A stretch of DNA of 64,000 nucleotides from Cytophagales bacterium (lineage in GTDB: Bacteria; Bacteroidota; Bacteroidia; Cytophagales; Spirosomataceae), in NCBI GenBank assembly GCA_031411995.1, contig JANOCD010000057.1:28461-92460 (forward strand), read 5' to 3'. A program made the position numbers and the translations under genes. Positions 1 through 64,000 of this stretch are shown here, in pieces. How positions within the stretch are numbered: the first letter of the stretch is position 1; each line of letters begins with the position of its first letter. The notes beneath the pieces were generated by a model. It saw only the letters and a list, made by a program, of their open reading frames with translations. It did not search any database and had not been told where the DNA came from.

Positions 1-858
1 CAGATTGCTGTGGTTCGAACTAAGTGGCTCAATGGCAAACTACAGCAAACCACGTTCCTCGATAAACAGAATCGAGTTCTCGAAGAATTTACCTACGGCT
101 ACTCAAACGAAAAAAGGCTTTTTCGGTACGAAGCCGACCGGAAAGTGTTCAGTGCCTGGTATTATCACAGCGATAGTCACGAGCCGGGTTATGCTTACTT
201 AAATGAGAATCGCTACGAATACGATAAAAGCGGTTTGCGGATTCACGGAAAAAACGCGCATGTAAACTCGTTTGGAATAATCAATTCGTCTGATACAACC
301 GAAACTCCCTATACCTACAAGATACCCTACGATACGCTTGCGAATCAGGCTCCCAAAAGAGAGCTTGATTCCAGCACTATCGCCAATATTGATCGTTGGG
401 AGCGCAGTAAGAACGGAAAAATGGCCCGACATTTTGTGCTTTATGTGATTAAAATGTCAAGGGAACAAATGCTTGATACGGTCTACTATCAGTCTCAACG
501 GTTTGCCCATGATGTCCTTGGCCGCCAAAAGCTGGCCTGGTTCGACATTATGCATCTTGGTCGTTTTTATCAATCTGCTGGTGCTGATACCATTCATTAT
601 CAGTATGATACGAAGAATCGTCTTGTACAGGAATTACATCTGTTTACGACTGACATGAGAAATAAGCGGGAAGTCGATACAACTCACCTGGATAAATCGA
701 CCCGCCAATCCGTCGCCGAAAGCAGAAAGCAATTTTTCGTACCATCTAATTTCCGCTATAACCGCCGGCCACGCATCGACACCGTCACCTACCAGTATGA
801 AACGTTCAACTCCGACAAGCATCTACCCTTGCAGGTGTCGCAAGACGTAGGGCATTGA
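1..858 (+). CDS. Hypothetical protein, 5'-partial, with YD/RHS-like YxYD motifs
   Basis: Frame open from base 1; motifs FTYGY, YEYDKSGLR, YQYDTKNRLVQE, YQYETF; no clear family. Confidence 0.6.
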   Translation, partial: QIAVVRTKWLNGKLQQTTFLDKQNRVLEEFTYGYSNEKRLFRYEADRKVFSAWYYHSDSHEPGYAYLNENRYEYDKSGLRIHGKNAHVNSFGIINSSDTTETPYTYKIPYDTLANQAPKRELDSSTIANIDRWERSKNGKMARHFVLYVIKMSREQMLDTVYYQSQRFAHDVLGRQKLAWFDIMHLGRFYQSAGADTIHYQYDTKNRLVQELHLFTTDMRNKREVDTTHLDKSTRQSVAESRKQFFVPSNFRYNRRPRIDTVTYQYETFNSDKHLPLQVSQDVGH

Positions 859-896
859 TTATAAGGCACCTTCTCAGTTGCCTTTTGCTTTGTTAA

Positions 897-2486
897 TCAT
901 GGCGTTACCACCAGTACCGGGGCTACATGTTCGGGGTCATTGTCGTGGGAGGCTTTTTTGGATCCTCGTTTAGATGGTCGCTTCACCACCACTTCGTATA
1001 AATCCGTCCGGCGGTCTTTCAGGTTCTGAACAGAGCCGTATTCGTGGAGTTCTTTCAGGAGCGACAGGTCAACGTCGGCGAAGAGCACCATTTCGGTATT
1101 GGTGGTGGCTTCGGCTTTGATCGCGTTGTTAGGAAACTGGAAATCGGAAGGCGTAAATACCGCCGATTGCGCGTAGTGAATGTCGGTGTTGGGCACGTTG
1201 GGCAGGTTGCCCACACATCCCGAAATAGCCACATAACACTCGTTTTCGATGGCCCGCGCCTGCGCGCAATTCCGAACCCGGTAGTACCCGTTTTGCGTAT
1301 CGGTAAGGAAGGGGACAAACATGATTTGTGCACCCTGCGCAGACAACATACGGCCCAGTTCGGGAAATTCCACGTCGTAACAGATCATCATACCGATACG
1401 GCCGCAGTCCGTATCGAAAGACCGCACTTCGTAGCCGCCCACCATGCCATAAAACCGCACCTCATTAGGCGTGATATGTACTTTACGGTACTCTTCAAAC
1501 GTTCCGTCGCGCCGACAGAGATAAGCCACATTGTACAATTTTCCGTCGTCAACCAGGGGCATAGATCCTCCCACAATGTTCACGTTGTACGAAATGGCAA
1601 ACTTGATCAGTCGCTCACGTACTTCGTCGGTATATTCAGCCAGTTTACGAATGGCCTGTGCTTCGGGCAAGCCTTTGAACTCGGCCATCAGGGGCATATT
1701 GAAGAACTCCGGCAAGACCAGAAAATCAGCTTTGTAATCACTGACTACATCAACGAAAAACTCCACCTGATCGAAGAATGCTTCAACAGTTGGGAAAAGA
1801 CGCATCTGCCACTGTACCACGCCCAAACGGATAATAGAGTCGGAGTGAGAGCGTCTTTTCTTTGCATCTACATAATAGATGTTGTTCCATTCCAGCAAGG
1901 TAGCAAACTCTTTCGACTCTGTGTCGCCCGGTAAATACCCACGCAACACCTTTTTGACGTGGAAGTCGTTGGAGAGCTGAAAACTCAATGTCGGGTCGTA
2001 TACTTCCTTTTGCTTCACCTTCGCAATAAACTCGCGCGGAGACAGTTCGTCGGCGTAGCGGCTGTAATTCGGAATCCGCCCTCCGGCCATAATGCCTTTG
2101 AGGTTCAGTTGTTCGCAGAGTTCTTTGCGAGCATCGTAAAGCCGCCGGCCAAGCCGAAGATCGCGATAATCAGGATGCACAAACACTTCGATACCATAAA
2201 ACCAGTCACCTTTGGGATTATGCGTATCGAAGGTGTAACCGCCCGTAATTTCTTTGTAAGTGTGGTTATCGCCAAAATCGGCGTATCTCACCCGAATAGC
2301 GAGCGCACAGGCCACCACTTTGTCATCGACTTCTACGCAAAATTGTCCTTCGGGGAAAATTTGCAAGAGTTTGTCGATCAGGTTTTTACTCCAATAATCG
2401 CCACCAATGCCACTGTATGACTCAATCATGGCCTCTTTCAGGTCGGCGTAATCCTCTTTCCGTAAATTTCGGGTATCTATGCGCAT
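897..2486 (-). CDS. Bifunctional GNAT N-acetyltransferase / carbon-nitrogen hydrolase (nitrilase family)
   Basis: N-terminal GNAT (VFVHPDYRDLRLGRRL); C-terminal nitrilase triad E (LPEFF), K (YRKVH), C (ICYDVEFPE). Confidence 0.9.
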   Translation of the reverse strand: MRIDTRNLRKEDYADLKEAMIESYSGIGGDYWSKNLIDKLLQIFPEGQFCVEVDDKVVACALAIRVRYADFGDNHTYKEITGGYTFDTHNPKGDWFYGIEVFVHPDYRDLRLGRRLYDARKELCEQLNLKGIMAGGRIPNYSRYADELSPREFIAKVKQKEVYDPTLSFQLSNDFHVKKVLRGYLPGDTESKEFATLLEWNNIYYVDAKKRRSHSDSIIRLGVVQWQMRLFPTVEAFFDQVEFFVDVVSDYKADFLVLPEFFNMPLMAEFKGLPEAQAIRKLAEYTDEVRERLIKFAISYNVNIVGGSMPLVDDGKLYNVAYLCRRDGTFEEYRKVHITPNEVRFYGMVGGYEVRSFDTDCGRIGMMICYDVEFPELGRMLSAQGAQIMFVPFLTDTQNGYYRVRNCAQARAIENECYVAISGCVGNLPNVPNTDIHYAQSAVFTPSDFQFPNNAIKAEATTNTEMVLFADVDLSLLKELHEYGSVQNLKDRRTDLYEVVVKRPSKRGSKKASHDNDPEHVAPVLVVTP

Positions 2487-2496
2487 AAATAGTCAA

Positions 2497-3603
2497 CTAC
2501 TCCCGCCTTATGGTTGTTCCTTCTGCCACTGTAATAATATAGGCTTTCCCGCCCGCTTGCCGGATAGCTTCGGCCACTGCATCGGTATTGGTTGGGGCGT
2601 AAGCAAACATACACCCTCCCCCACCCGACCCGTTGATTTTACCACCCAGAGCTCCCGCTTGCAACGCGGCATCGATCATCCGGTCGATTTTGGGAGTCGA
2701 TACGCGCTTGGCTTCCCGAAGACTAGTTTGGTGAGTTGTGAGCAGTTGACCCAGCAAATAGTGGTCGATGGTGCCGCTTCGGAACATGGTCAGGGCTTGC
2801 CGGAGCATATCGCGGTCAGAGAGGTTACCTTTTACGAGAGCTAATTCGTCGGGGGTGAGCAGGTGTGCGTAGTCCGTTACGGCTTCGGCGGGCATAGCTT
2901 CAAACGCAAACGCCGGATCATACGCCTGCATCTTCGCCATGGCATCGAGCATGCCATATTTCACGTGCCGCAACACACCGATGGTATCCTTCGGCTCGCC
3001 CGAATCTCCTAGTACAAAGGCACCCAAGCCCGAATCAGCTCCCGAAAACGGGAATGATTCCACACGAATCGCGGGGGTTGATTCCAGATAAATGATGCCA
3101 CCAATAGCCGTGGAATAGTGATCCATCATGCCGCCCGGTTCACCAAACTCAAGAACCTCAGCCACATAACCAAACTCAGCCAACTGCGCGGGCGAATACG
3201 TTTGCGGCTCATCGGCCAACTGACTCAGGAGGTTCAACCACGTAACAAGCAGGGCCGACGAACTCGACGTACCGGCATTGATCGGAATGTTTCCCCAAAC
3301 GCGCCCCTCAATGTCCGCCGAAAACCGAAGCCCATCGCGGTGCAGCACGTTCATCGCCGACCGGAAATAGTCGCGTTTGTTGGTATAAGGAAGGGGAAAC
3401 TGGGGGATCGTAAAGCGTTTTTCGCTGTTAACATCGGGCAGCGACAAGCGGATTTCAGACGGGGCATCACCCGAATCAATTCGGCCTGCTTCAATGTTCA
3501 TCCGGCGCGAAATGGCGGCTGCAATCACAGGAAGGCCGAGGTAGTCCTGGTGTTCACCGAAGAGGCAAATTCGGCCGGGCGTTGAGGCAAAGGTGTTCGT
3601 CAT
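2497..3603 (-). CDS. GHMP-family sugar kinase (galactokinase-like)
   Basis: GRICLFGEHQDY, PINAGTSSSSA, GMMD, GSGGGGC motifs; start trimmed to MTNTF at 3603. Confidence 0.85.
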   Translation of the reverse strand: MTNTFASTPGRICLFGEHQDYLGLPVIAAAISRRMNIEAGRIDSGDAPSEIRLSLPDVNSEKRFTIPQFPLPYTNKRDYFRSAMNVLHRDGLRFSADIEGRVWGNIPINAGTSSSSALLVTWLNLLSQLADEPQTYSPAQLAEFGYVAEVLEFGEPGGMMDHYSTAIGGIIYLESTPAIRVESFPFSGADSGLGAFVLGDSGEPKDTIGVLRHVKYGMLDAMAKMQAYDPAFAFEAMPAEAVTDYAHLLTPDELALVKGNLSDRDMLRQALTMFRSGTIDHYLLGQLLTTHQTSLREAKRVSTPKIDRMIDAALQAGALGGKINGSGGGGCMFAYAPTNTDAVAEAIRQAGGKAYIITVAEGTTIRRE

Positions 3604-3635
3604 CCTCTTCTGGTTGTATAGCAGATTGTCGGGCG

Positions 3636-4880
3636 TTAAATGTCTTTGTAGGCATGATCGGCTTTTACATCTGCGCCCGACCATAGTTGTCTGGAGGTCC
3701 AGTCTTGCGCCGGACTGCTCCAGAATTCAGCCGCTATGGGCAGGCCCAAGGGCAGGAAAGCCACCGTGCATAGGTACAGACTACCCGTGGAAATATAGCT
3801 TTCGCCAATTCCGGGCTGATGCCCACACAGTCCGATTTGTAGCCAGCCGTTCGCGTCGAACGTGCCGGGGGCATCCATCGTTCGCCGGACCACGGCGGTG
3901 AGTGCCGCCCGCACCTGTCCGGCTCTTAGTTCGGGAGGGAGTTGTTGCTGTAACGCCATCTGACCCAACAGTTGAAACGCCCCGCATCGGTATGCCAGTG
4001 ACCGCCCGAACGCAGCGAATGACCCGTCGGGGTTAATCAGACGTTCCTGTACAGCAGCGTATCGCCTGGCACGAGCCACAATATAGGCGGTCACGGCCTT
4101 GTCCTCTTTGCCTGCTTCGGACAGCGTCCGGGCAATGTCGAGCAACATGGGCTGAATCACAAAACTGTTGTAATAGTCCCAGTGGAAATCCGGCCCGTCC
4201 CCATAGGCCCCGTCGCCTTTGTACCACGCCTGATGTTGCCGCAGCGCGTAGTCAATACGCATTGCATCGGCCTCACCCGTAAACCGGAGCAAAGCCGCTT
4301 CGATGATAGCACTGAACAACAGCCAGTTATTAAATCCAGGTTTGATAACGCGGGTAGCCTTGAATGCCTGTATTACCTGCTCTTTTGCCGATGTTGGTAG
4401 TTTGTCCCAGAGCTGCGTGGGTGCCCGCAGCAGGGCGTGGGCCAGGAAAGCCGCATCAACCACGGGTTGCCCACCCTGCGTGAAGTTCATATAATCGGGC
4501 GAAGCCAGGTCCACTGCATTCACCAGTGCAGCGCGGGACAGTTCGCGGTAGCGCGATTGCTGCATCTGTTCGGCAGCATCAGCAGGGTGTTCGAGCCAGG
4601 GAGCCAAACCCGCCAGCGAGCGTCCCAAGGCTTCTAAATGAGTTACTTTTCGGCGACTTTCCTGTTGCTTCGGAGCCGATTCTACGGGCATTCGAAGCCG
4701 CAACTCCTTTTTGTTTAAAGCCAGCAGAACCGGGTCCACGATCTTTAGCAGCGTCTGTAGCCAATAAGTGCGATCGTTGTCAGGTGGCAGCAATAGGGCG
4801 TTGTCCGTAGTTGGTAAAGCATAGGCATTGGAAAGCAGCAGCGGAGCAGATAACAACTGGGTAAAATGACGACGTTGCAT
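3636..4880 (-). CDS. DUF2264 domain protein, Tat-like signal
   Basis: LEALGRSLAGLAPWL, NNWLLF, YGDG, GRSLAYR, YISTGSLY motifs; MQRRHF N-terminus. Confidence 0.85.
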   Translation of the reverse strand: MQRRHFTQLLSAPLLLSNAYALPTTDNALLLPPDNDRTYWLQTLLKIVDPVLLALNKKELRLRMPVESAPKQQESRRKVTHLEALGRSLAGLAPWLEHPADAAEQMQQSRYRELSRAALVNAVDLASPDYMNFTQGGQPVVDAAFLAHALLRAPTQLWDKLPTSAKEQVIQAFKATRVIKPGFNNWLLFSAIIEAALLRFTGEADAMRIDYALRQHQAWYKGDGAYGDGPDFHWDYYNSFVIQPMLLDIARTLSEAGKEDKAVTAYIVARARRYAAVQERLINPDGSFAAFGRSLAYRCGAFQLLGQMALQQQLPPELRAGQVRAALTAVVRRTMDAPGTFDANGWLQIGLCGHQPGIGESYISTGSLYLCTVAFLPLGLPIAAEFWSSPAQDWTSRQLWSGADVKADHAYKDI

Positions 4881-4887
4881 GACGTTA

Positions 4888-5904
4888 TTATAATTTTAGT
4901 TGCGTTTCCAGTTCGTCCAGATGATCGTCGGTGAAATCGAGGTGGGTTACGAACCGTACTAAATGCTTGCCGAACGTGACGGCCCGGATGCCTTTTTCGG
5001 CTAATTGCGCCACATAATCAACGGCCAGAATGGTATCGGGGAGCCTGAAAATCACGATGTTTGTGTCGATGGGATAAATCTCCTGTACTTCGGGCCGGGT
5101 GGCCAGCATGGCCCCAATTTTGCGGGCGCGGGCGTGGTCAAGCTTCAGGCGGTTCACGTGGTGGTCGAGGGCGAAGATGCCCGCTGCGGCCAGGAACCCG
5201 GCCTGCCGCCAGCCCCCCCCCATCAGTTTCCGGTATCGGCGGGCCTGGGCAATGAAATCCCGCTTGCCCAACAACAGCGACCCCACCGGGCATCCCAATC
5301 CCTTCGACAAGCAAATGCTGATCGAGTCGAACAGTTGGCCGTGGGCTTCGGTGCTTTCACCGGTTTCGATCAGGGCATTGAACAGCCGCGCTCCGTCGAG
5401 GTGCAGGGGTAGGTTTTGTTCGGTGCAAAGTTGCCGGATGGCGGCAATTTCGGGCAGGGTATAATAGCAACCTCCGCCCTTGTTCATCGTGTTCTCAAGG
5501 CTCACCAGGCGCGACAAAGGCCGATGCGGATCGGCGGGATTATTGATGGCATCCCGAATGAGGGCGGGCGTGAGTTTGCCCCGTTCGCCCGGCAACAGGG
5601 CCACCGATACGCCCGAATTGGCCATAATCCCCCCGCCTTCATACAGATAAATATGCGAGAGTTGGTCGCAAATCACTTCGTCGCCGGGGCGGGTGTGGGT
5701 TCTGATCGCCAGTTGGTTGGTCAACGTGCCGCTGGCACAAAACAGGGCGGCTTCCATGCCAAACAGTTGGGCGGTTTTGGCTTCCAAGGCATTCACGGTC
5801 GGGTCGTCACCGAACACATCGTCGCCCAATGGGGCCGAAAACATAGCCTCGCGCATGGCGGGCGTGGGTTGTGTAACGGTATCGCTACGAAGGTCTATTG
5901 TCAT
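4888..5904 (-). CDS. ltaE: Low-specificity L-threonine aldolase
   Basis: IDLRSDTVT, GDDVFGDDPT, SGTLTN, HLDGARLFNA, CLSKGLG (PLP lysine); start trimmed to MTIDL at 5904. Confidence 0.92.
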   Translation of the reverse strand: MTIDLRSDTVTQPTPAMREAMFSAPLGDDVFGDDPTVNALEAKTAQLFGMEAALFCASGTLTNQLAIRTHTRPGDEVICDQLSHIYLYEGGGIMANSGVSVALLPGERGKLTPALIRDAINNPADPHRPLSRLVSLENTMNKGGGCYYTLPEIAAIRQLCTEQNLPLHLDGARLFNALIETGESTEAHGQLFDSISICLSKGLGCPVGSLLLGKRDFIAQARRYRKLMGGGWRQAGFLAAAGIFALDHHVNRLKLDHARARKIGAMLATRPEVQEIYPIDTNIVIFRLPDTILAVDYVAQLAEKGIRAVTFGKHLVRFVTHLDFTDDHLDELETQLKL

Positions 5905-5917
5905 AAAGTGGCCAAAT

Positions 5918-7216
5918 TTACACCAAATCCCAACCCTTTCGATACTCCCGACTGAGCATGGCGTTGGCCTTCGAATTATGCCGGAATTTTTCTTTACGGG
6001 CGTTCCATTCCAGCGGTTCGCCGAGTCGCCAGGCAATAAGGCCGAGGTGCATGGGCATAGTCATTTGTCGAGCGTAGGCCAGATTAGACTCTGGTTGCGT
6101 TCGCGATTTCACGGCGTTCACAAAGTTTTGCTGGTGGCCGGGCGAGCGTTCGAGCGTGATCGGAATTTCGGCCACATCGGTCATCGTCACGCCGTTGATG
6201 GTAATTTCTCGCGAGTTATAATCGCAAAGCAATGTCCCTTTGTCACCCTCAAAATAGGCTCCAATACCCCTTTTTTCGGCCCCCGGCACATTGGGCGGGG
6301 TACTTGTCCAGTGAAGTTTCAAGTTGTCGAATTCATAGTCAATATCAATCCAGTTGGGGGCATCGCCAATGCCTTCGGGCAGGCCGCCTTTGGCCCGGAT
6401 GCTTCGCAAGCCCGTGGGGTTGATGGCCCACCAGACCACATCGGCAATGTGACACCAGAAATCCTGGAACACCCCGCCGGAGTAATCCAGAAAATAGCGA
6501 TACGTGAAATGGCACCGCTCCGGTGTGTAGAGCGATACGGGCGCCGGTCCCTGCCACATGTCCCAATTCAGCGTGCTGGGTGGAGTTTGGTAGTTGGCGG
6601 GGCCGAGAACCGGCGGATTCCCGGTTTTCCAGAGCCGCACGGTATGCACATTCCCAATGGCCCCCGCCTTGATGATCTCGACTACCCGGTGGTAGTTGTC
6701 GCCCGCATGGATTTGGGTACCAAGCTGAAAAATCCGGTCATACCGTTTCTGTGCTTTGAGCATTTGTTGCCCTTCGCGCACGCTGTACGACAGTGGTTTT
6801 TCGCCGTACACATCTTTCCCAGCCTGAAACGCCATGATCGCGATTTGGGCGTGCCAATGGTCGGGGGTGGCGCAGGTGATCGCGTCGATGTCCTTACGGT
6901 CGAGGAGGTAGCGGAAATCGGCATAGGTTTTAACGGCGTCGGCGGGTCGGTTGGCATACGGCTCGTGCTTTTTGAGCGTGTCTAATGCTTTGGCCAAATG
7001 CGTTTCTTCCACATCGCAGAGGCCCACAATATCCACTTCGGGGAGTTTGGCGAACCAGTTGAGGTGGTTGGTGCCCATGCCGTTTACGCCGATGTGGGCT
7101 ACCCGCAATTTATCGGATGGTGCCACGCGCCGTTTCAGGCTTGGGAAAACGGCAAGGCTCAAGGCAGCCGCGCTGCTTTGCTGGAGAAATTGTCGGCGAT
7201 TGAGAAGGGATTGCAT
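5918..7216 (-). CDS. Gfo/Idh/MocA oxidoreductase with Tat signal
   Basis: NRRQFL twin-arginine, IGVNGMG, ATPDHWH, GKDVYGEKP; start trimmed to MQSLL at 7216. Confidence 0.9.
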   Translation of the reverse strand: MQSLLNRRQFLQQSSAAALSLAVFPSLKRRVAPSDKLRVAHIGVNGMGTNHLNWFAKLPEVDIVGLCDVEETHLAKALDTLKKHEPYANRPADAVKTYADFRYLLDRKDIDAITCATPDHWHAQIAIMAFQAGKDVYGEKPLSYSVREGQQMLKAQKRYDRIFQLGTQIHAGDNYHRVVEIIKAGAIGNVHTVRLWKTGNPPVLGPANYQTPPSTLNWDMWQGPAPVSLYTPERCHFTYRYFLDYSGGVFQDFWCHIADVVWWAINPTGLRSIRAKGGLPEGIGDAPNWIDIDYEFDNLKLHWTSTPPNVPGAEKRGIGAYFEGDKGTLLCDYNSREITINGVTMTDVAEIPITLERSPGHQQNFVNAVKSRTQPESNLAYARQMTMPMHLGLIAWRLGEPLEWNARKEKFRHNSKANAMLSREYRKGWDLV

Positions 7217-7361
7217 GGGTGTTGTCCGGTTTAGGATTTCTACGACTAAGGTGATGATAATACTGCATTTATCCAATTTCAGGAGCCGTTCCCTAAGCCG
7301 ATTCTTTGCTTGCTGACATTTTCAATAGCTTGGAACCAAGCATCTGATAAACAAATCCAAC

Positions 7362-8765
7362 ATGAAACCAATACTCTACTTTTCCCTGCTTCTTTGCACC
7401 CTCCTTGTCCGGCCCGCGTTTGCCCAAATTGGCATGGGTGGCCAACCTCACTCCTCGGCAGTGCTCGACCTCAAAGCCACCGATAAAGCCCTGTACCTAC
7501 CCCGAATGACAACGGCCCAACGGAAGGCAATGCCCAGTCCGCAGGTTGGGGCCTTTGTCTTCGACCTCGACCAGAATGCCCTGTATATCTTCGACGGACA
7601 AACCTGGCTACCGTTGGCTACGCAAAACCCAACGAGCGTTATGCCCGTTAGCCGCTTTGCCTCCGACGGAGCTTATGCCGATCAGTTTGGCATCAGCGTG
7701 GCCATTCTGGGCGATTATGCCCTCGTTGGGGCTTCTAACCATGATGTTGGGGGCAACAACGATCAGGGGGCTGTGTATGTATTTGCGCGGACTGGGAATA
7801 GCTGGACGGAATTAACCACACTGACGGCCAGCGACGGGCTGGCTGACGACAATTTTGGCAGCAGTGTGGCCCTCTCTGGCGATTATGCCCTGATTGGTGC
7901 ACAGGGCGATGATGTTGGGGCCGATGTCAATCAGGGGTCAGCTTATGTATTCCTGCGGTCGGGCAATACCTGGACCCAACAGGATAAGCTCCTTGCCGCA
8001 GGCGGAATGCCGAATGACCGTTTTGGAACCAGTGTTTCAATCTCCGGCGATTATGCCCTGATTGGGATGCCCAACGACAATCTGAATGCCAATACCTTTC
8101 AAGGTTCAGCCTATGTGTTTTTACGGTCGGGAGTTACCTGGACGCAACAGGCCAAACTCATCGCCAACGATGGAGCAACCAACGACTTTTTTGGCAACAG
8201 CGTCTCACTCTCCGGCAGTTATGCGCTTATTGGCTCTCCCGGAGATGACGTGGGCGCTAATGCCAATCAGGGATCGGCCTATGTGTTCCTGCGGTCGGGC
8301 GTTACCTGGACGCAACAAGCCAAACCCCTCGCTACCGATGGAGCGGCTGGTGATGGTTTTGGGAACAGCGTTTCGATTTCGGGTAGTTACGCCCTGATCG
8401 GCGCGCCCCGCGTGGATGGCAACAACGCCAATCAGGGTGCCGCCTACTTCTTTATACGGTCGGGAGCAAGCTGGACGCAACAGGACAAAATCACGGGCAG
8501 TAATGTTGCGGCTAACCATAATTTTGGCAGTAGTGTCGCTCTTGTCGGCGATTATGCCATTGTGGGTGCGCCCGGCGATGGGTCCGCTTATCTGTTTCGG
8601 CGAAATGGCACCTTCTTGGCGCAGCAACGGTATATTACCGACAACTCATATGCTGGTTCGTCGAATGGATATGCCGTAGGGATTTCCAGCAGTTCATTTA
8701 TTATTGGTGGATACGGTTTTCAACAGAACCAGGGCAAAGTCTCGTTTGGGCTAATCGAATACTGA
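7362..8765 (+). CDS. Secreted FG-GAP repeat beta-propeller protein, paralog 1
   Basis: Signal peptide, AQIGMGGQPHSSAVLDL...PRMT head, six DxFGxSVAxSGDYAxxGA...QGSAYVF repeats plus a degenerate seventh. Confidence 0.88.
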   Translation: MKPILYFSLLLCTLLVRPAFAQIGMGGQPHSSAVLDLKATDKALYLPRMTTAQRKAMPSPQVGAFVFDLDQNALYIFDGQTWLPLATQNPTSVMPVSRFASDGAYADQFGISVAILGDYALVGASNHDVGGNNDQGAVYVFARTGNSWTELTTLTASDGLADDNFGSSVALSGDYALIGAQGDDVGADVNQGSAYVFLRSGNTWTQQDKLLAAGGMPNDRFGTSVSISGDYALIGMPNDNLNANTFQGSAYVFLRSGVTWTQQAKLIANDGATNDFFGNSVSLSGSYALIGSPGDDVGANANQGSAYVFLRSGVTWTQQAKPLATDGAAGDGFGNSVSISGSYALIGAPRVDGNNANQGAAYFFIRSGASWTQQDKITGSNVAANHNFGSSVALVGDYAIVGAPGDGSAYLFRRNGTFLAQQRYITDNSYAGSSNGYAVGISSSSFIIGGYGFQQNQGKVSFGLIEY

Positions 8766-8869
8766 CAAATCAGATCCGCATCCGTTGCAGGAGGTATATA
8801 TCACCCAAGAGCCTGAAAGAAGGTTACCTTAACGTTTACGAAACAAGTCAGCCACGTTATTCACTATTT

Positions 8870-8905
8870 CGATAGGTTTGTCATATTCTCATGACAAACC
8901 TATCG
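8870..8905. repeat. Perfect 15-bp inverted repeat upstream of FG-GAP paralog 2
   Basis: cgataggtttgtcat-attctc-atgacaaacctatcg, ends 4 nt before the ATG at 8910. Confidence 0.85.
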
Positions 8906-8909
8906 CTTT

Positions 8910-10337
8910 ATGAACTATACCCTTTATCTCCTGCTTCTTTGCGTTCTGCTTGCCCGGCCCACGTTTGCCCAGATTGGCATGGGCGGTCAGCCCCACTCCT
9001 CAGCAGTGCTTGACCTCAAAAGCCCTGCCAACGACAAAGCCCTCTACCCGCCCCGCCTAACCTCTGCCCAGCGGAAGTCCATTGTGAATCCCCAACCCGG
9101 CGCGTTTGTCTATGACCTCGACAAAGGCACGTTTTATATGTTCGATGGACAAAATTGGTCGCCTTTGGCTTTCACCTCGGCTAACAACCTTGCTCCCATT
9201 GACCGCTTCGCCAGCGACGGGCAAACTGGCGATAGCTTTGGCTACAGCGTGGCCATTTCGGGGGATTACGCACTAATAGGCGCCTTCGCCGATTATGTTG
9301 GCGTCAATTTCGATCAAGGCTCTGCCTATGTGTTTGTACGGAGTGGAAACACATGGACTCAACAGGCCAAACTTACGGCCAGCGACGGAGCGACAAGTGA
9401 TCGTTTTGGTCTTAGCGTAGCCATATCAGGTGATTACGCCCTGGTAGGGGCCTACTTAGACGACATGGCCGTCAATCAAGGCTCCGCCTATGTGTTTATG
9501 CGGTCTGGCACTACCTGGACCCAACAGGCCAAACTCACCGCCAGCGACGGAACCACGTCCGACTTTTTTGGCATTAGCGTAGCCCTGTCGGGGGATTACG
9601 CACTGGTAGGAGCATTTCGGGATGACATCGGGGCCAATAACGATCAAGGGTCGGCTTATGTTTTTATGCGGAGTGGAAACACATGGACTCAACAGGCTAA
9701 ACTTATTGCCAGCGATGGAGCATCTGGTGAGACGTTTGGCCAGAGTGTAGCTATTTCAGGAGATTATGCAGTAGTGGGCGCTTCATTAGATGCCATTGGA
9801 GGGAATGCCGGTCAAGGGTCGGCCTATGTGTTTGTGCGGGGTGGGGGCACCTGGACTCAGCAGACCAAACTTATCGCCAGCGACGGGGCGGCAAATGATA
9901 ACTTTGGCTATAGCGTGGCCATTTCGGGGGATTACGCCCTGGTAGGGGCTTTTCAGGATGATATTGGGGTCAATAGCGATCAAGGCTCCGCCTATGTGTT
10001 TGTGCGGTCTGGGGCTGTCTGGAGCCAACAAGCCAAACTCACCGCCAGTGATGGAGCGTCTGCTGATGAGTTTGGCATTAGTGTGTCCTTGTCAGGGGAT
10101 TACGCAGTAGCGGGGGCTTACAAAGACAACATTGGGGCGAATGGCGATCAAGGATCTGTCTATCTGTTCCGGCGCACGGGCAGTACCTGGCCATTGGTGC
10201 GGAACATTACTGACAACTCCCCGGCAGGCACCCAAAACGGGACTGGCGTAGGGATTTCCAACGGGTCGTTTATTATTGGGGGATCAGGCTTTGAGTCTGA
10301 AAAAGGCAAGGTCTCGTTTGGCACGGTGGAGAATTAA
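8910..10337 (+). CDS. Secreted FG-GAP repeat beta-propeller protein, paralog 2
   Basis: Same architecture as 7362..8765. Confidence 0.88.
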   Translation: MNYTLYLLLLCVLLARPTFAQIGMGGQPHSSAVLDLKSPANDKALYPPRLTSAQRKSIVNPQPGAFVYDLDKGTFYMFDGQNWSPLAFTSANNLAPIDRFASDGQTGDSFGYSVAISGDYALIGAFADYVGVNFDQGSAYVFVRSGNTWTQQAKLTASDGATSDRFGLSVAISGDYALVGAYLDDMAVNQGSAYVFMRSGTTWTQQAKLTASDGTTSDFFGISVALSGDYALVGAFRDDIGANNDQGSAYVFMRSGNTWTQQAKLIASDGASGETFGQSVAISGDYAVVGASLDAIGGNAGQGSAYVFVRGGGTWTQQTKLIASDGAANDNFGYSVAISGDYALVGAFQDDIGVNSDQGSAYVFVRSGAVWSQQAKLTASDGASADEFGISVSLSGDYAVAGAYKDNIGANGDQGSVYLFRRTGSTWPLVRNITDNSPAGTQNGTGVGISNGSFIIGGSGFESEKGKVSFGTVEN

Positions 10338-10363
10338 AGCAACAACAATTAGACACAATAGCC

Positions 10364-11797
10364 ATGAAATCAATTCCTTACCTTCTGATCCTTTGCGCCC
10401 TGCTTGTCCGGCCCACCTACGCCCAGATTGGCATGGGCGGCCAACCGCACCCCTCGGCGGCTCTCGATGTAAAGAGTCCTGCCAATAATAAGGGGCTTCT
10501 CATACCCCGGCTCTCGACTGCCCAACGCAACGCCATTGCCAGCCCCGCCGTTGGTCTGCTGGTTTTCGACTTAGACAAAGGCACCCTCTACCTCTACGAC
10601 GGACAGAACTGGCTGCCTTTAGCCACCACCAGCCCTAACAACCTTGCCCCCATTGACCGAACCGCCAGCGACGGAGTAGCTCTCGATTATTTTGGCATCA
10701 GCGTGGCCATTTCGGGCGATTATGCCATTGTAGGAGCCTATGGAGATGACATTGAGGCGAATGCCCGTCAAGGGTCGGCATACGTGTTTGTGCGGTCGGG
10801 CAGTAGCTGGATTCAGCAACAAAAAATCACCGCCAGCGATGGGGCGGTTGATGATTTTTTTGGCTGGAGCGTAGCCATTTCGGGCGATTATGCGATTGTA
10901 GGAGCCTATAGGGATGACATTGGAGCGAACCCTGATCAAGGTTCGGCCTATGTGTTTGTGCGGGGGGGCGGCACCTGGACTCAGCAGCAAAAACTCACCG
11001 CCAACGACGGGGCGGCCAGTGATTTTTTTGGGGACATCGTAGCCATTTCGGGCAATTATGCAATTGCGGGAGCCCCTAATGATAACATTGGGGCGGACAA
11101 CAATCAAGGTTCGGCCTATGTGTTTGTCAGGAGTGGGAGTAGCTGGACGCAGCAACAAAAACTCACCGCCAGCGACGGGGCGGCTGAAGACTTTTTTGGC
11201 CGTAGCGTGGCGATTTCTGGCGATTATGCCATCGTGGGGGCGAATTCCGACGACAATGGGACGAACAGCGGTCAAGGTTCGGCCTATGTGTTTGTGCGGG
11301 GGGGCGGCACCTGGACTCAGCAACAAAAAATCACCGCCAGCGACGGGGCGGCCAGTGATTTTTTTGGGTCTAGCGTAGCCATTTCGGGCGATTATGCCAT
11401 TGTGGGGGCGAGTTCCGACGACATTGGGGCGGATGCCGATCAAGGGTCGGCGTATGTGTTTGTCAGGAGCGGGAGTAGCTGGACACAGCAAGCCAGGTTA
11501 ATTGCCAACGATGGGGCAGCTAGCGATTTTTTTGGGTATAGTGTGGCCATTTCGGGCGATTATGCCATTGTGGGAGCCTATAACGATGCCATCGGAGCGA
11601 ACAACGCCCAAGGCTCAGCCTATGTATTTGTCAGAAATGGTACGAGTTGGTCACAGGTGCGACAAGTAACCGATAATTCACCCACCAATACCACCAATGG
11701 GAGTAGTGTTGGGCTTTCTAATGGGTCATTTATTATCGGGGGACCAGGTTTTGAGAATGCTAAGGGCAAGGTTTCGTTTGGAACAGTGGATAATTGA
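10364..11797 (+). CDS. Secreted FG-GAP repeat beta-propeller protein, paralog 3
   Basis: Same architecture; 168-nt internal repeat units, some near-identical at DNA level. Confidence 0.88.
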   Translation: MKSIPYLLILCALLVRPTYAQIGMGGQPHPSAALDVKSPANNKGLLIPRLSTAQRNAIASPAVGLLVFDLDKGTLYLYDGQNWLPLATTSPNNLAPIDRTASDGVALDYFGISVAISGDYAIVGAYGDDIEANARQGSAYVFVRSGSSWIQQQKITASDGAVDDFFGWSVAISGDYAIVGAYRDDIGANPDQGSAYVFVRGGGTWTQQQKLTANDGAASDFFGDIVAISGNYAIAGAPNDNIGADNNQGSAYVFVRSGSSWTQQQKLTASDGAAEDFFGRSVAISGDYAIVGANSDDNGTNSGQGSAYVFVRGGGTWTQQQKITASDGAASDFFGSSVAISGDYAIVGASSDDIGADADQGSAYVFVRSGSSWTQQARLIANDGAASDFFGYSVAISGDYAIVGAYNDAIGANNAQGSAYVFVRNGTSWSQVRQVTDNSPTNTTNGSSVGLSNGSFIIGGPGFENAKGKVSFGTVDN

Positions 11798-11893
11798 GGG
11801 GTCGGTCACGATAAGAAAAGACTGTCAAAACCATTTAAGTCGTCTCACCGTTAAACTAACAGTTCCAAATTCAACATTATACAAAACTAAACC

Positions 11894-12328
11894 ATGCTTA
11901 AACGCAGAGCATCGGCTACCTGGAAAGGCAGCCTGAAAGAAGGCACCGGCTCCTTGTCGGCTTTTGGCGGTGTGTTAGACAACACGCCGTTCTCATTCAA
12001 AACCCGTTTCCAGAGCGAAGACGGCAAAGCGGGTACCAACCCCGAAGAATTGCTGGCGGCTGCCCACGCGGGTTGCTTCACCATGGCAACAGGAGGTGCC
12101 CTTGATCGAGCCGGGCTTATCCCTGATTCACTTGAGACTACGGCCGTACTGACGATGGACACCGATACATTGACTGTTACCGCTGTTGAGCTGACGATCA
12201 AAGGTAGCGTACCCGGCATCGACGAAGCCAAGTTTAAGGAGATCGCCGAAGATGCCAAGAAAAACTGCATCATCTCGCGGGCATTATCGCCCGATATTAC
12301 GATGACGCTGAACGCATCATTGGTGTAA
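11894..12328 (+). CDS. osmC: OsmC-family peroxiredoxin
   Basis: GTNPEELLAAAHAGCF and AKKNCIISRAL cysteine motifs. Confidence 0.92.
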   Translation: MLKRRASATWKGSLKEGTGSLSAFGGVLDNTPFSFKTRFQSEDGKAGTNPEELLAAAHAGCFTMATGGALDRAGLIPDSLETTAVLTMDTDTLTVTAVELTIKGSVPGIDEAKFKEIAEDAKKNCIISRALSPDITMTLNASLV

Positions 12329-12345
12329 TGTCAATCTGATTGCTC

Positions 12346-12379
12346 AAACGGGGAAGGTCTTCAGGATCTTCCCCGTTTT
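12346..12379 (+). terminator. Intrinsic terminator after osmC
   Basis: aaacggggaag ... cttccccgtttt hairpin with T tail. Confidence 0.75.
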
Positions 12380-12431
12380 CATTACCAAACCTTCATTCGT
12401 ACCTTAGCATTTCTGGCTTTCCCCGTTACGC

Positions 12432-13934
12432 ATGAAGTACTTTTTCCTGTGTCTGCTGCTCACGATTCGGGCGTTTGCTCAACCGGCCAACCTATCTTCT
12501 CGTCCCAATCAGCCTATTGCTACGGAAGGGTTGCGAGCCGATTTTCGCCTGCTCCGGGCTTCTTTGGAGGAGCTTCACCCCAGTCTTTACCGCTATTCGC
12601 CCAAAGATTCGCTGAACCAGGCGTTCGACCGGGCCTATGCCAGCCTGACGTATCCGCTAACCGAACAGGAGTTCATGAATCGGCTCTACCCGGTAATCAG
12701 CCAGATTCGGTGCGGCCATACCCAGATCGAACACTCCACCGCCTTCAAACAAGCCCCCGACCGCCCCCGATCGGTGGCCTTGCCGGTGAAGCTGCTGGCC
12801 GAGGGCAACCGGCTCTTCATTGTACAAAATCAATCGACGGAGGCCAGTTTGCAAGCGGGCGACGAGGTGTTGAACATCAATGGAGTGACGGCGGCTGAAC
12901 TGATTCAGGAAGCCCGGCAACAGTGGAGTAGCGACGGATACAACGAGACCTGGGTTCAGTTTTTTATCAATAATTATGGTCTGCTCAACGAGGTCTGCAC
13001 GTTTCTGCACGGTTGGCGCGGCACCTATACCCTCCAGGTAAAAAATGCCAAAGGGTCTGTTCGCACCACCACCGTGATGGCACCCCCACCCGCCCGCCTA
13101 CCCGACACATCGGTATCTCGGTCGCAGATTATGCCCGTGAAACCAGCCCGGTCGCGTTGGGAACCCAAACCCTATCTGGGTTTGCGGTTGATGCCCGATT
13201 CGGCAACGGCCCTGCTCACGGTGAACGCGCTGGAGTATGGCGACGAAACATTCTACCAACAGGCGTTCGGGCAAATCGAGAAAAAGCGGATTCAGCACCT
13301 TATCCTCGATATTCGGCAGAACCACGGTGGCGATGCCCGCATCATCAGTCAGTTGCTGGGGTATCTGGCCGATGCGCCTTTTGTGTTGATTAAACGCGTG
13401 GAAAGTTCCGTTGCCAACCCAGATCGGAACCGATTCCGACCTTATTTCGACAAATCCATTCTCGATAGCCACCGCACCTCGTTTATGCCCGGCATCAGGC
13501 AGGGAAGCCTGTATCAGTTCACGTTCCGCCCCGAGAATGGACGAATCACCGGCTACCTGCCACTGGCCAAAACCAATCGGTTTCGGGGAAAAGTCTACGT
13601 GTTGATCGACGGTGGCACGTTCTCGAACGGAGCTAATTTTGCGGCCGCGTTGAAAGCACAGCGCGCCAACACCGTTTTTGTGGGCCGCGAAACGGGCGGC
13701 ACCGAAGCGGGCTGCAACGGCGGCACCGTGCAACGGCTCACGCTCCCCCACTCAAAATTGCAGGTTCAGTTTCCCTGGATGCGGCTGACCTCGGCTTCGG
13801 CCCAACCCGACAGCGGCTATGGTGTCCGGCCCGATTTTCCTGTGCTGCCAACTCCCCGTGCGTTGGCCAACAACCGCGACGAAGACCTGGAGACCGCTCT
13901 TGGGCTGATTCGGACCGGCGATAAAAAACCCTGA
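12432..13934 (+). CDS. S41-family peptidase, secreted
   Basis: Signal peptide, HPSLYRY, IRCGHT, LDIRQNHGG, TFSNG, GRETGG, GVRPD. Confidence 0.88.
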   Translation: MKYFFLCLLLTIRAFAQPANLSSRPNQPIATEGLRADFRLLRASLEELHPSLYRYSPKDSLNQAFDRAYASLTYPLTEQEFMNRLYPVISQIRCGHTQIEHSTAFKQAPDRPRSVALPVKLLAEGNRLFIVQNQSTEASLQAGDEVLNINGVTAAELIQEARQQWSSDGYNETWVQFFINNYGLLNEVCTFLHGWRGTYTLQVKNAKGSVRTTTVMAPPPARLPDTSVSRSQIMPVKPARSRWEPKPYLGLRLMPDSATALLTVNALEYGDETFYQQAFGQIEKKRIQHLILDIRQNHGGDARIISQLLGYLADAPFVLIKRVESSVANPDRNRFRPYFDKSILDSHRTSFMPGIRQGSLYQFTFRPENGRITGYLPLAKTNRFRGKVYVLIDGGTFSNGANFAAALKAQRANTVFVGRETGGTEAGCNGGTVQRLTLPHSKLQVQFPWMRLTSASAQPDSGYGVRPDFPVLPTPRALANNRDEDLETALGLIRTGDKKP

Positions 13935-13987
13935 CACAACGGACCAAAAGGCCGTACCTTCGCTCAGTCACTAACTAATGTAAAACT

Positions 13988-14296
13988 ATGGCTGTTAACG
14001 CAAAACATCTCGCTACGTTTATTCTCGGTGCCGCTGCCGGGGCTGCTCTCACCAAATATATTCATACGGAAGAGGGCGAAAAAATGATGGACGACCTCAA
14101 AGAAAAGGGAAACCAGTTCAAATCAGAAGCCGAAGCCGCTCTCGACAACGCGCCCGAATACTTCGACAGTCTGAAAACCCAACTCGCTGACCTATTGCGG
14201 AATAACTTCCCCGATGCCGAAAAAGCCATCAACGACGTGTTGGGCAAAAAGCCTGAACTGCCCGCTTCCGAAACCCCGGCAACGCCCGGTGCCTAG
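13988..14296 (+). CDS. YtxH-like small membrane-anchored protein
   Basis: FILGAAAGAAL hydrophobic N-terminus then helical acidic tail. Confidence 0.7.
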   Translation: MAVNAKHLATFILGAAAGAALTKYIHTEEGEKMMDDLKEKGNQFKSEAEAALDNAPEYFDSLKTQLADLLRNNFPDAEKAINDVLGKKPELPASETPATPGA

Positions 14297-16710
14297 AACC
14301 GGTATTCTTTCCGCACAATGGTCTGATTGCTACCCGCTCCCTGCTCATACATCACGTCGGCTGGGCGGGGAATCTTAACCAGCGATTCGGGGAGGGTCAT
14401 CGACTGATCGTACAACAATAAACGGAGTGACGCTTGCGGTCGGGTTCTGACAGTGAGCGTCATTTCTTTGTTTAAAGGCAAGCCGTTGCAAATAACCTGG
14501 GTTAATTGTCCCTGCCCGTTTGGCATCACTGAAGGCTTCCCTTTCACGGGTTCGTTGTTCAGAAAAATAGCCTGCAAGTCGGCGGTGTCTCTCATAATCA
14601 ACCCAAGCTCGAAGCCCGCTGCTCCCCGCACCGACCGCAGTTTCAGGCGTAAGGTCCGGCTGGTGGTTGTGTTGCTATCGCTCACAAGCTCGGCAGTAGG
14701 AGCCTCAATGGGCAATACAGTGGCTTCGTTAATCAACCGTTGTCGTTGGCCAAGCAACCGTTGTCCCTGACTAGTGGGGTAAAATTCGGTGAATGGGCTG
14801 ATGGTGGGTTTACCGAAAAATTGTTTGTTCCAATGGTCGGTGGTGTGCGTAGTGGATGCCCAATAAGCCTTTTTAGTATCGGTATTCAGATAGTAACTAA
14901 CCTGACTATGAATGGGTTGCTCGGCACTGGGTGCTTCGGCCCGGATGGCCCAGGCGGTTGTCAGCAGGCCTAATCCCAGGGCTGCCAGGGCCACGGTCGG
15001 ATTGTTGCGCCAGCGCAAAGCCCGCTCAATGCCAAACCCCACCGGCAGCAACAACCCCAGGGCAATCACAAACAGCAACATAGCCCCCACAATGGGCAAT
15101 TGCAGATCGAACGTCACGAACAGCAACCGAACCAACGGAATCAAGAGCAAGGTGGGCAAAGCCGCCACAAGCGCAACGCTGTCGTGGGCAGTGGTACTTT
15201 TGTGTTGATGCAGGTTCCAGTACAAAACTGCCCATGTCCCCAATAGGCTGAACAACAGGGGAAACATGAACTGGAAAGTGGTGGTGGGCAGGTGAAATGC
15301 CTGCACCATAACCAACACATAGAGCAGCAGATAAACCCCCATAAGGAGCGAAAAGGGGCGTATCCAGCGCAGAATCAGCCGGGTCAACAACCCAAACACA
15401 CCAACGGTCAACAGAGAGTAGGCAATCAGAAAACGGTCGGAGCCGTAGACACCGTTGATATAATAGGCAAACGAAAACGGGCTATTTTCGGCCACGCGCA
15501 GGTTGAAGGCTGCGGGCATCAGGTGCCTCACTCCCACCGTAATGGGCCACAAGAGGGCCAGAATCAGCAGGAGCATCAACAGAAATAAACCTGCCCCGGC
15601 CAGGCTTTGTCCCACCGTCAGCACTTTTTTCTGAATGCCCAACACAAAGGTTATCAGCAAAGCTACCGTCAGGAATCCCACAAAAAACCAGTTGAGCGAG
15701 AGTGGATATTGTACAAAATGAAAGCCTATCGTATTGAAAAAAACCTTGTCGGGTGCTTTGGTTTGGTCGAGCGGTTGGTTGCCAATGTAGCGGGTGAGGG
15801 CCAGCAAATTGCTTCCGTGGTGTTGCAATGTGCCCCAGTCGAGGTTTTGGGGCGAATCGGTCAGTTTGTGGTAATGCACAAACCCGTCGATATACGCAGA
15901 GTTTAGACCGCTGTAGCCAGCATCCCGAAACACCGTAAAATCGGTGCTGTTGGGCAAAATCCGGTAAATCTCATACATCAGCGACGAGGCCAGCGGATAG
16001 GGTGCATGAGCCAGCGCATCCACCGCCCAGCCGTTTTCCGAACTGATTTCAAACGTCATGCTTGGCCCACGCACACCCCGCGCTTCGAGGTTCATCACAA
16101 AACCAACGTCTTTGGCCCAGGGGTGCCGCACAAAAGCCTGCGCCCCATACAACCCGTATTCTTCGCCATCGGTGAGCAGAAAAATAACGTCGTGTTGCAA
16201 AGCAGGGCCTTTTTGCAGGGCGCGGGCCGTTTCCAGAATAGCCGCCACACTCGATCCATCGTCGGCGGCTCCGCGCGCGTTGGGTTGCGAATCGTAGTGA
16301 GCCAGCATCAGCACAGCCTTTTGTGGCCCGGCCTTTTGCCATCCAGCCCGGGACCCTCCAGTCTGGCCCGATTGTTGGCCCTTGAGCCGCCCAATCAGGT
16401 TAAACACATAACCCACACTTCCACCCCGCCGGTGGCTCACGGTGGTTTCCTGCACCTGAACCTCCAGTTTGAGTGCCCGCAACTGATCAAGCAAATATAA
16501 CCGGACATTGGCATGAGCTTGTGTCCCCATTGCGTGGGGTTCGCGCCCAATTTCGCGCACATGAGCAAAAGCCCGCGTGGCCGAAAACTCAGGTTCGGGG
16601 GCGTTGGCAGGCAGGGGCGCGGGCGGCTGCATGGCCCAAATTGTCCAGACAGAAAAACCAATAAGCAGTAACAGAACGAGCAACGCAGAAAGTGGAGGAC
16701 GGAAAGGCAT
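14293..16710 (-). CDS. Membrane-bound M28-family metallopeptidase
   Basis: AHYDS, GAADDGSSVA, DGEEYGL, NLEARG, YHKLTD motifs followed by multiple TM helices; start could be 16722. Confidence 0.88.
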   Translation of the reverse strand: MPFRPPLSALLVLLLLIGFSVWTIWAMQPPAPLPANAPEPEFSATRAFAHVREIGREPHAMGTQAHANVRLYLLDQLRALKLEVQVQETTVSHRRGGSVGYVFNLIGRLKGQQSGQTGGSRAGWQKAGPQKAVLMLAHYDSQPNARGAADDGSSVAAILETARALQKGPALQHDVIFLLTDGEEYGLYGAQAFVRHPWAKDVGFVMNLEARGVRGPSMTFEISSENGWAVDALAHAPYPLASSLMYEIYRILPNSTDFTVFRDAGYSGLNSAYIDGFVHYHKLTDSPQNLDWGTLQHHGSNLLALTRYIGNQPLDQTKAPDKVFFNTIGFHFVQYPLSLNWFFVGFLTVALLITFVLGIQKKVLTVGQSLAGAGLFLLMLLLILALLWPITVGVRHLMPAAFNLRVAENSPFSFAYYINGVYGSDRFLIAYSLLTVGVFGLLTRLILRWIRPFSLLMGVYLLLYVLVMVQAFHLPTTTFQFMFPLLFSLLGTWAVLYWNLHQHKSTTAHDSVALVAALPTLLLIPLVRLLFVTFDLQLPIVGAMLLFVIALGLLLPVGFGIERALRWRNNPTVALAALGLGLLTTAWAIRAEAPSAEQPIHSQVSYYLNTDTKKAYWASTTHTTDHWNKQFFGKPTISPFTEFYPTSQGQRLLGQRQRLINEATVLPIEAPTAELVSDSNTTTSRTLRLKLRSVRGAAGFELGLIMRDTADLQAIFLNNEPVKGKPSVMPNGQGQLTQVICNGLPLNKEMTLTVRTRPQASLRLLLYDQSMTLPESLVKIPRPADVMYEQGAGSNQTIVRKEYRF

Positions 16711-16866
16711 CAGGCAAATCAAGGATGAGGCAAATGGGAAATTATGATAAATTAGGGCTATTCGGAGACAAACTTAACCTTTTCCAATACAAGGTGGTAG
16801 GCGTGATTTTTTATGCCAATTTTGCAGAGTAGGGCTATGGATTACTCTTTCGCTCTTTCGCATTTC

Positions 16867-18054
16867 ATGAAAACTGTTGACTCCTATAATTTTGCCGGCA
16901 AGAAAGCCCTCGTTCGCGTGGATTTCAACGTCCCGCTCGATGCGCAATTTACCATCACCGACGATACGCGCATCAAAGCGACCATCCCAACGATCACTAA
17001 AATTTTGAACGATGGTGGTTCGGCCATTCTGATGTCGCACCTGGGCCGCCCGAAAGATGGTCCAACGGATAAATATTCGCTTCGGCATTTGCTGCCAACG
17101 CTGTCGGAAACGTTTGGCCGCGAGGTGAAATTTGCTGACGACTGCATTGGGCAATCAGCCATCGACGCAGCTGCAGCCTTGCAACCGGGCGAAATTCTGT
17201 TGCTCGAAAATCTTCGTTTTTACAAAGAAGAAGAAAAAGGCGATGTTGGTTTTGCCGAAAAACTCTCGAAACTGGGCGATGTCTGGGTAAACGATGCCTT
17301 CGGAACGGCCCACCGTGCCCACGCCAGCACAGCCGTGGTGGGGCAGTTTTTTCAGGATCGGGTGTGCGGCTATGTGATGTTGGCCGAAATCGAAAACGCC
17401 GATAAAATCCTGAACCATGCCGAGCGGCCTTTCACCGCGATCATGGGTGGAGCCAAGATCTCGGACAAAATCCTTATCATCGAACGCCTGCTCGACACAG
17501 TCGATAACCTTATCATCGGGGGTGGCATGACCTACACGTTTACCAAAGCGCAGGGGGGCAAAATTGGCAAGTCGCTGCTCGAAGCCGACAAGCAGGAACT
17601 GGCCCTTGAGATTCTGAAAAAGGCCAAAGAAAAAGGGGTGAACATCATCATGCCCGTTGATAACGTCTGTGCCGACTCGTTCTCGAACGATGCCAACCGC
17701 CAGATTGTGGCTACCGGCGAGATTCCCGACGGTTGGGAAGGGCTGGACATTGGCCCCGAATCGGTTACCATTTTTGAGGCCGTGGTGGCCAACTCCAAAA
17801 CCATTCTCTGGAACGGCCCAATGGGTGTTTTCGAGTTCGAGAACTTTGCCACCGGCACCAACGCCATTGCTAAAGCGGTGGTGAAAGCGACCGAAGAAAA
17901 CGGCGCATTCTCGCTCATTGGCGGGGGCGATTCAGCCTCAGCCATCAATCAGGCAGGCTACGGCGACCGTGTCAGCTACGTCTCAACGGGGGGCGGTGCC
18001 TTGCTCGAATACATGGAAGGTAAAGTGTTACCGGGGGTAGCGGCATTGCAGTAA
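16867..18054 (+). CDS. pgk: Phosphoglycerate kinase
   Basis: [44 protein letters not shown]; start trimmed to MKTVD. Confidence 0.98.
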
Positions 18055-18058
18055 TTGA

Positions 18059-18106
18059 GTGATTTAGTGATTGAGCGAATTGCGCATCCGCTCAATCACT
18101 AATCAC
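18059..18106. repeat. Palindromic element between convergent pgk and cheBR genes (possible bidirectional terminator)
   Basis: gtgatttagtgattgagcg ... cgctcaatcactaatcac. Confidence 0.7.
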
Positions 18107-18107
18107 C

Positions 18108-21100
18108 CTACCCCACCGGCAAATACAGATCGAATGTTGCCCCTTTGCCTAATTTGCTGGTGGCTGTGATGAAGCCGTTGTGATTCTCAACTATCTTTTT
18201 CACGATGGCCAGACCAATACCGGTGCCCTGATAGTGCTCCCGGCCGTGCAAACGCTGAAACACACCGAATATCCGTTCGCTGTATTGGGGATCAAAGCCA
18301 ATGCCGTTGTCGGCAACGGTAATGTGGCAATAGGTTTTGTCAGGAAGCAGTTCTTTGTTGGTCAACTCACTTCCTTTTATGTTTCTGCTCTTTATGCTAA
18401 TATGGGGCGGTATGCCAGCATTGGAAAATTTAAGGGCGTTGCCAATGAGGTTGTACATGAGTTGCCGAAACTGAAACACAATGATGTTGGCCGAGCCAAG
18501 ACCAACCGCATCGACGGTGGCGTGTTTTTCCTGAATAGCTTCCTCAAGATCGGTAAGCACTTCAGCAACAATAGTGTTGAGGTCAGTGGTTTCAAAGACT
18601 CGGTCTGTCGTGTTCACCCGCGAAAAGGCAAGTAAGTCCTGAATCAGTTGCTGCATCCGGGCGGCTGCCAACTGCATCCTACCAAAATAATCTTTGCCGT
18701 TTTCGGTTAGGCTTTCGCTTTCTTTTTCAAGAATTCGATTGGCCAGCGTTTGAATTTTACGCAGTGGTTCCTGTAAATCGTGGCTCGATATATACGTGAA
18801 TGATTCCAGTTCTTTATTCATGTGGAGCAAAGCATCGTTCTTGTCGGCAAGGGTTTCGTTGGCTTCCCGTAGTTCGTGCGTTCGTTGTGCAACGGCTTTT
18901 TCCAGTTCTTTTTCCCGTGCTTTCTGGGTTTGCAGGTTTTTGTTTTTGGCATTCACCTGCTCGGTTACTTCGTACCCAAAAAGCAGGATGGCAAAAATGG
19001 CTTTATGCTCATTGTACATGGGCTGATAACTGAAATTGAAATACCGTAACTCAGGGGTCAAACCCTCGTCGCGGGCAATCATGACCGGAATCTCGATACC
19101 CACGTAGGGTTCTCCGGTGGTATAAACGGTATCGAGTAACAGATCGAATCCCTGCCCTTCTAATTCGGGCAGTGCCACCATAATCGGTTTGCCCTTTATT
19201 TCGCGCTTGCCAAACAAACTCTGGCACTGCTCATTCACCAATTCATACGTATGCTCAGGCCCGGTCAGGGTAGCCACAATGCCGGGAGAGGTCATCAGCA
19301 TATCCTCAAACAAAGCGGTCTGTATTTCCATTCGTTTGCGGGCCACAACCAGTTCCGTAACTTCATTGGCTACGCAGATAACCCCCGTTATTTGCCCGTT
19401 TGTTTCGCGCACCGGCTGAAAGGTAAAATTGAAATACCCGGGCGCGCTTTTACCATGCCGGTTCAGGGCAACCTCCATTTCGTTGATCGAATAGGGAATG
19501 CCGGTTTTCATCATGGCAAGCAGTTCGATCTCAAACGGTGCCTTGAGTTCGGGTAGGAAGTCGAACAGGGGTTTGCCCACAAAGTCAGGCTCCTTCCTGT
19601 CGACCATTCCTAAAAAAGCATCATTCGCTATATCGACAATCATGTTATCGCCCCGAAAAACGGCAATGCTCACCGAAGCCTGCAATACCAAATTCCGGAA
19701 CCGGTTGGTCAGTTCTTGTTCCTTTTCTTTGGCCCGAGCTGCTTCCGTAATGTCTTCTATCGACAGCAAAATCAGTTTCTCCGTACTGGTTTTACTATGA
19801 ATCTCACGGGCATTCAACAACATTACCCGCTCGCCGATTGTGGAGAAAGTGTGGGTCAGTTCAAAATCGTTGAAGGCCTTTTTCTTGGGCAATATTTCTT
19901 CGAGCAACAGGCGCAGTTCGGGAATATTCCACTGTTTATTACCGAGGTCATATACCAGTGTTCCTTCCGTTTCGAGTTCATTCACCCGGAATGTTTTGTA
20001 AAAAGTACTGTTGGCTGTTCGGACTCGCAGGTTTTTGTCGAGCACCAGCAACGGTTCGCGAATGTTAGCAATAATGGCTTCGGCATAGTCGCGGGCCGTT
20101 GTTACCTGTTCGTTGAGGCCAATCATCTCCTGGTTCACCACCGTTAGCTCTTCGTTGGTGCTTTGGAGTTCTTCTTTGCTGGTTTCGAGTTCTTCGTTCA
20201 GGCTTTGCAGTTCTTCGCTCCCGCTGAGGAGTTCTTCGTTGGCACTTTGCAGTTCTTCATTCACCGCTTCCTGATCTTCGGTAATGCTCCGCATATCGTC
20301 GCGGGTTTGCGCCAGTTCCTTCTTTAATTGTTGAATAAGAAGGTCTTTATCATCGTTTTTCGCCCTTGATTTTGTCGTCTTTTTAGGGCTACTGACGGTG
20401 GGCGGTTGGTTGGCGGCCGGGGTCTCGTGAAAGAGAACCAAGTAATGGGGGTCAATGGTATTGGGTAACGGAATGGCTTCGATAGATACCATACGCAAGC
20501 TGCCATTCACCTGCACCGGAATCGCTTCTTTTGTAACCGAAGATTTTTCTTTTTTTGCTTTGTGCAAAATGTTACGCAACTCAAACGCCAGGCCGTGTTT
20601 GGCCATCAATAATAAATTATGCGTGGGTTTGCCCGGTGCCTGTTCCAAAAAACTCCCCGTATTGCCCCGAAAATGCACAATGTCCAGGGTTTCGTTCACA
20701 ACCACGCCAGCGGGCGTATATTTATTCAGGATAATATCATCGGCTGTTTTCTGGAAATCAGTACGCATAGATTCGTTTTTGGGGTTTCCCTCGGTGGCAT
20801 TTGTGTCCTGTTTGCTAGGCCCGCTTGCCATCAGCATAAACCGACCGGGTACATCTTTACGGGTAAATAATTTTTCGGTTTTAGTGGCCGACGCAAACAG
20901 CTCGGGTACTACGCTGATCGTCTCGGATTTACCCAACAACAAATAGCCTTTGGGGTTAAGCGCGTAATGAAAGGTAGTCAGGGCCTTTTTTTGCAGGTAC
21001 GACTCCATGTATATCAGCACGTTGCGGCAGCTGATAAGATCGACTTTACCGAAGGGCGGGTCTTTCAGAAAGTTGTGCTGGGCAAACACACACATATCCC

Positions 21101-22280
21101 GTATAGGTCTTTTAGCGTGGTAGTGGCCATCGATTTTTATGAAAAACTCCTGTAGCCGCTTAGGGGATATACCCTCTGTTTCGATGGTCGAATAAACCCC
21201 GGCGCGGGCTTTGGCAATGGCGGGTTCGCTCAGGTCGCTGGCAAAAAGCTGAACCCGTTTCTGGTGGTCGCCCAGAAACTCCGTCAAACACATCGCCATC
21301 GAGTAGGCTTCTTCGCCGGTGCTGCAACCCGCCACCCAAATGCGGATGGGGTCAGCGGTGGCCTTGCTGTCGATAATAAGCGGAAAAATCGTTTCGCACA
21401 GGGTCGAAAAGATTTTAGGATCCCGAAAAAACGACGTGACCGGAATCAGCAGATCCTGGTAAAGCGCGTCCTGCTCAGATTTGTTTTTTCGCAGGTAGGT
21501 CAGGTAATCGGCGGGTTGCTCGTTTTTGTTGAGGGCCATTCGGCGCAGAATCCGCCGGCGAATGGTGGTCTGTTTGTAATACGTAAAATCGGTGCCCTTC
21601 CGAATACGCAGCAACGACAGTATTTGCCGAAACACATCCGTAGTCTGATCCTGAAGCGACGGCTCCGCGTCTACCTCCCCGTTGATGATCTTGGTTATTT
21701 CGAGCAGTTTTTGGGGCATTTCTTCCGGCGAAAGCACAAAATCGACCACCCCGGCCTGCACCGCACTGTTGGGCATTCCGTCATACCCTGCCGAGGCTTC
21801 GTCTTGCGCCAACGTAATGCCGCCATGATCTTTAATGGCTTTGAGGCCCTTGGTGCCATCGCTGCCCGTGCCCGATAACACCACGCCAATAGCTTCATTT
21901 TGATGTACCTCAGCCAACGACGTAAAGAAAAGGTCGATGGGCAGGTTAGGTTCTCCTTTTTTGGTGGTGCGGGGACTTAGCTGCAACACGCCATCGTTGG
22001 CCACCATCATTTTGTTGCTGGGCAGAATATAAATGTGGTCAGGCTCCACCTTTATTTCATCGGCTATTTCGAGCACCGGAATTTTTGTGACCTTTTGCAA
22101 CAGGTCGGGCAACAGACTTTCATGGTTAGGGGCCAAATGCTGCACCAACACATAGGCCATGCCCGAATCTTCGGGAATGGCCTTGAGCAATTTCTTGAAG
22201 GCTTCCAGGCCCCCCGCCGATGCGCCTACACCTACCACCGGAAACAGATTCGGTGACAGCGTTTTCTGGCTTTTTTTCAC
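18108..22280 (-). CDS. CheB-CheR-coiled coil-multi-PAS-histidine kinase fusion
   Basis: CheB GASAGG/QHL/SGTGSDG; CheR WVAGCSTGEEAYS, CRNVLIY; PAS folds; HisKA SHDLQEPLRKI; HATPase DNGIGF, GTGIGL; GTG start. Confidence 0.93.
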   Translation of the reverse strand: MKKSQKTLSPNLFPVVGVGASAGGLEAFKKLLKAIPEDSGMAYVLVQHLAPNHESLLPDLLQKVTKIPVLEIADEIKVEPDHIYILPSNKMMVANDGVLQLSPRTTKKGEPNLPIDLFFTSLAEVHQNEAIGVVLSGTGSDGTKGLKAIKDHGGITLAQDEASAGYDGMPNSAVQAGVVDFVLSPEEMPQKLLEITKIINGEVDAEPSLQDQTTDVFRQILSLLRIRKGTDFTYYKQTTIRRRILRRMALNKNEQPADYLTYLRKNKSEQDALYQDLLIPVTSFFRDPKIFSTLCETIFPLIIDSKATADPIRIWVAGCSTGEEAYSMAMCLTEFLGDHQKRVQLFASDLSEPAIAKARAGVYSTIETEGISPKRLQEFFIKIDGHYHAKRPIRDMCVFAQHNFLKDPPFGKVDLISCRNVLIYMESYLQKKALTTFHYALNPKGYLLLGKSETISVVPELFASATKTEKLFTRKDVPGRFMLMASGPSKQDTNATEGNPKNESMRTDFQKTADDIILNKYTPAGVVVNETLDIVHFRGNTGSFLEQAPGKPTHNLLLMAKHGLAFELRNILHKAKKEKSSVTKEAIPVQVNGSLRMVSIEAIPLPNTIDPHYLVLFHETPAANQPPTVSSPKKTTKSRAKNDDKDLLIQQLKKELAQTRDDMRSITEDQEAVNEELQSANEELLSGSEELQSLNEELETSKEELQSTNEELTVVNQEMIGLNEQVTTARDYAEAIIANIREPLLVLDKNLRVRTANSTFYKTFRVNELETEGTLVYDLGNKQWNIPELRLLLEEILPKKKAFNDFELTHTFSTIGERVMLLNAREIHSKTSTEKLILLSIEDITEAARAKEKEQELTNRFRNLVLQASVSIAVFRGDNMIVDIANDAFLGMVDRKEPDFVGKPLFDFLPELKAPFEIELLAMMKTGIPYSINEMEVALNRHGKSAPGYFNFTFQPVRETNGQITGVICVANEVTELVVARKRMEIQTALFEDMLMTSPGIVATLTGPEHTYELVNEQCQSLFGKREIKGKPIMVALPELEGQGFDLLLDTVYTTGEPYVGIEIPVMIARDEGLTPELRYFNFSYQPMYNEHKAIFAILLFGYEVTEQVNAKNKNLQTQKAREKELEKAVAQRTHELREANETLADKNDALLHMNKELESFTYISSHDLQEPLRKIQTLANRILEKESESLTENGKDYFGRMQLAAARMQQLIQDLLAFSRVNTTDRVFETTDLNTIVAEVLTDLEEAIQEKHATVDAVGLGSANIIVFQFRQLMYNLIGNALKFSNAGIPPHISIKSRNIKGSELTNKELLPDKTYCHITVADNGIGFDPQYSERIFGVFQRLHGREHYQGTGIGLAIVKKIVENHNGFITATSKLGKGATFDLYLPVG

Positions 22281-22282
22281 GG

Positions 22283-22744
22283 CTATCGGCGTTTTAACGT
22301 ACTGTTGAGAATAAATTTTTCGGCTGTTGGCCGGGCCTGATCAGTGTTGGCAATCAGGCCAAGCACTTGTCCGATCAACTGTTTAAGTTTGTCAAATTCA
22401 GACGGTTTTTGAATGCAGTATTGAACCCCGTTTTTGAATAGGCGGTCGGCTATATCCTGCCCAAAATAAGTGGAGAGAATAACGACAGGAAGTTGGCGCA
22501 GGTCTTCATGATGCTTTATTTCCAGTAAACATTCAAAGCCATTTTTAAGCGGCATATTGAGGTCCAGAAATAGTACGTGAGGAAGTTCTGCTGACTTTTG
22601 AGCAAGAATTTGCATGAGTTCCTCACCGTCGTGAACTGTGGTCAGGGTGGAGTCTACGGGCAACTCGGCTAAGGCCTGTTTAAAAAAGAGGCAATCGTCT
22701 TCGTCGTCGTCGGCCAAAAGGATGTTAATCAGTGGAGTATCCAT
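22283..22744 (-). CDS. Single-domain response regulator
   Basis: LADDDEDD, FLDLNMP, ILST, QKP; start trimmed to MDTPL. Confidence 0.9.
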   Translation of the reverse strand: MDTPLINILLADDDEDDCLFFKQALAELPVDSTLTTVHDGEELMQILAQKSAELPHVLFLDLNMPLKNGFECLLEIKHHEDLRQLPVVILSTYFGQDIADRLFKNGVQYCIQKPSEFDKLKQLIGQVLGLIANTDQARPTAEKFILNSTLKRR

Positions 22745-22846
22745 TAGCCAGTAAAATACAGAAAACGTGAACTGCAATCTACAACTAATACCCGGACTAT
22801 CAATTCGTTTCGGTAGGTGCCCGGACTATATTACCTGTTTTAAAAT

Positions 22847-23251
22847 CTACACTGCCTCCAGAATAGCATCCATCATTTTGTTATATCCTTCTTTCGTGGC
22901 AGGTTTGGTTTCCACAATGGCGGCCCCCAGTTGAAGGCACTCATCAACCAGTTGCGGTCCCACGTAGGTTGAATAGATGGCAACAGCGATGTTGCCGTAC
23001 TTAGCATTCGATTTGATCGATTCGAGCGTCTCTTTTCCCGACAGTTTAGGCATGTTCTGGTCCAGCACGATCACGTCGGGCAAGTCATCGGATGAGCCAA
23101 TACCATCTAAATAATCAATCACTTCCACACCATTTGTAACGCTGGGAAGCAGGTCTACATCAGGACGATTACTTAAAAAATCGAAGAAAAAAAAAGCGTC
23201 ATCGCTGTCATCTTCCGCCAATAATATTTTATGTTTTAGTTGAGTAGTCAT
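22847..23251 (-). CDS. Single-domain response regulator
   Basis: LAEDDSDD, VLDQNMP, IYST, TKP; start trimmed to MTTQL. Confidence 0.88.
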   Translation of the reverse strand: MTTQLKHKILLAEDDSDDAFFFFDFLSNRPDVDLLPSVTNGVEVIDYLDGIGSSDDLPDVIVLDQNMPKLSGKETLESIKSNAKYGNIAVAIYSTYVGPQLVDECLQLGAAIVETKPATKEGYNKMMDAILEAV

Positions 23252-24530
23252 ATTGAAACACAGGTAGTTTAATACTAAACGTTGCGCCTTCCCCTTCCTT
23301 GCTTTGTGCCTTAATTGTTCCGTGGTGTCGATCAATAATTCGCTTCGTAATGGCTAATCCAATACCTGATCCCTCATAGGCCTCTTTGGTGTTCAGGCGC
23401 TGAAACAGCGAAAAGACTTTCTCGGCATATTGCTCATCGAAACCAATGCCGTTGTCGCTAATTTGAATACAACAATAAGCCGGCTTCGTTTCCTGATTCG
23501 ACTCATTATCTGATTTAAGCTCACCCCGAATAGTCAGTTCAGGTCTCGTATCGGGCCGACTGAACTTTATGGCGTTACTAATGAGATTTTGAAATACCTG
23601 CCTGATTTGGCCCCGGTTCACCTCAATTGTCGGCAGTTCATCTACCCGCACCACCGCTTTTTTTTCCGTAATGAGCAGGTCGAAATCATTCAATACATCC
23701 GCTATAATATCGTTCAGATCGGTCGGGGTAAAAGCATCCGCATTGGTCGACAGCCGGGAGTAAGTCAGAATGTCGACAATCATCGTTTTCATTCGGTTCG
23801 ATGAGTCGATTATCTTCTCCAGATGTTTAACACTGTCGTCGGGCAATTCACCGGTATGTTTGTTTTTGAGCATCCCGGCAAAAATCTGGATTTTACGCAG
23901 TGGCTCCTGCAAGTCGTGCGAAGCCACCGAGGCAAACTGAAGCAAATCATGATTGCTGACTTCCAGGGCCACATTGGTTTGAGCCAATTGCTCAATATTT
24001 TGCTCCAGTAATTGCTGATTGGCCTTCTGCATGGTCAGATCGGTCAGAATCATACTAAGAGAAATACCTTCGTCGAGTTCGAGGGCGTTCACCGAAAGCT
24101 GGCAAGGAATCAGGTTGTGTTGCCCCCGAATGAGTAGTTCGATTTTGTTATCGTCTGTCCACCCTTCCTCGAATAAATCAACAAAGGCTTGAGCTGATTG
24201 TGGGGCAACAAACTCACTGAACGACATCCCAATAACCATCGACAGCGGCAAGCCAACCATCGACGCAAACATGGAGTTGCAATACACAATGAGGCCTGCA
24301 CTGTTGAGTGTTACAGCTCCCTCGTTCATGGTTTCGATGAAAACCCGGTAGGTTTGGTCAGCCGTTTTAAGGGTGTAGAGTTGGTGACCATCTTTCCCCT
24401 CCACCACGAGCGCGTCTACCTGACCCGTTCGAATAGCGTGAATGGTGTCGGTAGCTTCTTCCAACTGCCTGCTCAGATGCTCGTTTTCCTCAATAAGTTG
24501 TTCGTATGTTTTGGTTTCGTTCATCAACAT
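23229..24530 (-). CDS. PAS-domain sensor histidine kinase (Kai-associated)
   Basis: N-terminal coiled coil EEATDTIHAIRTGQVDALVV, PAS, SHDLQEPLRKI, DNGIGF, GSGIGL. Confidence 0.92.
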   Translation of the reverse strand: MLMNETKTYEQLIEENEHLSRQLEEATDTIHAIRTGQVDALVVEGKDGHQLYTLKTADQTYRVFIETMNEGAVTLNSAGLIVYCNSMFASMVGLPLSMVIGMSFSEFVAPQSAQAFVDLFEEGWTDDNKIELLIRGQHNLIPCQLSVNALELDEGISLSMILTDLTMQKANQQLLEQNIEQLAQTNVALEVSNHDLLQFASVASHDLQEPLRKIQIFAGMLKNKHTGELPDDSVKHLEKIIDSSNRMKTMIVDILTYSRLSTNADAFTPTDLNDIIADVLNDFDLLITEKKAVVRVDELPTIEVNRGQIRQVFQNLISNAIKFSRPDTRPELTIRGELKSDNESNQETKPAYCCIQISDNGIGFDEQYAEKVFSLFQRLNTKEAYEGSGIGLAITKRIIDRHHGTIKAQSKEGEGATFSIKLPVFQYDYSTKT

Positions 24531-24844
24531 TACTTCTTGATCCCTAGTCCTGACAACACTCGTTGCGTCTCCGACAAATCGCCGATCATACGCCGTTCGG
24601 GGAGAGGAGCTATTTTTACTAACAAGGGTAAGGCTATCAATTGTTCTTCTTCGGCTAGTTCGGGTTGCTGATGCACATCAATAATTTCGAGTGAGTAATT
24701 GCCGGGGAGGTAGGTCTCGCAGATTTGCTTAAGGTTGGTAATTGCCCGTATCGAGTTTATGGAGGCTCCCGTTATAAACAAGCGCAACACATATTGTTCA
24801 TGCCCGCCGGAGTTATCAACCTGTTTGTCAGCCTGTTCTGCCAT
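24530..24844 (-). CDS. kaiB: KaiB-family protein (second copy)
   Basis: LRLFITG, LEIIDVHQQPELAE, ALPLLVK, MIGDLS. Confidence 0.88.
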   Translation of the reverse strand: MAEQADKQVDNSGGHEQYVLRLFITGASINSIRAITNLKQICETYLPGNYSLEIIDVHQQPELAEEEQLIALPLLVKIAPLPERRMIGDLSETQRVLSGLGIKK

Positions 24845-24845
24845 A

Positions 24846-25151
24846 TCATTTCGTGGCAGGGCGGATATTCAATCCAACCAGCACTTTTTCTTCATTCGAT
24901 AAATCGCCGATGATTTTTCGGATCGGCTCCGGCACTTTCTTCACCAGGGTTGGAATGGCCAGAATCTGATCGCCTTCTGCTAATTGCGGTTGCAGCAGCA
25001 GATCGACCACCTCAATGGTATATTTATCTTTCAAATGCTCTTCACAATACCGCTTCAGATTACTCAGCGCGGTTAACGATTTGGGGGTATTGCCCGCCAC
25101 GTAGAGCCGTAGCTCATATAACTCCTGTTCCTGTGTCATCTTATTCTTCAT
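24846..25151 (-). CDS. kaiB: KaiB-family protein
   Basis: [36 protein letters not shown]. Confidence 0.94.
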
Positions 25152-26853
25152 TGTGCCGGTTGCGGGTCATCTGAGCGCGAGTCTTTTCAATTACTTCGTT
25201 CCGCAACTCATCTTCTACATAACTTCGGTTCAACTCTTCCTGCACCGATTCAAATTCTTCCCGTAAACTAGCAATCCGGGATTCTAGCACGGTGCGTTTG
25301 CGCTCAATTTCACGGTCTTTCCGCCCGACAGCATGAGTGCGCAGCACTTCTCCAGTTTGGGAGAGTAGTTCCTGAGCCTCGCGGGCCGAGCCGGTCAGCA
25401 CACCGTCGGGGCCTAAATACACGTCGACCAGGTCAAGGCCTTTATCCGTAATCACGAATTCGCGCACCTGATTGGAGTGTTTCATTCCCCGAGATTTCAT
25501 CACATATAACCCCCGGTTTCGCTCTCCATTAAACTCAATGTCTTTAATGGTCAGCCAGGCATCCACCAGCGACGAAACACCCTCGTCGGTTTGCTCATTC
25601 AGAACCATTTTCAGGGTTAGGGCCGTAAAAACGACGGTTATTTGTTCGGCCTGCAAAAAGTCGATTAGTCGAATCAGCATTGATTTCACTTCACTCACCG
25701 ACCCCACCGTAATCAGATTTGTGATCGGATCCAGTACAACGGCATGGGGCTTAAATTCCTTAATCACCTTATGAATGGCCACCAGGTGCATCTCCAGGCC
25801 GTTCAGGGTGGGGCGGGCGGCCTGAAAAAGCAGCAAGCCCGCGTCAATATGCCCCTGAAGATCCATGTTGATGGACTTCATATTGCGACAAATTTGCTGG
25901 GGAGACTCCTCAAACGCGAAAAAAACGCAACGTTCCCCCCGCCGACAGGTTTCATCCACAAAACTGGCGGCTATACTGGTTTTGCCGGTGCCGGCAGTCC
26001 CGGAAATCAGCACACTGCTACCCCGGAAAAGCCCTCTCCCATCCAGCATTTTATCCAAAGCGGGTATACCGGATGAAATACGTTCCGACGAAACAGGATG
26101 AGTTAAGGTAAGTGATGTAACGGGCAACACCGAAATTCCCTCTTTATCAATCAAAAATGGGTATTCATTGGTGCCATGCAGCGATCCCCGGTATTTCACT
26201 ACACGCAGCAGACGGGTCGAAATCTGGTTGCTCACCCGGTGATCGAGCAGAATAACGCAGTCCGAAACATATTCTTCAAGACCATACCGGGTTAAGCTTC
26301 CCTCACCTTTTTCGCCGGTAATGATGGTTGTAACTCCTTTATTTTTCAACCACCCGAACAATCGCCGGATTTCGGCCCGCAACACGCCCTGATTGGTCAA
26401 GCCTGAAAACAGATTTTCGATAGTGTCGAGCACCACCCGTTTGGCCCCAATGCTGTCGATGGCATACCCCAGGCGAATAAATAGTCCTTCTAAGTCATAC
26501 TCGCCCGTCTCTTCTATTTCCTGTCGCTCAATATGCACATGGTCAACGCGAATGAGCTTATCAGCCTGTAGTTTATCTAAATCAAAACCCAGCGAAACCA
26601 CATTCATGGCCAGTTCTTCGGCCTTTTCCTCAAAAGCCATAAACACACCCGGCTCGCCAAATTCCAGGGCACCACGCACAATAAACTCAATAGAAAACAG
26701 CGTTTTTCCGCAACCGGCACTTCCACAAATAAGCGTTGGCCGACCTTTAGGGAGTCCTCCACCCGTTATTTCATCTAAACCGTTTATTCCAGTTGGTGAT
26801 TTAGGAAGTGTATGAAGGGGGGCTGTTAATTCAGGAAAAACAGTCAGATTCAT
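25141..26853 (-). CDS. kaiC: KaiC double-domain ATPase, KaiC2-like
   Basis: Walker A GSAGCGKT and GTAGTGKT, catalytic EE in both domains, VSSLVD phospho-site, [14 protein letters not shown], coiled-coil tail. Confidence 0.95.
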
Positions 26854-26961
26854 TAACTGATCGTGTATGATGTTGGGAACTAAGCCCTCCGAAAATGGGC
26901 CTGATTCTTAAAGGTATCACATCTCGAAAAAAGCATCGACACCCATCAACAAAATGTTAGG

Positions 26962-28464
26962 CTACGGGATACTATCACCCGGCTTCTTGGCAGTAAACAG
27001 TAGAGCTTTAATCTGTTCCAGGTCTTTGTCGCGACCCTGTCGGAGATCGTCCAGAGAGTAATTAACCGGATAATCGGGTAAGACCCCCCGCCCGGTATCC
27101 TGCCCTGGCAACGGAAGCCGGATGCGGTAGGCCGGAATTTTCACGATCATTTGGGTGTTGGGCAGTTCCACAAAAAAGCTTTGCCCGGCATTGCACCCAT
27201 ACGCCCCGCCACCCGTTTCGCGACCCACAATTTTAACGTTGGCGTTGAACTGCCGGGCCAGTGCCGGAAAAATAGCTGCTGCCGAAAACGACATCCCATC
27301 GGCCAGAATCAGTATGGGGCCATCGAAGCGGTTGGTTTTGTGCGGTCGCGTAAGCCGGCGATAGGTGGGCAGTTGAAGGTTCCCGTTGTTGTCGCGCCGA
27401 AGCCGGAAATGCAAATCAATGTAGGCAAAGGGACCACTAATCCACGTTTTGGCCCCCTCCACGCGGGCACTGCGCTGATTGGCCACCGTCGAATCCCAAA
27501 ATATAAACGGGCGGTCCACCACGTAGCGCAGCAGATCGCGGCAGGTTTGCGCACTGCCCCCCAGGTTGCCGCGCACGTCGATCACCAGTTGCCGAATATT
27601 CCGTCGTTTGATTTCGTCAAAAACGGTGGCAAACGACCGACGCATAGGCCCGTCGCCGAACCGTTCCAGTTTCAGGATGGCCACCGCCGAATCCTGCCTG
27701 ACAACCGACAGCCGCATGCCCCGCCGGTCGAGCACGGTGCGGGTTGGCAGGGCCAGTTTTTGCCGCCGAATGGTGTCGGCTTTCGCATTACGGGCCAACC
27801 GCCGTGCCGACATTGGCCGCGCCAAAATGGACACGGTTCTGACTCGTCCGCTCGAATCACGCAGGCCAACTGTTAAGGTGTCGCTGAATCCAAACGTAGC
27901 CCGATAAAGGGCCGGAAAAACCACCGACAGCATACCATCCTGGGCTGCTTTGGTGTATCCATCGCCCCAAACCATTGGTTTGAACTGCCGGATCAGGTCA
28001 ACGGCTGTGTGATTATCGAGGCTGGTAATTTCTTCAAAAGCCGCCACTCCGGTTGTTTGCAGGGGCCGCGTGGCCACAAACATTCGTTCGCCTTTCACCA
28101 ACACCGAAATAGGTAACGGAGGCTGACGGAGTTGCTTCAGGTAGCGTTGGCGTTCTTTAGAATTTGTCAGGCTGGTGTGGGCGCACCGAATCTGTCCAAT
28201 GTAGGGGCGAATAATGAGTCCGAACTCCACATCGCGCATAGGCTGATTCATTTTAGCCATTGTCTGACCATACAAAAGGGCCAAACTATCGGGTGTGTTA
28301 TACCGGTATAAGCCGGGGTGCAGTTCGGAGAGTGCCCGTTGCAGGGCGTCAAAATCCTGTCGCAGTTCATCGGGGCTGAACTGGCGATAGGGGTTATAAT
28401 CGGTTGACTGGGCAACCGAACAAACAGAACTCAAAGTCAACAAAAACGTGAGTAGGTGCTTCAT
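26962..28464 (-). CDS. S41-family peptidase, secreted
   Basis: HPGLYRY, IRCAHT, IDVRGNLGG, SFSAA, GRETGG, GVLPD. Confidence 0.88.
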   Translation of the reverse strand: MKHLLTFLLTLSSVCSVAQSTDYNPYRQFSPDELRQDFDALQRALSELHPGLYRYNTPDSLALLYGQTMAKMNQPMRDVEFGLIIRPYIGQIRCAHTSLTNSKERQRYLKQLRQPPLPISVLVKGERMFVATRPLQTTGVAAFEEITSLDNHTAVDLIRQFKPMVWGDGYTKAAQDGMLSVVFPALYRATFGFSDTLTVGLRDSSGRVRTVSILARPMSARRLARNAKADTIRRQKLALPTRTVLDRRGMRLSVVRQDSAVAILKLERFGDGPMRRSFATVFDEIKRRNIRQLVIDVRGNLGGSAQTCRDLLRYVVDRPFIFWDSTVANQRSARVEGAKTWISGPFAYIDLHFRLRRDNNGNLQLPTYRRLTRPHKTNRFDGPILILADGMSFSAAAIFPALARQFNANVKIVGRETGGGAYGCNAGQSFFVELPNTQMIVKIPAYRIRLPLPGQDTGRGVLPDYPVNYSLDDLRQGRDKDLEQIKALLFTAKKPGDSIP

Positions 28465-28627
28465 AGGAAGTTATACTACAAAAAAAACTGAACCCAGCCA
28501 CAATCCAAAAGATTCCCACCCATGTACTACTGAAAAGACCGCAAAATCAAGTTCTCTGCAATTTAATAAATTGATAAACAGCATTTCCCGGGATGTGTTT
28601 ATATTGGCCTGATTATCAACCCTCGTC

Positions 28628-31267
28628 ATGCTTATATCTACATTTACTCTACCATTCAAGTTGGTTAGAAACAGTCTTGTCTGGCTTTGTATTACCCTGA
28701 TTTCAGGGTCTTTAGCCCTCGCTCAGGTCACGGTTCCCAGTGCGTTGTCGGCCACCCTCACGGCGACACCAACTCTGCTAACGGTTACCAATGGCACCAG
28801 CCTGTCGGCTACGGTGCGGGGCGGCACTCCTCCCTATAGCTACACGTTCAACGGACCGGGTGCCATCACGGCAAACGGTAGTTCGTCAGCTACGGTAACA
28901 AGCCTTATTCCCGGCGTTCATACCTTTACATTGACAGCCCGCGATACGGGTACTCCCGCAAGCGGAACAGTGGCCGCTGTTGCCAGCCAGTCGATCACCA
29001 CCACGGCCAGCGTTACGGTTCCGGGGGGTAGTTTGGTGGGTTCAACTACCATCTGCGCCGGGCAGTCGGCCACCCTGAACGTGGGAGTTACGAATGGCAC
29101 GGGGCCATTTACGCTGATTTACACCAGTACGAGCACAAGCAGCACGGGTGTGGTGAGTACTACGGTAACGAGTTACACCAGTGGCAATGGTATTGTGGTT
29201 ACGCCCAATGCCACCACCACCTACACACTTATTTCGCTGGCGGGTGCCAACGGCCTGGCTTTGCCGGTTGGGGGCGTAGTGGTGGTAACGGTTAATCCCA
29301 TTCCCACCCTCAACGTGCTGGGTAGCCCGGTGTTGTGCGGGTCGAATCCAACCAATATCACGGCAACGGGCGGGAGCAGCTATTTTTTAAATGGTTCGTT
29401 TCCGCAATCAAACACAACAGGTGCATTTTCTATTTTCCAACCGGGTTCCTACTCCCTTACGGCAACGAGTGCGGGCTGTTCGCGCTCACTCGTTTTCAGC
29501 GTGACAACCGGAACAACCATTCCTAATGCCAGTCTGGTGGCCAGCAGTTCGGTTTTGACCTGTTCCACTACGTCGGTTTCGCTGGTTGCCAGTGCGGGCG
29601 GCACCAACTATTCGTTTATCGGTCCGGGGCTTACTCAATCCGGGGTTAGTAATCAGGCTGTTGTGAGGCAGGATGGTATATACACGGTGATTATTTCGGG
29701 TTCAGATGGCTGTACGGCTGTTCTTAGCACCTCTATTTTCAGCAATACAGCTACCCCACCAGGCGGAGCTATAACACAAATTGGCCAGTTAAACTGCACC
29801 AATAATGTGGTTAGTTTGTCCGTAACAGGCGTAAGTGCGGCACCCAACTCCAACTATGTTTTCGGTGGTAATGGCTTACTCGTATCCACCCGAACGGGTT
29901 CGGTGACAGTAAGCGAAGAAGGGACCTATTCAGTAATTTACACGGGCACAAACGGTTGCCGTAATACGTTGACAGCCACTGTAACAAGCAACACAATAGC
30001 CCCTACAGCGACTTTACAGGCCAATACTAACTTGTCCTGCACAATCCCAGTTGTCACGCTGTCTGCCCCGGCGAACAACCAGGAGTATTATTTCTCAGGA
30101 CCAGGTCAGTTTATGGTATCGACTAGCAATTCTATGACGGCCAACGTTCCCGGTGTTTATTCAGTACTTGTTGTTGGCACTAATGGATGCATCGGTAAAG
30201 CGGTGAGTACCAGCGTTGGCTTTAGCCCCAATACCTCCTTTGCGTCGTTGGCGGTCAGTAATCAGATCAGTTGCACCGCTTCCAGCGCGACACTGGTGGC
30301 GGCTGGTACAGGATTAGTTTATGCATTCAGTGGACCGGGAGTAGCTCAGTTCGGTTCGGCCACCAGTGTTACTGTCAACCAACCCGGCAAATATTTTCTG
30401 ACAGTAACGGGCTTGCCCGGTTGCTCGGCAACGGCAGTTACCGAAGTATTCAGCAATACATCGGCACCATTTGTCAGCATCACCCAATCGGGTACGATTG
30501 GCTGTACTGGTGGCAGTATTCTACTAAGGAACATCACCGAGGGGAATGATTTCCGCTTTACTGGTCCGGGCGGTTTTGCTACGGCCAATACCAGCGGAAC
30601 AGCCACGGTCACACAGGCAGGCACCTATACACTCGTTACGACCAGTCCGCTCACGGGTTGCTCGGGGGTGACGTTCATTCCGGTGGTGGCCAACTGCGAT
30701 TCGAAAACCACCGCTCCGCCGTCGTCTACAACCGCCACGCCAACAACGTTCAGGATTCTGGCACCGGCCTATAATTGCCAGACGGGAGCGATAACGCTGC
30801 AAACCGCTGGTGGCGATGGCTCACCCATCACGTTCTTCACACCCGGAGTCACCCGGAGTTCTGCTCAAAGTACCACAGGAATAGTAGAAGCGGGTATTCG
30901 GTTCGATCCCAAACCATTGATTCTGTATGCCACCCAAAATGGTGTTACCGTAAGCATCACGTTTGATTTGATCGCTTTTTGCATTCGTGGGCGGATGGCC
31001 ACTGCCGAAACGGCTCCTGTTTTAGACGTAACCGTGCTGGGCAATCCAACCACGGGCGAATCTGTCTCGATTGAAGTTCGGGGTGCCGAGGGAAAATCAA
31101 TCACCTACCAGATTCGGGATTTGACAGGTCGTTTACTGACGGAAAAACAAACCGAAACAGCCATGTCGGTTGATCGGCAATCGCTTCGCTTAGGGTCAGC
31201 CGGTATGTATTTACTCAACATCTCGACTCCTACACAATCGAAAACAGTGAAGGTAATTCGGCAGTAA
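28628..31267 (+). CDS. Thr/Ser-rich T9SS cargo protein with Cys-containing Ig-like repeats
   Basis: Signal peptide; repeats of LxC...YxFxGPG...GxYxVxxxGxxGC; C-terminal T9SS type A-like CTD ending GMYLLNISTPTQSKTVKVIRQ. Confidence 0.85.
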   Translation: MLISTFTLPFKLVRNSLVWLCITLISGSLALAQVTVPSALSATLTATPTLLTVTNGTSLSATVRGGTPPYSYTFNGPGAITANGSSSATVTSLIPGVHTFTLTARDTGTPASGTVAAVASQSITTTASVTVPGGSLVGSTTICAGQSATLNVGVTNGTGPFTLIYTSTSTSSTGVVSTTVTSYTSGNGIVVTPNATTTYTLISLAGANGLALPVGGVVVVTVNPIPTLNVLGSPVLCGSNPTNITATGGSSYFLNGSFPQSNTTGAFSIFQPGSYSLTATSAGCSRSLVFSVTTGTTIPNASLVASSSVLTCSTTSVSLVASAGGTNYSFIGPGLTQSGVSNQAVVRQDGIYTVIISGSDGCTAVLSTSIFSNTATPPGGAITQIGQLNCTNNVVSLSVTGVSAAPNSNYVFGGNGLLVSTRTGSVTVSEEGTYSVIYTGTNGCRNTLTATVTSNTIAPTATLQANTNLSCTIPVVTLSAPANNQEYYFSGPGQFMVSTSNSMTANVPGVYSVLVVGTNGCIGKAVSTSVGFSPNTSFASLAVSNQISCTASSATLVAAGTGLVYAFSGPGVAQFGSATSVTVNQPGKYFLTVTGLPGCSATAVTEVFSNTSAPFVSITQSGTIGCTGGSILLRNITEGNDFRFTGPGGFATANTSGTATVTQAGTYTLVTTSPLTGCSGVTFIPVVANCDSKTTAPPSSTTATPTTFRILAPAYNCQTGAITLQTAGGDGSPITFFTPGVTRSSAQSTTGIVEAGIRFDPKPLILYATQNGVTVSITFDLIAFCIRGRMATAETAPVLDVTVLGNPTTGESVSIEVRGAEGKSITYQIRDLTGRLLTEKQTETAMSVDRQSLRLGSAGMYLLNISTPTQSKTVKVIRQ

Positions 31268-31285
31268 AGATTATAAATTGACAGT

Positions 31286-31345
31286 AAAGTAAATGGGGGT
31301 AGTTGGCAACTCTGTTAATGAGTCCCAATTACCCCCATTTACTTT
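31286..31345. terminator. Bidirectional terminator-like hairpin between convergent genes
   Basis: aaagtaaatgggggtagttgg ... ccaattacccccatttacttt. Confidence 0.7.
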
Positions 31346-32007
31346 AACTTCAACTTATACCCCACATTACCAAACACATCGGTGATCGGCCCATCGTTCA
31401 CCGGCACATCAGTGAAAACAGAAACAGACAGACTCTGCCGCTTGGTAAGCGATATATCGACCCCAATTTTGCTGCGGACCTGATCAATCCCGGTGCCAAT
31501 CCGGTAGAAAATATCGGCAGAAACAAAGGGTGTGAACCGGGTTTTGAAGTCGTAGGACAACTCCAGTTTATTACGGATATAACTCTTATCCGCAACAATC
31601 CCTTCGGCATCGTCTTTAAACTGGTTCTGATAACGCAGGCGATAGTCGCCTTTTAATCCCCGCCATAGTTTTTGGTCGTAAGACAGTTCGGCATAGAATC
31701 GGTGGTAAGGTCGATAATAATAATCCAGCGTTTCTTTGTTGAATTTTCGGCGACCCGCATACCGGTAGAACGCGCCAATTTTCCAGCGTTTTGTCAGGCG
31801 GTATCCCAGGCCCAACTCGCCCAGATAGGCTCGTGTAACGCTGAAATTATCGGTGATGCGCACTTGCCCATTCACCTCAACCGAGAACGATTTACCCAGT
31901 CTTTTTTCAACACCCGCTCCCGCCCAAACACCCAGGGCAGGGTTTTGCGCAGAAACAGCCAGCGGTATGAACGTTAAAATCGTGAGGAGTAAACGTTTAT
32001 GAATCAT
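31339..32007 (-). CDS. DUF2490-family outer-membrane beta-barrel
   Basis: Signal peptide, alternating beta-strand pattern, YRLRYQ, RNKL, PFVSADIFY, aromatic-rich C-terminus. Confidence 0.8.
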   Translation of the reverse strand: MIHKRLLLTILTFIPLAVSAQNPALGVWAGAGVEKRLGKSFSVEVNGQVRITDNFSVTRAYLGELGLGYRLTKRWKIGAFYRYAGRRKFNKETLDYYYRPYHRFYAELSYDQKLWRGLKGDYRLRYQNQFKDDAEGIVADKSYIRNKLELSYDFKTRFTPFVSADIFYRIGTGIDQVRSKIGVDISLTKRQSLSVSVFTDVPVNDGPITDVFGNVGYKLKLK

Positions 32008-32017
32008 AGTTTTAGAG

Positions 32018-32719
32018 TCACCGATACGTGATTATTTCTTTGACTGCTGGAACCGGGCGTTTGGCATTTTCGTGGTAAAAGACAATCAGTTGGGCCGATT
32101 CTTTCCGAAAATCAATGTCGCGTACCTCCACCCGATACACTAAAAGCCCTGTTCGGGTGCGGAGGTCATCGAGCAAATCGAGGGCATGTTCGGGCCGCAA
32201 CAAATCTGTCCGGTCATAATAGATCGTTTTACTGAACTCCCGCTGCACAAACCATTCACTTTCCAGCACATACACCGCGCCAACAATCAGGCTATTGAGC
32301 AGAGCTGCGCCCGCCCAGCCACCCGTAGATGAGCCAACTTCGCTGATGGCCGAAATCAGGCCAATGGAGATGACCACAAATAAATAGGTCATGTCTTTAA
32401 TCGAAATCCCTTCGGTGCGGTAGCGCAACATCGAGAATACGGCAAACAAACCGAAAGCCGCCCCCATCGACATCTGCACCTGATGCAGCATGTAGGTAAC
32501 CAGAAAAATGGTCAGGTTAAACGCAAAAAATGTCAGAAACAGAGCCGTTTTTTTGTAAATCCGGTAGTAAATCACCCGAATCAGCAGCCCTACAGCCAGC
32601 GCGTCAACCCCGAATCGAAGCAACAGATCAAGCGAAAAAAGGGCCATGTTTTTCAAACCGTCGAGCAAGGCAGGCTCAGAAGCCTGTTGAAATAGAAGCA
32701 TGGAGAAAGTTGAGTACAC
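32018..32719 (-). CDS. DUF4956-family membrane protein
   Basis: GAAFGLFAVFSMLRYRT, IKDMTYLF signature; start may be 32701. Confidence 0.9.
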   Translation of the reverse strand: MYSTFSMLLFQQASEPALLDGLKNMALFSLDLLLRFGVDALAVGLLIRVIYYRIYKKTALFLTFFAFNLTIFLVTYMLHQVQMSMGAAFGLFAVFSMLRYRTEGISIKDMTYLFVVISIGLISAISEVGSSTGGWAGAALLNSLIVGAVYVLESEWFVQREFSKTIYYDRTDLLRPEHALDLLDDLRTRTGLLVYRVEVRDIDFRKESAQLIVFYHENAKRPVPAVKEIITYR

Positions 32720-32721
32720 GG

Positions 32722-34113
32722 TTATTTCACGAAATCGGTAGCCGCCTGAACCCGGCTACTAATATGAGTTTTCAGGGCGGGGAGCGCGCTGGTGAAAGCC
32801 GCCGTTGAAGTCAGGTGAGAATAGGGTTTTTGTTCAATTTCAGAACCCGTTACAAAGGGTGCAATCAGCGCGTGGTTGCGTTCTGCCAGGGCATTCATGC
32901 TTGCCGTTGTGAACACTGTTTCGGCAAATGTCTTCACATTTTGCTTGTATTTCGCATAGTAAACGGGGTCTTCCGTAACAAACTTGAGCAGGGGCCAGTT
33001 GGCAGCAACTTCTGTCATGGGCAGCGACACCGACCGGGCAACACCTGTACCTGCCCCAGCCGTGTTTTTCAGGGCTTCGTTATGGTCCCACGGAACCCAC
33101 ATAATTCGATTGTCGGGGGCCGTATAAAAATAATAGTTGTGCGCAATGGCTCCATACGTATCCCAATTGACAATGGTGTTATTCACGGCCAGAAACTTCA
33201 GGTAGTGATCCATGTTGAAGGTTTTCTCCAGATTAGTGCGCCAAATAGCCCGGTTAAGCGTTCGGTCGATGCTGTTCAGAGCTGTTATAAACGCCCGCAC
33301 ATCGGAGTAATCAGCTTCTGTTTTATTGTTTTTCTTCTCAAACTGCGCCTGGTTAAACGTCAGGAAGTTAGACTCCGGTTTGTAGATATTGCCCTTTTTA
33401 TCGGCATACTGATTTTCAATCATGGTGTCGTCAATAACCTCCACCATCGTATAAACACCACAGTATTGGCGGCCCGCCCCAAAGTCGATATACACTTTAT
33501 AAAATGCCGTTTGCGCGGCTGGAACGCCCGCCTGCCGAAAAATATCGGCCGCCACTTTTTCGCGGATTAACGACGGATCCCCAAATCCGGGCGACATCGA
33601 TACCTCCTGAAACCCATAAAACCGCTGGTCTTTTATTTCGGGGTAAGTATCCTCAAACTCGTCAAAATTGAGCCGGAAGGGTAATTTATAAATACCCGCC
33701 CGCCACGAAGACGACAGGCTGGAATTGCCCTTAAGTCGGAATCCCACGTTTTTCCAAGTCTTCCCGTTCACTTTAACGGGCAGTGCAATGTAGTTGGGTT
33801 CTGCCGTACTAAAAGCACCTGGCCCACCGCCGGGAGCGGCTCCGCCAGCACCAAAACTACCGCCAAATTTGGTTGTCATATCGGCCAGAACCAACTTCCA
33901 CTCGGCGGCTGTCATCGTGATTTCGAGCGTGTTAACCTTATCCTGGGGAAACACTACGCTATAATCCGGCACACCTTCTTTGCTGTGCGAGGCCGTCGTC
34001 CAGTCGGGGTTGGCGTTGGTAGCTACTTTGTCGGGGTCAACAATTTTGGGCTGGCAGGAAATACCCAGCCAAAGCAGCGTGGCTGCCAGAGCGAGTAAAC
34101 GTGTCTGATTCAT
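32722..34113 (-). CDS. CotH-family kinase, lipoprotein
   Basis: Lipobox GISC; GFRLKGNSS, REKVA, GVYTMVE, WDTYG, HNYY, VPWDHNE; start trimmed to MNQTR. Confidence 0.88.
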   Translation of the reverse strand: MNQTRLLALAATLLWLGISCQPKIVDPDKVATNANPDWTTASHSKEGVPDYSVVFPQDKVNTLEITMTAAEWKLVLADMTTKFGGSFGAGGAAPGGGPGAFSTAEPNYIALPVKVNGKTWKNVGFRLKGNSSLSSSWRAGIYKLPFRLNFDEFEDTYPEIKDQRFYGFQEVSMSPGFGDPSLIREKVAADIFRQAGVPAAQTAFYKVYIDFGAGRQYCGVYTMVEVIDDTMIENQYADKKGNIYKPESNFLTFNQAQFEKKNNKTEADYSDVRAFITALNSIDRTLNRAIWRTNLEKTFNMDHYLKFLAVNNTIVNWDTYGAIAHNYYFYTAPDNRIMWVPWDHNEALKNTAGAGTGVARSVSLPMTEVAANWPLLKFVTEDPVYYAKYKQNVKTFAETVFTTASMNALAERNHALIAPFVTGSEIEQKPYSHLTSTAAFTSALPALKTHISSRVQAATDFVK

Positions 34114-34176
34114 GGTTCGTAGAGGTGTCGCACTGATACACAATTGCTTACGCCAACTAGCACGGCGACGTTGCAA

Positions 34177-35115
34177 CTACTCAGTCAACTCTCCGAAAAG
34201 TACGGCATTCTCGATGGTTTTCAAAGACTTATCGTCCTTTGTAAGTAATTCCTCCCGCATTTGTTTAGCTGTCAGGCTGCTTCCATCGTGGCTCCAGCCG
34301 GGCGGCTGAAATAAATAGGCCAGTTTTTGCGTCAAAGGACCGGGTTTTCGTAGATCCTGAACCATTTTGATCCACTCATGAAAAATAATATGGTGGGGCG
34401 ATTGGCTCGTTAGGTTTGTTGTCAACCCATAGCGCACGGGTTCGTTGGGATCTTCGTCGGCAAACGTGCCGAACAGGCGATCCCAAATAATCAGGAACAT
34501 ACCCATATTCCGATCTAAATACTGGATGTTCGAGGCATGATGTACGCGGTGATGCGAGGGCGTAACCACAATCCACTCCAACCATCCCAGTTTACCCACG
34601 TACTGAGTATGCACCAGGATTCCCCAAATCTGCGTTGCCGAATAAGTCAGCAAAATATCTTCAGCCCGGAACCCAATCCACGCCAGCGGAATAAAATAGA
34701 CAAACCGATAAAGCGGCTGAAACACCGACGACCGGAAGCCCGTGGTCAGGTTGAACTCTTCCGACGAATGGTGAGTAACATGAACGGCCCAGAATAAACG
34801 ACAAAAATGATCGAACCGATGGAGCCAGTAAAATACAAAGTCTTCGAGCAGCACCAGGGCTGTCCAGTAGAGCCAGGGTTGGGTGATTTCGCCCGTGCGC
34901 TGATTGTACGCCCAAACCAACACCCCTACATAAAAACCCCGCACCAGCAGGTCGAGGCCCGCGTTTAGCACCGTCAGGTACAGATTCTGAATCACCCCCC
35001 AAAATGAATATAAACGCCGATGTTCCCAGTGACTCAATATCATTTCGATACCGATAACGAGCGCATAGAGCGGTGTGGTCCACAGAATTAGGAATGATTC
35101 GGGAATGGGTGTCAT
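34177..35115 (-). CDS. Sterol desaturase / fatty-acid hydroxylase family (alkylglycerol monooxygenase-like)
   Basis: His boxes YWLHRFDH, HVTHHSS, LVH, HHRVHH; start trimmed to MTPIP. Confidence 0.9.
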   Translation of the reverse strand: MTPIPESFLILWTTPLYALVIGIEMILSHWEHRRLYSFWGVIQNLYLTVLNAGLDLLVRGFYVGVLVWAYNQRTGEITQPWLYWTALVLLEDFVFYWLHRFDHFCRLFWAVHVTHHSSEEFNLTTGFRSSVFQPLYRFVYFIPLAWIGFRAEDILLTYSATQIWGILVHTQYVGKLGWLEWIVVTPSHHRVHHASNIQYLDRNMGMFLIIWDRLFGTFADEDPNEPVRYGLTTNLTSQSPHHIIFHEWIKMVQDLRKPGPLTQKLAYLFQPPGWSHDGSSLTAKQMREELLTKDDKSLKTIENAVLFGELTE

Positions 35116-35162
35116 ATTCGTCGTTACGGAAATTAAGCTCCGCAATATACAACGTCATTCAA

Positions 35163-36428
35163 TTACCGAATCTGCCCGTCGCCCACAATGACCCACTTTT
35201 CGGTCACTAATTTTTCGAGCGCGAATGGCCCCCTTGCATGGAGTTTTTGGGTAGAAATGCCAATCTCGGCTCCCAAGCCAAAAACACCCCCGTCGGTAAA
35301 ACGAGTTGAGGCATTGGCGTAAACGGCGGCAGCATCTACTTCATCCAAAAAGCGATTGATGTTGGTCTGATTCGATGAGATAATGGCTTCGGAATGCCGC
35401 GACGAATACAATTGAATATGCTCAAGAGCTTCGTCGATGTTGGCCACTACTCGAACAGCGCATTTGTAATCCAAAAATTCACGGCCAAAATCGGCGGGTT
35501 GAGCGGGTTGCAGGTTGGCATAACCGGCTCGTTGCAGAATAGCGAAGGCGGTTTCGTCGGCAAAAACCTCCACACTATAGTCATTGAAGCCGGGCATTAA
35601 CAGGGGCAAAAAAGCACCAGCCACAGCCGCATCAACCACCACACAATCGAGCGCGTTGCAAACCGAAGGGCGCGTTACTTTGGCGTTCACCACAATGGCG
35701 GCTGCCATTGCCAGATTAGCCGATTTTTCGACGTAGGTATGACAAACGCCCGCACCCGTTTCAATAGTGGGTACAAGCGAATGTTTGCGCACAAACTGAA
35801 TGAGCGAATCGGAGCCACGCGGAATAATAATGTCAACGTAGCGGGTTGCCGTCAGCAATTCATTCACCACTGCCCCGCGTTGTCCGTCGGCATCGAGGGG
35901 CAACAACGTCACGGCTGCTTCGGGTACATCGAACGCGGCCAACGCCTGCTGAATGAACCCAACCAACACCCGGTTTGAGAAATCGGCCTCTTTACCGCCC
36001 TTCAGCACACAGGCATTGCCCGACCGCAAACACAGGGCAGCCACGTCGATGGTCACGTTGGGCCGCGACTCATAGATGGCCCCAACTACACCCAGCGGCA
36101 CAGCCAGCTTACGCAGTTTCAGGCCTTTATCAATAGTTTTCTCCAGCAGTACAACGCCCGATGGATCAGGTAAATTAGCCACATCGTTCAGGCTTTTAGC
36201 CAAATCAGCCACGCGGGCTTCGGTCAGGCGGAGCCGGTCTTTTTTGGGGTCTGAATCAGGAATACGGTCGAGATCACGCTGATTCTCGGTCAGAATCTGA
36301 TCCGTATGATGCAGCAACAGATCAGCCAGATAGGTTAGCAAAGCTGCTTTTTGCTCATCGGGCAATTGCCGAACTGCCGAAGCAGCCTGTTTGGCTTGCT
36401 GTAGTAGAGGAGTAATGGTATTGGTCAT
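35163..36428 (-). CDS. proA: Gamma-glutamyl phosphate reductase
   Basis: PLGVVGAIYESRPNVT, IPRGS, CNALD, NASTRFTDGG, GISTQKLHARGP. Confidence 0.96.
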   Translation of the reverse strand: MTNTITPLLQQAKQAASAVRQLPDEQKAALLTYLADLLLHHTDQILTENQRDLDRIPDSDPKKDRLRLTEARVADLAKSLNDVANLPDPSGVVLLEKTIDKGLKLRKLAVPLGVVGAIYESRPNVTIDVAALCLRSGNACVLKGGKEADFSNRVLVGFIQQALAAFDVPEAAVTLLPLDADGQRGAVVNELLTATRYVDIIIPRGSDSLIQFVRKHSLVPTIETGAGVCHTYVEKSANLAMAAAIVVNAKVTRPSVCNALDCVVVDAAVAGAFLPLLMPGFNDYSVEVFADETAFAILQRAGYANLQPAQPADFGREFLDYKCAVRVVANIDEALEHIQLYSSRHSEAIISSNQTNINRFLDEVDAAAVYANASTRFTDGGVFGLGAEIGISTQKLHARGPFALEKLVTEKWVIVGDGQIR

Positions 36429-36443
36429 AGAGGTTGTACAAGT

Positions 36444-37835
36444 TTAAGCAGCTTCCTCCAGAGATGACACTACTTCTGAACCGACGGATGTAAAAATAGG
36501 AAATATCACCGTCATCACGGTTCCTTTTCTCTCAACCGAATCCACCTTAATCTGACCCCGGTGCATGGTCACGATTCGTTGGGTCAGAGCAAGACCAAGA
36601 CCTATTCCTTTAACAGTCATCACATTATCGGCGCGGTAGAATGGCTCAAAAATATGAGGCACATCAGCCGCCGGAATCCCAACGCCTTTATCCGTAAAGC
36701 TCACCCGCATTTGGTTGGGCGTGAAGGATAAGGCCACGGTCACGCTTTTATCAGGAGAAAACTTACATCCGTTTTCCAGTAAATTCTCAAAGGCGGTTAT
36801 GAGCAGCGGTTCTTCGCCCGACAGGATTAGGTCTTCTTCTTGTTCGGGCATACTTTCAAAATCAATATCTACCTGATAATCAGGAAATTTTGACAGTAGA
36901 TTAGCTCGTGCCTGCCAGAGCAGCTCGTCGATCCGAACCGGCTGATACACAAGCGTTATGGCATCCGAATTTGCTTTAACCAGATCAATCAGCCCATTCA
37001 CCAGGCTAATCATACTCTTCACCGTATCGAGTAGATCTGTTAAAGCAACCTCATAGTCGGCTGTGGTTCGGGTTTGCATCAGAGCCACCTCAATCTGACT
37101 CATCATTACCGCTAACGGGGTGCGTAGTTCGTGCGAAGCGTGCGACACAAAGCTTTTCTGGCTGACGAAGGCCACTTCGAGCCGCTGAAGCATATCATTG
37201 AACGTAGCGGCCAATAGAGACAGTTCGTCGCGTTGCCGACCCACCCGCAGCCGGTGGTGAATATTGGTGGCTGAAATAGCTTTTGCCTGCTCAGTAAGTT
37301 CGGCTACCGGCCGGAGGGCATCGCTGGAAAACAACCAGCCTGCCACTCCCACCACTACCAAACTCAACAGCCAGCCAAAGAACAATATTTCGCGAAGCCG
37401 GTCGAGTTTATTAAAGCCCAACCGGTCATATCCCGATGATACTGCCAGATAGGTCTGTCCGTTCGTGTCGAAGCAAACGCCAACCGCTTCGAGCGAATCC
37501 TTACGCATCCGCAACAGACGACCTTCCCTCAATTGCCGCCTGATGGTTGGTGTAATCGGAAAAACAGGATTTTTAGGTTTACTCCGGTATATTTCCTTAT
37601 CCTGTTTATCGTACACGATGACTTGTTCTGCAAGCATCGTTGCCAAATCATCGCGCGGAGTCAGTTTGGACTTGTTGAACAGTTGAGCCGTCAAAATGGC
37701 TTTGTTCTCCAGACGCTGTTGGAATTCGTTTTCGCGGTACTGATTATATAGGTAATATATGGACAGCGAAAACAACAGCATGATGGAAGCCACCAGCAAC
37801 GTGAACAACAGGGTCAGACGAGTCCGAATGTTCAT
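36444..37835 (-). CDS. HAMP-domain sensor histidine kinase
   Basis: Two TM helices, HAMP, SHELRTPL, DKGVGI, GIGLGL. Confidence 0.92.
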   Translation of the reverse strand: MNIRTRLTLLFTLLVASIMLLFSLSIYYLYNQYRENEFQQRLENKAILTAQLFNKSKLTPRDDLATMLAEQVIVYDKQDKEIYRSKPKNPVFPITPTIRRQLREGRLLRMRKDSLEAVGVCFDTNGQTYLAVSSGYDRLGFNKLDRLREILFFGWLLSLVVVGVAGWLFSSDALRPVAELTEQAKAISATNIHHRLRVGRQRDELSLLAATFNDMLQRLEVAFVSQKSFVSHASHELRTPLAVMMSQIEVALMQTRTTADYEVALTDLLDTVKSMISLVNGLIDLVKANSDAITLVYQPVRIDELLWQARANLLSKFPDYQVDIDFESMPEQEEDLILSGEEPLLITAFENLLENGCKFSPDKSVTVALSFTPNQMRVSFTDKGVGIPAADVPHIFEPFYRADNVMTVKGIGLGLALTQRIVTMHRGQIKVDSVERKGTVMTVIFPIFTSVGSEVVSSLEEAA

Positions 37836-38509
37836 TCCTCTTTAAGCATATATCCCATTCCAATGACCGTATGGATCAGTTTTGTGGGAAATTCTTTATC
37901 GACTTTCTTTCTCAGAAAATTCACATAGACATCAATAACATTGGTTCCTGTATCAAAGTGTATATCCCAAACTTTTTCAGCAATATCCACCCGTGAAACC
38001 ACCCGTCCCCGGTTGCGCATCAAATATTCTAACAAGCCAAACTCTTTGGCTGTCAACTCAATACGTTTTCCACCCCGACGGGCTACCTTCTCATTAAGAT
38101 CCAGTTCGAGATCACCAACTTTGAGTACATTGGTTTGTGGGCCGGAGTCCTGCCCTCGTTTATGTAATGCCTTCAAGCGGGCCATTAGCTCCCGAAACTC
38201 AAATGGTTTCACAAGGTAATCGTCAGCTCCCGACTCGAACCCAGTGAGTTTATCTTCCACCGATCCCATTGCGGTCAGCATCAGTACGGGCGTTTTAACG
38301 TCTTCCTGTCGGAGCGACTGCACCACGTCGAAACCATTCATTTTTGGCAGATTGACATCCATCACAATCACATCGTAGGTGTTGCTTAATGCCATTGTGC
38401 GGCCGATTTGGCCATCGAAAGCCATTTCGACTTCGCACTGCTGTTCTTCCAGCCCTTTCTTAACAAATGATGCCAATTTTGGCTCATCTTCAACTACAAG
38501 TACCTTCAT
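37832..38509 (-). CDS. OmpR-family response regulator (CusR/CzcR-like)
   Basis: VVEDE, MDVNLP, GADDYLVKPF, NVIDVYVNFLRKK; start trimmed to MKVLV. Confidence 0.93.
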   Translation of the reverse strand: MKVLVVEDEPKLASFVKKGLEEQQCEVEMAFDGQIGRTMALSNTYDVIVMDVNLPKMNGFDVVQSLRQEDVKTPVLMLTAMGSVEDKLTGFESGADDYLVKPFEFRELMARLKALHKRGQDSGPQTNVLKVGDLELDLNEKVARRGGKRIELTAKEFGLLEYLMRNRGRVVSRVDIAEKVWDIHFDTGTNVIDVYVNFLRKKVDKEFPTKLIHTVIGMGYMLKEE

Positions 38510-38661
38510 AATAGTTCCGCGAGAAGACTCCCTCACCTGAGCGGGGATATTTATAAGCGTAACTTACAAGTCTATTCTGCCTTTTACAAGAAAACGTATC
38601 AACTACTTATTTAATGTTCTTTTTCTAACTCAAAAAACAACGATTCGTGGCGTTATGACAC

Positions 38662-38838
38662 AAAAAAGCCGTTGAAGACTCTTCAACGGCTTTCCGCTTC
38701 TATCCACACCATTTCAAGGCTGCTACCTAGAGGTAACAAGACCTTGATGTTCAACCTTCCCTTTGTAAAGGATCTTTATGCTAACTTGCAGTAATTACTT
38801 AGTTTAAAACCGACGCTCTTAGGTCGTCCCGTTTCGTT
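38662..38838 (-). ncRNA. Candidate structured small RNA A (5' end approximate)
   Basis: Several short hairpins, shared motif AAATGGTGTGGATA-N4-CGGAAAGC, terminator aaagccgttgaag/cttcaacggctttttt; upstream CACCTTTG near-consensus -7 box. Confidence 0.55.
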
Positions 38839-38921
38839 GAAACAAAGGTGTAGTACCCGAATTAAACGCACGTTAACCATGAATTAAAATGTACTAAATA
38901 CCGGGCATTTATACCATAAAC

Positions 38922-39072
38922 AAAAAAAAGCTACTCGGGAGGTCCCAAATAGCTTTCCGACTATATCCACACCATTTAAAAACAGCCCATGAAAAGGCTG
39001 TTTACCGTTGCACTGTGAAAGTGCTATATTTTGAGACCAATAAGATTGGCTACAAGACCATTTTTTATTCGA
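38922..39072 (-). ncRNA. Candidate structured small RNA B (5' end approximate)
   Basis: TATATTTG -7 box at 39078-39085, three hairpins, same shared motif, terminator aaagcta...tagcttttttt. Confidence 0.55.
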
Positions 39073-39432
39073 CAGGGCAAATATAAAGAATTGCAAACAA
39101 TTTAATCAACAAATGGTACTGTACGGCCAAAGTTTTCCACCCATCTGAACCGCTATAGACATTTATTGCTTACAAATATAATTAAGTAAAAACTAGTAAA
39201 TATACTCAATATTTTGTTTAAAAGCTATCCTGACGTATAAACTCTCTACTAAAATTCCTGTCTTCATTCTGTTTGATTCTAGCATCGTGTTATTCCCATT
39301 GCCTATGCTAAGTAGGTCAAATACCTCAAAAGTTCCAAATGAATTTATTATCCGGTATCAACGGCACTGTCTCACAGGTATTTAATTACCGGTTGTATCT
39401 ATGTAAAGCCTTTAAATAAACTTATCAAAACT

Positions 39433-40270
39433 ATGCACCTACCTGTTTTCAACCAGTGTTAAATTTTCTACAACCGTCTACTCAACGTGAGGGTGTCGGC
39501 CAGCGGATGCCAGTGGCGCTTATACCAACTACAGTTCGCCCAAATTTCTGCTCATCACAAACTCTAACAAAGAGGGCACCAACTGGATGAAGGAAATTTT
39601 CACATCGGCACCAATGCAAAACCATCAGTTGGGGGTTACGGACGGTAACGAGGGTGGTCGGTATGCCCTGTCGCTCAACTACTTCCATCAGCAGGGTATT
39701 GACCTGATGATTAATTATGCTGACCGGATTGGCAGCACTGCCCTAAGCCAAAATGTTGGCGTAAACTACGGCTCTTACCGCAACACCGTAACGAAAATCA
39801 CCGGGCATGCCAACACGCAGTATTTCGGCATTAACGACAAGCAGATTCAGAAATTCGTGGTGACTCATCAGGACTTCCCGATCTCTTCGTTTTATGGCTA
39901 TACAATCGACGGGATTTTCCAGACCAACGAAGAATGAAAAGCCCACCCGGTTCAGTTTGGCAATGCCGCCAGCGAAAACGTAGCGGGCCGGTTCAAATTC
40001 CGAAATAACAACGGCGACGGAGTGATATACTCTAAGTATCAGACCATTATTGGTAATCCCCATCCTGATTTTACGTATGGTATTAACCTTGGTCTGAACT
40101 ACAAAGACTTTGGTTTGACCGTGTTTGGACAGGGCGTTCAGGGTAACCAGATTTTTAACTCCCTGAAATACTGGACTGATTTCTCGACTTTCCTCGGCAA
40201 TCGCAGCACCAGGATGGTCTATCAGTCGTGGAGGCCCGGCAGCACCGATGCCATTCTGCCCTAACTACGG
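39433..40270 (+). pseudogene. Collapsed SusC/RagA TonB-dependent transporter remnant
   Basis: GTNWMKEIFTSAPMQNHQLG, SSFYGYTIDGIFQT-stop, GRFKF, NGDG, IGNPHPDFTYG, GQGVQGNQIFN; stops, frameshifts, large deletions; 5' boundary uncertain. Confidence 0.8.
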
Positions 40271-40271
40271 G

Positions 40272-40951
40272 CCGCCCCTTTATCCCCGCCCACAATAAGC
40301 TCGGAACGATATGTTTCCAATAATTCAGGCGCAATCGTTACATCATGATGACTGGTTGCCACCAAAATATGAACGGGTACGCCCTCGGTGGTCAACATCA
40401 GGTGAAGGCGGAAGCCGTAAAAGTCTTCCTTTTTAGCCGTACAGTGGCCGTACATTTCCTTATGAGCAACCCCAAACTCAGCTGCCAGCGTATGCTGCCT
40501 ACCGGCTCTGGTATAGCCACAGACGGGCAGTGGCATAATATCCATGATATACCAAATCTAGCGGATGATGCCCAGTTCACAAAGCAGCATTTGTCGCATG
40601 AGATTGGTTAGTTTGAACAAAATTTTACTACGCCTATCAAAGAGACTACGCTCAATAAGTTTAGGAAACAAACGATAGTAATTATGTTTAACGACGTTAT
40701 ATTAAGCTGCTTCTGAGTTAGTTACCATGTGATTGTCCTAAGTCAGCGTAATGACTTCACTATCCATGAAGGTGGGTTACGGGCCGGGTCTATCCACGAA
40801 TGAGTGGACTTTTTGGTAAAATTCATCGACGTAGTAGAAGATAATGGTCAGCATATCTTCGAGGGTTCCCCTTTCCAGTGTATCTTTGAGTGACTCGATC
40901 ATGGGATATCTGTGTTTTGGTTTGGCGACCTATAAATACCCCTTTTCGGGT
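40272..40951 (-). mobile_element. IS982-family insertion sequence remnant, transposase pseudogene, 3'-truncated
   Basis: Translated pieces LTIIFYYVD..DSEVITL, LFPKLIERSLFDRR, DIMPLPVC, FYGFRLHL, SHHD, GDKG; in-frame stops; left end ACCCGAA at 40951; no right end found. Confidence 0.8.
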
Positions 40952-41006
40952 TAATTAGAAACTAAGTCCAACTTTTACAACTAGCGCTACTGGTTAACCA
41001 GTATTT

Positions 41007-41435
41007 ATGCACCTTGCTCAAATCAACATTGGTCGCCTGCTCGCTCCCATTGACGATCCCCTGATTGCGGATTTTGCCAACAACCTCGATGCGATCAACG
41101 AACTGGCCGAGCGAAGCCCCGGTTTTGTGTGGCGGCTCAAAGGCGATAACAACAACGCCACTGATTTTCACCCGTTTGGCGATGAATTATGTATTGTGAA
41201 TATGTCGGTTTGGGAGAGCGTCGATGCACTCAAAGCATTTGCCTTTCAGTCGGAACATATGGATTTCGTGAAACGACGACGCGAATGGTTCGAGAAACCC
41301 ACAGCGGCTTATATGGCCCTGTGGTGGATACCCGAAGGCCACATTCCCACAGTTGACGAAGCCCAAGAGCGGCTGCAATCGCTGGACAAAAACAGCGATA
41401 CCGAGTTTGCCTTTACGTTTCGGAAGTTGTTTTGA
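41007..41435 (+). CDS. DUF3291-family protein
   Basis: HLAQINIGR, AERSPGFVWRL, NMSVWES, H..F..RRREWF, ALWWIP, FAFTF. Confidence 0.88.
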   Translation: MHLAQINIGRLLAPIDDPLIADFANNLDAINELAERSPGFVWRLKGDNNNATDFHPFGDELCIVNMSVWESVDALKAFAFQSEHMDFVKRRREWFEKPTAAYMALWWIPEGHIPTVDEAQERLQSLDKNSDTEFAFTFRKLF

Positions 41436-41446
41436 TTGCATTGAAA

Positions 41447-41480
41447 AATAGCCACTCCCTCAGGTGTGGCTATTTTTTTT
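41447..41480 (+). terminator. Intrinsic terminator after DUF3291 gene
   Basis: aaaatagccac ... gtggctattttttt. Confidence 0.75.
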
Positions 41481-41487
41481 GACACTA

Positions 41488-41521
41488 TTTTATAATTAGT
41501 CTAAATAACATCTTACCTTTG
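41488..41521 (+). promoter_or_regulatory. Putative Fur box adjacent to a TAnnTTTG -7 promoter element
   Basis: TTTTATAATTAGTCTAAAT (41488-41506) matches 16/19 of the ATTTAGAATTATTCTAAAT palindrome I recall for Flavobacteriales Fur; TACCTTTG at 41514-41521. Confidence 0.6.
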
Positions 41522-41551
41522 TCCCGGAATTTATGAAAAGACAAAATTAAT

Positions 41552-42718
41552 ATGCGCCTGCAAACACTATCCATAACACTGCTTTCAGCCTCTCTTTTTG
41601 CCTTTGGCCTAACTGCCTGCAATAACGACGACCCAAACGTGGCCCCCGCCGTTCAACTCCGGAAAACGATTGATTATGCAAGCCTGAAGGACACGGCTAC
41701 CTATGCCAACGCTTTTGTGGACGACAAGGGCGTGAAAACCGTTGACCTAACCAACGGCAGCAACCAGCTGCTAATGTTCCGAGCCATCAACACCTACAAT
41801 ACCACAGCGGTGAGTACGCTGACTCCGGTGGATGCCAACGTGCTGAAAAACATGTTCGCCAATACCAGCAGCCCATTTTCAGGTACGTTTGCGGCCTTGA
41901 ACTCGGCGGCTGTGCAATTGCGGGCGGTAACGGCTTCGTCGGTGGCGGATGCCGAGAAGGAGCGGCTGGCGATTGAGGCCGGGTTTACCGAAATGGCCAA
42001 CGCCAGCAAGTCGGTGTCGATGACGGCGGCAGAGGGCAAAGCGGGTAAATTGGGAACGTATCTGGTTGATGCTAAGGGCATTGAATGGGCACAGATCATC
42101 CAAAAAGGCTTGATTGGTGCGTTCCAGTTAGATTATATTGGCAACGTTTTATTAAGCGACAAAAACCTTTCGGCAGACAACACGACGCTGGTTGCAGGCA
42201 AAAACTACACGCAGTTGGAGCAGAATTGGGACGAGATTTTTGGGATCCTGACTGCCAACCCGGTCTATGGCGGCAAAGCCACGGCCACTTCGTCGGGCGA
42301 GAGTTTCATGGGATCGTATCTGTGGGAATACAATAAGGAGGGTTTTGCCAAAATTCACCCGGCATTACTCAAAGGTCGGGCAGCCATTGTGAACAACGAC
42401 GCGGCTACCCTGAAAGCACAGGCTACCCTCATTCGGCAGGAGATGGAAAAAGCCATTGCAGCTTCGGCCCTCGGCTACATGACCAAGTGGAAAACCAACG
42501 CAACCAACGATGCCGCCCGCGCCCACGCTTTTGCCGAAGGGATGGGATTCATTTATTCACTGCGTTTTGCCAAACTGAATGGAGGAGATGCTGCTTTCTC
42601 TGAGGGCATCCTGAATCCCCTTGTTTACTCGTCACCCAACGGATTCTGGGGCCTGACCAACGCCAAAATCGACGCAGCTTCGGCTGCTATTCGGACGAAG
42701 TTTAATATCACGAATTAA
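41552..42718 (+). CDS. DUF4856-family lipoprotein
   Basis: Lipobox LTAC; GIEWAQIIQKGLIGA, NWDEIFG, HAFAEGMGFIYSLRF. Confidence 0.8.
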   Translation: MRLQTLSITLLSASLFAFGLTACNNDDPNVAPAVQLRKTIDYASLKDTATYANAFVDDKGVKTVDLTNGSNQLLMFRAINTYNTTAVSTLTPVDANVLKNMFANTSSPFSGTFAALNSAAVQLRAVTASSVADAEKERLAIEAGFTEMANASKSVSMTAAEGKAGKLGTYLVDAKGIEWAQIIQKGLIGAFQLDYIGNVLLSDKNLSADNTTLVAGKNYTQLEQNWDEIFGILTANPVYGGKATATSSGESFMGSYLWEYNKEGFAKIHPALLKGRAAIVNNDAATLKAQATLIRQEMEKAIAASALGYMTKWKTNATNDAARAHAFAEGMGFIYSLRFAKLNGGDAAFSEGILNPLVYSSPNGFWGLTNAKIDAASAAIRTKFNITN

Positions 42719-42751
42719 AACCTACCTCACCGCAGCGGCCGACCGCCCCAA

Positions 42752-42776
42752 CCCCTCTCCTTCAAAAGGAGAGGGG
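42752..42776. repeat. REP-like GC-rich hairpin between DUF4856 and imelysin genes
   Basis: cccctctcctt-caa-aaggagagggg. Confidence 0.7.
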
Positions 42777-42789
42777 AAACCTTACCGTC

Positions 42790-43935
42790 ATGCTCAAAAA
42801 AATCACCATCACCCTCGCATCCGTTGCCTTGTTGTGGGCCTGTTCAACCGGCACGACGGACGAGTCCCAGCCGACTCCGCAACCCGGCAATGCTGGCTCG
42901 ACTGACCGCAAAGCGATGTTGACCAACCTGGCCGATAATATTATTTTGCCGAGTTACGCGAGCTTCAAAACTACGTTTGATGCCATGCTGACGAAGGCCG
43001 ATGCGTTTGCGGCCAAGCCGAGCCAAGCGTCGCTGACGGAGTTTCGGCAGGCGTGGACCACGGCTTACACGGAGTGGCAAAAGGTGGAATTATTTGATGT
43101 GGGTCCGGCCGAGAATCACACGCTCCGGTACTTTTTCAATATTTATCCGGCTAATACAGTGGGTATTGAGGAGAACATCGTAACGGGTTTGTCGGCTTCG
43201 CTGGAAGTGCCATCGTCGTACCCCAGACAGGGTTTTCCGGCTTTGGATTACCTTATAAATGGCCTTGGTAGCACCGACGAGGCCATTTTAGCAAAGTACA
43301 CGACCGCACCCGATGCTGCCAAACGCGTTGCCTATCTGAAACGGATTACAAGCCAGATGAACACCCAGTTCACAACGGTTTATTCGGAGTGGACGGGCGG
43401 CTACCGCGATACGTTTGTGAACTGCACGGGTCTTGATGCCGGTTGCTCAACATCCAAACTCGTGAACGGGTTTGTGCTGCATTACGAGCGGTATATCCGC
43501 TCCGGGAAGATCGGGATTCCGTCGGGGGCGATGACCAACGGCGTGGTGGCCCCGGAGAAAGTGGAGTCGTTCTACAAAAAAGACATCTCGCTCACGCTGG
43601 CTAAAACCGCACATCAGGCCGTAGTCGATTTTTTCAACGGCAAAAGTTTGAAAACAGGGCAGGAAGGGCCATCGCTCAAGACATACCTGAACGGCTTAGG
43701 GGCCAAAGACAGCCGCACCGGAACAAGTCTCACCGATATTATCAACGCACAAATGGCCGTTAGTGCCGCGCAACTCAACGCGATTAAAGGCAACCTGCAC
43801 GACGAAGTGAAAACCAATAATGCCGCTGTGGTGGGGGTATATACCGAGATGCAAAAGGCCGTCCGAATGCTGAAAGTCGATATGACCACGGCCATGAGCA
43901 TCACGATTACGTATACGGATAATGACGGAGACTGA
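42790..43935 (+). CDS. Imelysin-like lipoprotein
   Basis: Lipobox LWAC; WQKVELFDVGPA, QGFPALDYL, KIGIPSG, DMTTAMSITITYTDNDGD. Confidence 0.88.
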   Translation: MLKKITITLASVALLWACSTGTTDESQPTPQPGNAGSTDRKAMLTNLADNIILPSYASFKTTFDAMLTKADAFAAKPSQASLTEFRQAWTTAYTEWQKVELFDVGPAENHTLRYFFNIYPANTVGIEENIVTGLSASLEVPSSYPRQGFPALDYLINGLGSTDEAILAKYTTAPDAAKRVAYLKRITSQMNTQFTTVYSEWTGGYRDTFVNCTGLDAGCSTSKLVNGFVLHYERYIRSGKIGIPSGAMTNGVVAPEKVESFYKKDISLTLAKTAHQAVVDFFNGKSLKTGQEGPSLKTYLNGLGAKDSRTGTSLTDIINAQMAVSAAQLNAIKGNLHDEVKTNNAAVVGVYTEMQKAVRMLKVDMTTAMSITITYTDNDGD

Positions 43936-45271
43936 GACCTCTCCCGCCCCCCTATCCATCTTCCGCATCGCCTTTGGGCTGATGATGTTTGCAAGCATTG
44001 TTCGGTTTTGGAGCAAGGGGTGGATTGAGGAATTGTATATAAAACCCACATTTTTCTTTTCGTTCTATGGGTTTGCCTTTGTGAAGCCGCTGGGTGTCTG
44101 GACCTACGGCCTTTTTGCCGTTTGTGGGCTGTCGGCCCTACTGGTGGCAGTCGGGTTGTTTTATAGGGTGGCGGCTATTGGGCTGTTTCTGAGTTTCACG
44201 TACATCGAACTCATGGACAAAAGCACGTATCTGAACCACTATTATTTCACGAGCTTAGTTTGTCTGCTGCTGATTTTCATTCCCGCCCACGTCTATTTTT
44301 CGGTGGATGCGTACCGTCGCCCGGCTCTGTTTGCCGACCGGATTCCGGCGGTCTATCCCAACGCGCTGAAGTTGCTGATTGCCATTTTATACGTCTATGC
44401 AGGCCTTGCCAAAATCAACTCCGACTGGCTGTTGCACGCGCTACCGCTCCGAATCTGGCTTCCCGCCCGCAATGACACGCCCATCATTGGGTTTCTGTTC
44501 AATTATCCATGGGTAGCCTACGTATTTAGCTGGTTTGGGTGTATATATGACCTGAGCATTCCATTCCTGCTCTGGAACCGCCGAACCCGCCCCTGGGCCT
44601 ATGCCGCTGTGGTGGTGTTCCACGGACTCACGGCCCTGCTGTTTCCCATTGGCATGTTCCCGTATATCATGATCGTTACGGCTTTGCTGTTTTTTGATTG
44701 GACGGGTGTACAACGTAGCAAGCAGCCTGAAAAAGCCCCCCAGCCCCCTAAAGGGGGAGCACCCCAATTCCAGCTTGCTCCCCCTTTAGGGAGCTGGGGG
44801 GCTTTTTCGAAACGCCTAACCCGCATCGCCTTCACCCTCTTCTTCCTCCTCCAACTCATCCTCCCGTTCCGCTATTGGCTCTATCCGGGTGAGTTGTTCT
44901 GGACGGAAGAGGGCTATCGGTTTTCGTGGCGGGTGATGCTGATGGAGAAAGCGGGCTATGCCCAGTTCACGGTGAAAGATGATACGGGAAAGCGCGTAGT
45001 GGTGAACAACACCGAGTTTCTGACTCCTTTGCAGGAGAAAATGATGAGTACGCAACCCGATATGTTGCTGCAATACGCCCACCATTTGTGCGATCAGTTT
45101 GCCGAGCGTGGGTTCCGGCAACCACAGGTTTACGTGGATTCCTATGTGGCCCTAAACGGGCGCATGGGCAAACCCCTCGTTGACCCCAAAACAGATTTGG
45201 CCAAAGAACGTGATTCGCTGGCCCCCAAAACGTGGATTACTCCGTTTGATGATGAGATATACGGTTTTTAG
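43922..45271 (+). CDS. HTTM-domain membrane protein (vitamin K-dependent carboxylase-like)
   Basis: FRIAFG, YLNHYY, YAGLAKINSDW, FHGLT...IGMFP, FSWRVML, VALNGR. Confidence 0.9.
   Translation: MTETETSPAPLSIFRIAFGLMMFASIVRFWSKGWIEELYIKPTFFFSFYGFAFVKPLGVWTYGLFAVCGLSALLVAVGLFYRVAAIGLFLSFTYIELMDKSTYLNHYYFTSLVCLLLIFIPAHVYFSVDAYRRPALFADRIPAVYPNALKLLIAILYVYAGLAKINSDWLLHALPLRIWLPARNDTPIIGFLFNYPWVAYVFSWFGCIYDLSIPFLLWNRRTRPWAYAAVVVFHGLTALLFPIGMFPYIMIVTALLFFDWTGVQRSKQPEKAPQPPKGGAPQFQLAPPLGSWGAFSKRLTRIAFTLFFLLQLILPFRYWLYPGELFWTEEGYRFSWRVMLMEKAGYAQFTVKDDTGKRVVVNNTEFLTPLQEKMMSTQPDMLLQYAHHLCDQFAERGFRQPQVYVDSYVALNGRMGKPLVDPKTDLAKERDSLAPKTWITPFDDEIYGF
44729..44808. repeat. 80-nt palindromic element inside the HTTM reading frame
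   Basis: 33-nt arms with one mismatch (44729-44761 / 44776-44808), 14-nt loop. Confidence 0.88.
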
Positions 45272-47480
45272 CGTTCTGTTGAGTGTCCTTTTTTCGGTGA
45301 ATGCGCTGGCTCAGAAACCTGCGAAAAACGGGTACGCCAAACCCGATAGCGCGGGCGTGAGCTGGGCCGATACGCTGCACGAAGTGACGGTGAAAGAGCA
45401 GCAAACGGAGTTTGGTTTTACCCGGATGCGGGGCGTAGAAGGCATGGGAATTTACGAGGGAAAAAAGTCCGAAGTGATCATTCCTGATCAGTTGGTAGCC
45501 AACCTTTCGACCAACAATGCCCGGCAGATTTTTTCCCGCGTGGCTGGTCTGAACATCTGGGAAAACGAGGGCGCAGGCCTTCAATTGAGCATCGGCGGGC
45601 GCGGCCTCGACCCCAACCGAACGTCCAATTTCAACGTTCGGCAAAATGGCTACGACATCAGTGCCGACGCTTTGGGCTACCCCGAAAGCTACTACACGCC
45701 CCCCATTGAGGCTGTTGGTCGGATTCAGGTGGTGCGGGGCGCGGCTTCGCTGCAATATGGTACGCAGTTTGGCGGTCTGCTTAACTTCGTGATGCGGAAG
45801 CCCGTGGCCGATCGGAAATTTCAACTCGTGGCCCGGCAAACGGTGGGGTCATTTGGATTTTATAACGGGTTTTTGAGTGCCAGTGGCACCGTGAGCAAGG
45901 TCTCTTATTATTCGTTTATCCAGTATAAACAGGGCAACGGCTGGCGACCCAATTCGCAGTTCACCAACTACACCGCCTACGCACATATTGACTATCGCCC
46001 AACCGAAAAAACCACATTGGGGGCCGACATTACCCAAATGGGCTACCTCGCCCAACAACCCGGTGGCCTGAGCGATGCCCAATTCCGGGAAAATCCCCGC
46101 CAAAGCAACCGCGAACGCAACTGGTTTGCCGTGAACTGGACAATGCCCGCCCTGCATTTCGATCACAAATTTAACACCCGCAACGAACTCAATGTCAGGC
46201 TCTTTGGCTTGATGGCTTATCGGTATTCGATTGGGTTCAGGCCCAATCGGGTGGCGAGCATGGACGACAACAGCGAACGCGATTTGATCCGGGGCGACTT
46301 TATGAACTGGGGAGCTGAAGCACGGTATCTAAAACGCTACGAATTGGGCGGTCGGCAGTCGGTACTGCTGGTGGGTAGCCGGTTTTACAAAGGGTTCAAC
46401 CACAGCGTGCAGGGGTTTGGCAGCACGGGCAAAGATGCCAATTTCCGGTTCATCGACAGCGAACAGGCCATCACAAGCGACTACCGTTTCCCGAATAAAA
46501 ATGTGTCGCTGTTTGCTGAAAATATCCTGTATATTGGTGATAAACTGTCGGTTACGCCGGGCGTTCGCTACGAATACATTTATACCACGGCAACTGGTTT
46601 CTATGGCAGCCTCACCCGCGATTTGGCCGGGAATGTAATTGCTTCCTCGTTCACCAACGAACGGCGCACCAACGGGCGAATGTTCGTGTTGGGCGGTCTG
46701 GGCCTGAGCTATAAACCCACCGCATCGCTGGATATTTACGGCAACCTATCGCAGAATTATCGTTCCATCACGTTCAGCGATATGCGGATTGCCAACCCCT
46801 CGCAGGTGATCGACCCGAATCTGAAAGACGAAAAGGGGTACTCGTTTGATTTGGGGGTGCGGAGTGTGCAAACCACACTGTACAACTTTGATGTCAGCGC
46901 GTTTCTGCTGAACTATAACAACCGCATTGGCGAGGTGCAGTTTTACGACCTCAACGACCGGGTTCTCCGACGACGCGGCAATATTGGCCGGGCCGTAATT
47001 ATGGGCCTTGAATCCTACGGCGAGGCCGATTTAGTCCGGTTGGCAAACCCGGAATCCCCGGTGAGTGGGGTGGTTTTTGGTAATATTGCCCTCATAAAAT
47101 CAGCCTATAAAGCAAGCGAAATTTCCGGCGTAGTGGGCAAGCAGGTGGAGTTTGTGCCGGCCATAAACCTGAAAAGTGGGGCGCGGATTGCCTACAAAAA
47201 CCTCAAAGCGTCGTTCCAATATACTTACCTCTCCGACCAGTTTTCGGATGCTACTAACGCCCGCGACGGGGGTGTTTCAGCCGTAATAGGCCTGATTCCG
47301 GCCTACGCCATCATGGATGCCAGCGTGTCCTACGAGTTCAAACGGTTTCGCATCGAAAGCAGCCTGAATAATCTGGCGAATCGTTTTTATTACACCCGCC
47401 GGGCAACGGGCTACCCCGGCCCCGGCATTCTGCCTTCTGATGGGCGAAGTGTGTACTTGACGGTGCAAATAAAGATTTGA
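45249..47480 (+). CDS. TonB-dependent receptor, FecA-like
   Basis: Plug NVRQNG, RIQVVRGAASLQYG; barrel ending GRSVYLTVQIKI; start trimmed to MMRYT. Confidence 0.92.
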   Translation: MMRYTVFSVLLSVLFSVNALAQKPAKNGYAKPDSAGVSWADTLHEVTVKEQQTEFGFTRMRGVEGMGIYEGKKSEVIIPDQLVANLSTNNARQIFSRVAGLNIWENEGAGLQLSIGGRGLDPNRTSNFNVRQNGYDISADALGYPESYYTPPIEAVGRIQVVRGAASLQYGTQFGGLLNFVMRKPVADRKFQLVARQTVGSFGFYNGFLSASGTVSKVSYYSFIQYKQGNGWRPNSQFTNYTAYAHIDYRPTEKTTLGADITQMGYLAQQPGGLSDAQFRENPRQSNRERNWFAVNWTMPALHFDHKFNTRNELNVRLFGLMAYRYSIGFRPNRVASMDDNSERDLIRGDFMNWGAEARYLKRYELGGRQSVLLVGSRFYKGFNHSVQGFGSTGKDANFRFIDSEQAITSDYRFPNKNVSLFAENILYIGDKLSVTPGVRYEYIYTTATGFYGSLTRDLAGNVIASSFTNERRTNGRMFVLGGLGLSYKPTASLDIYGNLSQNYRSITFSDMRIANPSQVIDPNLKDEKGYSFDLGVRSVQTTLYNFDVSAFLLNYNNRIGEVQFYDLNDRVLRRRGNIGRAVIMGLESYGEADLVRLANPESPVSGVVFGNIALIKSAYKASEISGVVGKQVEFVPAINLKSGARIAYKNLKASFQYTYLSDQFSDATNARDGGVSAVIGLIPAYAIMDASVSYEFKRFRIESSLNNLANRFYYTRRATGYPGPGILPSDGRSVYLTVQIKI

Positions 47481-47519
47481 GAAACCCCTCCCTGCGGGGA
47501 GGGGTTGAGGAAGGGTTTC
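47481..47519. terminator. REP-like hairpin between convergent genes
   Basis: aacccctccc-tgcg-gggaggggtt flanked by gaaaccc/gggtttc. Confidence 0.65.
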
Positions 47520-47811
47520 ACTTACTGGCCAAAATATCGACCATTTCGATAACCGGATCAGAGGCAAGCAAGTCAGCCGCATTAGCCATCAAAGCAGCCG
47601 CAATAGGGCCATTGAGGTGCGCCTGTCGCCCTGAATCGCTGGGAAACGTGTCGAAAATACCAAACGTAGTTGGCCCTAACTGGATACCATACCAAGTGAC
47701 GGTTTCCGGTTCGTTTTGAGCGAGCGGCAGTCCACTCCGCAGAAAATCAGCTACGGCCTGCTCTTTGCCGGGCTTTGCTTCCAATCGAACTAATAATCCC
47801 ACAGTAACCAT
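47518..47811 (-). CDS. Antibiotic biosynthesis monooxygenase (ABM) family protein
   Basis: LEAKPGKE, EPETVTW, FGIFDTF, QAHLNG. Confidence 0.85.
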   Translation of the reverse strand: MVTVGLLVRLEAKPGKEQAVADFLRSGLPLAQNEPETVTWYGIQLGPTTFGIFDTFPSDSGRQAHLNGPIAAALMANAADLLASDPVIEMVDILASK

Positions 47812-47892
47812 TTGGTAAGTTGGTCTAAGGTTGAGCCGCTATATACGAGAAGAAGCGGATTTTGGTTGTAAAAACCTATCGAAATTATCAAT

Positions 47893-48756
47893 TTAGTGGG
47901 GCAACATCACCCGCAAAGCCCCCGGCCTGATCTCCGCGTCGATTTCGTTGATGCGGCCCCGGTATTCGCCATCCACCTGGAAATAGGCTTTTCGTTTGGT
48001 CGTAATGTGAATAGATTTGGCGTGAATTACCTCCGTTTTGACAGGGTCGTAGGGTTTGAATCGCCAGAACATTTTCAGAAATTCAGTCCACGAAAATTGG
48101 CGGAGCAAGACTACCTCAAACTTGCCATCGCTCATGTCGCCATCGGGGTTGATCATGGCTCCCGTACCATACATGCGGGCATTGGCGAGGGCCACCATCA
48201 CGCCTTCACGGTGGAACTCCTGGTGGGGGGTGCAAATAGTCACGTCCAGCACCCGTTTGCGCAACAACACCCGAGCCACGCCCCGCGCATAGCCAACCAT
48301 GCCGCGCCAGTTGTTCTGTTTGTAATATTTGATAAGTTGCGCGTTCAGGCCAATGTCGCTTAGGTGCAGGCAAACTTCCCCATTCACCATCAGCACGTCA
48401 ATAGGGTGTTCCGCGCCGTGGGCCACCACCTGCAGCGCGCCAGCTAAGTCGGTGGGTAGTTCCAACTCACGGGCCATGCCGTTGGCCGAGCCGCCCGGCA
48501 AAATTCCCAATGGCAGGTTCACATCGAGGGCCACTTCGGCCAGATCCTTAATGGTTCCGTCGCCACCCATGGCCACCAGACGGTCGGGTTTCCCAGTGCG
48601 AACATGATCGCGGATCAGGGCATGATCCGATTTTCCGGTGAGCATCACCAGATCGAGGTCGATGTTTTCCTGCTCGCAAAAGGCCCTGATTTGGGCAACA
48701 GACTCAGTTTTATCGGTTCCGCCCGACACAGGGTTAACGGCCACTAACAGTTTCAT
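47893..48756 (-). CDS. Diacylglycerol kinase (YegS/DAGK) family protein
   Basis: NPVSGG, GGDGT, PGGSANGMA, YGTG, DGKFEV, QVDGE; start trimmed to MKLLV. Confidence 0.9.
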   Translation of the reverse strand: MKLLVAVNPVSGGTDKTESVAQIRAFCEQENIDLDLVMLTGKSDHALIRDHVRTGKPDRLVAMGGDGTIKDLAEVALDVNLPLGILPGGSANGMARELELPTDLAGALQVVAHGAEHPIDVLMVNGEVCLHLSDIGLNAQLIKYYKQNNWRGMVGYARGVARVLLRKRVLDVTICTPHQEFHREGVMVALANARMYGTGAMINPDGDMSDGKFEVVLLRQFSWTEFLKMFWRFKPYDPVKTEVIHAKSIHITTKRKAYFQVDGEYRGRINEIDAEIRPGALRVMLPH

Positions 48757-48771
48757 TGGCTTTTTGGTTGA

Positions 48772-49836
48772 ATGGCTATGGAGTACACGACACAAACACA
48801 CTTAACGGATAAACCCAATTCTGGTCCGACTGTCGGCTGGAAAGCCACTTTTTTATCGTGGCTACGATTAACCGACGACATTACGGTTCGGGTATATCGG
48901 GGTTTTGGGCATACAGATTGCTGGCATGTGCAGGGGCATGTGTTTAAATTGAGTCCCCTTGCCCGCCGAAAATACCGACAAAATGTCTTTACCAACACTT
49001 TCGCGTTGCTGCGCCTGTTCATGGTTCGGCCCATGCCCGGCCGAACGGTTCGGGTGGCCGGCACAAACCAGGTGATGCAAACCGATGCCGACGGTTTCTT
49101 CCGGTTCGAGTTTCGCCCCGAAACTCCCGGAAGCCCCGGCTGGAACCCTGTTAACGTCGAATTATTGACCGACAACAGCCCCTCTGCCACCGTTTTGGCC
49201 ACGGGAGAGGGCCGCGTTCTGGTGCCATATCCCACCCAATACGGGTTCATTTCCGACATCGACGACACGTTTCTGATCTCGCATTCAGCCACCATTGTCA
49301 AGCGGCTCCAAGTGCTGCTCACCGAAAATGCCCAAAGCCGCGACCCCTTCGAGGGGGTGGTGAATCATTACCAGTTTCTGGCGAAAGCCTGCGCGGTGGA
49401 AGGACACCAGAACCCGTTTTTCTACGTATCGAGCAGCGAGTGGAACCTATACGACTACATCAAAACCTTTTCGGAACGCAACGAGCTACCCGATGGAGTG
49501 TTTTTGCTGAGTCAGCTCAAACGCCTGTCGCAACTCCTGAAAACGGGTCAGGGCAAGCACCACACCAAGCTCGACCGGATTGTGCGCATTCTGAAAGCCT
49601 TTCCCGATCATCAGTTCGTACTCCTCGGCGACGATACGCAAGCCGACCCAACCATCTACCGGGATGTAGTGAAGCACTATGCCGGCCAGATCAAGGCGGT
49701 TTACATCCGGCAAGTTCATGCCCCAAACCGCGACCGCACCCGCGCTCTAGTGTCCCAAATCGAAGCGGCAGGCATACCCTGTTGTTATTTTTCCCACAGC
49801 AGCGACGCACTCAAGCATTCAAAAGAGTTGCTATGA
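48772..49836 (+). CDS. App1-family phosphatidate phosphatase (DUF2183)
   Basis: ISDIDDT, FFYVSSSEWNLY, LLGDDTQADP, YIRQV. Confidence 0.88.
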   Translation: MAMEYTTQTHLTDKPNSGPTVGWKATFLSWLRLTDDITVRVYRGFGHTDCWHVQGHVFKLSPLARRKYRQNVFTNTFALLRLFMVRPMPGRTVRVAGTNQVMQTDADGFFRFEFRPETPGSPGWNPVNVELLTDNSPSATVLATGEGRVLVPYPTQYGFISDIDDTFLISHSATIVKRLQVLLTENAQSRDPFEGVVNHYQFLAKACAVEGHQNPFFYVSSSEWNLYDYIKTFSERNELPDGVFLLSQLKRLSQLLKTGQGKHHTKLDRIVRILKAFPDHQFVLLGDDTQADPTIYRDVVKHYAGQIKAVYIRQVHAPNRDRTRALVSQIEAAGIPCCYFSHSSDALKHSKELL

Positions 49837-49906
49837 ACGCTTTGCGGTAAATCTCGCTCCCGGTAGTCTTTGTCTGTATGTTCACAGATAATCGTTTCGA
49901 CCTTTT

Positions 49907-51757
49907 ATGACCGCTCCTTTTCGCCTTGCCATACTTTTCATTTTTAGCCTGTTTGTCTCCCTTGCCAATGCCCAGACCGATCATCTGGCGACTGTAACGT
50001 CCGTGCGGGCGCACCCCCGCATTTTACTGGCTCCGGGGCAGGAAAAGATCATTACCCAAACCATTGCAAGCGATAAACTGGCTCAGAAAATGCACCAGGC
50101 CATCTTGGCCGAATGCGATAAGATGATCGGTTTGGCCCCGCAGGAGCGCATCAAAATTGGCAAACGGCTCCTGAGTGTGTCGCGGGAAGCGTTGCGACGC
50201 TTATTTTTCCTGTCGTATGCCTACCGGATGAGCGGAGATGAAAAATACAGCAAACGCGCCGAACAGGAGATGCTGGCCGTGGCCGCTTTTTCGGACTGGA
50301 ACCCCTCGCACTTTCTCGATGTGGGCGAAATGACGATGGCCATGGCCATTGGCTATGACTGGCTCTACGACAAACTCCCCGAAACCTCACGCGACCAAAT
50401 AAAAGCTGCCATTCAGCAGAAAGGTATTGATGCCTCGCTGGTTCAGGGACAAAACGGCTGGCTCAAAGTGACTAACAACTGGAATCAGGTGTGCAACGCG
50501 GGCATGGTATATGGTGCAATGGCCACCTACGAAGACAATCCCGAACAAGCCAAAAGTATCATTAACCGCGCCCTCAACTCCGTCGTGTTGTCGATGGGCG
50601 AATACGCCCCCGACGGTGCTTACCCCGAAGGGTACAGCTATTGGGGATACGGTACGAGTTTCAATGTCATGCTGATTTCTGCCCTCGAAAACCTGTTCGG
50701 GTCCAGCTTCGGCCTGACCGAACAACCGGGTTTTCTGAAAACGGGAGGCTATCTGGAAAACATGACCGGCCCATCGGGTCTGCCCTTCAATTACTCCGAT
50801 GCCGGGGGCCGCGACGAATTACAACCGGCCATGTTCTGGTTTGCTCAACGCCAGAAAAACCCGTCGTTGTTATGGGTAGAACGTGGCCGGATTGGGGACG
50901 ATGATCTAAAAGAAGACCTCAAAAACCGGTTATTACCCGCCATGATGCTTTGGCTTGGCAATCAGAACCTAAGTAACGTGACAGCCCCCAAAGCCACTAC
51001 CTGGATGGGCAAAGGTCGGAATCCGGTTGCCCTGATGCGCACCTCCTGGACTGACCCCAACGCTATTTTTGTGGGAATAAAAGGCGGCAGCCCGTCGGTG
51101 AGCCACGCCCACATGGATGCCGGTACGTTTGTGATGGAGTCCGACGGCGTGCGTTGGGCGATGGATTTCGGGATGCAGAACTACGAATCGCTCGAATCGA
51201 AAAAGGTCGATCTGTGGAATATGAAGCAAAACTCGCAACGCTGGGAGGTGTTCCGGTATAACAATCTGGCGCATAATACGCTCACAGTCAACGGTCAGTT
51301 TCAGCGGGTCGAAGGAAAGGCAACCATCACAAATTTCTCGGATTCGCCTAACCAAATGAGCGCGTCGGTCAATTTGAGTGAGTTATATGCCGGTGCCCTG
51401 ACCTCGGCCAACCGAAACATCGCCATCATCAACAAAGAGTCGGTCAGGGTTCACGACGAGGTCGAAACAGCCGGCGAACCCGCTATGGTCCGCTGGACAA
51501 TGGCCACGCCCGCCATTGTCAAACTGGTTTCGCCCAACGTAGCCGAACTAACCAAAGACGGAAAAACGCTGCTCGTCCGGGTTGACGCACCTGCTCAAAT
51601 CACCCTCAAAACCTGGCCCACCGACCCCGTCCACGACTACGACGCAACAAACCCCGGCACCACACTGCTTGGGTTCGAGATAACGGTTCCGGCCAAAACA
51701 AAAGCCGCTTTAACGGTACAGTTGATTCCGGCGAAGGCAGCCAACGGAAAGAAATGA
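49907..51757 (+). CDS. Heparinase II/III-like polysaccharide lyase
   Basis: Signal peptide; HPRIL, HFLDVGE, NNWNQVC, YPEGYSYW, HAHMDAG, AHNTL. Confidence 0.85.
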   Translation: MTAPFRLAILFIFSLFVSLANAQTDHLATVTSVRAHPRILLAPGQEKIITQTIASDKLAQKMHQAILAECDKMIGLAPQERIKIGKRLLSVSREALRRLFFLSYAYRMSGDEKYSKRAEQEMLAVAAFSDWNPSHFLDVGEMTMAMAIGYDWLYDKLPETSRDQIKAAIQQKGIDASLVQGQNGWLKVTNNWNQVCNAGMVYGAMATYEDNPEQAKSIINRALNSVVLSMGEYAPDGAYPEGYSYWGYGTSFNVMLISALENLFGSSFGLTEQPGFLKTGGYLENMTGPSGLPFNYSDAGGRDELQPAMFWFAQRQKNPSLLWVERGRIGDDDLKEDLKNRLLPAMMLWLGNQNLSNVTAPKATTWMGKGRNPVALMRTSWTDPNAIFVGIKGGSPSVSHAHMDAGTFVMESDGVRWAMDFGMQNYESLESKKVDLWNMKQNSQRWEVFRYNNLAHNTLTVNGQFQRVEGKATITNFSDSPNQMSASVNLSELYAGALTSANRNIAIINKESVRVHDEVETAGEPAMVRWTMATPAIVKLVSPNVAELTKDGKTLLVRVDAPAQITLKTWPTDPVHDYDATNPGTTLLGFEITVPAKTKAALTVQLIPAKAANGKK

Positions 51758-51767
51758 TTTGTACAAA

Positions 51768-53066
51768 TCACCGCAACATTGCATAAACGCCCAGATACGT
51801 TATGGCTCCGGCAAGATACCCGATGAGAGCCAGCCAACTGATTTTGCGGAAATACCAGAGGAAATCGAGCCGCTCCATGCCCATGACAGCCACGCCTGCC
51901 GCTGACCCGATAATGAGGATACTGCCGCCTGTTCCGGCGCAGTAGGCCAGAAACTCCCACAACTTGCTGTCGGGGGGGTAAGTCTCGAGGTCATACATGC
52001 CCATCGCTGCGGCCACAATCGGCACGTTATCAACCACCGCCGACACCAGGCCAATCAGCACCACAATCAGGTCGATGTCGCCAACGGTGTTATTCAGCGA
52101 CCCGGCCAGGCTCCGCAACACACCCGTGGCTTCGAGGGAGCCAACCGCCAGCAAAATGCCGAGGAAGAACAAAATGCTTGGTGCGTCGATTTGGCTGAGG
52201 GCGTATGCGGGGGTCAGCGGTTCTTTTTCGGCCTCGTCTTTGTCTTTATGAATCACCTCCGAAGCCACCCAAATCCCCCCCAGTACCAGCATCATACCCA
52301 TGTAGGGCGGCAGGCCAGTCAGGGCTTTGAAAATCGGGACGTAGAGCATACCGCCCAAACCAATGGCCAACATCAGCCGACGGTCGCGCCGGGCGGTTTT
52401 GCTCACATAGGGGCGGCTAACTCCTTCTTCGTCCGCCGAGGGGTCAAAAGCGGTAGTTCCCGATGGAGTCTGGTAGGTCAGGATAGCCAACGGCACCAAA
52501 ATCGACACCAAACTGGGCAACAACAGGGTTTTGATAATGTTGATGGTCGTAACCTGCCCCCCGATCCAGAGCATGGTTGTGGTTACATCACCAATGGGCG
52601 ACCAGGCTCCTCCCGCATTGGCCGCAATAATAATCATCCCGGCCATCACCCGCCGTTGTTCTGGGTTGTGAACCAGCTTCCGGGCCACCGACACCATAAC
52701 AATCGCCGTGGTCAGGTTGTCTAATAAAGCCGATAGAAAAAAAGCCAGGCCGCTAATGATCCAGAGCAGCGTACGCGTGTTTCGGCTGGCAATGCGGTCG
52801 GTGATGAGGGTGAAGCCATCGTGAGCGTCGATGAGTTCGACCACCGTCATGGCACCCAGCAAAAAGAACAGGATTTCGGCAGTATGGCTCAGGTTTTCGG
52901 TAAGGTGTTCACCTACGGGTTCGCCCGCCGGGGCCATCAGGGCATAGACCGCCCAGCACACCACGCCCGTAATGAGCGCGGTGGCTGTTTTATTAATGTT
53001 GATGGTGTGTTCAAGCGTAATCAGCACATAGCCAATCACGAACAAGAGAATAAGAATGGTGGTCAT
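51768..53066 (-). CDS. nhaD: NhaD-family Na+/H+ antiporter
   Basis: FFLSALLDNLTT, ANAGGAWSPIGDVTT, VDNVP, GTGGSILIIGSAAGV. Confidence 0.92.
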   Translation of the reverse strand: MTTILILLFVIGYVLITLEHTININKTATALITGVVCWAVYALMAPAGEPVGEHLTENLSHTAEILFFLLGAMTVVELIDAHDGFTLITDRIASRNTRTLLWIISGLAFFLSALLDNLTTAIVMVSVARKLVHNPEQRRVMAGMIIIAANAGGAWSPIGDVTTTMLWIGGQVTTINIIKTLLLPSLVSILVPLAILTYQTPSGTTAFDPSADEEGVSRPYVSKTARRDRRLMLAIGLGGMLYVPIFKALTGLPPYMGMMLVLGGIWVASEVIHKDKDEAEKEPLTPAYALSQIDAPSILFFLGILLAVGSLEATGVLRSLAGSLNNTVGDIDLIVVLIGLVSAVVDNVPIVAAAMGMYDLETYPPDSKLWEFLAYCAGTGGSILIIGSAAGVAVMGMERLDFLWYFRKISWLALIGYLAGAITYLGVYAMLR

Positions 53067-54490
53067 TCATCATTATATTTTATTCCCAGCATCACCCCGG
53101 CATAAATATCCGTTCCGCGTGGACGAACGCCATTTTGCCGACTACCGAGCAAGCCCGGCAGATTGTCGGAGCCCAACCGCACCGGCCCTGCTTTGAGTGA
53201 TAGTCCAATGGCAACGCCCCGATTAATGTAGGTCAGGGGCAAAGCTACGCCAACGAGCCGGGTTTCGTAGCGCGGCACCACACTTAGGAGGGTTGGTTGC
53301 CGCACCGACGGATCATCGGCTCCCCGCATATTTTGCAGGTAAACAGCACTTATTCCCATGCGTGGGTTCAGTTGATAGTCGGCGGTGACGTTGAGCGAAG
53401 TGGGCAACCCCACCCGAAACGCCGACGGAGCAGCATCGGCCAGAATCCCCAACCGGTTCCGAATAACAGTGGCAACCTGCTCAAAACTACCGGCGTTGGT
53501 TGTGTTGAAATCACTGTTTTCAAACCGCACGTTGCGCTGATTAACATCATATACCTCACCCCAATAGGTTAAACTACCAAAATCGGTGATAGCCAGGCCA
53601 AGCTGCAAACTCGACTCACTATCAGCGGGTTGTAGCATTAGTGAGAGACCAATATCAGCTCCCATCCCGTTGCCGGGGGCATTGCGCGACAGTAATGTTC
53701 TGGCTCTCAGCCGACGGTTTTGAAGAAAGGTTGTATAGGCCAAATCTGCATTCACCTGCGACACCACCAATGCGGGTTGACCGTTGACACCCGTGCCCGC
53801 TTCTAAAGTATAATCCAGTCCCCGATTCACAAACGTACCCGCCGAATAACCCCGCAAGTACTTCACCGTCAAGCCGCCCGACAGCCGGACTCCATCCAGA
53901 TCAATCAGTGTTTTGGCATACGACACAGCCAATTCGGCATAGGCATTGGTATTGACTCCAAACTGATTATCGCGACTTGGAACGCTGAACAACGACGACG
54001 AATTCAAACTCGACCGCAGGGCCGACAACAGTTGTTCTGAGGCTCCGGTAATCTGGCCAATACCCCGGAATCGACTCGAAAACGTGAGTACGCCCGCCGT
54101 TTCGCCCAGTTTCATTTGCAGGGCCGGGCCCCGCAAATCACCCCAAAGGGTAGCGTTTTTAGGCTTGCCATCTAAAATTTCTGTAGTGTAATCCGGCTCA
54201 AACAGAATATTCCCGTTGTCTCGCCGATAACGGGCAGGAACGTTGCCTGTAAACAGCGTCAGTAACGAAAAGGGAGCTTGATAACGAACGTAGTTATTAT
54301 CGACATGCAGGTTGGCTGCGCCGAGATTCACAAAGAACCGGTGGGGTGTTTCGGCGGCCAAAGCCGGGTTCAGATAGGTGCGGTGAGTGCCACCGTTGGG
54401 GCTGGTAGACAGTCCCAAAAAATTTTGAGCCGGACTTACCATCGTGTAAAACGATAGTAAAACCGGCCCCAACCATTTTATATAGCTCAT
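53063..54490 (-). CDS. DUF5723-family outer-membrane protein
   Basis: Signal peptide, NPA, KYLRG, DIG, DFGS, LPTSL, GSDN motifs; beta-barrel pattern. Confidence 0.75.
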   Translation of the reverse strand: MSYIKWLGPVLLSFYTMVSPAQNFLGLSTSPNGGTHRTYLNPALAAETPHRFFVNLGAANLHVDNNYVRYQAPFSLLTLFTGNVPARYRRDNGNILFEPDYTTEILDGKPKNATLWGDLRGPALQMKLGETAGVLTFSSRFRGIGQITGASEQLLSALRSSLNSSSLFSVPSRDNQFGVNTNAYAELAVSYAKTLIDLDGVRLSGGLTVKYLRGYSAGTFVNRGLDYTLEAGTGVNGQPALVVSQVNADLAYTTFLQNRRLRARTLLSRNAPGNGMGADIGLSLMLQPADSESSLQLGLAITDFGSLTYWGEVYDVNQRNVRFENSDFNTTNAGSFEQVATVIRNRLGILADAAPSAFRVGLPTSLNVTADYQLNPRMGISAVYLQNMRGADDPSVRQPTLLSVVPRYETRLVGVALPLTYINRGVAIGLSLKAGPVRLGSDNLPGLLGSRQNGVRPRGTDIYAGVMLGIKYNDE

Positions 54491-54563
54491 GCGAAAGGGC
54501 GTTGATTAGTCAAATAACGCACTTCAACATGGATAGTCCCTGATTTATGAGCAAAAGGCGCGT

Positions 54564-55166
54564 TTAAACCCCTTCGGCTTCCACTAATTTCACTTCGGGC
54601 ACAAGGCGCGTCATCAGGTTTTCGATACCTGCTTTCAGCGTCAGGGTCGACGATGGGCACCCACTACATGACCCCTGCAACAGCACTTTCACAGTGCCAT
54701 TTTCTGGGTCAAAGGAATGAAAACTAATGGCTCCCCCATCAGATTCAACCGCCGGGCGAACGTACTGATCCAAAACCGCTTTGATCTTTTGCACCGTTTC
54801 TGAGTCAGCATCCACAATGGTAGTGTTAGCCTCCATTGTGCGCTGGGCAAAAACAGGTTTCTGATCCTCAAAATATTCTTTCAGAAACTGCTTCAGCTCA
54901 AACATGACCTCGTCCCAATCGGTCGCTTCGTTCTTGGTAATGGTTACGAAGTTGCTGGCAATGAATACCCGCGTCACAAAGTCGAACCCAAACAGGGCCA
55001 CCGCCAACGGCGACGACTTTCCTTCGAGCAAAGTCTCACCGGGTTCGGCATAATCAAACGACAGACCATCGGGAGCCAGCTCAACATTCAGTACGAACTT
55101 CATGGAGTTCGGGTTGGGGTTCTGCTGGGCAAAAATCGAAATCGGACGGCGGAGTAACGTGTTCAT
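54564..55166 (-). CDS. NifU/NfuA-family Fe-S scaffold or carrier
   Basis: Nfu_N domain PNPNSMKF; C-terminal GSCSGCPSS (CxxC), TLKAGIE. Confidence 0.92.
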   Translation of the reverse strand: MNTLLRRPISIFAQQNPNPNSMKFVLNVELAPDGLSFDYAEPGETLLEGKSSPLAVALFGFDFVTRVFIASNFVTITKNEATDWDEVMFELKQFLKEYFEDQKPVFAQRTMEANTTIVDADSETVQKIKAVLDQYVRPAVESDGGAISFHSFDPENGTVKVLLQGSCSGCPSSTLTLKAGIENLMTRLVPEVKLVEAEGV

Positions 55167-55210
55167 GTTTTCTTAACAGCCCCCAACTTTTTTTAGTTGC
55201 TGACAACACC

Positions 55211-55242
55211 AAAAACCCGTCCTGCTGGTTGGCAAGACGGGT
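55211..55242 (-). terminator. Intrinsic terminator after rpmA
   Basis: Minus strand aacccgtc...gacgggttttt. Confidence 0.75.
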
Positions 55243-55265
55243 TCCTGAAAAATCGAGTATCGGAA

Positions 55266-55559
55266 TTAAGCCGCTGCTACGGGAGCAACAACCTCAGCCG
55301 AAGGGCCTGCGGGCAGAATGTCCACGTATGACCGCTTGTTACGCCCCGGACGGAACTTCACCTCACCATCAACGAGGGCGAACAATGTGTGGTCTTTACC
55401 CAGACCTACGTTCACGCCGGGGTGATGCACCGTTCCGCGCTGACGAACAATAATATTACCGGCAATGGCCTTTTGGCCGCCGAAGAGTTTTACACCCAAT
55501 CGTTTACTGATCGAGTCGCGGCCGTTCCTTGAACTACCTACACCTTTCTTGTGTGCCAT
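55266..55559 (-). CDS. rpmA: 50S ribosomal protein L27
   Basis: [30 protein letters not shown]. Confidence 0.98.
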
Positions 55560-55566
55560 GATTTAT

Positions 55567-55884
55567 TTACAGCGTAATGTCTTCGATTTGCAATTTGGTC
55601 AGATACTGACGGTGACCGTTTTTCTTTTTGTAGCCTTTCCGACGTTTTTTCTTGAAGATGATTACTTTTTCACCTTTCAGATGTTCGAGGATTTTGGCTG
55701 AAACGGATGCGCCTTCAACAACGGGCGCGCCAACCGAGATGGTTCCTTCGTTATCAACGAGAAGAATTTTCACCTGGTCGGATGCAAGCACAGCGTCCAC
55801 ATCGCCCGCCAATCTGTGGGTATAGATTGAGCGACCTTTTTGGATCTTAAACTGCTGTCCTGCGATCTCTACGATTGCGTACAT
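55567..55884 (-). CDS. rplU: 50S ribosomal protein L21
   Basis: MYAIVEIAGQQFK, FKKKRRKGY, GHRQ. Confidence 0.98.
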   Translation of the reverse strand: MYAIVEIAGQQFKIQKGRSIYTHRLAGDVDAVLASDQVKILLVDNEGTISVGAPVVEGASVSAKILEHLKGEKVIIFKKKRRKGYKKKNGHRQYLTKLQIEDITL

Positions 55885-55913
55885 GATTTGTGTATGACTT
55901 GAAAATGAGGGTG

Positions 55914-55944
55914 CAAAGGTACTGATTTATTTATGGAGACGCAA
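55914..55944 (-). promoter_or_regulatory. Bacteroidota primary-sigma promoter of rplU-rpmA
   Basis: Minus strand TTG-N20-TACCTTTG. Confidence 0.7.
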
Positions 55945-55997
55945 TCCTTTGCGGCTAATTTCCGCATGGTTTATGCATCGATTTTTGACGAGGTAAA

Positions 55998-56597
55998 CTA
56001 TAAAATTGTTCCCTTGTCCGGAACCCGGCCTTCATTCACAAAATCATCGACCAGTTGCTGGGCTTTGCGATAGGATGTTTCCAGATCGTCGTTAACCAAA
56101 ACGACATCGAACCGATCCTGAAAACTCATCTCGAAGTGAACCTTAAACAGGCGTTTCGACAGGCTGTCTTCGGTTTCAGTGCCGCGTCCAATCAGGCGTT
56201 GACGGAGGGTTTCTTCGTCGGGTACGCGCACAAAAACGGCAAGAGCTTTATCACCATAATAGTCTTTCAGTTTCAGCCCACCCTGCACATCCACATCGAA
56301 CAATACGTGCTTACCACTGGCCCAAAGCCGCTCGATCTCCGATTTCAGGGTGCCATAAAAAGCCCCTACATACACCTCTTCCCACTCCACAAACTCGTTG
56401 TTGTCGATCTTTTGTTTGAACTCATCGGGGGTCAGAAAGTAGTAGTCTTTGCCGTTTTGTTCGGCGCGGCCACGGCGGTCGCGGGTGCAGGCCGAAATAG
56501 AAAAGCCGAGATTGGTGTTCTCGGCTAATAAGTGTCTGACGATGGTCGTCTTGCCCGACCCGGAGGGGGCAGAGAAAATGATAAGCTTACCGTCCAA
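55998..56597 (-). CDS. gmk: Guanylate kinase
   Basis: [33 protein letters not shown]. Confidence 0.96.
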
Positions 56598-56613
56598 AAG
56601 TATAAAGGGGTAT

Positions 56614-56672
56614 AAAGCAAAAGCGGAGAAAGGAATAGTTAAAACTAGTCCCTTTCTCCGCTTTTTGGCTTT
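56614..56672. repeat. Inverted repeat / terminator-like hairpin between anti-sigma and gmk
   Basis: aaaagcggagaaagg ... cctttctccgcttttt. Confidence 0.65.
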
Positions 56673-56949
56673 AGCTAAATTGTAAAATTCTCGTTTTAAT
56701 GCTGGCCACCAATTGTTCCGGACAACACTTTTTTTCCATCTTGCCGCTTAACAATTCCTTGATTTCCTTCTCTAAATGATACATTTTGATGCAGGGCTGG
56801 CAAGTGTGCAGGTTGTTTCGGAGCTTCTCAATCTGCTGTTCAGTAGCTTCTCCATCCACAATTAATTGGATCATCTTCAGGCAATCTGCCTGGTGGTCAC
56901 AGTGCTCTTTCATAGTGCCCGGAGCTGACGATGGCAACGACGTTTGCAT
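56671..56949 (-). CDS. Zinc-binding anti-sigma factor (ZAS-like)
   Basis: Downstream of ECF sigma; HCDHQADC and LHTCQPC motifs. Confidence 0.8.
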
Positions 56950-57029
56950 TGGAAAAATTTAATTTATTCCAAAAATAATATTACGTTAAGTTGAAGGGAG
57001 AACCAATTTCTGGTTCAGAAAAGTTCGGG

Positions 57030-57740
57030 CTACTCTTCATTTTCTTCTTTATATCCCATAGATGCTGCATAGTCGCGCAGTTTCTCTTTCAGCAGGTTAC
57101 GGGCGCGGTGTAAACGCGAACGAACTGTGCCTATTGGAATATCGAGGATCTTAGCCATTTCTTCGTAAGTAAACCCTTCAATATCGCAAAGGATAATCAC
57201 CGTCCGAAAGTCAACCGGCAATGAATTCAGTGCCGTGGCCACTTCGTCGCCAATCAAATCCGAAACCGATTCGGCCCGAAGGTCAACCGTGTGCTCTGTC
57301 TCGGCATCTTCCGAATTATAGGTCGTTTCAACGTCCTGATAATCGACTTTTGCCGGTTCTTTGCTTTTTTTCCGGTAATCGTTGATGAAGCTGTTCTTCA
57401 AGATGCGGAACAACCATGCTTTGGCGTTGGTTCCTTGCTCAAAGGACGAAATGAATCGGAATGCCTTCAAATACGTATCCTGCACGAGGTCGTTGGCATC
57501 GTCCTCGTCCATGGTGAGCCTGAAGGCAAAATTGTACATGGAGTCTATGTGGGGCATAAACTCCTTGTTAAAAACCTGGTATTTCTGCTCGTCGGTGTAT
57601 CGGCGTGCGGGAGTCTCTGTCGACGTTTGGTCGGCAGAAACATCCTCCGGCAGTATTTGCTCCGATCCGGTTAGGCCTTTGTTCCGGTTCCGGTCGTCGC
57701 TGGTAGGCGTATCTGACATAACTTCGTGTATGGTCGCCAT
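57030..57740 (-). CDS. ECF sigma factor (SigH/SigR-like)
   Basis: DANDLVQDTYLKAF, AWLFRILKNSFIN, YEEMAKILDIPIGTVRSRLHRAR. Confidence 0.93.
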   Translation of the reverse strand: MATIHEVMSDTPTSDDRNRNKGLTGSEQILPEDVSADQTSTETPARRYTDEQKYQVFNKEFMPHIDSMYNFAFRLTMDEDDANDLVQDTYLKAFRFISSFEQGTNAKAWLFRILKNSFINDYRKKSKEPAKVDYQDVETTYNSEDAETEHTVDLRAESVSDLIGDEVATALNSLPVDFRTVIILCDIEGFTYEEMAKILDIPIGTVRSRLHRARNLLKEKLRDYAASMGYKEENEE

Positions 57741-57986
57741 AAAATTACAAGTTTTTGTCGTTTACTGTCAGTGCCATTCTGATAAACTACGTACCACCAG
57801 TTTAGGATGTGCTGTAATTGTCAATCAGTTGCCTGATTATAAATTAGTTAAAAGACCGGCCTTGCTATATCGTTGGCTACAAAGAAATAAAATTGCCGAT
57901 CACCTATTGACTGCAAAAATTAGTCCTTTGTTCAAAATATGGGATGGAAGGCAAAAAAGCTGTCAATTCGGCAGAATCTTTAGAAA

Positions 57987-58787
57987 ATGGAAATAACCGT
58001 TATCGGAGCCGGAAATGTGGCCTGGCATTTGGCACCGGCCCTGGAAAACGCTGGTCATCGTATCAATGAGGTGGTAAGTCGTCAACTGACTCACGCCCGT
58101 CAGTTGGTAAGCCTGCTTTATGATGCCCGGCCCCGTTCCGACATGAATCTGGCGAAAAGTTCATCGCGGCTGTTTCTGCTCACCGTTCCCGACGATGCCC
58201 TGCCTGACGTTTGCTCACGCCTGGTGTTGCCCGAAAATGCCATAGTTGTGCATACATCGGGCAGTTTTTCGCTGGAGAATCTCAGCCAATTAATGCATCT
58301 TTATAGTGATGTTCCGGTCAGAACAGGCGTTTTTTACCCAATCCAAACCTTCAGCCGAAACCAGAATCCGCTTGATTTTGAGGAGATTCCACTTTGTATT
58401 GAAGCAAACGATCCCGAAACGGAAACCGTACTGGTGGCCATGGGACAGGAAATCAGTTCGATTGTGTATCTGGTCAGCTCTGCCGAACGACGGGTACTGC
58501 ATCTGGCAGCCGTGTTTGCCTGCAACTTCACAAACCATCTGCTGGCCATTGCCAATGATCTCACCAATGCCCACGATCTCGAATTTGACCTCCTCCGACC
58601 ACTCATTCGCGAGACGTTTCGAAAAGGTTTGGTTGCAGAAGACCCTGCCGAAGTTCAAACCGGCCCTGCTCGCCGGGACGACCAAAAAACGATCAACACC
58701 CACCTGGCAATGCTCAATGGACAACCTCGTTTGCAGGAAATTTATGAATTGCTGACAGAGAGTATTCGGGGGAGGTATAAGAAATAG
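57987..58787 (+). CDS. Rossmann-fold + DUF2520 protein
   Basis: IGAGNVA, VHTSGS, FYPIQTF, HLAAVFACNF, QTGPARR. Confidence 0.9.
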   Translation: MEITVIGAGNVAWHLAPALENAGHRINEVVSRQLTHARQLVSLLYDARPRSDMNLAKSSSRLFLLTVPDDALPDVCSRLVLPENAIVVHTSGSFSLENLSQLMHLYSDVPVRTGVFYPIQTFSRNQNPLDFEEIPLCIEANDPETETVLVAMGQEISSIVYLVSSAERRVLHLAAVFACNFTNHLLAIANDLTNAHDLEFDLLRPLIRETFRKGLVAEDPAEVQTGPARRDDQKTINTHLAMLNGQPRLQEIYELLTESIRGRYKK

Positions 58788-58795
58788 GTTTAGCC

Positions 58796-60019
58796 TCAAA
58801 CCACCCTCCTACCCAACACCCCACCCCGATTTAAAACCAGACCCGGCTTCAGTTTGGCGCATTGTTCGGCGGTTTGCCAGCTTTCGAGCAGGGGCGTAAT
58901 CAGGTCTGAACACCCCTGTTCTGGTGTCGACTTGGCTGCAAAAAGTGGTTTTGCCTGTCGGGTCAGGGCCAGATGCCAGCCGCCATTTTCGGCATCAGGG
59001 AAGTGTTGAAACGTGTAATCATGAATGCGTTGCAGCCATTTTGGGGCCTCGGAGTGGCGTGTATAGAAATAGGCTTTGGTCAACGCACTTAAGCTTTCCA
59101 GATGCACCCAGGCCCAGCGTTGCTTCCAGTCGGGGTAGGGCAAAGGCTGATTTTTGAGATCCACCCACTGATCGAGACCGCCGGTGGCTTCGTCCCAGGC
59201 CCACTCACAAATCTGAACAGTCCAGGCGGCCGCCTGAATGGCCAGTTTTCGATTGCCTGTTACATTGGCCAACTCATGCGCTACGTTGGCCGCCCGAAAC
59301 GTGAGACCAACATTGAGTCTCCTGCCTTCGGGCGTATTCAGAAAAGCCCCTTCGGGTTGGACAAATTCTCGCAAAATGTCCTGCCGTTTATCCAAAAACT
59401 CGTTTAACAATTCATGCAACACCAACTGAGTCGACTCTTTCCAATCGTCCTCGCTCAATAGGAAAAGGCTTTCCATAAGAGCCTGTAGCACCCCAACGGG
59501 TTCACTCAGATGGCGGAGTACCCGGAATCCAGTAAGGGTCTGTGTTTGATCAGTCCGTTGATTATCACGTCGGTCGAGCAAGCCTGCCAGCGTTTGTTTA
59601 GCCAGCATGGCCCATTCGTCGTTGCCCGTTACCCGGTGCATCTGGCAGTAGGCCATCACCACAGCCGCATCGGTGCAGGCATCTGTAGCCGGTGCTACCG
59701 GACGACCCAGCCGGTCGACGGTGGCGTAGCATTGCAGGGTTTCGTTGTGGGCAAATTGGTATAGGAAGTCGGCTCCATGACGGGCATGGTTCAGCCAGGT
59801 TTCATTGCCGCCAATAGTGTTGTATAGTTTGGCGAAAGCCCACGTCTGCCGGGCCTGTTGACCAATAAACTTGTCGGTATCAAGGGGTTCACCCGTATCC
59901 GAAAGACCATCAAAAAAGCCCCCACAACGAGTGTCGGGGCTATTTTTGAGATAAAACGGAATAATGCTCTCCAACAGAGCCTCCTGATAGGCAGCAGACA
60001 GTTTTGGGAAATCAAGCAT
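58796..60019 (-). CDS. N-acylglucosamine 2-epimerase (AGE) homolog, catalytic histidines apparently lost
   Basis: QQARQTWAF, EGRRLNVGL, QRWAWVHLE, IHDYTFQHFPD, QGCSD colinear with AGE motifs. Confidence 0.82.
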   Translation of the reverse strand: MLDFPKLSAAYQEALLESIIPFYLKNSPDTRCGGFFDGLSDTGEPLDTDKFIGQQARQTWAFAKLYNTIGGNETWLNHARHGADFLYQFAHNETLQCYATVDRLGRPVAPATDACTDAAVVMAYCQMHRVTGNDEWAMLAKQTLAGLLDRRDNQRTDQTQTLTGFRVLRHLSEPVGVLQALMESLFLLSEDDWKESTQLVLHELLNEFLDKRQDILREFVQPEGAFLNTPEGRRLNVGLTFRAANVAHELANVTGNRKLAIQAAAWTVQICEWAWDEATGGLDQWVDLKNQPLPYPDWKQRWAWVHLESLSALTKAYFYTRHSEAPKWLQRIHDYTFQHFPDAENGGWHLALTRQAKPLFAAKSTPEQGCSDLITPLLESWQTAEQCAKLKPGLVLNRGGVLGRRVV

Positions 60020-60029
60020 AGTGAACAGC

Positions 60030-62639
60030 TTAATATGTTACCACTCTCTCTGCTTCGCGGTCGCGCCGGGCGGTGTCTTCTTCAGGAAAAACGAATTTCA
60101 TTGGCTTACCAACCTGATTGGGTAGCAGCGCGATATCTAATACCTGCTCCACATTGTCGGCGTAATGGAACGTCAGATCTTTGAGGTAGCTGGGGTTAAT
60201 TTCTTCGATGTCTTTGCGGTTTTTCGAGCAGAGAATCAACTCTTTAACACCTGCCCGGTTTGCTGCAAGAATTTTTTCTTTGATACCGCCCACGGGCAGC
60301 ACTTTGCCTCGCAACGTGACCTCACCCGTCATGGCTAAAAATGGCTTCACCTTGCGTTGGGTGTAAATCGAAGCCATCGACGTAACCATGGTGATACCCG
60401 CTGAAGGGCCATCTTTAGGCACCGCACCCGCCGGTACGTGTACGTGCAGGTCGTAGTGATTAAACATGCGGTAGTCGATGTTCAGATCGTCGGCGTGGGC
60501 TTTCAAATAGGATAATGCCGTAACCGCTGACTCTTTCATAACATCGCCCAACTGCCCCGACAAAGTAAGCACCCCCCGTCCCCGGCTCAGGCTCGACTCA
60601 ATCAGCAGAATTTCGCCCCCAACCTGTGTCCAGGCAAGGCCCGTTACAATACCGGCAATATCGTCGTCTGAATACAGGTCTTTATCGAAAACTTCAGCTC
60701 CGAGCATTTTCCGCACATCGGGCAGTTTAATCGTGTGCGGATAATCCTCTTCCATCGCTATCGACTTGGCGATTTTCCGAACCAGCGCACCAATTTTCTG
60801 CTCCAAATTCCGCACACCCGACTCGCGGGTGTAGCCTTCCACAATGCGTACAATGGCTTTGTCTTCGATCTGTAAGTCTTTTGGCTTCAGACCGTGCTCT
60901 TTGCGCTGCTTCGGAATCAGGTATTTCTTGGCAATCTGTACTTTCTCTTCCACCGTATAGCCCGCAATGTCGATAATTTCCATCCGGTCGCGAAGGGCGG
61001 GATGAATAGTATCTAAGGTGTTGGCAGTCGCAATGAACAAACACTTCGAGAGGTCATATTCAACTTCCAGATAGTTGTCCATGAACGTGGAATTTTGCTC
61101 AGGATCAAGCACTTCGAGCAGAGCCGACGAGGGGTCACCCCGGAAGTCGGAACTTACCTTGTCGATTTCATCCAGGATAAAGACCGGGTTCGACGAATTA
61201 CACTTTCTGATGTTCTGGACAATCTTACCGGGCATTGCCCCGATATACGTTTTCCGGTGCCCACGGATTTCGGCTTCGTCGTGAACGCCACCCAAGGCCA
61301 TGCGGCTGTATTTGCGGCCCAGTGCTTTGGCAATAGAGCGGCCTAATGAGGTCTTACCAACCCCCGGAGGTCCATATAGACACAGGATTGGTGCTTTTAA
61401 ACCTTCAGGCTGATACCCATTGCTCGACTTGCCTCCATTGGCCGCCGACCGACGTGTGGCCGGTGTCACCGGGGTAACTTCGGCAGGCTTTGGATCATCC
61501 TGTCGGCGGTCATTTTGCAGTTTCAGAACGGCCAGATATTCAATGATCCGCTCCTTCACTTTTTCTAAGCCAAAGTGGTCGGCATCAAGAATTTTCTGAG
61601 CGCGTTTGAGGTCATAATTATCCTTGGTGTATTGACTCCAGGGCAGGTCGACCATTAACTCGATATAATTTATTGTCACCGGATATTCCGGGGCCATCGG
61701 ATTAATACGCTGCAACTTGGTCAGCTCTTTATCAAAATGCGCCCGAACATCGGCAGGCCAGCGTTTTTGGTCGGCTTTTATCCGAAGCTCTTCAAGATCA
61801 CGATCCGGGTTATCCATGCCCAATTCGTCCTGCAATACTTTTATTTGCTGACGAAGGAAATAATCCCGTTGTTGCTGGTCCAGATCCGAACTGGCTTTGG
61901 ACTGAATCTCGCGTTTCAGCTCCAGCAACTGCACCTCTCGCAACATATATTCGAGTAGCAACTGCGCCTGCGTAACACCTTCGAGCGTTTCGAGAAGCCG
62001 TTGTTTATCAGCAACTTCAGCGTTTATGTTGGATGACAGAAAGTGCAACAGGAACATCGGACTTTCAATGTTATCGAGAGCAATGCGGGCTTCCTGCGGA
62101 ATCTCCGGGTTCAACCGCAAAATTTTATAGGCCGCATCCTTCACCGACTGCAACAGGGCTTTCCCTTCTTTCTTGGTAGGGCTGGCAAACGAGTCATCTA
62201 TCTGACGCACCGAAGCCGTCAGAAATGGCTCATCCTGCGTGATTTGCCCAATTTCAAACCGTTTTTTACCCTGAATAATAATCGTGATGTTTCCGTCGGG
62301 CAGCGTAATCATTTTGATGATATACGCCACTGTCCCCAGCCGATACAGATCGTCGGACGTGGGTTCATCTTTATTCTGATTGAGCTGCGATACAACCCCA
62401 ATAATCCGGTTGCCTTTGTAAGCCTTTTTTACCAGTCGAATTGATTTTTGGCGACCCACCGTAACGGGGATCACCATGCCAGGAAATAGAACCGTGTTAC
62501 GGACAGGTAGTATTGGTAAATTCTGGGGTAATTCGTAATCATCATCAATTCCTTCCGGCGAACCCAACGGGACAATCTCCAGATTGTCAGAGTCGAAGTC
62601 AGACAGCAGTAATCGAGTAGCAAAATCGTTTTGTAACAT
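60030..62639 (-). CDS. lon: Lon ATP-dependent protease
   Basis: [42 protein letters not shown]; start trimmed to MLQND. Confidence 0.97.
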
Positions 62640-62718
62640 AAGAGAATCTGCCAAACTGACAGCATTTCAAGGCACTCGTGGGTGAATCTACGGATTGATG
62701 AGTAGGGTAATATACAGG

Positions 62719-62734
62719 TGCAAGCTACGTGCCA
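62719..62734 (-). promoter_or_regulatory. Sigma54 (-24/-12) promoter upstream of lon
   Basis: Minus strand TGGCACG-TAGC-TTGCA, exact match to TGGCACG-N4-TTGCW, about 80 nt upstream of lon ATG. Confidence 0.78.
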
Positions 62735-62826
62735 ATAGCTGATAAACTTATGACGCTACGCACAGAGTTGAGTAACAAATGCAAAAATACGGTTGAAGTT
62801 GCCGAATCACTAACGCAAGCCTATTT

Positions 62827-63378
62827 TCATAAACTAATCTCTTGTACGGTTTGATTTCTCCTAAAAAGCAACGTTTTTTTTTGAGAATTGTAGTTGATTG
62901 TCACTAAGTTAACCTGATCATCGAACATATCCAACAATACACTTTGCTGTATGCTTACACCCTGAAACGGTTCGGGATAGGGTAATTCAAGGTAAACCCA
63001 TTGTGCATCAGCTTCTGTCTCGTGGCCAACGTAATTAAACGCTTTCCGTTGTTTCTGAGCCGTTTGCAACGCAAAATGTTTGCGGATATATTTTTCTAAT
63101 AAATGGTCGTTATTTTTTTCATACTTCTTATCGAATATGACACGCTGTCCGCCATTTTCCCGGGTCAGGGTCTTCTCCAAATCATCCGTGAATATCCTGA
63201 CACTAACCTCAAAAACCCGTTCTTTGGGGTTATACTGCATGTTGGTCACGCTGGCATGATACTCGTGCGCTGAAAGCGAAAAAAGGGGAACCGCAAACAG
63301 GCAAAGGAGTCGCAAGATGCGCACGTTTTTCGTTTGCTCACTTTGCGACTCCTTTGCCTGTTTGCGGTTAAAAACCAT
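62827..63378 (-). CDS. DUF6702-family exported protein
   Basis: AHEYHASVT, SVRIFTDDLE, QWVYLE, DQVNLV; start ATG 63378 or GTG 63324. Confidence 0.78.
   Translation of the reverse strand: MVFNRKQAKESQSEQTKNVRILRLLCLFAVPLFSLSAHEYHASVTNMQYNPKERVFEVSVRIFTDDLEKTLTRENGGQRVIFDKKYEKNNDHLLEKYIRKHFALQTAQKQRKAFNYVGHETEADAQWVYLELPYPEPFQGVSIQQSVLLDMFDDQVNLVTINYNSQKKTLLFRRNQTVQEISL
63289..63369. repeat. 81-nt element with perfect 27-bp inverted arms overlapping the DUF6702 5' coding region
   Basis: aaccgcaaacaggcaaaggagtcgcaa (63289-63315) / ttgcgactcctttgcctgtttgcggtt (63343-63369). Confidence 0.9.
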
Positions 63379-63379
63379 T

Positions 63380-64000
63380 CTAAAATACAGCTTTGAAAAC
63401 ATCATTGAAAATAGCAAAGGCCATCAACCCCAACAAAAGCACCATACCCACTTTCTGCGACGCTTCAAGAAATTGATCCGAAGGCTTGCGGCCCGACACA
63501 ATTTCATACAACAAAATGGTAGCATGACCACCGTCGAGGGCGGGAATCGGCAGCGCGTTCATAAACGCTAGAGCCATTGATAACAAGCCCGTCACCGTCC
63601 AGAAACGATCCCAAACCCAAACGCCACCAAACAGGTTCTGAGCAATGCCGATGGGACCACTCAACGCTTTAGAAGGTGAAACGTCGCCCCGGAAAATCTT
63701 GCCAAAGCCTTTGATATTATCGTAAACCACCTGAAAGGCCCGTCCCGTGCCAACAGTCAGTGCCTGCCCAAATGTATAGTCTTCGGTTACGGTCTTGAGC
63801 ATGTTCACCGCGTAGAAACCAAGCTTTCCTTCTGGTGTCAACTTCACGTTTAAGTTAATTGGCTGACCACCCCGATTAATTCCCAACGCAACGACCTGAT
63901 TCTTCGACTTACCGGTAATCTCCCCAAATTCGTGGTAGAAGCGAACAGGTTTTCCGTTCACACTCGTAATGACATCGCCCGTTTTCAGACCAGCTTTAAT
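63380..64000 (-). CDS. rseP: RIP metalloprotease RseP, 5'-partial
   Basis: PDZ region, SGPIGIA, NALPIPALDGGH motif. Confidence 0.92.
   Translation of the reverse strand: MKAGLKTGDVITSVNGKPVRFYHEFGEITGKSKNQVVALGINRGGQPINLNVKLTPEGKLGFYAVNMLKTVTEDYTFGQALTVGTGRAFQVVYDNIKGFGKIFRGDVSPSKALSGPIGIAQNLFGGVWVWDRFWTVTGLLSMALAFMNALPIPALDGGHATILLYEIVSGRKPSDQFLEASQKVGMVLLLGLMAFAIFNDVFKAVF

Follow-up and report, generated by a model that had tools for sequence, protein, structure and literature searches.

The window, a 64,000-nucleotide stretch of DNA from a Spirosoma-like soil bacterium of the phylum Bacteroidota, carries a cassette of five genes encoding KaiC, two KaiB proteins, a PAS histidine kinase and a receiver. 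The sequences describe an intact KaiA-free KaiC-KaiB set of the Rhodobacter hourglass type, joined to a sensor kinase and a receiver. On balance, this is probably a KaiA-independent KaiC2-type cassette acting as an ATP/ADP-driven phospho-switch (hourglass), with readout via the dedicated PAS kinase and the single-domain receiver. This explanation is supported by the homology of KaiC to KaiC of Rhodobacter (Cereibacter) sphaeroides (KaiC-RS), the absence of KaiA, the conserved gene order, the predicted folds and diagnostic residues of the KaiBs and the conservation of the N-terminal module of the sensor.

All five genes lie on the minus strand, in the order kaiC (25141-26853; 570 aa, two RecA-like rings), kaiB-I (24846-25151; 101 aa), kaiB-II (24530-24844; 104 aa), the PAS sensor histidine kinase gene (23229-24530; 433 aa) and the gene of the stand-alone receiver RR1 (22847-23251; 134 aa counted from ATG). 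Searches with Pfam and NCBIfam confirmed all domains of the cassette genes. The ATG of kaiB-I sits 11 nt within the 3' end of kaiC; translation from another ATG, at 25139, would instead separate it from kaiC by 1 nt. The gap between kaiB-I and kaiB-II is 1 nt, the kinase start and the kaiB-II stop share one A (TAATG), and RR1 and the end of the kinase gene overlap by 23 nt. The overlapping and 1-nt junctions reported in the first-pass annotation were therefore recovered at these coordinates. Its string of five genes was likewise found, but the string runs on, unmentioned there, into a second stand-alone receiver gene, RR2 (22283-22744, minus strand), and a gene for a CheB-CheR-PAS-PAS histidine kinase fusion (18108-22280, minus strand; 1390 aa).

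Upstream of kaiC, a 108-nt intergenic region (26854-26961, minus strand) presumably holds the promoter; a scan of this region for the sigma-70 consensus, which is unsuited to Bacteroidota promoters, gave no match. Counts from the promoter and terminator scan, which used the same consensus, were not above those of shuffled sequence and are silent on the limits of the operon. An Rfam search of positions 17000-29000 returned no RNA family. The order kaiC-kaiB-kaiB-sensor was found in about 75 loci, from Bacteroidota and at least seven other phyla. As the same order with tight junctions recurs in these independent loci, the arrangement is more than chance.

KaiC was matched by PF06745 in two stretches (E 3.4e-110), and its class was assigned from curated HMM cut-offs and PDB matches. 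It scored 743.8 bits with NF006799 (cut-off 408) and 349 bits with the cyanobacterial model TIGR02655, which is below the cut-off of 546. Alignment with KaiC-RS (PDB 8dba_A) covered residues 17-569 with 649.6 bits (E 3.1e-194), against 333 bits for KaiC of S. elongatus. Intact Walker A motifs and catalytic EE pairs had been annotated for both rings, and both were located, with GSAGCGKT at 44-51 and GTAGTGKT at 285-292, and with E75/E76 and E315/E316, respectively. The annotated Ser-Ser motif VSSLVD occupies residues 426-431, where S427/S428 align with S413/S414 of KaiC-RS; two serines at the phosphorylation site are the signature of KaiC2 (PMC5520375, PMC10076222). The C-terminal tail, annotated as about 80 aa, was determined to be 79 aa (492-570) and extends past the end of cyanobacterial KaiC alignments (~residue 491). 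E, R and L are abundant in it, and up to residue 569 it can be aligned to the coiled coil of KaiC-RS with a single small gap, which makes it a candidate coiled coil. Judged by sequence, KaiC belongs to the KaiC2 / R. sphaeroides type, of which KaiBC structures are available (PDB 8DBA, 8DB3, 8FWI, 8FWJ).

The genome is 99.93% complete and encodes one KaiC and two KaiBs. PF07688 revealed no KaiA in it, while the same profile found the S. elongatus control, and neither a second kai locus nor kaiA was found elsewhere in the genome. The earlier assignment to a KaiA-less KaiC2 system agrees with the Ser-Ser sites, the coiled-coil-aligned tail and this gene content. For R. sphaeroides KaiBC, the mechanism has been described as a KaiA-free hourglass (Pitsawong et al. 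2023, PMC10076222). It is very unlikely that the locus is instead a stress-response ATPase module without timing or phospho-cycling, as reported for KaiBC of Legionella pneumophila, or, at the other extreme, a self-sustained circadian oscillator. A stress module would suit a non-photosynthetic heterotrophic host and the patchy spread of the cassette, which is present in 2 of the 5 genomes from the genus and in 11 of 61 relatives, much like an accessory trait, and Legionella KaiBC is tied to stress resistance in work cited in PMC5520375; however, every catalytic and phosphosite residue and the coiled coil of the characterised hourglass KaiC-RS are retained here. The lack of KaiA or a KaiA3-like gene makes a free-running oscillator unlikely; nor is KaiC-RS self-sustained (PMC10076222).

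Both KaiB proteins were recognised by PF07689 (cut-off 27), KaiB-I with 97.0 bits (E 5.2e-28) and KaiB-II with 89.8 bits (E 9.5e-26). Both keep the core KaiB motifs, including the IGDLS that had been annotated in each. In the KaiB tree, all second-position KaiBs (n = 72, including KaiB-II) form one clade with an SH-aLRT of 98, and KaiB-I groups with KaiB of R. sphaeroides (KaiB-RS) and every first-position or single-copy KaiB; the best PDB match of KaiB-I is 8fwj_M. From these relationships we conclude that KaiB-I is an orthologue of KaiB-RS and that KaiB-I and KaiB-II are ancient paralogues.

KaiB is a metamorphic family, and AF2 predictions on shallow alignments of such a family are model-dependent; with this proviso, the two proteins were modelled in different folds. 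The KaiB-I model has the beta-alpha-beta...alpha-alpha-beta topology of the ground state at low confidence (pLDDT 68), and Foldseek retrieved ground-state KaiB tetramers as its top matches. KaiB-II was modelled in the thioredoxin-like fold only, which is the fold-switched, KaiC-binding type, with 4kun, 8fwj_M, 5jyt and the SasA N-domain as top Foldseek matches. Two KaiB positions have been named as switches from the ground to the fold-switched (FS) state (10.1101/2022.10.17.512570). Both are hydrophobic in 79/79 first-type KaiBs, with I77 and V92 in KaiB-I. Among the second-type KaiBs, both positions are polar in 46/72, as with E and S in KaiB-II, and 11/72 retain both hydrophobic residues. 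KaiB-I is thus predicted to adopt the ground state of the metamorphic type and KaiB-II the thioredoxin-like, KaiC-binding fold. Profile scores were also compared: the SasA N-domain reached 27.9 bits with the second-type KaiB profile versus 15.6 bits with the first-type profile, Legionella KaiB reached 95.9 versus 77 bits, and the KaiB-II profile found the SasA N-domain at E 1.3e-5. The predicted folds and the diagnostic residues differ in the expected direction and are consistent with the two KaiBs sharing out the work.

The sensor kinase starts with a coil and PAS module (~residues 12-170), followed by HisKA and HATPase_c. Classical histidine kinase and receiver features are present in the kinase and RR1: the H-box (SHDLQEPLRKI) and the N and G boxes (NLISNAIKF, DNGIGF, GSGIGL) in the former, and the acidic pocket, the phospho-acceptor Asp and the conserved Lys (EDD, LDQNMP, TKP) in the latter. 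No KaiB-like domain was detected in the kinase with PF07689, its N-terminus being coil plus PAS, and its score with NF006800 (108 bits) was below the cut-off of 342. Because it lacks a KaiB-like domain, the kinase is, by its domain composition, not SasA-type, as the first-pass annotation had proposed. A search for natural KaiB-sensor fusions with the sensor N-module revealed no PF07689 match in the best 120 of 2064 homologues.

Among 79 cassette sensors, the N-terminal coil and PAS module is the best-conserved region and the transmitter varies. The module is retained where transmitters have been swapped or lost, and in some lineages (e.g. loci L064, L082 and L088) the sensor is a PAS-only protein from which the transmitter has gone. 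Within its own genome the N-module is unique, and it is conserved in cassettes of many phyla, which bears out the view of a kinase dedicated to this cassette.

Gene order does not decide whether signalling through the kinase is input or output. As input, the PAS kinase would sense redox, oxygen or light and reset or modulate KaiC, with KaiB-II and RR1 in the same branch. For R. sphaeroides and R. rubrum, the kinase encoded with kaiBC has been suggested to act in redox input (PMC5520375, PMC10931921). In the cassette sensors, conservation lies on the PAS side and not in the transmitter. However, the PAS-only proteins fit a KaiC-binding partner better than an obligate phosphorylating kinase, and the PAS domain showed no recognisable cofactor-binding signature. 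We consider an input role unlikely and retain the kinase as the probable readout of the KaiC switch.

How the second KaiB contributes can be stated more tentatively. The tandem KaiBs may represent an undescribed division of labour, in which the metamorphic KaiB would time or gate KaiC, and the fold-locked KaiB would be a free-standing counterpart of the SasA N-domain that docks on the CI ring of KaiC and recruits the conserved coil-PAS module of the sensor, or else a receiver domain, as fold-switched KaiB binds the CikA pseudo-receiver. We put this forward as a possibility of rather low probability. Another proposal, which we likewise think improbable, is that KaiB-II has no relation to the kinase but binds CI constitutively, competing with KaiB-I or priming its binding, and thereby determines at what threshold or with what delay the KaiC switch responds. 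Its predicted fold would be permanently binding-competent, as a constitutive binder would need, and both KaiBs keep their core motifs. Moreover, single-KaiB cassettes carry the same sensor N-module, and the sensor therefore has no strict need of KaiB-II, nor is KaiB-II required for a sensor link. Set against this, the junction of kaiB-II with the sensor gene is the tightest in the cassette (median -1 nt across loci), KaiB-II is always the gene adjoining the sensor, and KaiB-II is closer to the SasA N-domain than KaiB-I is; these observations are no more than suggestive of a connection with the kinase.

RR1 was matched by PF00072 with E 3.3e-10, and an orthologue occupies the same position in a genome of the same genus (locus L089). 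About one third of the loci have a receiver gene downstream, some have one ahead of kaiC instead, and RR1 is missing from the nearest named Spirosoma loci. Its place as a fixed component was rejected on these grounds. The receiver of the first-pass annotation is present here and overlaps the kinase, but it is a variable accessory of the cassette. RR2 (PF00072, E 5.3e-16) begins ~100 nt after RR1, and the GTG start of the CheB-CheR-PAS kinase gene lies 2 nt past the RR2 stop. That kinase contains the Pfam domains CheB_methylest, CheR, PAS_4, HisKA and HATPase_c and is single-copy in its own genome. RR2 is absent downstream in L089, and a true orthologue of the CheB-CheR-PAS kinase adjoins a kai cassette only in locus L046; both were rejected as conserved parts of the cassette and are treated as its neighbours, of which the CheB-CheR-PAS kinase gene may be co-transcribed.

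In the favoured hourglass mechanism, gene content, homology and predicted folds come from the present analysis, and the biochemical steps are carried over from R. sphaeroides KaiBC. The coiled coil of KaiC would form a double hexamer in which the A-loop stays exposed, which would allow autophosphorylation of S427/S428 without KaiA at high ATP. KaiB-I would then switch its fold, bind the CI ring, boost ATP hydrolysis and drive dephosphorylation when ATP/ADP falls. KaiB-II, if barred from the ground state, would always be binding-competent, resembling the SasA N-domain as a free protein; it might report or tune the state of CI and, together with KaiC, engage the N-terminal coil-PAS module of the sensor. 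The kinase would subsequently phosphorylate RR1. With no output domain of its own, RR1 would serve as a phosphate relay or sink, or would work through contacts with other proteins. As the host is a soil heterotroph that does not photosynthesise, the switch would be driven by energy or nutrient state, perhaps on a daily basis, and not by photosynthesis.

Much of the framework for this interpretation has been published, namely Kai genes in Bacteroidetes, the KaiC2 Ser-Ser signature, PAS kinases beside kaiBC and the hourglass mechanism (PMC5520375, PMC10076222, PMC10931921). In the literature searched, there was no description of the recurrence of kaiC-kaiB-kaiB-sensor, the second-KaiB clade, the contrasting predicted KaiB folds or the conserved sensor N-module. 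KaiA-less KaiBC timers occur far more widely than the cyanobacterial clock, and the studied models (Rhodobacter, Rhodopseudomonas, Legionella) have so far yielded no output pathway by which such timers pass their state to the cell. For reconstitution, the cassette supplies four to five defined proteins: KaiC, one KaiB able to switch, one that is apparently fold-locked, the sensor with its cassette-specific N-module and the receiver. Its carriers include culturable Bacteroidota. Work on fold switching would also gain two naturally paired KaiB paralogues, each predicted to be fixed in, or biased to, a different fold. If the second KaiB is indeed a fold-locked adaptor, the four-gene cassette would be the general output route of KaiA-less Kai systems, and a kaiB beside a kinase gene would resemble an unfused precursor of SasA. 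If the kinase link fails, the locus is one more member of a known, common family.

Of the known systems, R. sphaeroides KaiBC is like the cassette in having no KaiA, a KaiC that aligns end to end including the Ser-Ser site and the tail, a KaiB orthologous to KaiB-I and a PAS histidine kinase encoded with kaiBC (PMC5520375). Unlike R. sphaeroides KaiBC, the cassette has a second conserved KaiB, predicted to be fold-locked, between kaiB and the sensor gene; a stand-alone receiver follows, and the host is a non-photosynthetic member of the Bacteroidota. Two serines and independence of KaiA are shared with Synechocystis KaiB2-KaiC2 and with Bacteroidetes that have only KaiB2/KaiC2-type genes, which were already noted by Schmelling et al. 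(2017, PMC5520375); that survey describes neither the paired KaiBs and their two clades nor the conserved sensor module. As in SasA-RpaA, through which the cyanobacterial KaiABC clock has its output (PDB 6X61, 1T4Y), a KaiB-like thioredoxin-fold unit stands beside a histidine kinase and a response regulator, and the KaiB-II model matches 6x61, although the likeness of KaiB-II to the SasA N-domain is weak (24-27% identity). Unlike in SasA-RpaA, the KaiB-like unit exists as a protein of its own, a coil-PAS module takes its place at the start of the kinase, and the regulator lacks a DNA-binding domain. The best structural match of the KaiB-II model is KaiB of L. pneumophila (Lpp1115, PDB 4KUN; TM 0.78/0.88), which is reported to bear both ground-to-FS substitutions (AF-Cluster preprint, 10.1101/2022.10.17.512570) and was crystallised in the thioredoxin-like fold, the fold predicted for KaiB-II. 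Unlike Legionella, for which one KaiB appeared in the structure search, the operon described here pairs a KaiB of the predicted ground-state type with one of the predicted FS type.

The window carried, on the minus strand, kaiC (25141-26853), two kaiB genes, kaiB-I (24846-25151) and kaiB-II (24530-24844), a PAS histidine kinase gene (23229-24530) and RR1 (22847-23251), which encodes a stand-alone receiver, each identified from the ORF list, the reverse-strand sequence and its Pfam/NCBIfam domains. This bore out the five-gene set with overlapping or 1-nt junctions described in the first-pass annotation: the kaiB-I ATG lies 11 nt within kaiC (an alternative ATG would leave a 1-nt gap), kaiB-I and kaiB-II are spaced by 1 nt, the kaiB-II stop and the kinase start have one base in common (TAATG), and the RR1 ATG is located 23 nt ahead of the kinase stop. 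Upstream of kaiC, an S41 peptidase gene is found on the same strand; past it, a divergent gene (28628-31267, plus strand) encodes a repeat protein of 879 aa that is rich in Ser, Thr and Gly and has a signal-like N-terminus; it is probably secreted or located at the surface.

The closest solved relative of the window KaiC was KaiC of Rhodobacter sphaeroides (KaiC-RS; 8DBA, E 3e-194), with the alignment spanning residues 17 to 569, including the coiled-coil tail; cyanobacterial KaiCs reached about half that score and their alignment ended near residue 491. The protein passed NCBIfam NF006799 (743.8 bits, cut-off 408) and failed the cyanobacterial model TIGR02655 (349 bits, cut-off 546). Motifs and the 8DBA alignment confirmed that both rings keep Walker A and EE intact, that the tail is long and that a Ser-Ser site is present, S427/S428 aligning to the KaiC-RS phosphosites. 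Published work gives this pair of features, Ser-Ser site and long tail, as the signature of KaiC2 proteins (PMC10076222). The nearest KaiCs, at 80-81% identity, were those of Spirosoma telluris and S. endophyticum. The 7.7-Mb genome, 99.93% complete, encodes one double-domain KaiC and exactly two KaiB genes; no KaiA was found in it, in agreement with the proposed KaiA-less system.

Scanning one genome per species yielded 80 loci with a close KaiC relative, whose ORFs were labelled by script. The order kaiC-kaiB-kaiB-sensor was found in nearly all Bacteroidota loci, including Spirosoma, Dyadobacter, Mucilaginibacter, Pedobacter, Chitinophagaceae, Flavobacterium and Bacteroidales, and also in bins assigned to Acidobacteriota, Binatota, Planctomycetota, Nitrospirota, Chloroflexota and Pseudomonadota; eight non-Bacteroidota loci had a single kaiB. 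Gene junctions were consistently tight; the distance from kaiB-II to the sensor, taken over 70 loci, had a median of -1 nt (interquartile range -4 to +5). The cassette is often found in public genomes but has a patchy distribution, being present in 2/5 genomes of the genus, 11/61 relatives and 39/401 genomes of the phylum. Two tandem KaiB copies were present in 12/13 other genomes of the class with KaiB above the Pfam cut-off; in the phylum sample, other classes (2.5-4.9 Mb genomes) mostly had one KaiB, the window's class typically having the tandem pair. The G+C content falls to 45.6% at 22001-24000 (kinase/RR1/RR2, the last a second receiver), with flanks of 50-55%; together with the patchy distribution, this could reflect acquisition by transfer. 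A full cassette also occurred on a contig of a bin labelled 'archaeon' (L072), reflecting either cross-domain transfer or a binning error. In a bin labelled Janthinobacterium lividum (L016, 9953-11680), the proteins grouped with Sphingobacteriaceae and Chitinophagaceae and a stop codon interrupts kaiC ahead of the tail; probably a Bacteroidota contig was mis-binned, the gene is damaged, or both.

In a tree of 155 KaiB sequences, all 71 second-position copies and the window KaiB-II formed a single clade (SH-aLRT 98, stem 0.69), with first-position copies, single copies and KaiB of R. sphaeroides (KaiB-RS) on the opposite side. The duplication is therefore older than the spread of the cassette. 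The second KaiB is the faster-evolving copy, with a mean column identity of 39% versus 51% for the first.

AlphaFold2 models of both KaiBs were built on clade-specific alignments. The KaiB-I model showed a beta-alpha-beta...alpha-alpha-beta arrangement with a low-confidence C-terminal half (pLDDT 68), and its top Foldseek matches were the ground-state tetramers 1VGL, 4KSO and 2QKE. The KaiB-II model, predicted in the thioredoxin-like, KaiC-binding fold-switched (FS) state, matched best to Legionella KaiB (4KUN, TM 0.78/0.88), further matches being KaiC-bound KaiB-RS (8FWJ), fold-switch-stabilised KaiB (5JYT, 5JWO) and the SasA N-domain (6X61, 1T4Y); the first ground-state KaiB appeared at rank 46. 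[quoted passage not shown] Judged by residue and 15-spacing, the diagnostic columns correspond to T. elongatus V73 and I88, provided that the preprint counts from residue 6. Both were hydrophobic in 79/79 first-type KaiBs (window KaiB-I: I77/V92); among second-type KaiBs both were polar in 46/72 and one in 15/72 (window KaiB-II: E83/S98). The second-type profile reached the SasA N-domain at E 1.3e-5 versus 0.098 for the first-type profile, and scored Legionella KaiB at 95.9 versus 77 bits.

The best-conserved stretch of 79 cassette sensors was the N-terminal segment and not the catalytic core, with a mean conservation of 0.66 versus 0.37 for the ATPase domain. It comprises a coil, then AIRxGxVDAxVV and the beginning of the PAS domain (window residues about 12-95). 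Cassettes from distant phyla have this N-module whether they hold one KaiB or two. It is followed by HisKA-HATPase in the window sensor, an additional PAS domain in Mucilaginibacter, a fused receiver in L059 and L071 and HisKA_3 in L087; according to Pfam, the L064 sensor ends after it, and those of L082 and L088 are similarly short. These last three, from Bacteroidales bins, are coil-PAS proteins of ~240 aa with no kinase core, and both KaiBs are retained. In the window's own genome, no further ORF matched the first 72 sensor residues at E < 1e-3, and the first 175 residues gave a single weak match. A conserved, genome-unique N-module with a varying transmitter suggests that the N-module is the part that goes with the Kai system, with a transmitter that seems exchangeable. 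Public names of sensor relatives were generic. In a long-read MAG (L046, 12328-13607), the sensor is broken into three ORFs, by either frameshift errors or gene decay.

RR1 has the full set of receiver residues and an orthologue at the equivalent position in a same-genus genome (L089); it is missing from the nearest named Spirosoma loci, and several family members have a stand-alone receiver immediately upstream of kaiC instead. A receiver thus often accompanies the cassette, but as an accessory whose position can change. RR2 (22283-22744, minus strand) lies ~100 nt beyond RR1, and 2 nt past its stop starts a gene for a 1390-aa CheB-CheR-PAS-PAS histidine kinase (18108-22280, minus strand). 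Both were ruled out as members of the conserved unit, being absent from L089; L046 is the only other locus where a true orthologue of this kinase lies next to the cassette, downstream of it. Besides its histidine kinase part, the protein contains CheB methylesterase and CheR methyltransferase domains, two PAS domains and a coiled coil bearing EELQSxNEEL repeats. It is the single-copy, sole CheB-CheR fusion of the genome, with no chemoreceptor beside it in the genome context, and a local functional link to the cassette is possible.

By homology with R. sphaeroides KaiBC, KaiC would self-phosphorylate when ATP is plentiful, and KaiB-I would help to return it to the dephosphorylated state as the ATP/ADP ratio falls. 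KaiB-II, predicted to be always binding-competent, would most plausibly bind the CI ring without a slow fold switch and link or tune the contact with the sensor N-module, upon which the kinase may signal to RR1. The data establish which genes are present, what they are homologous to, how conserved they are and which folds are predicted; we infer all of these binding and phosphorylation steps. The idea of KaiB-II as an adaptor between KaiC and the N-module is weakened because the module is kept in single-KaiB cassettes and because no KaiB-sensor fusion occurred among the best 120 of 2064 sensor homologues.

The literature searched contained no description of a tandem kaiB pair in such operons, nor of the conserved variant feature of this locus, an ancient second KaiB whose fold is predicted to be fixed, combined with a cassette-specific sensor module. 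KaiC2 of R. sphaeroides forms a coiled-coil dodecamer and needs no KaiA for self-phosphorylation; the ATP/ADP ratio, assisted by KaiB, resets it (PMC10076222). Schmelling et al. (2017) reported a Bacteroidetes group encoding solely KaiB2/KaiC2-type proteins, two serines in KaiC2 homologues and a histidine kinase within the R. sphaeroides kaiBC operon (PMC5520375); in R. rubrum, PAS kinases lie beside both kaiBC clusters (PMC10931921), and a Dyadobacter species description names kaiB and kaiC (PMC11573002). The interpretation in the first-pass annotation was thus partly supported, and its core, a KaiC2-KaiB system that lacks KaiA and has a PAS kinase, describes a known kind of system, which this locus represents in intact form.

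Follow-up and report, generated by a model that had tools for sequence, protein, structure and literature searches.

Two short tandem units, designated B and A, and a two-component system occupy the minus strand of the locus examined here, which lies in a Spirosomataceae genome within a 64,000-nucleotide stretch of DNA that was analysed as a whole (hereafter, the window). The response regulator of this system (37832..38509) combines the Pfam domains Response_reg and Trans_reg_C and belongs to the OmpR family, with the heavy-metal CusR/CopR type as its nearest model (TIGR01387, 257 bits, below the cut-off of 279), and its partner is a HAMP/HisKA/HATPase sensor kinase (36444..37835) that is CusS-like, likewise below cut-off. 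Both units contain the motif AAATGGTGTGGATA-N4-CGGAAAGC, in the form of AAATGGTGTGGATATAGTCGGAAAGC in unit B (38977-38952, minus strand) and AAATGGTGTGGATAGAAGCGGAAAGC in unit A (38714-38689, minus strand). An earlier, sequence-only reading of the window had placed the two instances at exactly these positions, 263 nt apart. With up to three mismatches allowed, the motif was found twice, compared to the expectation of 0.01, and none of 100 shuffles reached two. That reading treated the N4 spacer as variable; however, GAAG and TAGT are each kept from genus to genus and define one paralogue type apiece.

Unit B is preceded by a candidate promoter (39078..39109, minus strand) that consists of a -33-like TTG (39109-39107) and a perfect Bacteroidota -7 box, TATATTTG (39085-39078), in a region that aligns by eye with the promoter of the Runella type B copies. 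The putative small RNA (sRNA) of type B, with the spacer UAGU, would span about 150 nt (38922..39071, minus strand), its 5' end being placed from the -7 box and its 3' end at the T-run. Unit B matches the covariance model with 75.3 bits (E = 2e-16) and folds better than shuffled controls (z = -4.37). Directly 5' of the seed, there is a hairpin, AAACAGCC...GGCUGUUU (38979..39003, minus strand), that recurs in the type B copies of Rudanella, Larkinella, and Arsenicibacter, with loop changes and U-G changes. The conserved motif, or seed, AAAUGGUGUGGAUAUAGUCGGAAAGC (38952..38977, minus strand), is predicted to be unpaired from 38977 to 38959, and the intrinsic terminator (38922..38958, minus strand) comprises a GGAAAGC stem base, a variable upper stem, and the T-run.

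Unit A has a different upstream region, with three phased direct repeats, TTAAT-N6-TTAAC-N6-TTAAT, of 11-bp period (38861..38887, minus strand), which make a candidate response-regulator box, and a -7-like box, CACCTTTG (38843..38850, minus strand), of the form nAnnTTTG, recognized from the sequence and the comparison of type A copies. If transcription starts after CACCTTTG, the type A sRNA, with the spacer GAAG, would be about 175 nt long (38662..38836, minus strand); the core that is conserved family-wide starts near 38790. Here, the covariance-model match is 79.4 bits (E = 1.5e-17), and the fold is again better than that of shuffled controls (z = -3.55). In the consensus fold of 28 homologues, stem-loop P1 (UCCUUU-ACA-AAGGGA; 38758..38772, minus strand) is followed by a conserved unpaired linker, GAAGGUUGAACAU. 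Because the P1 sequence is nearly invariant, its covariation is uninformative. By contrast with P1, the helix of stem-loop P2 (UCAAGG...CCUUGA around a variable hairpin; 38714..38747, minus strand) is maintained by double changes, with GC in place of AU in 9 of the 28 homologues and AU in place of GC in 6 to 10 of the 28. The seed AAAUGGUGUGGAUAGAAGCGGAAAGC (38689..38714, minus strand) is predicted to be unpaired from 38713 to 38696, and the upper stem of the intrinsic terminator (38662..38695, minus strand) carries double changes in 11-12 of 28 sequences. The hairpins listed in the sequence-only reading are all found in the sequence, and so is a terminator after each motif, a G+C-rich hairpin followed by a T-run (38695-38662 in unit A, 38958-38922 in unit B). 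One of these hairpins, ttga/tcaa in unit A, is present as such but finds no support among the relatives, where 'tcaa' is part of P2.

The two units belong to a family of homologues that number in the hundreds, all across Spirosomataceae, a family of soil and water bacteria. Of the 37 genera sampled first, 9 have the motif with at most one mismatch; it is present in 117 stretches, in records named Spirosoma, Fibrella, Larkinella, Runella, Rudanella, Fibrisoma, Arsenicibacter, and Nibrella, and a covariance model of the motif and terminator (R1) scores 57-79 bits across most Spirosomataceae genera. The search across Cytophagales that had been suggested on the basis of the window thus returned a widespread Spirosomataceae family, and none of the 187 genomes from other families of the same order yielded a match with the motif. 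Several paralogue types (A, B, ACGT, N5, and others) could be distinguished, each genome carrying between 2 and more than 5 copies with a common candidate pairing region, as expected of sibling sRNAs; in Rudanella, Larkinella, Arsenicibacter, and Fibrella, copies are arranged as tandem pairs. Every family member seen has the core AUGGUGUGGAUA unchanged, and this core is unpaired in both consensus and centroid folds, which is the accessible seed expected of a trans-acting sRNA. Ahead of the terminator, the layout is an invariant single-stranded AAAUGGUGUGGAUA, then 4-5 type-specific bases, then CGG. Some Runella copies are reduced to promoter, motif, and terminator, in 55-nt versions with 10 nt between the end of the -7 box and the motif; such an RNA would be essentially a seed plus a terminator.

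The structural evidence points in the same direction. Among 15 homologues, 9 of the 13 pairs of the terminator stem show double changes, 92% of cells pair, and the covariation score was reached by none of 500 shuffles, so that covariation, proposed earlier as a check, is apparent in both the terminator stem (15 homologues) and P2 of type A (28 homologues). A search of the whole window and four relatives' loci against Rfam 15, including Flavo-1, the Bacteroides sRNA models, and Qrr, gave no match at the gathering threshold, in agreement with the initial impression that no named family was involved, and a permissive search (E up to 10) gave only chance matches of the terminator type, such as Qrr with 18.8 bits against a threshold of 50. 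We also considered the motif as part of a small ORF (for example, in the MVWI or NGVD frames) and rejected this reading: indels and compensatory changes in the stems set the homologues apart, and a conserved ORF is excluded by these changes in length, the compensatory changes, and the 55-nt Runella versions. Each unit thus appears to combine promoter boxes, an intrinsic terminator, and the absence of a conserved ORF, the hallmarks of an independent trans-acting sRNA gene. The possibility that the motif is simply a dispersed DNA repeat can be set aside; it is the signature of an RNA family with multiple copies. Judging from these comparisons, units A and B are very probably genes for small non-coding RNAs of an uncatalogued Spirosomataceae family.

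The genomic context of the family suggests how these genes might be controlled. Usually, at least one sRNA copy, often a tandem pair, lies just upstream of the same CusR/CusS-like pair: the same-strand order sRNA, response regulator, histidine kinase is shared by 43 loci of type A and 21 of type B (64 altogether) from several genera, where the regulators downstream are orthologues with 80-95% identity. Perfect TAnnTTTG boxes precede 45 of 48 non-redundant type B genes, at class-specific distances, and only 11 of 65 type A genes; among type A genes in which an nAnnTTTG box was found, 24 of 37, from several genera, have it 65-73 nt upstream of P1. The promoters proposed in the sequence-only reading hold up in this comparison, TATATTTG conforming to the type B box and the near-match CACCTTTG sitting where nearly all type A genes carry nAnnTTTG. 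The pattern TTAAY-N5-7-TTAAY occurs on the sense strand in 27 of 131 sRNA upstream regions (21%), compared to 1 on the other strand and a shuffle mean of 3.4, and is separated from the -7-like box by 10 or 21 nt. Furthermore, the k-mers CGTTTTT and AATAATT are common to the regions upstream of type A genes and of the regulator gene. Unit B, then, would be driven by a canonical housekeeping-type promoter, and unit A by a weak -7 box with three 11-bp-phased TTAAY repeats in front. Since phased repeats with a weak -7 box make the layout of an OmpR/PhoB-type activator, it appears that the CusR-like response regulator encoded directly downstream probably switches on unit A, as suggested by synteny and the phased repeats.

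The invariant single strand raises the question of what it might pair with. Target prediction, also put forward earlier, revealed enrichment of complementary sites at mRNA 5' ends in the window's genome. Across 5737 gene 5' regions, duplexes of seed B at or below -28 kcal/mol number 11 in the sense orientation and 2 in the antisense orientation, and twelve shuffled or reversed seeds gave 0-3. When G-U pairing was disallowed and up to 6 mismatches in 26 positions were accepted, 7 non-self sites were found, compared to 0 for the reversed control; 6 of the 7 are sense-oriented and fall between -110 and +35 relative to an ORF start, and 5 of the 7 are on LuxR, LytTR, or HisKA_3 regulator genes, which make up about 1-2% of the genome. 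Four candidate sites cover the start codon. The best candidates in this genome are two LuxR-type response regulators, one TPR/HisKA_3 sensor kinase, and two LytTR-domain regulators; they include a LuxR regulator at C18:72922 and LytTR genes at C23:27086 and on C34. In LytTR homologues from Fibrella (2 of 3 paralogues) and Spirosoma, a site of -31 to -37 kcal/mol over the ATG is retained, with the rest of the 5' UTR diverged. A supposed third copy of the sRNA gene, at 12652-12744 of contig C34 (covariance-model E = 0.006), lies in the reverse complement orientation and was rejected as such; it consists of two tandem target-like sites at a LytTR gene, one ahead of the start codon and one across it. 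The target side includes a module, a 5' UTR with an ATG-TCC-ACA-CC (MSTP) start, that is found on unrelated regulator genes, which may point to a gain of target sites by the movement of a short 5' cassette.

Few genomes carry the candidate LytTR gene, the regulator of contig C114 has no orthologue above 42% identity among 30 relatives, and sites of the C18 and C23 type are absent from three genomes of the same genus (G001-G003). More generally, the best candidate target genes are accessory, while the seed is invariant family-wide. A search for a universal target by an exact 12-mer complement was positive in 49 of 101 genomes, with no single recurrent gene; in total, there were 89 matches compared to 25 for the control in the 101 genomes, some of them being other sRNA variants. 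In one genus, such 12-mer complements occur in the 5' UTR before TonB-receptor-like genes. Pairing over the full length of the motif would require stem opening because its GGAAAGC sits in the base of the terminator stem. The type A linker GAAGGUUGAACAU was considered as a second seed and rejected, its complementary sites being no commoner than those of the reversed control; nor does it pair with the adjacent RR-HK-proA mRNA above background (-16 kcal/mol).

The scenario that we favor, to which we assign a probability of roughly two in three, is that A and B are separately terminated sibling genes of trans-acting sRNAs that belong to a family confined to Spirosomataceae, and act antisense at start codons, unit A probably being switched on by the neighbouring regulator. 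Unit B (about 39071-38922) and unit A (about 38836 or 38790 to 38662) would be two separately terminated genes, each yielding an RNA that ends in a Rho-independent terminator with the exposed invariant single strand immediately 5' of it. The seed would form an antisense duplex with the target around its 5' UTR and start codon, blocking ribosome access, and by this route the invariant strand probably blocks translation of other regulator genes, to judge from the placement of the complementary sites. Paralogous sRNAs presenting a conserved seed were among the interpretations offered by the sequence-only reading, and the homologues, invariant core, covarying stems, promoters and terminators, lack of an Rfam match, and 5'-end sites all speak for that option.

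An unlikely alternative is that the RNAs are real but owe their effect mainly to protein binding, either as a sponge or as a chaperone-dependent ligand, via the invariant GGUGUGGAUA...GGAAAG. The identity of 12-13 nt across the whole family in the absence of a universal complementary target would fit a site of this kind, as would the two GGA triplets within the motif; there is also the precedent of the FopS/GibS sRNAs of Bacteroides thetaiotaomicron, which bind the RRM protein RbpB (PMC11697453). However, Hfq, ProQ, and CsrA homologues were not found in the window's genome by tblastn, nor was an RRM_1 protein, which the search did detect in B. thetaiotaomicron as a control. Moreover, protein binding leaves unexplained both the excess of sense-oriented sites at 5' ends and start codons and the conservation of the site in LytTR homologues of three genera.

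It seems improbable as well that the units are cis-acting leaders or attenuators, in which transcription either stops at the terminators or reads into RR-HK-proA depending on a factor that binds the conserved strand, the short RNAs being by-products. The 64 loci in which copies lie directly upstream of the same RR-HK pair on the same strand, with a short gap of 37-412 nt between terminator and regulator start, are compatible with such an arrangement. Yet many members are found away from the regulator (the type B and ACGT copies of Runella, its minimal copies, and the Fibrella pairs), and the minimal copies, consisting of seed and terminator, have no room for an antiterminator fold. Furthermore, a tandem of two units that each run from promoter to terminator does not match the layout of an attenuator; a separate conserved block, with CGTTTTT fixed at -38, lies in the gap before the regulator; and the best duplex of the seed with the downstream RR-HK-proA mRNA, at -21 kcal/mol, is at background level. 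The unlinked members and the separate element in the pre-regulator gap make the attenuator option, also raised in the sequence-only reading, less likely, and the family departs from the pattern of attenuators and riboswitch leaders, which always lie in the leader of the regulated gene and form mutually exclusive folds. Least of all do we expect the 26-bp motif to be a DNA-level operator or short dispersed repeat accompanied by ordinary terminators: near-copies are promoter-proximal in several genes (-110, -106, -60), and the core seems to resemble a DnaA-box-like TATCCACA, but the motif invariably stands between promoter and terminator, in one orientation, within the sRNA genes, in 6 of 6 other genes it is the reverse complement relative to the gene, several copies run over the ATG into coding sequence, the flanking stems covary as RNA would, and G-U-compatible transitions (A to G, C to T) prevail over those in the opposite direction by about 10 to 1-2 (a hand count on candidate sites, p ~0.02-0.06), which fits RNA pairing rather than a DNA site.

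Antisense action of sibling sRNAs, the reading that we prefer, has several parallels. The closest in phylogenetic terms are FopS/GibS of B. thetaiotaomicron (PMC11697453, PMC7366714), which belong to the same phylum, are multi-copy paralogous sRNAs with Bacteroidota-type promoters, and, like the minimal Runella copies, carry a conserved single-stranded seed directly before a Rho-independent terminator; in cells that lack Hfq and ProQ, FopS pairs near the start codon and thereby represses translation (PMC11697453; PMC7366714). The likeness is one of architecture alone, without similarity of sequence or model (no match in Rfam 15). In most Spirosomataceae copies, unlike FopS/GibS, the seed is preceded by additional hairpins on its 5' side; FopS acts on SusC-type transporters, in contrast to the LuxR, LytTR, and kinase regulators that are the best candidates here; its protein partner is RbpB, whereas an RRM_1 protein was not found in the window's genome; and only the present family is linked to a two-component system. 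With respect to the sibling arrangement, units A and B resemble enterobacterial OmrA/OmrB, which are adjacent siblings with an identical pairing region and a divergent remainder (reviewed in PMC4211561). OmrA/OmrB are activated by EnvZ-OmpR, and for units A and B, synteny and the phased repeats point to candidate control by an OmpR-family regulator. The targets of OmrA/B include regulators, in E. coli ompR itself, and the best candidate targets of units A and B are likewise regulators. The mRNA of the adjacent regulator yielded no complement to units A and B. OmrA/B, moreover, are Hfq-dependent, pair through their 5' ends, and have no sequence relation to units A and B. The csRNAs of Streptococcus, controlled by CiaRH (PMC3091779, PMC4507080), and Qrr of Vibrio are also sets of several highly similar sRNAs per genome with one conserved pairing region; much as is proposed here, they are driven by one response regulator and act on mRNAs of regulators or signal precursors at the translation initiation region, but they differ from the present family in phylum, promoters (sigma-54 for Qrr), and seeds, and Qrr requires Hfq.

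More tentatively, one could envisage these RNAs as the dedicated output of the CusRS-like system, a hub that silences LuxR-type, HisKA_3, and LytTR regulators through unusually long duplexes of 20-26 nt across the start codon, without a chaperone, in bacteria in which Hfq, ProQ, CsrA, and RRM proteins are missing; this extended version of the scenario is possible but doubtful. Our literature searches turned up no sRNA from Spirosomataceae or Cytophagales, and post-transcriptional control in Bacteroidota beyond gut Bacteroides is almost unexplored. The family offers a testable system in this respect, being easily recognized and conserved, with a defined seed, a syntenic two-component system as candidate regulator, and a short list of candidate targets. 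If confirmed, it would constitute a new Rfam family and improve the annotation of hundreds of genomes, and would show RNA wiring between two-component systems in a phylum without the classical RNA chaperones.

The two minus-strand candidate sRNA genes of the window, units A and B, belong with high confidence to a real, functional RNA family. The 26-nt motif of unit A, AAATGGTGTGGATAGAAGCGGAAAGC (38714-38689, minus strand), and that of unit B, AAATGGTGTGGATATAGTCGGAAAGC (38977-38952, minus strand), lie 263 nt apart, as the sequence-only reading had it, and are the only two matches in the window at up to three mismatches, against a mean of 0.01 in shuffled sequence, where two never occurred. Both motifs lead into a G+C-rich hairpin that has a T-run on its 3' side (38695-38662 in A, 38958-38922 in B, minus strand), that is, into the terminators described in that reading, with GGAAAGC, the 3' part of the motif, forming the base of the stem. 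Taken in isolation, both units fold more stably than dinucleotide-shuffled sequence (z = -3.55 for A and -4.37 for B), and the motif is unpaired in their predicted centroid structures. All the short hairpins listed earlier can be found in the sequence of the units; one of these, ttga/tcaa in unit A, is wrong, because the consensus fold described below assigns its bases to another stem, P2.

Among 40 relatives, the motif recurs at 0-1 mismatches in several genera, whereas a reversed control pattern hardly ever appears. Among named genomes, exact matches to the pattern occur in 117 stretches, all of them in Spirosomataceae (Spirosoma, Fibrella, Larkinella, Runella, Rudanella, Fibrisoma, Fibrivirga, Arsenicibacter, Nibrella and related MAGs); a Rudanella MAG matches the genus of the window. 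R1, a covariance model of motif and terminator built from 15 homologues, gives matches of 57-79 bits in most Spirosomataceae genera, often several per genome; in an order-wide sample of 201 genomes, the 187 outside the family produced only two matches, both weak, one of which was inspected and proved to be a terminator lacking the motif. The four bases in the middle of the motif, previously taken as free, are conserved as GAAG or TAGT, which recur between genera and distinguish paralogues of type A from those of type B, respectively. Lower-scoring members show more spacer variants (ACGT, the 5-nt UAUGU, AAAG and others), and AUGGUGUGGAUA is unchanged in all members, these included. No Rfam 15 family matches the whole window at gathering thresholds or four homologous loci (from Runella, Spirosoma, Larkinella and Fibrella), and a cut-off relaxed to E = 10 for the surrounding 1 kb recovers only chance terminator-like matches, such as Qrr at 18.8 bits versus 50. 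A search of the literature on small or structured RNAs of Spirosoma or Cytophagales returned nothing relevant.

The conservation is that of an RNA structure. In the terminator helix, both partners have changed in 9 of 13 pairs, and pairing is kept in 92% of cells; the covariation score was reached by none of 500 column shuffles and collapses when the pairing register is shifted. The consensus of 28 non-identical type A sequences consists of an invariant stem-loop P1 (UCCUUU/AAGGGA), unpaired GAAGGUUGAACAU, a second stem P2 (UCAAGG...CCUUGA, with many AU-to-GC exchanges) that encloses a hairpin of free sequence, the unpaired seed, as we call the conserved motif, and the covarying terminator. 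In type B, the sole retained hairpin is AAACAGCC/GGCUGUUU beside the seed, in some genera only. A conserved small ORF is excluded because of indels and compensatory changes among the homologues.

A perfect Bacteroidota -7 box (TAnnTTTG) precedes 45 of 48 non-redundant type B genes, at class-specific distances of 10, ~50-63 or ~95-104 nt; the box of unit B noted in the sequence-only reading, TATATTTG (39085-39078, minus strand), has a distance of 101 nt. In minimal copies from Runella, the same perfect box ends 10 nt 5' of the motif, so that their RNA would be ~55-60 nt long, seed and terminator only. Only 11 of 65 type A genes have a perfect box, and nearly all type A genes carry nAnnTTTG 65-73 nt upstream of P1, exactly where the near-match of unit A, CACCTTTG (38850-38843, minus strand), is situated. 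This position implies a type A RNA of ~175 nt, which would have an additional variable 5' hairpin; a short stem UGCN...NGCA in the extended RNA is weakly supported. The 5' end of unit A would lie near either 38836 or 38790. Upstream of its box is TTAAT-N6-TTAAC-N6-TTAAT (38887-38861, minus strand). TTAAY-N5-7-TTAAY is present in the sense orientation in 27 of 131 sRNA upstream regions, versus 1 on the other strand and a mean of 3.4 (maximum, 9) in block shuffles, and ends 10 or 21 nt before the -7 box; a stricter TTTAAT repeat gives 25 versus 2. OmpR/PhoB-type activator sites classically consist of direct repeats with an 11-bp period that stand in for the upstream promoter element, and the TTAAY repeats may by analogy be such a site, bound by a regulator of this type.

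Downstream of unit A, on the same strand, are genes for an OmpR-family response regulator (38509-37832), a HAMP/HisKA kinase (37835-36444) and proA (36428-35163). The best models for the first two are of the heavy-metal CusR and CusS types, both below cut-off (257 versus 279 bits and 204 versus 293 bits). Across many genera, orthologues of the regulator (80-95% identity) follow 43 type A and 21 type B copies by 90-960 nt on the same strand; Runella copies and Fibrella pairs do not adjoin it. A second, A-like copy lies between type B and the regulator in Larkinella (L089, L101, L113, L128 and L138-L140; spacer AAUGGUGUGGAUAGGAUGAAAAAAGC) and in Arsenicibacter (L130 and L154; another spacer, ...GAAGCAGAAAGC), so tandem pairs preceding the regulator are widespread; the motif pattern missed these second copies, and copy numbers are lower bounds. 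There is a separate conserved block between the last terminator and the regulator, in which CGTTTTT holds position -38 in 15 of 36 cases. The block is seen at 38560-38620 (minus strand) of the window and at L016, L050, L098 and other loci; in Spirosoma, CGTTTTTAAATCAG has a constant position, -38 from the ATG, and in Rudanella the block is AATAAGTAGTT..ACGTTTTCTTGTAAAA. AATAATT and CGTTTTT, rare in a coding-sequence background (2 of 36 stretches), are common to this block and the region upstream of type A genes, which hints at common control of the regulator and the type A genes; the block may be an operator common to both. That the neighbouring regulator controls the sRNAs is put forward with lower confidence. 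In Spirosoma arboris, an efflux gene (L098:10-1908), RND-type (CzcA/CusA-like) by eye only, ends ~130 nt before a type A sRNA, and a CusRS-like pair follows that sRNA, which hints at a role of the system in metal or envelope stress. In the window, the 3 kb that precede the sRNA pair look like decayed or rearranged DNA: a 94-aa ORF (40261-40545, minus strand) is a DDE transposase fragment (PF01609, E = 2e-5), and two short ORFs (39587-40264, plus strand), without Pfam match, resemble by eye C-terminal pieces of SusC/TonB-dependent receptors.

The adjacent operon, from regulator to proA, contains no good complement to the seed. Candidate targets emerge elsewhere in the genome. Over 5737 crude gene 5' regions (-120 to +150), seed B forms 11 sense versus 2 antisense duplexes at -28 kcal/mol or below and 7 versus 1 at -30; the twelve controls, one reversed and 11 shuffled seeds, reach 0-3 and 0-1 at these two cut-offs. 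When mismatches are counted without regard to G-U pairing, 7 non-self sites have at most 6 mismatches in 26, versus none for the reversed motif, and 6 of the 7 are sense-oriented and fall within -110 to +35 relative to an ORF start, where we estimate from the genome share of 5' regions that ~7% would fall by chance. The sites span the ATG of a LuxR-type response regulator (C18:72922; C-numbers are contigs of this 7.7-Mb genome, in which the window is C57:28461-92460), a TPR/HisKA_3/HATPase kinase (C134) and a LytTR-domain protein (C23), lie at -110 of another LuxR-type response regulator (C114:256960), occur twice in tandem before a LytTR-domain protein (C34), and are found at -106 and -60 of two ORFs without Pfam domain. 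Regulators of these classes occupy roughly 60 loci among about 5800 ORFs (tblastn), so that five regulators among seven sites is far beyond chance. Transitions among the internal mismatches are mostly those that preserve G-U pairing (A to G or C to T, read on the target strand), ~10 versus 1-2 in the reverse sense (p about 0.02-0.06, hand count), a pattern that fits RNA-RNA pairing better than a DNA site. Homologues of the C23 gene in Fibrella (two of three paralogues) and Spirosoma keep a site of -31 to -37 kcal/mol across the ATG, and the remaining 5' UTR differs. At L305 and L306, in two species of another genus (g51), a TATCCACACCAT island stands 26 nt before the ATG of a gene that we read as TonB-receptor-like from its CarboxypepD_reg-like N-terminus, and may be a conserved target of the family; the island reads TTTCTATCCACACCATACTTCT, and the rest of the 5' UTR has diverged. 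The C34 locus (C34:12652-12744), weakly matched by the covariance model, is not a third sRNA copy: the match is on the opposite strand and reflects tandem seed complements, GCTTTTCGACTATATCTACCCC and GTCCACACCATG, the second of which covers the ATG. Unrelated regulator genes, for a LuxR-type response regulator and LytTR proteins (C18:72908-72933, C23:27072-27097, L246, L265 and L276), all begin with ATGTCCACACC (Met-Ser-Thr-Pro), preceded by (C/T)TTTCCG; it looks as if a short sRNA-matching 5' cassette had been put onto different genes.

An antisense mechanism over the start codons of regulator mRNAs is, on this pattern of complementarity, moderately supported. The strongest candidates are accessory genes: the C114 regulator has no orthologue in 30 relatives, the LytTR gene is present in few genomes, and the candidate sites are absent from three genomes of the same genus (G001-G003). 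They therefore do not account for the absolute invariance of the seed across the family. Exact 12-mer complements outside canonical sRNA genes number 89 in 101 genomes, versus 25 for the control, and some are other sRNA variants; no single gene stands out. Target prediction for the seed, as proposed, thus yields a sense-strand excess at gene 5' ends and no universal target. Hfq, ProQ, CsrA or an RRM protein is not detectable in this genome, and the long duplexes either need no helper or use a different one.

FopS/GibS of Bacteroides thetaiotaomicron comes nearest in architecture and phylum. It is a family of fourteen paralogues with a single-stranded seed followed by a terminator, which represses susC translation near the start codon and is modulated by the RRM protein RbpB (PMC11697453). 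The Spirosomataceae RNAs share with it no sequence, Rfam model or RRM partner, and their candidate targets are regulators; we therefore consider them a new family rather than FopS members. In circuit logic, they resemble OmrA/OmrB, the csRNAs and Qrr, which are sibling sRNAs with one common pairing region that are driven by response regulators and act on regulators. They differ in that no Hfq is found in this genome and the regulatory link is inferred. Taken together, the unpaired invariant core, the covarying stems, the promoters and the recurrence throughout the family support the original interpretation of paralogous sRNAs with a conserved seed, and support reading the element as sibling sRNAs that act in trans and are associated with a two-component system, a new family of that type.
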